UHGV virus genome: UHGV-0391423
DNA length: 5,140 nucleotides
Direction: 5' to 3' (one strand)
Source of the DNA: a virus
A model generated the notes under the pieces. That model did not search any database, was not told where the DNA came from, and saw only the letters and a program-made list of their open reading frames with translations. Shown here piece by piece: positions 1 through 5,140 of the stretch. How positions within the stretch are numbered: the stretch's first letter is position 1; each line of letters begins with the position of its first letter. A program made the position numbers and the translations under genes.

Positions 1-241
1 ACCGCTCAATCTGTGCTTGAGAACCAGCAGGGGTACTAGCTCCACTACTCGCATTATCCACCGCAAGTAAAGGATTTAAACCAGCATTTCTTAAGTCTTG
101 CATACGCCGACTTATAGAAGTATTGCTCATTTGCTCCTGCCATTCTCTATTCTTTTGTGCCTCATGCTTAGCACTGTTATTACCAAGTATTGTTGAAGCA
201 ATACCGCCAATAGCACCAGCGATACCGCCAAATAAACCCAT
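1..241 (-). CDS. VP2 minor capsid / DNA pilot protein, N-terminal 80 codons. It runs off the left edge and continues in frame at 5140..4617 if the molecule is circular. Hand translation from the ATG at 241..239: MGLFGGIAGAIGGIASTILGNNSAKHEAQKNREWQEQMSNTSISRRMQDLRNAGLNPLLAVDNASSGASTPAGSQAQIER
   Basis: Hand translation of the minus strand. The Gly/Ala-rich N-terminus is followed by MSNTxxxxRxxDLxxAGLNPxLA, which I recall as the signature of gokushovirus VP2 pilot proteins. An in-frame TAG sits at 253..251 and the upstream sequence ataGGTAGGTGATgtttATG pairs with the anti-SD. Alternative in-frame starts are the GTG at 250 and the ATG at 247. The ORF track missed this piece because the gene is split by the window edge. 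Confidence 0.75.
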   Translation of the reverse strand, partial: MGLFGGIAGAIGGIASTILGNNSAKHEAQKNREWQEQMSNTSISRRMQDLRNAGLNPLLAVDNASSGASTPAGSQAQIER

Positions 242-250
242 AAACATCAC

Positions 251-349
251 CTACCTATTAAAAAAACCTTCAAAACAACTTACCATAAAAACAAGTGAAA
301 ACATTAAAATAAAATACCATTTAATAATTTTTAATATTTTTTCCCACAT
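251..349 (-). CDS. Small hydrophobic peptide 2 (32 aa): MWEKILKIIKWYFILMFSLVFMVSCFEGFFNR. Predicted single-pass membrane peptide and candidate lysis/membrane protein.
   Basis: Hand translation. The SD AGGTGAT sits 4-6 nt upstream (taagAGGTGATgattATG). The stop TAG at 253..251 is directly followed by the VP2 start region. The hydrophobic core is WYFILMFSLVFMVSCF. It falls below the length cutoff of the ORF track. Confidence 0.45.
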   Translation of the reverse strand: MWEKILKIIKWYFILMFSLVFMVSCFEGFFNR

Positions 350-361
350 AATCATCACCTC

Positions 362-460
362 TTATGGTAATTGTAGCACAACTTCTGTTATTTTCCAAAG
401 GAAAAATAAACAACTCATTAATCCCAAGACCATAGCAAAATTTTTAAAGAATGGTTCCAT
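362..460 (-). CDS. Small hydrophobic peptide 1 (32 aa): MEPFFKNFAMVLGLMSCLFFLWKITEVVLQLP. Predicted single-pass membrane peptide and candidate lysis/membrane protein.
   Basis: Hand translation. A near-perfect SD AAGGAGGTG (plus 466-474) lies 5 nt upstream of the ATG at 460..458, and the stop TAA is at 364..362. The hydrophobic core is FAMVLGLMSCLFFLW. It shares a frame with peptide 2 and is separated from it by a single TAA. Confidence 0.5.
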   Translation of the reverse strand: MEPFFKNFAMVLGLMSCLFFLWKITEVVLQLP

Positions 461-465
461 ATAAA

Positions 466-474
466 CACCTCCTT
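466..474 (-). promoter_or_regulatory. Shine-Dalgarno AAGGAGGTG for small peptide 1
   Basis: Plus-strand cacctcctt is AAGGAGGTG on the minus strand, 5 nt before the ATG at 460. This is the strongest SD in the window and lies in the otherwise unannotated Rep-VP2 spacer. Confidence 0.55.
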
Positions 475-514
475 TAATTGAGCATTTTTTATCCAATTGC
501 CAATGTGCAAATTT

Positions 515-1456
515 TTATCTATTTACATTCTTAAAAGAATTGTAAATCTCTCTCTTAATTTTTCCCTGCTGAACATGATAATCATATATCTCTGTCCAGT
601 GTAAACCATACTTAATCATCAATTCCTTATTACACTCTAATATATAATCTTCCATTCTCCGTCTATACTCTAAGTACATTTCATTCAAATGAACATTATC
701 AGAATTTTCAGCATATTTCAAAAAGCTTTTAGGGATTCCAAGCTTTTGACCTCTAGAGTCATATATAAACCCATTAGTAAGAATTTGTTCATAATTTTCT
801 AAAAAATAATCTATTCCTAAAATTTTCTTAGGATAAACAACATAAGGTTTTCTTACAACTTTTCCATTGACTACAAAGTCATCTGATTTAATTTCTGAAA
901 ATTTAGTAATATACTTTACCATATAAGGAGCAGTATGTTCATTAACATCTCCAACATCAACAAACCCAGCTTTCCAAACAGATTCAAGAAATTTTGATTT
1001 ATAACAATTATAACCTTTCTTTGACTTATAAAAATATTTTAAGTCTGAAGGTTTATAGCCAAACATTATCATATGAAAATGAGGTCTACCATTTTTTTCT
1101 CCATACTCTCCAGATACTAAATATTTTATTTTACCTTCAAATCCATGATATTCTAACTTCCTTCTAAGTCTCTTCATAAATTTTTGAAAATAGGTATGAT
1201 TTAAAGAACCATTAGGGAATACCTCTTCCAAATTATCATCATCTACTGTAAGAGTTAAAAAACATATCTCATTATAACTATATTTTGTAAGTTCATATCT
1301 TACTCTTTGAGCAAGTGAAGTCCTCCATTTCTTTTTACACTCTGGACACTTACCACAAGGAACAATAACACTTCTAGTAATATCAGCATCTTTAGGATTG
1401 AACATATATTTATGCTCTGATCTATCCCAATAGATTTTTAAAGGAGACATACACAT
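515..1456 (-). CDS. Replication initiation protein (VP4 / phiX174 gpA-like HUH rolling-circle endonuclease), 313 aa
   Basis: The translation carries RCR motif I FLTLTVDD, motif II (HUH) RPHFHMIMFG and motif III with paired tyrosines APYMVKYITK, which resembles YVAKYVNK of phiX174 A. The N-terminal CGKCPECKKKW is the CxxC zinc-ribbon typical of microvirus Rep. The SD is AGGAGttgaagagtaATG. The start ATG at 1456..1454 shares an A with the TAA of the upstream ORF (TAATG). Confidence 0.9.
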   Translation of the reverse strand: MCMSPLKIYWDRSEHKYMFNPKDADITRSVIVPCGKCPECKKKWRTSLAQRVRYELTKYSYNEICFLTLTVDDDNLEEVFPNGSLNHTYFQKFMKRLRRKLEYHGFEGKIKYLVSGEYGEKNGRPHFHMIMFGYKPSDLKYFYKSKKGYNCYKSKFLESVWKAGFVDVGDVNEHTAPYMVKYITKFSEIKSDDFVVNGKVVRKPYVVYPKKILGIDYFLENYEQILTNGFIYDSRGQKLGIPKSFLKYAENSDNVHLNEMYLEYRRRMEDYILECNKELMIKYGLHWTEIYDYHVQQGKIKREIYNSFKNVNR

Positions 1457-1713
1457 TACTCTTCAACTCCTATAACATTATATCTAATACTTAAATACAT
1501 ATCTTCAAAAGCATAAAATTCTATAAAACATTTTCTATCTGCTTTGAAAGCTTCAAACAAAGTTTTTAAACGTTCAATTCTATCAAAACTATACAATATT
1601 CTAATATTTAACACTCCAGGTTCTTTACAATCAAAAAAAGCTGGAAAATCCTCTTCATGTAAAATTTCAAAAAAAGACTGTAATTCTTTAAAATAGTAAT
1701 ATGCGAACATCAT
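1456..1713 (-). CDS. Hypothetical 85-aa protein, aromatic and acidic, translationally coupled to Rep
   Basis: The SD AGAGGTG is followed by T8 and then ATGATG at 1713/1710. The stop TAA overlaps the Rep ATG by 1 nt. I recognise no motif. Gene packing supports it being real. Confidence 0.55.
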   Translation of the reverse strand: MMFAYYYFKELQSFFEILHEEDFPAFFDCKEPGVLNIRILYSFDRIERLKTLFEAFKADRKCFIEFYAFEDMYLSIRYNVIGVEE

Positions 1714-1740
1714 AAAAAAAACACCTCTTATTATATATTG

Positions 1741-1768
1741 TGTATATAATTAATAAAAGATGTGTAAA
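1741..1768 (-). promoter_or_regulatory. Candidate sigma70-like promoter TTTACA-N16-TATACA for the orf85-Rep-...operon
   Basis: On the minus strand the sequence is tatTTTACAca tcttttattaatta TATACA caatatataataAGAGGTG. The -35 matches 5/6, the -10 matches 4/6 and the spacer is 16. The region is very AT-rich, so chance matches are likely. Confidence 0.2.
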
Positions 1769-1841
1769 TATTATAAAATTCGTTTGAAAAAATAACAATT
1801 TAGCGTAAAATTAACATTATATTTAGTTTAGTTAACTGATG

Positions 1842-1878
1842 GGACTAAATAATAATTATTTTAGATAATTTTTAACTA
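1842..1878. repeat. Direct repeat family in the non-coding region. ACTAA(AT)AATAATTATTTTA[G/A]ATAATTTTT occurs at about 1845-1876 and again at about 2052-2080. GGACTAAAT also occurs at 1842-1850 and 1892-1900, and GGGAAGAAA at 1883-1891 and 2001-2009.
   Basis: By eye, taataattattttagataattttt (1850-1874) and taataattattttaaataattttt (2057-2080) differ at one position, and the shorter exact repeats are as listed. Confidence 0.6.
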
Positions 1879-1963
1879 GAATGGGAAGAAAGGACTAAAT
1901 TAAAATCTTCTCAAACTACCTTTAAATAATACTTAGAACAAATTTTATTAAATTTTGTGTCAA

Positions 1964-1997
1964 GGGGGCTTATATAAAACAAGGAATATAAGCCCCC
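1964..1997. repeat. Perfect 12-bp inverted repeat (GGGGGCTTATAT / ATATAAGCCCCC) with a 10-nt loop. A GC-clamped hairpin in an AT-rich non-coding region.
   Basis: 1964-1975 is the exact reverse complement of 1986-1997, and the loop is aaaacaagga. It is flanked by more G/C-tract islands, gggaagaaaccccctcgg at 2001-2018. Confidence 0.85.
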
Positions 1998-2165
1998 TTT
2001 GGGAAGAAACCCCCTCGGTAATAATTATATACCATTTTTTTCTTAAAAAGTCAACTAATAATTATTTTAAATAATTTTTGAAGTTAGCGGACTTTTTAGC
2101 GGAGCTAAAGACGGCACAGTTACATTAATTTTATTTATAGTTTTTTGAGTGCCTCTCCGCACTTT

Positions 2166-2194
2166 AGTAAAAGAAAAAGCACCCTTTCGGGTGC
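2166..2194 (-). terminator. Rho-independent terminator downstream of the 166-aa gene. On the minus strand it reads GCACCC-GAAA-GGGTGC followed by TTTTTCTTTTACT.
   Basis: A 6-bp GC stem (2179-2184 / 2189-2194) with a GAAA tetraloop on the minus strand is followed by a T-run, the complement of plus aagaaaaa at 2171-2178. It lies 13 nt after the TAA at 2210..2208. Confidence 0.6.
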
Positions 2195-2207
2195 GGTATA
2201 GGGAAAG

Positions 2208-2708
2208 TTATGCTTTTGGTGTCTTATCATCAACAACTGGTTGTTCCACAGGCAACTCTGGAAGAGTAGTAACATCTTGAGGCTTTTCATAAATTTTTCC
2301 ATCCTCAATTTGATAATTATCTGGGTTACTACAATATTCAAAAAACTTTTGAGGAGTTCCAAACATTCCTCTTGTCTTTTCATCCAAATGTAAAAATTTT
2401 CTCTCAATCTTAGCTTTCTCATTTTGCCAATCTTCAAAAGTCCATGAACTAGTTTCATAATTATTCATATCATAAACTGGAGTTCTCGGAGTTCCTCTAT
2501 AATTTACTAACAACTGTTCTATTTCACACATTGACTTAAAACTTTGGTCGGTCAAACTCTCCATGTTATTTACTGTACCACTGATTTTAGGCCAACTTTC
2601 TTTATTCCAATAGGTTGCAAATCTAGGAATTTTAACTTCTTCTTCAACTGAATTTAAAGTACTTTTTTTAGAAACTTCCAAAACATCACTAACTTTTTTT
2701 AATTTCAT
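2208..2708 (-). CDS. Hypothetical acidic 166-aa protein immediately downstream of VP1. It may be an internal scaffolding protein (VP3-like), but this is unconfirmed.
   Basis: A strong SD AAGGAGGT lies 8 nt upstream of the ATG at 2708 and begins right after the VP1 TAG. The protein is D/E-rich. I recognise no motif, and the positional guess rests on the VP1-adjacent location. Confidence 0.6.
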   Translation of the reverse strand: MKLKKVSDVLEVSKKSTLNSVEEEVKIPRFATYWNKESWPKISGTVNNMESLTDQSFKSMCEIEQLLVNYRGTPRTPVYDMNNYETSSWTFEDWQNEKAKIERKFLHLDEKTRGMFGTPQKFFEYCSNPDNYQIEDGKIYEKPQDVTTLPELPVEQPVVDDKTPKA

Positions 2709-2725
2709 ACCAAAATACCTCCTTT

Positions 2726-4348
2726 CTATATTCTACCAGCTAAAAGACTTGGATTTGATGAAACAGGTAGAGGTCTAGTTGCTTTAATATCAAACCAAAT
2801 ATCAGTAATAATATCTGGCTCATCAGGAGCACTTAACACTCTATCTATAGGAGTAGCACACTGGATAAACTCTCCATTTAATTTAGGTAAAGTTTCAAAT
2901 TTTTCTGCCAAATGCCACACATCAAGAGAACCTTCTACACCACTTCTCATCTTACCAGTAATTTTATTAATACCTTCTCTTAACTCTCTATATCTTTCTT
3001 GATAACCAAATACAGCTTCATTGGTTGCCTTATCTGGAGATAAGAAAATTTCCTTATTATAAACTGCTTGGTCTCCTAAGTTCCAGAAAGCAGGATTCAT
3101 ATAATCATACCTAGAAAGCTTATTAAACTTTCTCGCTACACCTTGTTGATATGTTACATCAGCACTAGCACAAGCTACAATCATAAATATACCATGTTCC
3201 ACTGCAGATATTTCGCATAATTCCTTATTACCTTGTCCAACTCCAATACCTGTAAGATTTCCTTGAGGAGAAACTTCATTTGTACTTGAATTTTGAACAA
3301 CAGGATTAACTATTATATCAACATTAGCACTTCCTAAATACTGACTTCTACCTAACAGAAAATCTGGACAAGTCACATTATAGTGCATTTTAACTAACTC
3401 TGGGTATCTCTCACCAGCTCTTGCATCTCTTTCAAGCAACACTTGTAATGCACTTGCTTTCCTTAATGCTTCAATAGATACTCCAGTTACTCTCGACATA
3501 TCAGCATATAGATGAGTATCAATATTACTTACACGACCAATGTCTCTAGCTCTCAAAACGTTATCTCCTCCACCGATGTAAGCAGTACTAACATTTTGAA
3601 CTAAAGAACCAGTATCAGAAAAAGTATTAATCCTAGTAACTTCAACACCAGTCATAACAGGAGCATTACCAGTCAAAGGTATCATCACTTCCTCTCCTGC
3701 TTGAGGATATGGTAAGCATGATGTAAAATAATCTAAAGGTTTTCCCTTCTTAAGTATCTTATATGTTGCTAAAGTATCTTTACTTTCTGCAGGGTCTCCA
3801 GATAAATTATCACCTGTATATTCCTTTAAAGGCTCTTGGAGTTCTGAAGCTCTAAACCAATCATTGAAAATTTTATTGTAAGCTCTAAAAGGTAAAACAG
3901 ATACCGAGTAGTCACAAGTTGTCCCAGTGGGCGGACATCCTAAATAGTCTCCGAGACCACCAACTGTATTCTCTGCTACTTTCATATTTAATTGAGGTAC
4001 TAAATAATCTACCTTATCATCTTGCCACTGCTTCTCACCCATAAAATTTAAAAAATGCTTCCATAAAAGTCTATTAGGTATCCAAAAAGCCATAAACTTT
4101 AATTTAACATTATCCATAACTGGGGAAATCATAGGCATAAGTCTACAAACACTTGCCACGGATACCTCGAAATGGTCTCCTGGGGATAACTCTTCCCAAT
4201 ATACAGGATAGATATTATCAAAATCAAAACAAGTTTTTAATCCTTCTGATAAATTAAAAGTTGACTTCATACCTTTTGCTTGGGGCAAGATATTACTGTC
4301 AAGAATAACCTCATTAGGCATTTTCATTGTAAAATTAGCATTATTCAT
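2726..4348 (-). CDS. Major capsid protein VP1 (Microviridae F-protein family, gokushovirus-like size), 540 aa
   Basis: The length and the N-terminal region (...FDFDNIYPVYWEELSPGDHFEVS...MPMISPVMDNVKLKFMAFWIPNRLLW...) match microvirus major capsid proteins as I recall them. The RBS is strong, GGAAGGAGAG followed by 8 nt and then ATG. The stop TAG is at 2728..2726. Confidence 0.85.
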   Translation of the reverse strand: MNNANFTMKMPNEVILDSNILPQAKGMKSTFNLSEGLKTCFDFDNIYPVYWEELSPGDHFEVSVASVCRLMPMISPVMDNVKLKFMAFWIPNRLLWKHFLNFMGEKQWQDDKVDYLVPQLNMKVAENTVGGLGDYLGCPPTGTTCDYSVSVLPFRAYNKIFNDWFRASELQEPLKEYTGDNLSGDPAESKDTLATYKILKKGKPLDYFTSCLPYPQAGEEVMIPLTGNAPVMTGVEVTRINTFSDTGSLVQNVSTAYIGGGDNVLRARDIGRVSNIDTHLYADMSRVTGVSIEALRKASALQVLLERDARAGERYPELVKMHYNVTCPDFLLGRSQYLGSANVDIIVNPVVQNSSTNEVSPQGNLTGIGVGQGNKELCEISAVEHGIFMIVACASADVTYQQGVARKFNKLSRYDYMNPAFWNLGDQAVYNKEIFLSPDKATNEAVFGYQERYRELREGINKITGKMRSGVEGSLDVWHLAEKFETLPKLNGEFIQCATPIDRVLSAPDEPDIITDIWFDIKATRPLPVSSNPSLLAGRI

Positions 4349-4447
4349 CTAAAAAACTCTCCTTCCGCCTCTTGTGTCTGGAACAAAGGCTTGTTGATAT
4401 AAAAAGGTTCTACTAAATTGTACTCTTCTAGCTCTATTTATTCTCAT
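4349..4447 (-). CDS. Small arginine-rich peptide (31 aa): MRINRARRVQFSRTFLYQQAFVPDTRGGRRVF. Candidate DNA-binding/packaging protein, analogous to phiX174 J or gokushovirus ORF8.
   Basis: Hand translation. The SD AGGAGAG lies 8 nt upstream of the ATG at 4447. Eight of the 31 residues are Arg. The stop TAG at 4351..4349 abuts the VP1 ATG (TAGATG). Its position immediately 5' of the major capsid gene matches that of J in phiX174. It falls below the ORF-track cutoff. Confidence 0.5.
   Translation of the reverse strand: MRINRARRVQFSRTFLYQQAFVPDTRGGRRVF
4357..4366 (-). promoter_or_regulatory. Shine-Dalgarno GGAAGGAGAG for VP1, embedded in the coding sequence of the upstream 31-aa ORF
   Basis: Plus-strand ctctccttcc is GGAAGGAGAG on the minus strand, 8 nt before the ATG at 4348. 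Confidence 0.6.
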
Positions 4448-4452
4448 TTTTT

Positions 4453-4620
4453 TCACTCTCCTTTTTCTGTTTCTTGTTTTTCAATCCCCTTAATAACTTT
4501 AATACTTCCCACAATAAATTGAGAAAACGACAAATTGAACTCTTCATCTTTTATAAATCCTCCCTTTTGTAATTTCTTTAATGTAAAATATCCTATTACC
4601 AAATCAATAACATCTTTCAT
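4453..4620 (-). CDS. Hypothetical 55-aa protein: MKDVIDLVIGYFTLKKLQKGGFIKDEEFNLSFSQFIVGSIKVIKGIEKQETEKGE
   Basis: Hand translation. The ATG at 4620..4618 overlaps the VP2 TGA stop (ATGA). The SD-like AGGAGA lies 11 nt upstream. The stop TGA at 4455..4453 sits inside the SD of the next ORF. The spacing is suboptimal and I recognise no motif. Confidence 0.35.
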   Translation of the reverse strand: MKDVIDLVIGYFTLKKLQKGGFIKDEEFNLSFSQFIVGSIKVIKGIEKQETEKGE

Positions 4621-5140
4621 TTGTTATAATTTCTCCTTTCTCTATTCTTCTTACTCTCACTCCAAAATCTCTTAGCAGAATTCCAACCATTATCTAAAAA
4701 ACGACCAACAGCTGCTCCAACTCTATTACCAAAATATTCAACATTTCCAGCAGCACCAGAACCTGGCATTCCTTTCCAAATATCACCACGTTTTTCTCTT
4801 TCTTTTAAATCCGGATTATTAGAATAAACACCAACTTCAAAATCTAATAACTGAATTTTTCTCTTAGCTTCCTCAGTAGACATTTTAATACCTTCAGCTT
4901 GTGCCTTATGCACCAAAATTCTAGCTTTACTCTCTAAAGTATTAGCTTTATTTAATTCCTGAACTGTCTTTTCAGTCAATATACCTTGCCTTTGCATTTC
5001 TGCCTCAAGTTTTAACTTCTCAGCCTTAACATCAAATATACTATTCTCATTTTGTATTGACTTTGTCTGTTCATCAATCTGTCTAGCCTGTGCATTTGCT
5101 ACCTTAGCAGAAGAAAGAGCGGTCAACCAACTAGGGTCAA
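4617..5140 (-). CDS. VP2 minor capsid / DNA pilot protein, C-terminal part. This is the 169-aa ORF of the track plus 14 nt to the window edge. It has a coiled-coil-like middle section and a Gly-rich C-terminus, and ends with a TGA stop at 4619..4617.
   Basis: The ORF track lists 4617..5126. Its leading M is really a TTG codon, which is internal once the frame is extended. Reading on through 5138..5127 and the junction codon formed by position 1 plus 5140 and 5139 (TTT, Phe) gives ...IER-F-DPSWL-TALSS... with no stop. The frame matches the 241..2 piece exactly. Confidence 0.75.
   Translation of the reverse strand, partial: DPSWLTALSSAKVANAQARQIDEQTKSIQNENSIFDVKAEKLKLEAEMQRQGILTEKTVQELNKANTLESKARILVHKAQAEGIKMSTEEAKRKIQLLDFEVGVYSNNPDLKEREKRGDIWKGMPGSGAAGNVEYFGNRVGAAVGRFLDNGWNSAKRFWSESKKNRERRNYNK

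Follow-up and report, generated by a model that had tools for sequence, protein, structure and literature searches.

A gokushovirus-like phage of a Fusobacterium-like host, probably temperate through mimicry of a dif-like site

Single-stranded DNA phages and host Xer recombinases

Among the ssDNA phages that integrate at dif are CTXphi, VGJphi and TLCphi, filamentous Inoviridae that use XerC/XerD; in the TLC and VGJ types one arm of the attP is defective, and the CTXphi attP is a folded ssDNA formed from two inverted sites. Xer modules with a single recombinase are known as XerS/difSL in streptococci and lactococci, XerH/difH in epsilon-proteobacteria and XerA/dif in archaea; in XerS/difSL and XerH/difH the gene adjoins its site.

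For microviruses, integration at dif via XerC/XerD has been shown experimentally for enterobacterial gokushovirus prophages such as EC6098 (Kirchberger & Ochman 2020, eLife, PMC7062461). It needs the host XerC, a phage dif-motif with intact XerC- and XerD-binding sites, and a host that carries xerD; the xerD knockout gave no lysogens and complementation did not rescue this, and no gokushovirus prophages outside enterobacteria were reported in that study (PMC7062461). Dif-like att sites have also been described in the Bacteroidetes microvirus proviruses BMV1-7, of the Alpavirinae (Krupovic & Forterre 2011, PMC3091885). The Vibrio phages CTXphi, VGJphi and TLCphi are cited as Xer-exploiting elements in both works (PMC3091885, PMC7062461), and single-recombinase Xer modules are mentioned in PMC3025954.

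We analyzed a stretch of viral DNA of 5,140 bases (the window), and propose with good confidence that it is the complete circular genome of a gokushovirus-like phage of a Fusobacterium-like host, temperate without a recombinase of its own by means of an attP that mimics a dif-like site. Like EC6098, it has a small gokushovirus-type genome with no integrase and a dif-like motif in its non-coding region, its prophages have a conserved dif-like site on one side and a more degenerate one on the other, and free circles occur alongside integrated copies. It differs from EC6098 in being known from sequence alone, in its host (Fusobacteriaceae versus Enterobacteria), in its gene order, in having perfect inverted arms of 16-17 nt around TGTTAA/TTAACA as against the asymmetric 28-bp XerC/XerD dif, and in the Xer-family gene situated ~190 nt from the site. 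As in BMV1-7, for which use of the host dimer-resolution machinery was proposed, integrase-less proviruses lie between dif-like sequences and the attachment site is defined against a provirus-free relative; however, the microvirus lineage, host phylum and att sequence are different, the BMV1-7 att being a 13-bp direct repeat inside a dif-like consensus. With the Vibrio phages it shares an ssDNA genome, the apparent use of host recombinases and an attP with one defective arm, but it is an icosahedral microvirus rather than a filamentous phage. Unlike CTXphi, with its two inverted sites, and some BMVs, with an extra dif-like site, no second such site was found in the window.

A complete circle opened within the pilot-protein gene

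As a preliminary description made from the letters had claimed, the window represents a whole genome, that of a small circular phage with single-stranded DNA, opened within the gene for the pilot protein VP2. On the minus strand, the VP2 frame starts with the ATG at 241-239, preceded at 5 nt by a ribosome-binding site, AGGTGA, and with the closest in-frame stop upstream just three codons away. The 241 nt to base 1 (1..241) comprise 80 codons and one further nucleotide, T(1), which with T(5140) and T(5139) forms the codon TTT for Phe81. Thereafter, the frame is open for another 173 codons until the stop at 4619-4617 (3' part, 4617..5140), giving a gene of 765 nt in total for a protein of 254 aa. 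The listed ORF 4617..5126 (169 aa) is a piece of VP2, its TTG start being internal to the frame. Thus, linearisation of the sequence inside VP2 makes the gene look split into two parts, which are continuous in frame, and the coordinates and translation previously proposed for this closure check out. PHROG pilot-protein profiles, to which comparison had been recommended, cover residues 7-173 of the joined product unbroken across residue 81 (E = 1e-24), and tblastn aligns residues 1-190 as a single piece to the annotated VP2 of MG945222 (E = 1e-35).

Bases 5140 and 1 adjoin inside contigs of three independent assemblies (L001, L002 and L003), in each of which one 254-aa gene is called over the join. 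Both L002 and L003 are 5,170 nt long, that is, 5,140 nt plus an exact terminal overlap of 30 nt; their breakpoints differ, and both match the window at 100% identity. The ends of the window itself show no terminal repeat, which is consistent with a trimmed overlap, a point that had been raised for checking. By these sequence comparisons, the 5140|1 join is genuine and not a frame left open by chance. That the window might be only part of some larger element or prophage, with a coincidental in-frame closure, had been raised a priori in the preliminary description, and nothing further has come to speak for it. Homology is continuous over the join, the contigs with different breakpoints yield the same 5,140-nt unit, and each integrated relative measured is one genome-length unit, of 5,162 nt in L021 and 5,217 nt in L022. 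As these prophages are one genome long, the window is not part of a larger element; the sub-fragment reading is refuted by them and by the terminal-overlap contigs, and we accord it practically no probability.

VP1, VP3, VP4/Rep and the 32-aa basic protein each have a single gene on the minus strand, as had been correctly noted for all but VP3; the gene order is VP4-VP2-VP1-VP3. Following VP2 on this strand is a 55-aa ORF without a family match (4453..4620), which is kept in all relatives and whose ATG overlaps the VP2 stop (ATGA). Next come the 32-aa highly basic protein (4349..4447; MRINRARRVQF..., pI 12), which is also called independently as 32 aa and is presumed to be the DNA-binding small basic protein, the 540-aa major capsid protein VP1 (2726..4348; PF02305 Phage_F, 5.5e-134; phrog_514, 1.6e-162) and the 166-aa internal scaffolding protein VP3 (2208..2708; PF09675 Chlamy_scaf, 1.5e-10, 41.8 bits where the cut-off is 25, and PHROG). 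Beyond a 494-nt non-coding region (1714..2207), an 85-aa ORF (1456..1713), of which L021 and L022 carry identical copies as prophages, lies upstream of the 313-aa rolling-circle replication initiator VP4 (515..1456; PF23343, 3.5e-22; phrog_942, 8.6e-73), which shows the HUH motif HFHMI and the tyrosine motif YMVKYITK. Between Rep and VP2 is a variable minus-strand module (251..496). It comprises small hydrophobic ORFs of 44 aa (362-496) and 35 aa (251-358), where relatives have instead one 73-aa ORF with two hydrophobic segments; no alignment was obtained over window positions 258-354. Profile searches for recombinase families matched none of the window ORFs, indicating a phage without its own recombinase.

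The nearest GenBank relatives are Microviridae sp. MG945195, MG945222 and MG945371 (dog and pig faeces) and Gokushovirus WZ-2015a KT264834 (raccoon), all placed in Family 3 / Gokushovirinae A in Table S1 of PMC9239249, which assigns KT264834 to Fusobacterium. They have the same gene order, a G+C near 32-33%, VP2 proteins 38-47% identical and one VP1 segment of 78% nucleotide identity, but overall nucleotide similarity is low, megablast covering only 16% of the window.

A dif-like attachment site and integrated copies

The non-coding region, whose predicted ssDNA fold has z = -6.2, contains a terminator-like hairpin (2179-2194), a conserved 14-bp hairpin (1962-1999) that MG945222 and MG945371 keep, and a promoter-like site (1770-1798). 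It also holds, on the minus strand, a dif-like attP (1796..1833) made up of a 17-nt host-like arm, AACTAAACTAAATATAA (1833-1817), the 6-nt spacer TGTTAA (1816-1811) and a degenerate second arm, TTTTACGCTAAATTG (1810-1796). The viral arm and spacer are identical to the uninfected host site at 21 of 23 positions (two mismatches), and any match was obtained in 0 of 200 shuffles. Both are kept in the relatives L017, L018 and L024, where the second arm is variable. The preliminary description was hence right on the absence of an integrase but not on that of attachment-site-like repeats.

Its implication that the virus is not a prophage also fails, as integrated copies of the identical genome or of relatives 70-99% identical to it occur in five independent assemblies, whose samples and pipelines differ (ENA scaffolds, Logan contigs and an IMG/VR contig). 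In L001, window 1744..1 and 5140..1809 are present at 100% identity and then give way to host genes, the point of divergence being 1808/1809; this scaffold ends at window 1744, ~65 nt before attL, and for the exact window genome only attR is seen. L021 and L022 each represent a unit-length prophage bordered by host genes, nagB-nagA preceding it and recombinase-rsuA following. Additional integrated copies are L020 and L029, the former a divergent virus (VP1 75% identical) that occupies the orthologous site in a likewise divergent host, where the spacer is TATTAA. Related strains have empty sites: in L007 and L008 the site is unoccupied and reads AACCAAACCAAATATAA-TTAACA-TTATATTTGGTTTGGTT, and it is also free in L010, L011 and L028. 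This target, attB, is palindromic, with inverted arms of 16-17 nt and the same spacer as the viral one. Hybrid sites bound exactly one genome length at the integrated copies: attR, on the recombinase side, joins viral arm, spacer and host arm in a near-perfect palindrome, and attL, on the opposite side, joins host arm, spacer and degenerate viral arm in a crippled site. Flanking host DNA, which the preliminary description would have taken as evidence against a complete genome, is thus found in all five assemblies; yet the host junction is at 1809-1816 and not at 5140/1, which indicates a temperate lifestyle and leaves the circle unbroken.

Every virus-host junction derives from a metagenome assembly, L001 stops in virus short of the expected second junction, and a dif-like attP is absent from all four GenBank relatives, as might be expected of a strictly lytic or episomal virus whose joins to the host are chimeras assembled via a short shared AT-rich word. 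We consider this very improbable, given the agreement of five assemblies of independent origin, the convergence of all junctions on the centre of a palindromic recombinase-type site at one host locus, the reciprocal hybrid sites one genome length apart, and the orthologous placement of the divergent L020 with its variant spacer. Moreover, the exact attP-attB identity extends over just about 14-16 nt, and assembler k-mers are normally longer than this.

Certain other systems integrate by means of HUH endonucleases, and the virus encodes no enzyme besides Rep that cleaves and joins DNA; nevertheless, nicking and joining at the site by VP4, with no tyrosine recombinase involved, strikes us as marginally less credible still. 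A 6-nt spacer between inverted arms, the crossover lying in or beside the spacer, is the core-site design of tyrosine recombinases, and the inner ATATAA-N6-TTATAT of the site resembles dif cores, with ATAA-N6-TTAT common to both. The palindrome also pre-exists in the host and is mimicked by the virus, rather than being a viral origin mimicked by the host, and the experimental precedent in gokushoviruses is Xer-dependent (PMC7062461).

The host recombinase locus and a model for lysogeny

The host is an uncultured Fusobacterium-like member of the Fusobacteriaceae, in which the target site lies ~190 nt (about 180-200) downstream of a conserved Xer-family tyrosine recombinase gene. This spacing is held in every clade host examined (L001, L007, L010, L020, L021, L022 and L028), with recombinase identities down to 78%. 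The best profile matches of the recombinase are the NCBIfam Xer models XerA, XerD and XerC, and its best structure matches are PDB 4a8e, 5hxy and 1a0p, with XerA foremost in both, but it falls under every curated Xer cut-off (128 bits versus 220 for XerA). Its homologues with 62-94% identity all bear the name Fusobacterium or Cetobacterium, and the recombinase-rsuA synteny is kept across genera. In L007, L021 and L028 the site marks a flip in both gene orientation and the sign of the GC skew, the skew being confounded with orientation; the setting looks terminus-like. A host Xer-family gene near a palindromic site at a strand-bias switch recalls the single-recombinase modules, with a putative dimer-resolution role here; in contrast to them, the host enzyme reaches none of those families' curated cut-offs, and the gene-site adjacency was not seen in more distant Fusobacteriaceae (L012-L016), where no site turned up out to 10 kb from the orthologous gene.

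These two differences, together with the confounded terminus evidence, lend some weight to the possibility, which we hold to be unlikely though well short of negligible, that integration does occur, yet without catalysis by the product of the adjacent gene and at a site distinct from the chromosomal dif. The work might then be done by some other tyrosine recombinase of the host, for instance a canonical XerC/XerD pair with genes elsewhere, or the site might be part of a separate, non-dif recombination module. Against this stand the constant gene-site distance across the clade, an adjacency matching that of XerS/difSL and XerH/difH, the strand-bias flip in three loci, and the perfect palindromic arms, which suit a homodimer of a single recombinase better than a XerC/XerD pair with its distinct arms.

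We hence favor catalysis by the adjacent Xer-like enzyme, at what is likely to be the dimer-resolution site of the chromosome. The viral non-coding region would mimic this site with one good 17-nt arm, an identical spacer and a degenerate arm, and the double-stranded replicative form, the probable substrate, would recombine with the palindrome downstream of the recombinase gene. Integration would yield the near-perfect attR on the recombinase side and the crippled attL on the other. As the spacer is retained in both, the phage should be able to excise as a circle again, and integration is probably reversible.

Given that the nearest GenBank relatives lack the attP, lysogeny appears to be a trait of a sub-lineage only. 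The phage falls in the known class of Xer-exploiting microviruses, and its missing integrase gene is the signature of this class of elements.

Insertion of the virus at a palindromic host site

We observed that the 494-nt non-coding region of the window (1714-2207) contains a 38-nt viral attachment site, attP, at 1796-1833, which in the virus sense (1833-1796) consists of a host-like arm, a spacer and a degenerate arm (AACTAAACTAAATATAA-TGTTAA-TTTTACGCTAAATTG). Its counterpart, the empty host site attB, is revealed by virus-free contigs carrying homologues, at 92-94% identity, of the tyrosine recombinase encoded next to the integrated virus. In L007 and L008, two perfectly inverted 17-nt arms flank a 6-nt spacer (AACCAAACCAAATATAA-TTAACA-TTATATTTGGTTTGGTT), and in L010 and L011 the site reads CCGCATATAA-TTAACA-TTATATGTGG; with L028, five empty sites were recovered. 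Compared with the host site, the good arm of attP has 14-15 identical bases out of 17, the spacer 6 out of 6 and the degenerate second arm 7 out of 15. Over viral arm and spacer together, 21 of the 23 bases agree with the empty site; in 200 shuffles of the window, no match with three or fewer mismatches turned up. The window genome is, in this part, a half-degenerate mimic of the palindromic host site, carried by a virus without a recombinase. The preliminary description, which had reported no attachment-site-like repeats, missed this dif-like element. An attP is also present on five contigs devoid of host sequence (the circle contigs L002 and L003, along with L024, L017 and L018), the last two of which retain the good arm and spacer with differing second arms (TTTTCTGA and TTAAAGGA). 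It was absent from MG945195, MG945222, KT264834 and the contigs L006 and L019, and IMG/VR, when scanned for the exact pattern of viral arm and spacer, gave no match. A second, inverted dif-like site, as in the CTXphi-style folded single-stranded attP, was rejected as a candidate: the window holds two loose matches against 1.5 expected, one being attP itself.

Exact look-up of the VP1 protein recovered three contigs, namely L002, L003 and L001, a 22,872-nt ENA scaffold in which the window runs from 1744 to 1 and then from 5140 to 1809 at 100% identity before giving way to bacterial genes. The break between virus and host falls in the 494-nt non-coding region, and the junction has the order host arm, spacer, viral sequence. 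Only this junction on the recombinase side, attR, is seen for the exact window genome, because L001 ends ~65 nt short of the expected attL; its position 1 corresponds to window 1744, inside the virus, and this end could be an assembly-graph branch arising from coexisting circular and integrated forms. Look-up of the conserved 85-aa protein led to two further samples, whose contigs L021 (24.8 kb) and L022 (16.7 kb) each harbor a complete related microvirus with 89-99% identity to the window by segment. Here the prophage lies between host genes, with nagB, nagA and two BD-FAE genes before it and the recombinase gene and rsuA after it; attL is composed of the host arm, TGTTAA and the degenerate viral arm, and attR of the viral arm, TGTTAA and the host arm (TTATATGTGGTTTGG). 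The attL and attR spacers lie 5,162 and 5,217 nt apart in L021 and L022, respectively, which is one genome unit. In the IMG/VR contig L020, whose VP1 is just 75% identical, attR adjoins an orthologous 332-aa recombinase and the spacer is TATTAA. In L029, found by an exact-pattern scan of metagenome contigs for the viral arm and spacer, attL is internal and attR lies at the contig end.

Every junction was taken from assemblies. The alternative that the virus-host junctions are products of chimeric assembly is not credible: attP and attB have only ~14-16 nt of exact sequence in common, and the same architecture recurs in five independent integrated copies (attR in L001 and L020, attL and attR in L021, L022 and L029), in five empty sites, and in attP on five contigs without host sequence. 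These comparisons show that the virus or its close relatives inserted exactly at the host palindrome, with reciprocal hybrid junctions.

The lineage is strongly mosaic when L021, L022 and L029 are compared with the window. In L021, the non-coding region and the end of VP3 are 98.8% identical to the window and VP1 and VP2 ~89%; in L022, the C-terminal third of VP1 is 98.4% identical and the remainder ~90%, with window 3511-3655, perhaps a capsid loop, finding no alignment. The 85-aa protein is identical across the window, L021, L022 and L029. Such mosaicism suggests frequent recombination among co-circulating viruses with one common integration site.

The circular genome and its gene content

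The VP2 gene, for the DNA pilot protein, closes the circle in frame. Its minus-strand ATG (241-239) is preceded by an AGGTGA ribosome-binding site, with the nearest upstream in-frame stop just three codons off. The 241 nt from there to base 1 make 80 codons and one base; bases 1, 5140 and 5139 supply TTT (Phe81), and the frame stays open to a stop at 4619-4617, giving 765 nt and 254 aa (241-1 joined to 5140-4617). The ORF listed at 4617..5126 begins at a TTG internal to this frame, in agreement with its earlier reading as an ORF-finder artefact. While no Pfam model matched VP2, the PHROG families for "pilot protein for DNA ejection" cover residues 7-173 in one stretch over the join (best E = 1e-24), and in tblastn residues 1-190 align in a single piece with the annotated VP2 of MG945222 (47% identity, E = 1e-35); 616 phage records match VP2 by tblastn, annotated VP2 among them. 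Both profile and alignment run unbroken across the join, as expected of the coherent pilot protein described from the sequence. The two circle contigs, Logan assemblies from two different runs, are each 5,170 nt, that is, 5,140 nt plus an exact overlap of 30 nt between the ends. Both match the window at 100% identity, differ from each other in their breakpoints and contain bases 5140 and 1 as internal neighbors, and the gene callers there gave one 254-aa VP2; therefore, both the observation and the headline interpretation of a complete circular genome are confirmed. A search for terminal repeats in the window found none, as expected if such an overlap was trimmed. Host DNA beyond either end had been named in the preliminary description as a refuting sign; L001 runs into bacterial genes, yet the 5,140-nt circle stands. 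Closing the circle is in itself routine housekeeping, and it corrects the annotation, in which a 169-aa TTG ORF plus an orphan now give way to a single 254-aa VP2 gene.

All genes lie on the minus strand, each in a single copy. The major capsid protein VP1 (2726-4348) matches PF02305 Phage_F with 448 bits (E = 5.5e-134), the internal scaffolding protein VP3 (2208-2708) scores 41.8 bits with PF09675 Chlamy_scaf (cut-off 25), and the rolling-circle initiator VP4/Rep (515-1456) scores 79 bits with PF23343 (cut-off 27.8) and reaches E = 8.6e-73 with phrog_942, its sequence displaying HFHMI (HUH) and YMVKY motifs. Gene calls add a 32-aa basic protein of pI 12 (4349-4447), and two conserved ORFs without assigned function encode 55 aa (4453-4620) and 85 aa (1456-1713), the latter also recovered by look-up. 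VP1, Rep and the small basic protein are each present once and on one strand, as first described. The absence of an integrase gene was likewise borne out: a search for a recombinase or integrase with Pfam and PHROGs found no match among nine ORFs, comprising all those of at least 40 aa assigned as minus-strand genes and the 35-aa and 32-aa ORFs. At 4617-4620, ATGA holds both the stop of VP2 and the start codon of the 55-aa ORF, and base 1456 belongs to the 85-aa ORF's stop as well as to the Rep start; these overlaps suggest that the genes form one minus-strand transcription unit and are coupled in translation.

The gene complement of VP1, HUH VP4, VP2 and VP3 is that of gokushovirus-like Microviridae, and 5,140 nt falls in the circular range of that family, ~4-6.5 kb. 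VP3 of the Chlamy_scaf type is typical of Gokushovirinae. The core-gene order is VP4-VP2-VP1-VP3 and not the canonical VP4-VP1-VP2 (equivalent to VP1-VP2-VP4 on the circle). This order has been described for Pichovirinae (Roux et al. 2012), and is the same in the nearest GenBank records, MG945195 and MG945222, which Kirchberger et al. 2022 (PMC9239249) place in Family 3 / Gokushovirinae A in their Table S1. No close relative is deposited among GenBank phages, megablast of the whole window giving one partial match over 16% of its length. In MG945222.1, the gene after VP1 (3885-4316) is labelled 'similar to VP2-2'; its position matches that of the VP3 scaffold in the window and MG945195, and so the label is likely a mis-annotation of VP3.

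The hairpin at 1962-1999 in the non-coding region has a perfect 14-bp stem on the minus strand (AAGGGGGCTTATAT ... ATATAAGCCCCCTT), with TTGACA directly after it. The single-stranded fold of the whole region beats its shuffles (z = -6.2, 0 of 100 shuffles), and the hairpin block, recognizable in L020, is the only part of the region kept in distant relatives, with 84% identity to MG945222 and MG945371. It is a candidate for the complementary-strand origin or a packaging signal. Directly after the degenerate attP arm is a promoter-like minus-strand site (1770-1798: TTGTTA, 17 nt, TATAAT), upstream of the 85-aa ORF and Rep operon. In the prophage this site remains joined to the viral genes; a scan of the region gave no more sites of this kind than expected from shuffles. 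The minus-strand spacer between Rep and VP2 (242-514) varies as a module: in the window it holds two short hydrophobic ORFs, of 44 aa (362-496) and 35 aa (251-358), and in L021 (11363-11584) and L022, prophages that are 90-95% identical elsewhere, this place is taken by a 73-aa ORF that cannot be aligned and has two hydrophobic segments. None of these ORFs matched any family; they are possibly lysis or superinfection-exclusion genes.

The host and its recombinase

Host identity was derived from the flanking proteins. In L001, a gene for a 325-aa tyrosine recombinase lies 182 nt from the virus, followed by rsuA, a nitroreductase gene, nfo and a gene for a Fic protein. Among the best 120 matches to the recombinase (62-94% identity), all that carry names are from Fusobacterium or Cetobacterium. 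The rsuA neighbor is kept across genera, and so the recombinase gene is core chromosomal and does not belong to a mobile element. Among profiles, the enzyme is matched best by XerA (128 bits against a curated cut-off of 220), XerD (125 against 330) and XerC (113 against 335), with XerS at 88 against 267, all below the cut-offs, and the nearest solved structures are archaeal XerA (4a8e, 5hxy) and E. coli XerD (1a0p); judged by these scores, the enzyme is nameable only as a Xer-family member. No evidence for a Gram-positive host comes from L006 (CAUWNL010000234.1), a stand-alone 4,790-nt contig in an 'uncultured Sarcina sp.' MAG and the sole match of a VP1 scan of genome contigs (77% VP1 identity to the window): it has no host flank, and hence its Sarcina assignment is probably a binning artefact.

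The gap between recombinase gene and site is ~180-200 nt in all seven contigs L001, L007, L010, L020, L021, L022 and L028. In the more distant Fusobacteriaceae L012-L016, no such site was found within 10 kb of the recombinase orthologue (62-64% identical), and so the adjacency of gene and site cannot be extended to Fusobacteriaceae as a whole. In L007, L021 and L028, gene orientations converge and the GC skew changes sign at the site. In L028, the cumulative skew also peaks there, with each of the 10 genes downstream on the minus strand. A replication terminus with its dif site would look like this, but skew is confounded with the direction of transcription; in a gene-by-gene comparison meant to separate the two biases, minus-strand genes on the left were only weakly negative in skew and a plus-strand gene on the right was fully positive. 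L028, an uninfected Fusobacteriaceae scaffold, also carries CRISPR-associated genes (RAMP, Cas6; 764-2653) ~8 kb from the dif-like site, and spacer arrays in such hosts could link host and virus independently.

A proposed route to lysogeny and its relation to known systems

We infer that the double-stranded replicative form would be recombined with the host site, putatively a dif, by a host tyrosine recombinase, the simplest candidate for which is the Xer-family enzyme encoded ~190 nt away, and that the reaction would be reversible. Strand exchange would take place within the common 6-nt spacer. After integration, the recombinase gene would have a good palindromic site (attR) beside it, so that host function could be preserved, and a crippled attL would stand at the other end; as both junctions retain the spacer, excision should be possible. 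We tentatively advance, at somewhat under an even chance, the wider proposal that the palindrome is the dimer-resolution site of this Fusobacteriaceae clade, served by the single adjacent recombinase much as in XerS/difSL, XerH/difH or XerA, and that this gokushovirus lineage lysogenises by hijacking it.

Filamentous phages of Vibrio follow the same integration logic. Microvirus proviruses of Bacteroidetes were earlier proposed to do so (PMC3091885), and it was established experimentally, with XerC/XerD and dif, in an enterobacterial gokushovirus, the 2020 paper on which reported no gokushovirus prophages outside enterobacteria (PMC7062461). Like the integrative elements that exploit host Xer recombination (IMEX), the window virus combines the lack of its own recombinase with a dif-like attP around a 6-bp spacer and hybrid attL and attR. 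It departs from the enterobacterial gokushovirus in the phylum of its host, and from the enterogokushovirus type, with its 28-bp asymmetric dif and distinct XerC and XerD arms, in that the host site has 16-17-nt perfect or near-perfect inverted arms. The adjacency of recombinase gene and site is reminiscent of XerS/difSL and XerH/difH; the recombinase falls short of the curated scores of XerA and XerS. KT264834, assigned to Fusobacterium in the supplementary table of the 2022 survey (PMC9239249), lacks this attP, unlike the window. The searchable literature yielded no study of a dif site or of dimer resolution for Fusobacteria, and no description of a single adjacent-recombinase Xer arrangement or published account of a microvirus prophage in Fusobacteriota. 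The microvirus genome as such is ordinary and its lysogenic kind already known; it is set apart by the host phylum, the site architecture and the gene adjacency.

These findings add a candidate Xer/dif module in Fusobacteriaceae, which has no description in the searchable literature, and provide a rule for finding prophages, namely a host-like arm, spacer and degenerate arm in a non-coding region. If the proposed mechanism is true, Fusobacterium genetics would have in the 38-nt attP a recombinase-free integration cassette ready for use. For most gut microvirus genomes neither host nor lifestyle is known; here, integration ties a lineage to an uncultured Fusobacterium-like host. This lineage is shown to be temperate by means of a host-site mimic, and it extends dif-type gokushovirus lysogeny beyond Enterobacteria, where it was tested experimentally.

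Follow-up and report, generated by a model that had tools for sequence, protein, structure and literature searches.

Gokushoviruses outnumber all other microviruses in gut and environmental viromes, and how such phages burst their hosts is the question raised by the locus described here. A lysis gene of the phiX174 type has not been identified in gokushoviruses (PMC7062461), which agrees with the original prediction that phages of this type have no well-defined lysis gene. Some members of the group have occasionally acquired M15 peptidases (PMC7062461, PMC3394797, PMC9239249). The original prediction, made from the letters of one genome, proposed two tandem minigenes between the Rep and VP2 genes as a candidate lysis or membrane module.

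Genome Type, Host and Lifestyle

The window, i.e., the whole stretch of DNA that was analysed, is a complete circular genome of 5140 nt of a gokushovirus-like phage. The gokushovirus-type set consists of a Phage_F capsid, an internal scaffold of the Chlamydia-phage type, a VP2 pilot protein and Rep, without spike or external scaffold genes. These genes were found in the window (PF02305, E = 5.5e-134; PF09675, E = 1.5e-10; phrog_22637; PF23343), which contains no further large ORFs. All genes of the window lie on the minus strand, and translation shows that the VP2 reading frame continues unbroken through the circular junction. The minigenes are located inside a long rightward operon, with a promoter-like site upstream of an 85-aa ORF and a terminator-like site after VP3.

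Related genomes are integrated as prophages in Fusobacterium chromosomes, next to a xerC/D-like gene, and the phage is temperate. The host was read from the flanks of these prophage contigs, which point to Fusobacterium instead of the Gram-positive or E. coli host that had been suggested at first for expression. A scan of species genomes with Rep for prophages returned one weak, irrelevant match. Fusobacterium, a genus of medical interest, has an outer membrane.

Two Minigenes in the Rep–VP2 Spacer

The spacer between Rep and VP2 comprises 267 nt. Translation of the minus strand of the window from 499 to 239 runs through KGGVYMEPFFKNFAMVLGLMSCLFFLWKITEVVLQLP, a stop codon, EVMIMWEKILKIIKWYFILMFSLVFMVSCFEGFFNR, a second stop codon and VMFM, and is identical to the peptide text of the original prediction. 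The two 32-aa hydrophobic peptides that it described, tandem, in the same frame and with strong Shine–Dalgarno sequences, were found exactly in place (Table 1).

Table 1. Features of the Rep–VP2 region of the window.
Feature	Position	Strand	Remarks
Rep/VP4 replication initiator	515..1456	(-)	PF23343, E=3.5e-22; phrog_942, E=8.6e-73; upstream neighbour; stop TAA at 517..515
Non-coding motif CACATTGGCAATTGG	493..507	(-)	Conserved; between the Rep stop and the ribosome site of peptide 1
Shine–Dalgarno of peptide 1, AAGGAGGTG	466..474	(-)	5 nt ahead of the ATG at 460
Peptide 1 CDS, 32 aa, MEPFFKNFAMVLGLMSCLFFLWKITEVVLQLP	362..460	(-)	Stop TAA at 364..362; conserved, predicted single-helix membrane peptide
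Shine–Dalgarno of peptide 2, GAGGTGAT	354..361	(-)	Abuts the peptide 1 stop; 4 nt ahead of the ATG at 349; left edge of the variable cassette
Peptide 2 CDS, 32 aa, MWEKILKIIKWYFILMFSLVFMVSCFEGFFNR	251..349	(-)	Stop TAG at 253..251; Lys-rich N-terminus, then one hydrophobic helix
Shine–Dalgarno of VP2, TAGGTGAT	246..253	(-)	Overlaps the peptide 2 stop codon; right edge of the variable cassette
VP2 DNA-pilot gene, 5' part	1..241	(-)	phrog_22637, E=3e-22; runs on over the circular junction to 5140..4617

In strength, the ribosome sites of both peptides match or exceed those of Rep, VP1, VP2 and VP3, and the Shine–Dalgarno sites of VP2 and peptide 2 are near-repeats of each other (AGGTGATGATTATG versus AGGTGATGTTTATG). 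The likely start of VP2 is the ATG at 241, with a second in-frame ATG at 247; VP2 homologues open with MGFLSG, MGLFSG or MSLLGA. VP2 is also in frame with both peptides, a point overlooked in the original prediction.

The core of the non-coding motif, CATTGGCAATT, is kept in the window and in the relatives L037, L002, L031, L041, L033 and L049, with variation in the flanking bases (TGGTAATT in L041). The motif is missing from genomes in which the Rep stop directly adjoins the ribosome site, e.g., in L001, L029, L043 and L045. A search for an RNA element in the spacer gave no Rfam match.

The probability that such minigenes arise by chance was estimated with 5000 dinucleotide shuffles of the spacer. 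A hydrophobic ORF arose in 6.5% of the shuffles, a single hydrophobic ORF of at least 28 aa that started with ATG and had a ribosome site in 0.44%, and two such ORFs in none of the 5000. Furthermore, an intergenic hydrophobic minigene preceded by a ribosome site occurs in only 2 of 28 distant microvirus loci, which indicates that base composition alone does not make minigenes. The analysis confirmed that both minigenes are real and translated separately, each coding for a predicted single-helix membrane peptide. As anticipated, annotation misses them: they are uncalled in identical assemblies (Logan contigs) and unannotated in GenBank relatives.

The transmembrane status of both peptides is based on hydropathy combined with single-sequence AlphaFold helix models. 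The Kyte–Doolittle maxima over 19 residues, 1.89 for peptide 1 and 2.07 for peptide 2, exceed the classic transmembrane threshold of 1.6. AlphaFold2 models each peptide as one continuous helix (residues 2–29, pLDDT 93, in peptide 1; residues 2–31, pLDDT 96, in peptide 2), which bears out the single transmembrane helix expected for each. The hydrophobic core of peptide 1 is short, at about 15 residues, and the near-neutral charge of the two ends makes the topology of this peptide ambiguous. Each product has a mass of about 3.8 kDa; by hydropathy and helix models, both peptides are small with a transmembrane helix, as proteins of the single-gene lysis class are.

Peptide 1 Belongs to a Conserved Family

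Conservation of spacer ORFs in relatives, which had been proposed as a check, was found. Thirteen related genomes carry a homologue of peptide 1 directly 3´ of Rep, and their Rep proteins share 61–96% identity with that of the window. The homologues represent 12 distinct sequences, all of 32 codons, and follow the pattern ME.[WF].K......G......F[LI][YW]K..E..L[QN]LP, with the stop beside the next ribosome site; the window fits this pattern. Residues K6 and K23 are invariant and E26 nearly so, as are the C-terminal L.LP motif (invariant) and Q30 (nearly). The sole invariant proline of the family is the C-terminal P32, P3 being present only in the window.

The pooled pN/pS is 0.41 for peptide 1, compared with 0.34 for Rep. 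Variable columns at codon positions 1, 2 and 3 number 21, 13 and 29 of 31, respectively, and the invariant G13, F20, L29 and P32 are each spelled by 2–4 synonymous codons. A ribosome site of the GGAGGTG or AGGTGAT-like kind precedes peptide 1 in 11/13 genomes carrying it; L033 and L049 have weaker sites and ATA where the start codon is expected. These substitution patterns indicate that peptide 1 is a genuine gene, a conserved family under purifying selection. A bias of the conservation to one helix face was not significant (p = 0.9).

The reading of peptide 1 as a lipoprotein or outer-membrane spanin was rejected, as it would depend on a Cys and lipobox that are not conserved: the window has L-M-S-C17, but L001 and L049 lack the Cys, and L029, L033 and L052 have V or I at the -1 residue. 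A 28-aa slot-1 peptide from a distant locus (MLDKYLQYL..) does not match the peptide 1 profile (p = 0.55) and was treated as analogous rather than as a demonstrable homologue.

Peptide 2 Occupies an Exchangeable Slot

After Rep, a hydrophobic ORF preceded by a ribosome site is found in 18/19 relatives, and a separate second peptide in 17/19. Neither peptide is strictly universal, slot 2 being missing from L049 and peptide 1 from L050. The sequences in slot 2 are of at least two types with opposite predicted topology, exchanged among lineages. One archetype, that of the window, has a basic N-terminus followed by the transmembrane helix; in the other, the helix precedes a basic C-terminal tail.

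The comparison between the window and L037 is illustrative of this exchange. The two genomes share about 95% nucleotide identity in Rep and 91% in peptide 1, and their identity is complete as far as the ATG of peptide 2, this codon included. The body of peptide 2 then falls to random identity, similarity returning at the VP2 ribosome site, and the slot of L037 is filled by a peptide unrelated to that of the window. The 5´ ends of VP2 are about 88% identical. As aligned, the stretch that was replaced begins and ends exactly at the repeated ribosome-site motifs. Conversely, L002 and L045 have a slot-2 gene that is 100% identical, with only 83% nucleotide identity in Rep, and the identical tract extends into the 5´ end of the adjacent VP2. 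Judged from these sequences, the two peptides differ in evolution: peptide 1 is a conserved family, and peptide 2 sits in a swappable slot.

The relatives of peptide 2 itself are few. Among 1.84 billion cluster representatives, its only match is a variant from another sample, P0134, with the change K7R, and a degenerate DNA pattern retrieved none from a viral contig collection. Pairwise comparisons, with composition-matched shuffles as the reference, showed a significant similarity of peptide 2 to the slot-2 peptides from MG945371 (p = 0.0014) and from L038 (p = 0.0001); against the slot-2 profiles, its scores were not significant (type A, p = 0.25; type B, p = 0.10). A relation to these two type-B-like peptides is probable on sequence similarity. 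Type B peptides show pN/pS values of about 0.7–1.2 within the transmembrane part. Peptide 2 contains no proline.

Two Genes Rather than One

Three options had been offered for the pair: two separate peptides, a recent nonsense split of a single gene, or readthrough of the intervening stop codon. The first stands, and the other two do not. It is extremely improbable that a recent nonsense mutation has cut a single gene into these peptides, or that readthrough or recoding joins them into a two-helix protein of about 70 aa. Such a protein would fit the single frame shared by peptide 1, peptide 2 and VP2 in the window, as well as the 71-aa ORF with two hydrophobic segments that L050 has in the same place, instead of peptide 1. 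However, the protein of L050 shows no similarity to peptide 1, and peptide 1 ends in ..LP and a stop after codon 32 in 13/13 genomes. Moreover, each ORF has its own ribosome site, and the common frame is not kept in L001, L002 and L029, where the frames of the downstream ORFs differ. The bona fide core genes of the window terminate at TAA, TAG and TGA alike. Since the stop position is fixed, the frame is not kept and all three stops are in use, both readthrough and a recent split were rejected.

Search for Known Families and Lysis Genes

No known family was found for either peptide above threshold in PHROGs, Pfam and NCBIfam, and none of the holin families in these collections matched. At relaxed thresholds, PHROGs gave no match for either peptide (E ≤ 1) and Pfam-A, including Microvir_lysis, gave none for peptide 1 (E ≤ 10). 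The only Pfam-A match of peptide 2 at E ≤ 10 was DUF7248, with 12.8 bits (E = 0.12), far under the 27-bit cutoff. The best match in these collections, that of a type B peptide to the PspC transmembrane region (19.9 bits against a cutoff of 27), was judged to be hydrophobic bias. Peptide 1 had no match in a translated search of a phage collection, nor did a query with the fused peptides in a sequence database search. An alignment of tandem-duplicated peptide 1 found nothing among 5.8 billion sequences, a collection in which a 32-aa match cannot reach significance. The peptide 1 of L043 is present in that same collection, although the search returned no match.

A recognisable lysis gene is absent from the genome, as had been predicted: neither its ORFs nor those of its relatives matched a muralytic or holin family. 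No peptidase, lysozyme or amidase was found among the ORFs of the window, and no extra enzyme ORF in 16 relatives. The neighbours of the minigenes are Rep and VP2, with no adjacent endolysin and none elsewhere in the genome, and the remaining ORFs are soluble or have assigned core roles. An overprinted hydrophobic 29-aa ORF within Rep (1389..1300, minus strand) was rejected, as it lacks a ribosome site and L001 does not keep its hydrophobic part. With regard to type I toxins (Hok/Fst/TisB-like), the ribosome sites here are strong and exposed in sequence, with no Rfam match, and no promoter-like site was found on the opposite strand within 251–460.

A Candidate Lysis Module and Its Alternatives

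The two peptides are the best candidates for how this virus group bursts its host. A lysis role is plausible because the genome has no muralytic gene and the peptides resemble single-gene lysis proteins in size and shape. Lysis by a single-helix peptide of 37 aa suffices in the case of LysM (PMC12506998), and single-gene lysis genes are small, orphan and fast-evolving (PMC7693330). It is proposed, tentatively and with a little less than even confidence, that the peptides constitute the lysis module of a temperate gokushovirus-like phage of Fusobacterium.

The extended ribosome site of each minigene is complementary to the tail of the 16S rRNA. As each stop abuts or overlaps the next ribosome site, translation of peptide 1, peptide 2 and VP2, in this order, is probably coupled. 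The peptides would build up in the host inner membrane late in infection, leading to the release of the progeny. Peptide 1 would be the core effector and, in the manner of phiX174 E or levivirus LysM, may work as a protein antibiotic that blocks a membrane step in the supply of cell-wall precursors; alternatively, it could be a holin-like depolariser. Peptide 2 might act as a fast-evolving partner, a regulator or a second effector. A more specific version, which we regard as unlikely in its full form, is that peptide 1 is a new 32-residue protein antibiotic, the long-sought lysis effector of one gokushovirus lineage, directed against a membrane enzyme of the cell-wall precursor supply in Fusobacterium. 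Interchangeable slot-2 partners of opposite topology would tune or antagonise it and would move between phages as cassettes, for which recombination at the repeats of the ribosome-binding site is a possible route. The opposite topologies predicted in slot 2 are not easily explained by a single specific protein target. These peptides show no association with any known lysis gene. Moreover, six genes have been described in E. coli gokushoviruses, none of which corresponds to these peptides, and these phages still lyse their host (PMC7062461), so lysis in the group may reside elsewhere.

A serious rival, itself on the unlikely side, is that the minigenes form a superinfection-exclusion, immunity or lysogen-fitness module. 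Inner-membrane peptides expressed from a resident prophage or episome would block DNA delivery by incoming related phages, e.g., by disturbing the VP2 pilot tube, and an arms race would have diversified the slot. Hypervariable small membrane genes of prophages are also typical of superinfection exclusion, and the hypervariable, horizontally exchanged slot 2 fits this description, as do the temperate lifestyle and the relatives in Fusobacterium chromosomes beside a xerC/D-like gene. Carriage of a gokushovirus confers superinfection immunity by a mechanism that is not known (PMC7062461), and the inclusion of the VP2 5´ end in the tract shared by L002 and L045 would be in line with a link to the pilot. 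However, the window and L037 have unrelated slot-2 peptides despite similar VP2 5´ ends, so slot 2 does not track the VP2 type, and peptide 1 is conserved rather than diversifying. Furthermore, both minigenes belong to the structural and replication operon and have very strong ribosome sites, implying high expression in lytic growth.

A helper function without a killing role is improbable. In this case, the membrane-associated peptides would assist replication, assembly or handling of the pilot protein, and might anchor Rep or replicative DNA at the membrane, or serve as chaperones when the N-terminal glycine-rich helix of VP2 inserts. Their position between Rep and VP2 and the apparent translational coupling to VP2 agree with such a role, and VP2 proteins carry an N-terminal transmembrane-like segment (PMC3394797). 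The conserved polar residues of peptide 1, together with its L.LP motif, suggest a specific partner. On the other hand, such minigenes are missing from 26/28 distant microvirus loci and, as annotated, from the six-gene E. coli gokushoviruses, which argues against a core requirement, and the slot-2 peptides are interchangeable and non-homologous. For peptide 2 only, it is less probable still that a recent or spurious ORF, arisen from T-rich DNA between strong ribosome sites, is translated with no selected function. Its orphan status with a single one-residue variant, the non-significant profile scores against both slot-2 types, the frequency of hydrophobic ORFs in the shuffled spacers and the relaxed pN/pS of type B peptides would all be compatible with this origin. 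Nevertheless, the slot is almost always filled by a hydrophobic ORF preceded by a ribosome site, a combination that was rare in the shuffles; the change in the single known variant is conservative, and the similarity to the MG945371 and L038 peptides also speaks against it.

With the lysis module as the preferred reading, the way in which gokushoviruses lyse their hosts becomes testable on two concrete candidates, both of a size suited to synthetic peptides. The relatives provide a natural comparative series: next to the conserved peptide 1 and the two archetypes of slot 2, one genome has peptide 1 only and another has a single 71-aa protein. If peptide 1 were lytic, it would indicate a point at which the cell envelope of Fusobacterium is vulnerable to drugs. 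The cassette exchange also illustrates how small genes can be replaced in an ssDNA genome of only 5 kb.

Comparison with Known Systems

The closest genome type is that of the enterobacterial gokushoviruses integrating by XerCD/dif (Kirchberger and Ochman 2020, PMC7062461), which share dif-like integration beside host sequences and the gene set VP4, VP5-position ORF, VP2, VP8-like, VP1 and VP3. They differ in having six genes, with no membrane minigenes described, whereas the phage studied here has a Fusobacterium host and minigenes in the Rep–VP2 spacer.

Protein E of phiX174 (Bullavirinae; Pfam Microvir_lysis), an inhibitor of MraY, likewise comes from a small microvirus without a muralytic enzyme. 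It is a short membrane protein with its activity in the transmembrane helix, and one small gene could suffice here in the same way. E has 91 aa, is overprinted in the scaffold gene D, contains an essential intramembrane proline and needs SlyD. In contrast, the peptides described here have 32 aa and stand free in the Rep–VP2 spacer as a tandem pair with their own ribosome sites, with neither a conserved intramembrane proline nor a Pfam match.

The lysis proteins of ssRNA phages, such as MS2 L and LysM (37 aa, blocking MurJ), are also very small single-helix peptides; they are orphans that turn over rapidly among close relatives and escape annotation (PMC7693330, PMC12506998). However, they belong to RNA phages, are mostly embedded in other genes and occur once per genome, whereas a conserved and a variable peptide occupy dedicated intergenic slots here, in a DNA phage of Fusobacterium.

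The holins, pinholins and antiholins of tailed phages are likewise small membrane proteins, tandem and translationally coupled, with known topology variants, and the 71-aa ORF of L050 has about the size and shape of a class II holin. Most canonical holins exceed 32 aa. Unlike tailed-phage holin systems, the genome studied here has no endolysin or spanin, and no holin family matches. Finally, the superinfection-exclusion or 'moron' genes of temperate phages share the temperate element, the hypervariability, the horizontal exchange and the membrane location. They differ in carrying their own promoter and terminator, whereas the peptides of this phage are part of the main operon and peptide 1 is conserved.

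Genome Organization

All long ORFs of the window lie on the minus strand (table below). Because the VP2 reading continues uninterrupted across the window ends, the window is a complete circular genome of 5140 nt, with a G+C content of 31.8%; identical 5140-nt circles were found in three other sequencing runs. The order on the coding strand is an 85-aa ORF, Rep, peptide 1, peptide 2, VP2, a 55-aa ORF, an Arg-rich 35-aa ORF, VP1 and VP3, with ~490 nt of non-coding DNA 3' of VP3. Promoter-like sites are not enriched overall (11 found vs. 12.2 expected from shuffles). Of the two in-frame VP2 ATGs, the one at 241 is the probable start, judged by its distance from the ribosome site and by how homologues begin (MGFLSG.., MGLFSG..), while automatic calls on identical contigs begin at GTG 250, upstream of ATG 247 (254 aa).

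A second variable slot is occupied by the small acidic ORF at the VP5 position. At the DNA level, the 85-aa version in the window does not match the 100-aa ORF in L037, a close sibling of the window whose adjacent Rep gene is 95% identical, and several unrelated versions of 80-100 aa precede Rep in the relatives.

Coordinates of features in the window and, where named, in related contigs
Feature	Position	Strand	Basis or remark
Rep/VP4	1456..515	-	family searches
VP1 major capsid protein	4348..2726	-	family searches
VP3, Chlamydia-phage-type internal scaffold	2708..2208	-	family searches
VP2 DNA-pilot protein N-terminus	left end of window	-	family searches
VP2 in-frame ATGs, 247 and 241	239-247	-	
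Peptide 1	460..362	-	
Peptide 2	349..251	-	
Best promoter-like site	1798..1770	-	consensus match only; upstream of 85-aa ORF
Terminator-like hairpin	2194..2179	-	consensus match only; after VP3
VP5-position acidic ORF	1456-1713	-	upstream of Rep
29-aa hydrophobic ORF	1300-1389	-	overprinted in other Rep frame; probably spurious
Motif CACATTGGCAATTGG	493-507	-	between Rep stop and peptide 1 ribosome site
dif-like core ATATAATGTTAATT	1809-1822	-	within non-coding 1714-2207
64-nt direct repeats	L043 4725-4788, 9697-9760		flank prophage
100-aa ORF	L037 2696-2998		
Extra minigene MVSIEELLKEQEEKERLWKAFAESGGYFDPDC	L037 3999-4093		between Rep and peptide 1
Peptide 1 with ATA	L033 526-621; L049 3505-3603		
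71-aa ORF	L050 1335-1550		
Minigene pairs	MG945371.1 ~1050-1245; MG945222.1 ~1077-1295		VP4-VP2 gap

Two Minigenes between Rep and VP2

The Rep-VP2 spacer holds two 32-aa ORFs, separated by a single TAA and four codons and each with its own ribosome site, exactly as the original prediction described; VP2 shares their frame. The ribosome sites, AAGGAGGTG for peptide 1 and GAGGTGAT for peptide 2, are at least equal to those of the core genes. The stop codon of each minigene directly adjoins the ribosome site that follows, and both minigenes lie inside the main operon. The proposed single hydrophobic helix was supported for both peptides, which exceed the classic hydropathy threshold and are modelled by AlphaFold2 as one continuous helix of 28-30 residues (pLDDT 93 for peptide 1, 96 for peptide 2); these models are single-sequence and therefore evidence of helix propensity only. 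Dinucleotide shuffling of the spacer (5000 replicates) produced a single hydrophobic ORF of at least 28 aa with a ribosome site in 0.44% of cases and two such ORFs in none (0/5000). As a control, 28 distant microvirus loci (Rep ~30% identical) were inspected, and two carried an intergenic hydrophobic minigene preceded by a ribosome site. At the sequence level, these data establish two putative membrane minigenes in the main operon that look translated and selected; peptide 1 is very probably a real gene, and peptide 2 is likely to be one.

The shared frame had also been taken as a possible sign of stop-codon readthrough or of a nonsense split of one longer protein. This option was rejected: peptide 1 ends after codon 32 in every copy (13 genomes), the downstream ORFs are in differing frames in the related contigs L001, L002 and L029, and all three stop codons terminate core genes in the window.

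The 29-aa hydrophobic ORF overprinted on Rep lacks a ribosome site, and L001 does not retain its hydrophobic part. The non-coding motif upstream of peptide 1 keeps its core, CATTGGCAATT, in 7 of 13 relatives, with varying flanking bases (TGGTAATT in L041), and is missing from genomes in which the Rep stop is immediately followed by the ribosome site; an operator or a replication signal would be candidate functions, or it may be a remnant.

Peptide 1 Is a Conserved Family

The comparison set comprised 19 related genomes (Rep 49-96% identical to that of the window), drawn from viral and metagenome contigs scanned with Rep and with a peptide 1 alignment, from contigs encoding Rep homologues and from two GenBank records. 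Conservation of peptide 1 was confirmed by a 32-codon ORF directly after Rep in 13 genomes (Rep 61-96% identical), with 12 distinct sequences. In 11 of the 13 genomes it is preceded, at a distance of 4-6 nt, by GGAGGTG or AGGTGAT. The consensus is Me.wsKy..sllG...cl.FlyK..e..LqLP, in which M1, K6, G13, F20, K23, L29, L31 and P32 are invariant, suggesting a specific partner. No copy contains an indel or an internal stop codon. Pooled over genome pairs, peptide 1 has a pN/pS of 0.41; the same pairs give 0.34 for Rep, and synonymous sites are close to saturation. Variable alignment columns at codon positions 1, 2 and 3 number 21, 13 and 29 of 31, and invariant residues are spelled synonymously (G13 uses all four GGN codons, F20 both TTC and TTT, and P32 three CCN codons). 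These three patterns indicate selection on the protein rather than on a DNA or RNA element.

The start codon is ATG, GTG or TTG in 11 genomes. The other two, L033 and L049, have ATA behind a weakened ribosome site and a GTG three codons upstream, which suggests that initiation there may be non-canonical or reduced.

Five more distant genomes (L047, L051, L053, MG945371 and MG945222) carry at this position a 28-aa peptide with the pattern M[LV]DKYLQYL[VL]IAG.TFA.[IV]KI[VI][VL]LFAGP. It is analogous to peptide 1, with no detectable similarity (p=0.55). The last two are pig-faeces microviruses (Rep 69% identical) with an analogous hydrophobic minigene pair; their GenBank records, MG945371.1 and MG945222.1, are annotated with VP4, VP2 and VP1 misc_features only.

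A Variable Second Slot and Cassette Exchange

For peptide 2, conservation held for the slot but not for the sequence. A hydrophobic, ribosome-site-preceded ORF of 25-44 aa follows in 17 of 19 relatives (two such ORFs in L001). Type A has a hydrophobic helix and then a basic C-tail (..IWLIIKWIKRK; L001, L002, L031, L045, L052), while type B has a charged Lys-rich N-terminus (M..EF.KFL.K.IKG) and then the helix (L029, L033, L038, L041, L043, L047, L051, L053, MG945222); the positive-inside rule would predict opposite membrane orientations for them. Peptide 2 of the window has an N-terminus of net +2 and then a helix, with no significant similarity to either profile. Measured against composition-matched shuffles, it resembles individual type-B-like slot-2 peptides, those of MG945371 (MKDFLKFLKWLILGVFVLVFLTKLLGSI, p=0.0014) and L038 (p=0.0001), and on the DNA level that of L047 (p=0.0006); it is probably a divergent type B member. 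A search of 1.84 billion cluster representatives gave it a single relative, a 32-aa peptide of another sample that carries the change K7R.

The window and prophage L037 are ~95% identical in Rep and 91% in peptide 1, with full identity from the peptide 1 stop through the ribosome site to the peptide 2 ATG. Identity falls to random level over exactly the peptide 2 body and recovers at the VP2 ribosome site. The L037 peptide, MEPGIREIFEVIVYFYLIYKIIVFVKNIFKR, has a basic C-tail and is type A-like on the DNA level (p=0.003). Repeated ribosome sites, near-repeats of one motif (AGGTGATGATTATG and AGGTGATGTTTATG), mark the exact ends of the replaced segment. Between L002 and L045, Rep genes are 83% identical and slot-2 genes 100% identical, in an identical tract that begins midway through peptide 1 and extends into the first part of VP2. 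The slot-2 ORF is absent from L049. Taken with L050 (Rep 70% identical), where both peptides are absent and one 71-aa ORF containing two hydrophobic segments, holin-like in size and shape, stands at their position, these comparisons mark the Rep-VP2 region as a hotspot of small membrane gene replacement. L037 also carries an extra hydrophilic, acidic 32-aa minigene with a TTG start, bounded by ribosome-site-like repeats.

Host and Lifestyle

The phage is temperate. Several relatives are prophages, with bacterial genes on one or both sides (L037, L043, L045, L047, L049, L053). Flanking proteins exactly match those of Fusobacterium mortiferum (L037) and Fusobacterium sp. (L043), and the neighbours include an autotransporter outer-membrane protein; the host is therefore Fusobacterium (low-G+C, with an outer membrane). 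The dif-like core of the window recurs in the direct repeats flanking the ~4.97 kb prophage of L043, and a xerC/D-like recombinase gene adjoins the prophage in Fusobacterium contigs. The arrangement is suggestive of XerCD/dif integration like that of the E. coli gokushoviruses, here with Fusobacterium as the host (F. mortiferum for the closest prophage).

Lysis or Another Role

The original prediction saw in the pair a candidate lysis or membrane module. Peptides 1 and 2 might constitute the lysis module of the phage, a reading we hold tentatively, at slightly less than even chances. No lysis gene has been identified in gokushoviruses, save for M15 peptidases acquired on occasion (PMC3394797, PMC7062461, PMC9239249, PMC11499846), and family searches found no muralytic or holin gene in the window or 16 relatives. 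All remaining ORFs are core genes or encode soluble proteins, and the invariant positions in peptide 1 suggest a specific partner. Known single-gene lysis peptides range down to 37 aa and are orphan, rapidly evolving sequences (PMC12506998, PMC7693330). However, six-gene E. coli gokushoviruses lyse their host with no such genes described (PMC7062461), and neither peptide is strictly universal among the relatives. Superinfection exclusion would also fit: hypervariable membrane genes in prophages suit such a role, and gokushovirus carriage is known to confer immunity by an unknown mechanism (PMC7062461).

Comparison with Known Systems

No Pfam, PHROG or NCBIfam family covering either peptide was found, and literature searches gave no description of them. 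A holin-endolysin cassette is rejected since an endolysin is absent, and peptide 1 is not a lipoprotein, as no lipobox is conserved. In their proposed function, the closest parallel to the peptides would be the single-gene lysis proteins, phiX174 E and levivirus LysM or L among them. Unlike the E family, the peptides have no profile match, are free-standing rather than overprinted and have no conserved intramembrane proline, and membership was rejected on these grounds. As judged from comparative genomics, the two-minigene membrane module is real and previously unannotated, with a conserved and a swappable part. It represents a variation on the small-membrane-peptide theme of small phages and, if the proposed function holds, offers a directly testable answer to the question of gokushovirus lysis.

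Follow-up and report, generated by a model that had tools for sequence, protein, structure and literature searches.

The gokushovirus analysed here is found in circular form and also integrated into its host, at a palindromic 11-6-11 site beside a conserved Xer-like recombinase gene. The intergenic region that carries its attachment site, positions 1714-2207 of the window (the whole 5,140-nt stretch of DNA that was analysed), probably combines the control elements of a temperate Fusobacterium gokushovirus. Along the sense strand, this region would comprise the VP3 terminator, a structured element (b), a sigma-70-type promoter (c), a hairpin (d) with its TTGACAC flank, and an integration cassette. 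The cassette would in turn consist of an accessory palindrome, a 28-bp dif-like attP core and a promoter (f) for orf85-Rep.

Layout of the intergenic region

The 5.14-kb window is a complete gokushovirus genome with all genes on the minus strand. From established Microviridae knowledge, the sense (minus-of-window) strand is presumably the packaged strand. The region spans 494 nt with a G+C content of only 20-27% and is bounded by the start codon of orf85 (1713) and the stop codon of VP3 (2208). Its features are collected in Table 1. The initial annotation had placed it between the terminator of the capsid-side genes and the promoter-proximal orf85-Rep pair. Scanning found both the terminator, after VP3 at 2194-2179 plus a T run, and the promoter in front of orf85. 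Its description as the only sizeable non-coding stretch did not hold, as a second gap of ~270 nt, running from the Rep stop (515) to the VP2 start (~241), contains only tiny ORFs. Element b, promoter c and an integration function did not figure in that annotation.

Table 1. Features of the intergenic region, in sense-strand order (positions are those of the window)
Feature	Position	Strand	Sequence or structure	Basis or remark
Intrinsic terminator	2169..2194	-	GCACCCGAAAGGGTGC then TTTTTCTTTT	Adjoins VP3 stop codon; terminator scan; kept in all relatives, stem varies
Element b	2099..2160	-	Conserved split stem, S1 and S2	Covariation, independent folds
Direct repeat, copy 2	2053..2079	.	Palindrome AATTATTTAAAATAATT (2060-2076)	Palindrome immediately upstream of promoter c -35 box
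Promoter c	2026..2054	-	TTGACT, 17-nt spacer, TATATA after TGG (extended -10)	Direct sequence reading
Conserved block	2000..2014	-	GGGG(G)TTTCTT	Between promoter c and hairpin d; window clade, L115, L001, L046, L045, L003
Hairpin d	1962..1999	-	14-bp GC-clamped stem, loop TCCTTGTTTT	Inverted-repeat search, folding, covariation
Invariant 3' flank of hairpin d	1953..1963	-	TTGACACAAAA, read as CCCCCTTGACAC	Contains CTTGA
Segment between 9-mer direct repeats	1842..1900	.	Repeats GGACTAAAT (1842-1850, 1892-1900)	Natural 49-nt deletion in L014
Direct repeat, copy 1	1847..1873	.	Palindrome AATTATCTAAAATAATT (1854-1870)	Centre ~48 nt from attP core centre
attP core	1800..1827	-	28 bp, dif-like, ACTAAATATAA-TGTTAA-TTTTACGCTAA (11+6+11)	Prophage junctions and empty site
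Promoter f	1770..1798	-	TTGTTA-17-TATAAT	Serves orf85-Rep operon; promoter scan; abuts degenerate right arm of attP

Promoter c takes the form TTGACA-17-TATATT in relatives, and its position is kept in L045, L046, L115, L001 and L003. It was absent from the promoter-scan list because its -10 box ends in A. Promoter f abuts the degenerate right attP arm and would therefore stay with the orf85-Rep operon upon integration. The conserved block between promoter c and hairpin d takes in one copy of the repeat GGGAAGAAA. The short repeat TGGGAAGAAA was found at 1882-1891 and 2000-2009. The dispersed repeats of the initial annotation are present where it described them, but they are not origin elements.

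Rfam searches gave no match in 1714-2207 at E ≤ 1, just two sub-threshold chance hits outside the region, and the tRNA scan returned no tRNA. The GC-skew analysis proposed earlier gave a profile that is flat or positive in 1714-2207 and negative elsewhere. In this 5-kb genome the skew follows coding strand bias and places no origin.

Integrated copies and attachment sites

Fusobacterium contigs carry integrated copies of the window genome (99.97-100% identical) and of close variants, and bacterial contigs encode proteins identical to orf85 and VP3. The prophages have esterase/nagA genes as neighbours at one end and the gene of a 325-aa tyrosine recombinase at the other. By blastn, the right prophage end fell at window position 1806 and the left end at ~1828-1875, with L015 99.97-100% identical to the window. 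Junctions in five bacterial contigs (L009, L010, L015, L081 and L112) map exactly to the attP module. The empty site was found in a related strain (L042/L043) and reads AACCAAACCAAATATAA-TGTTAA-TTATATTTGGTTTGGTT. Circular contigs with 30-nt terminal overlaps, identical to the window, were also recovered.

Compared with attB/attR, attP agrees at 10/11 positions of the left arm and 6/6 of the spacer, while the right arm is degenerate (5/11). The core common to attL, attR and attP is A(C/T)(C/A)A(A/C)ATATAA-TGTTAA-TT, and the crossover occurs within ATATAA-TGTTAA-TT. Insertion rebuilds a complete attR, joining the left half of the phage site to the right half of the host site, and leaves a degenerate attL. 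No integrase or recombinase domain was detected in any phage protein when all ORFs were compared with Pfam and PHROGs; the only assignments were Rep, F capsid, scaffold and pilot.

Every integrated copy comes from metagenome assemblies, and the apparent prophages might accordingly be read as assembly chimeras of a strictly lytic phage. This is extremely improbable. The same junctions recur in at least five independent samples and assemblers, the flanks are syntenic and the phage sequences vary among samples (VP1 88-100% identity). The junctions also fall exactly at a common 14-19-nt core that has an empty-site counterpart.

Several candidates were discarded during this mapping. L081, L115 and L116 were rejected as circles, their contig ends lying within the region; L081 is integrated, and L116 is an incomplete sequence rather than a deletion variant. 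A second pseudo-attP past repeat copy 2 (GGTATATAA-TTATTA) has a spacing that is 2 nt off, and no junctions lie there.

Host recombinase and host site

The host site, ATATAATTAACATTATAT, was located 93-216 nt downstream of the recombinase gene in 15/25 Fusobacteriaceae loci and at 0.5-1.2 kb in two more. Its arms are palindromic at up to 17/17 positions. GC skew, taken as a marker of a chromosome-dimer-resolution site at the terminus, flips from plus to minus at the site in 7/11 loci and shows no switch in 4/11. The cumulative skew maximum lies ≤0.6 kb from the site in 4/11 loci, and genes converge there in 7/11. The recombinase is Xer-like and 94% identical to a Fusobacterium necrogenes protein. 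It scores below the curated cut-offs for XerC, XerD, XerS and XerA (XerA 128 bits against 220, XerD 126 against 330, XerS 88 against 267), and its match to the XerH structure is weak (E = 3e-6). Since the recombinase gene and the site adjoin and are co-conserved, the host enzyme very probably catalyses both integration and excision, acting as a single-recombinase Xer.

Integration of this phage is probably a variant form of the Xer/dif type. Literature searches for a Fusobacterium dif site, Fusobacterium microvirus prophages and a gokushovirus origin hairpin returned nothing relevant. The closest precedent is the XerC/XerD-dif integration of Enterogokushovirus (EC6098-type), in a study that found no gokushovirus prophages outside enterobacteria (Kirchberger & Ochman 2020, PMC7062461). 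Like that phage, the gokushovirus studied here is integrase-less and has a 28-bp dif-like motif in non-coding DNA near VP4. The prophage again lies between a conserved host-type and a more degenerate phage-type motif, and circular and integrated forms coexist (PMC7062461). The two differ in host, which is Fusobacterium here and not Enterobacteriaceae. They also differ in the host site, which here is near-perfectly palindromic, lies by a single Xer-like gene and is unrelated to E. coli dif save for a TAATGTTAATT-like arm. Near-perfect palindromic arms and a single adjacent Xer-like gene suggest one recombinase, not XerC plus XerD. A further difference is an accessory palindrome at fixed spacing, which belongs to both the host and the phage sites.

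As in XerS/difSL, XerH/difH and XerA/dif, the recombinase gene adjoins a palindromic site with an asymmetric, conserved spacer, and as in single-recombinase Xer systems the site often lies at a GC-skew switch. The core xxxxxATATAA-TGTTAA-TTATATxxxxx differs from TTGAAAA-CTATAA-TTTTCAA of difH (difH and difSL sequences from PMC3325230). Against the NCBIfam models of XerS and XerA the recombinase falls below the cut-offs, and its similarity to XerH is only weak. To our knowledge, flanking accessory palindromes have not been described for XerS, XerH or XerA systems.

The IMEX of Vibrio and Neisseria (CTXphi, VGJphi, TLCphi and the gonococcal island) use host Xer at dif; their own site has one degenerate arm, and a functional dif is restored on integration. 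The present phage is likewise a recombinase-less element with one degenerate arm and a complete site re-formed on insertion. Its attP is an ordinary duplex site, whereas that of CTXphi is folded ssDNA from two inverted dif-like halves; the palindrome copies here are in direct orientation, at a spacing of 206 nt.

Gokushoviruses are among the commonest phages of gut viromes, and hosts and lifestyles are known for very few. The integrated copies assign a whole gokushovirus clade to Fusobacterium, a genus of medical interest, and show it to be temperate, very probably via hijacking of a host recombinase. The enterobacterial precedent thereby reaches another phylum and an apparent one-recombinase system.

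Direct repeats and the putative accessory palindrome

The region had been described as containing a direct repeat of about 24-30 nt with 1 mismatch and a spacing of about 207 nt. The repeat lies where it was placed, but measures 27 nt with 2 mismatches (93%) and a spacing of 206 nt. The strict form AATTA-N7-TAATT has only two occurrences in the whole window. At Fusobacteriaceae sites the palindrome was found at +48 and/or -40 from the core in 13/16 loci, one of them an empty site, against a background of 0.043 per kb. The palindrome of phage copy 1 stands at the host offset (+48), and attP is joined to the empty attB by a 66-nt ungapped alignment. Judged from its sequence context, the 27-nt direct repeat is part of the integration machinery and not an origin.

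There is an even chance that the palindrome binds an accessory factor aiding synapsis. It could also be captured host DNA without a phage function; L014 lacks the 49 nt between the GGACTAAAT 9-mers, palindrome copy 1 included. The comparison also reveals, across Fusobacteriaceae, a conserved site next to the recombinase gene with accessory palindromes at fixed positions; we found no description of it in the searchable literature.

The abutment of copy 2 on the -35 box of promoter c would suit operators for a phage regulator such as orf85, and a G+C content of 20-27% makes AT-rich matches easy, so that the likeness might even arise by chance. That the repeats have no integration role on either account is nevertheless very unlikely. 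The strict palindrome recurs at fixed host offsets and is rare elsewhere, and copy 1 shares the host offset and lies within the ungapped attB alignment. In addition, a different phage (L002) has flanks of the type seen in another host, Fusobacterium perfoetens.

Structure and conservation of hairpin d

The arms of hairpin d (1962-1975, AAGGGGGCTTATAT; 1986-1999, ATATAAGCCCCCTT) are 100% complementary. The initial annotation had reported a perfect 12-bp hairpin with a 10-nt loop; the hairpin is real and perfect and the loop is 10 nt, but the stem extends to 14 bp. It is the sole perfect local inverted repeat ≥12 bp in the 5140-nt genome. Folded as ssDNA it reaches -14.9 kcal/mol (z = -4.7), with 0/200 shuffles as good, and the whole 1714-2207 region gave z = -6.2. 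On the sense strand the loop reads CCTTGTTT and the flank TTGACAC.

Because MAFFT did not keep the hairpin in register, pairs were counted on a hand-anchored alignment. Changes on both sides were seen at 9/12 stem positions, and 95% of cells were paired compared to 67% after shuffling (0/2000 shuffles reached the observed value). Wobble pairs are G·T on the sense strand only. Non-conservation among relatives would have counted against the earlier proposal; instead, every relative having the region retains hairpin d with compensatory base changes, as do three distant microviruses, and TTGACAC follows it in each case. The distance from hairpin-TTGACAC to the downstream Rep ATG is 22-26 nt in bajarodmic viruses 111 and 993. 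In MT135380 the hairpin precedes a VP2-like gene, not Rep. A strict scan did not detect it in Chp1, MG945678, PQ006331 or KT264834.

The CTTGA of the invariant 3' flank is similar to CTTG^A, the core nicked in phiX174 and pC194, and the flank CTTGAYA is the only one common to the window, L046, L115 and L001 at an equivalent position. Two other assignments were considered and rejected. As a Rho-independent terminator hairpin d lacks a T run: its stem is followed by TTGACAC in the sense direction and by TTTGGG in the opposite one, and the terminator scan listed only a different 5-pair stem, at 2006-1993. As a -35 box TTGACAC has no conserved -10 box, and the Rep ATG lies within 22-26 nt in two viruses.

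Candidate functions of hairpin d and element b

The conservation of hairpin d through compensatory changes, together with wobble pairs that fit only the packaged strand, makes an origin-type or other single-strand function plausible. It may be the Rep (+)-strand origin, with a candidate nick at the CTTG motif in the loop or at the stem 3' edge; we favour this assignment over the others, at somewhat less than an even chance. Rep (VP4) carries HUH (HFH) and YMVKY motifs and has a strong REP_ORF2-G2P match and weak matches to Rep_1 and Phage_GPA. The phiX174 gene-A origin and the double-strand origins of the pC194 family are nicked at CTTG^ATA. The phage resembles these systems in its two-tyrosine HUH Rep (YMVKY) with weak Rep_1 and Phage_GPA similarity, and in the CTTG within the hairpin loop (CCTTGTTTT) and at the stem 3' edge (CCCCCTTGACAC). 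Candidate nick sites comprise these two different CTTG motifs and the GTCTTTAG loop of element b.

Differences from phiX174 are also evident. The 30-nt origin and the decamer are unmatched, the element is non-coding and not inside the Rep gene, and it forms a covarying hairpin, which the phiX origin lacks. A search for the phiX-like decamer CAACTTGATA gave no conserved match at ≤2 mismatches, only the CTTG(A) core at the hairpin, in agreement with the earlier remark that no phiX174 ori match was evident. What remains of the initial idea of an origin or priming site is a conserved, strand-specific hairpin. The direct repeats, with the right-hand third of 1714-2207, belong to the attP module, made up of the dif-like core, the host-mimicking palindrome at 1854-1870 and the 9-mers around the natural 49-nt deletion.

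Element b is a second covarying structure. It pairs GCGGAG/CTCCGC in S1 (2155-2160 with 2099-2104) and GGCAC/GTGCC in S2 (2149-2153 with 2113-2117), with an AT-rich apical loop of ~30 nt and an invariant 3' internal loop, GTCTTTAG (2105-2112). Among 8 distinct sequences, 6/11 pairs were altered on both sides and 96.6% of cells were paired; 0/500 shuffles reached the score, and slid controls were only 30-58% paired. Independent folds gave the same structure, and the wobble pairs are specific to the sense strand. Element b could serve as the complementary-strand origin or as another signal for Rep or packaging, although either role is doubtful.

The leading idea of the initial annotation was that the hairpin at 1962-1999 is a complementary-strand origin on incoming packaged ssDNA. 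Alone or with element b, the fold would recruit host RNA polymerase, primase or a PriA-type primosome and so prime the minus strand. The structure is stable on the packaged strand and non-coding (z = -4.7 for the hairpin, -6.2 for the region), and both elements covary, with G·T wobbles only on the sense strand. Element b also falls in the interval from a terminator to the following promoter; it is therefore unlikely to be transcribed, and action as DNA is the simplest view. Priming signals need host enzymes, yet hairpin-TTGACAC is kept in pig, dog and mouse faecal microviruses, and the hairpin stays close to Rep despite differing gene orders. With no ssoA, G4 or n'-site signature recognised and no Rfam match, we regard this function as somewhat unlikely for the hairpin.

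Alternatively, hairpin d might act in RNA, as a 5'-leader structure of the orf85-Rep transcript from promoter c that stabilises the mRNA or binds a phage protein controlling Rep synthesis. The hairpin follows promoter c at a distance of ~25 nt in all close relatives. In the two bajarodmic viruses (111 and 993) it terminates 22-26 nt short of the Rep ATG, beside the ribosome-binding site, and RNA tolerates G·T wobble pairs well. A simple stabiliser would not need the conserved loop and 3' flank sequence, however, and the window clade has a second promoter (f) downstream of the hairpin and ahead of orf85. Integration moreover splits the hairpin from the operon, and the missing T run means that it is neither a terminator nor an attenuator. 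A leader function is therefore unlikely. We know of no gokushovirus plus- or minus-strand origin defined at present, and the two short, covarying, strand-specific DNA structures are concrete candidates for both.

A joint reading of the region

The elements can be combined into a single scheme, which we put forward as quite improbable in its entirety. Fusobacteriaceae would possess an undescribed dimer-resolution system in which a single recombinase resolves chromosome dimers, and operator-like AATTA-N7-TAATT palindromes at fixed offsets would bracket its palindromic core and bind an accessory factor. The phage would mimic this system for lysogeny, copying one half of the host architecture to integrate and placing a second palindrome copy at early promoter c. 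This host factor would then have two roles, aiding integration and silencing the Rep operon, and hairpin d would be the long-sought Rep origin of a gokushovirus subgroup. If true, a 5-kb phage would gain lysogeny control without its own integrase or repressor.

Pattern searches

An exact search of IMG/VR for hairpin d gave no match. The pattern GCCCCCTTGACACAAAA returned 3 loci from IMG/VR, one of them unrelated (L047). The patterns GGGGTTTCTT...AAGGGG and AGGC...GCCGTCTTTAG in IMG/VR added, among the matches listed, L227 alone, and this contig is identical with L115. In metagenome contigs, GGGGGC-N16-30-GCCCCCTTGACAC occurred at 67 loci, the only relatives being L081, L103 and L112.

Genome context and repeats

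All long ORFs of the window lie on the minus strand. Two 5170-nt contigs carry the identical sequence with 30-nt terminal overlaps, and the window therefore represents an entire circular gokushovirus genome. GenBank relatives are Microviridae from pig and dog faeces (~73% nucleotide identity in genes).

Coordinates of phage genes, sites and structures
Feature	Window coordinates	Strand	Details
Pilot protein VP2	wraps around window ends	minus	
Two small ORFs		minus	
F-type capsid protein	4348–2726	minus	Pfam E = 5e-134
Chlamydia-phage-type scaffold (VP3)	2708–2208	minus	domain scan
orf85	1713–1456	minus	
HUH Rep (VP4)	1456–515	minus	REP_ORF2-G2P; weak Rep_1 and Phage_GPA matches
attP	1800–1827	sense	ACTAAATATAA-TGTTAA-TTTTACGCTAA
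attR			AC(C/T)AAATATAA-TGTTAA-TTATATGTGGT
attL			host left arm, TGTTAA, degenerate phage right arm
Promoter f	1770–1798		
Palindrome, repeat copy 1	1854–1870		AATTA-N7-TAATT
Hairpin d	1962–1999		
Promoter c	2026–2054		TTGACT-17-TATATA
Palindrome, repeat copy 2	2060–2076		AATTA-N7-TAATT
Element b	2099–2160		two stems

The hairpin, direct repeat and short repeats that the initial annotation placed in 1714–2207 were all found, with some dimensions revised. The exact hairpin stem measures 14 bp rather than 12 bp, and its fold is far more stable than those of shuffled sequences (z = -4.7); it is the sole perfect local inverted repeat of at least 12 bp in the genome. The direct repeat is 27 nt long with two mismatches and a 206-nt spacing, instead of ~24–30 nt with one mismatch ~207 nt apart. 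The region is non-coding as proposed but is not the only sizeable such stretch, since a gap of ~270 nt (243–514) separates the Rep stop from the VP2 start. Only tiny hydrophobic ORFs are present there, for example one of 44 aa (362–496, minus strand) and another of ~34 aa near 350–250; a 72–73-aa ORF is annotated at this position in relatives L009, L010 and L014. These peptides could act in lysis or exclusion.

Integration at a host dif-like site

The region contains a dif-type attP, and prophage junctions adjoin a host Xer-like gene. Searching for exact matches to orf85 and VP3 retrieved, besides circles, bacterial contigs of 16.7–24.8 kb, in which the phage genes are flanked by esterase/nagA/nagB genes and a gene for a 325-aa tyrosine recombinase. 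Blastn alignments of the window to these contigs break within 1714–2207, with the right prophage end at 1806 in L009, L010 and L015 (the last 99.97–100% identical to the window) and the left end near 1828–1875. Junctions read from sequence have one core in common with attP. Polymorphisms place the crossover within ATATAA-TGTTAA-TT: arm position 3 of the L015 attR retains the phage T, and attL and attR are unlike each other at arm position 5 in L010. A strain with a 92%-identical recombinase carries the empty site AACCAAACCAAATATAA-TGTTAA-TTATATTTGGTTTGGTT, with perfectly palindromic 17-nt arms. Additional integrated copies are L112 and L081, and a 75%-VP1 relative (L045) is integrated adjoining a 332-aa recombinase gene. 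The L112 prophage is otherwise 90–97% identical to the window, but at 6110–6400 the place of orf85 (window 1456–1713) is taken by a protein with just 46% identity over 59 residues; the small gene upstream of Rep is modular.

The host recombinase would both integrate and excise the phage, and the re-formed attR would leave the host site intact. Once integration has severed the Rep operon from promoter c and the hairpin, promoter f would maintain its expression.

Fusobacterium, Cetobacterium, Propionigenium and Ilyobacter encode homologues of the recombinase (53–76% identity); among those with a named source, the Fusobacterium necrogenes protein is closest (94%). The enzyme is Xer-like, yet falls under every curated Xer cut-off; among solved structures, XerC-like, XerA and XerD proteins come closest to it. 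Of 25 loci, 15 have ATATAATTAACATTATAT 93–216 nt downstream of the recombinase gene and 2 more have it 0.5–1.2 kb downstream; its outer arms (outer 5 nt per arm) vary among species while remaining palindromic. GC skew changes from + to - at the site in 7/11 loci, the cumulative skew peaks no more than 0.6 kb away in 4/11, and genes converge on it in 7/11. This recombinase-adjacent site is probably a single-recombinase dif site; no description of it in Fusobacteriaceae was found in the searchable literature. In host loci L018 and L034 core and gene are 1222 nt and 525 nt apart, against the usual ~100–200 nt, and other small elements may have inserted there.

The closest known system is the XerC/XerD-dif integration of enterogokushoviruses (PMC7062461), in which no gokushovirus prophages outside enterobacteria were reported; Fusobacteria go unmentioned in the text of a 2022 microvirus survey. 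Here the host phylum differs, apparently one recombinase takes the place of two, the core sequence is unrelated, and an accessory palindrome is common to host and phage.

This palindrome, AATTA-N7-TAATT, is present in both copies of the 27-nt repeat and nowhere else in the window. In 13/16 host loci its centre is +48 and/or -40 nt away from that of the core, against a background of 0.043 per kb outside these fixed offsets. In Fusobacteriaceae loci L017–L042 the palindromes bracket the core at both offsets, ~100–250 nt downstream of the recombinase gene, an arrangement that resembles a so far undescribed accessory architecture of a dif-like site. Phage copy 1 lies at ~+48 from the attP core, and attP and empty attB align without gaps over 66 nt, palindrome through core. 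The natural variant L014 (2154–2598 against window 1842–1900) has lost copy 1 through a 49-nt deletion between GGACTAAAT 9-mers, with the attP core kept. Copy 2 abuts the -35 box of promoter c, whose position is conserved in relatives.

MG945222 (L002), a different phage, carries the flank type of another host: its palindrome and flank are nearly identical to the dif flank of F. perfoetens. MG945371 (L001) is 99.5% identical to it through elements b to d, then diverges, with a small ORF instead of palindrome and flank. Palindrome, core and promoter f thus behave as a cassette inserted between hairpin and Rep operon, which suggests gain or loss as a module.

Conserved single-strand structures

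Hairpin d and element b are two single-strand structures under selection. Hairpin d is kept, always followed by TTGACAC, in relatives L115, L001/L002, L046 and L045, and also in MT135380 (L355) and bajarodmic viruses 111 (L354/L360) and 993 (L357). Its stem has both-sided changes at 9/12 positions (95% of cells paired vs 67% in shuffles), and its loop CCTTGTTT is conserved except in one lineage. Element b, with invariant GTCTTTAG between its stems, has both-sided changes in 6/11 pairs, a score reached by 0/500 shuffles. Every wobble pair in the two elements is G·T when read on the sense strand and would be an A·C mismatch on the other, so they function on the packaged strand or in mRNA and not as palindromes in duplex DNA.

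Both are candidate replication origins. Our favoured though still tentative reading of hairpin d is the Rep (+) origin, because it accompanies Rep in genomes whose gene orders differ, the sequences of its loop and flank are conserved, and both contain CTTG. The related two-tyrosine Reps of phiX174 and pC194 nick at a CTTG core; a motif search found no phiX decamer elsewhere in the genome. The strand-specific wobbles would also accommodate a complementary-strand origin, which we consider rather unlikely, or, a little less probably still, an mRNA leader. TTGACA is ruled out as a -35 box in bajarodmic viruses 111 and 993, where the Rep ATG is only 22–26 nt past the hairpin. Since element b lies between terminator and promoter, the simplest view is that it works at the DNA level, perhaps as a minus-strand origin.

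A GC-rich hairpin upstream of hairpin-TTGACAC in these distant microviruses (L354/L360, 2260–2300; L357, 2200–2290), followed in bajarodmic virus 111 by GTCTTTCG (compare GTCTTTAG), hints at wider relatives of element b. The linear 'partial genome' record MG945195 (L003) ends inside the hairpin loop just past CCCTTG, with the 3' arm absent; the record may stop there because assembly failed at the inverted repeat, or because the DNA itself ends at a nick. In a comparison of window 1828–2017 with L009, L010, L112 and L014, ~120 nt around the hairpin (alignment columns 191–313) are 100% identical. Capsid proteins of clade members sharing this segment differ by ~2–12%, which implies that the non-coding module is strongly constrained or has recently recombined.
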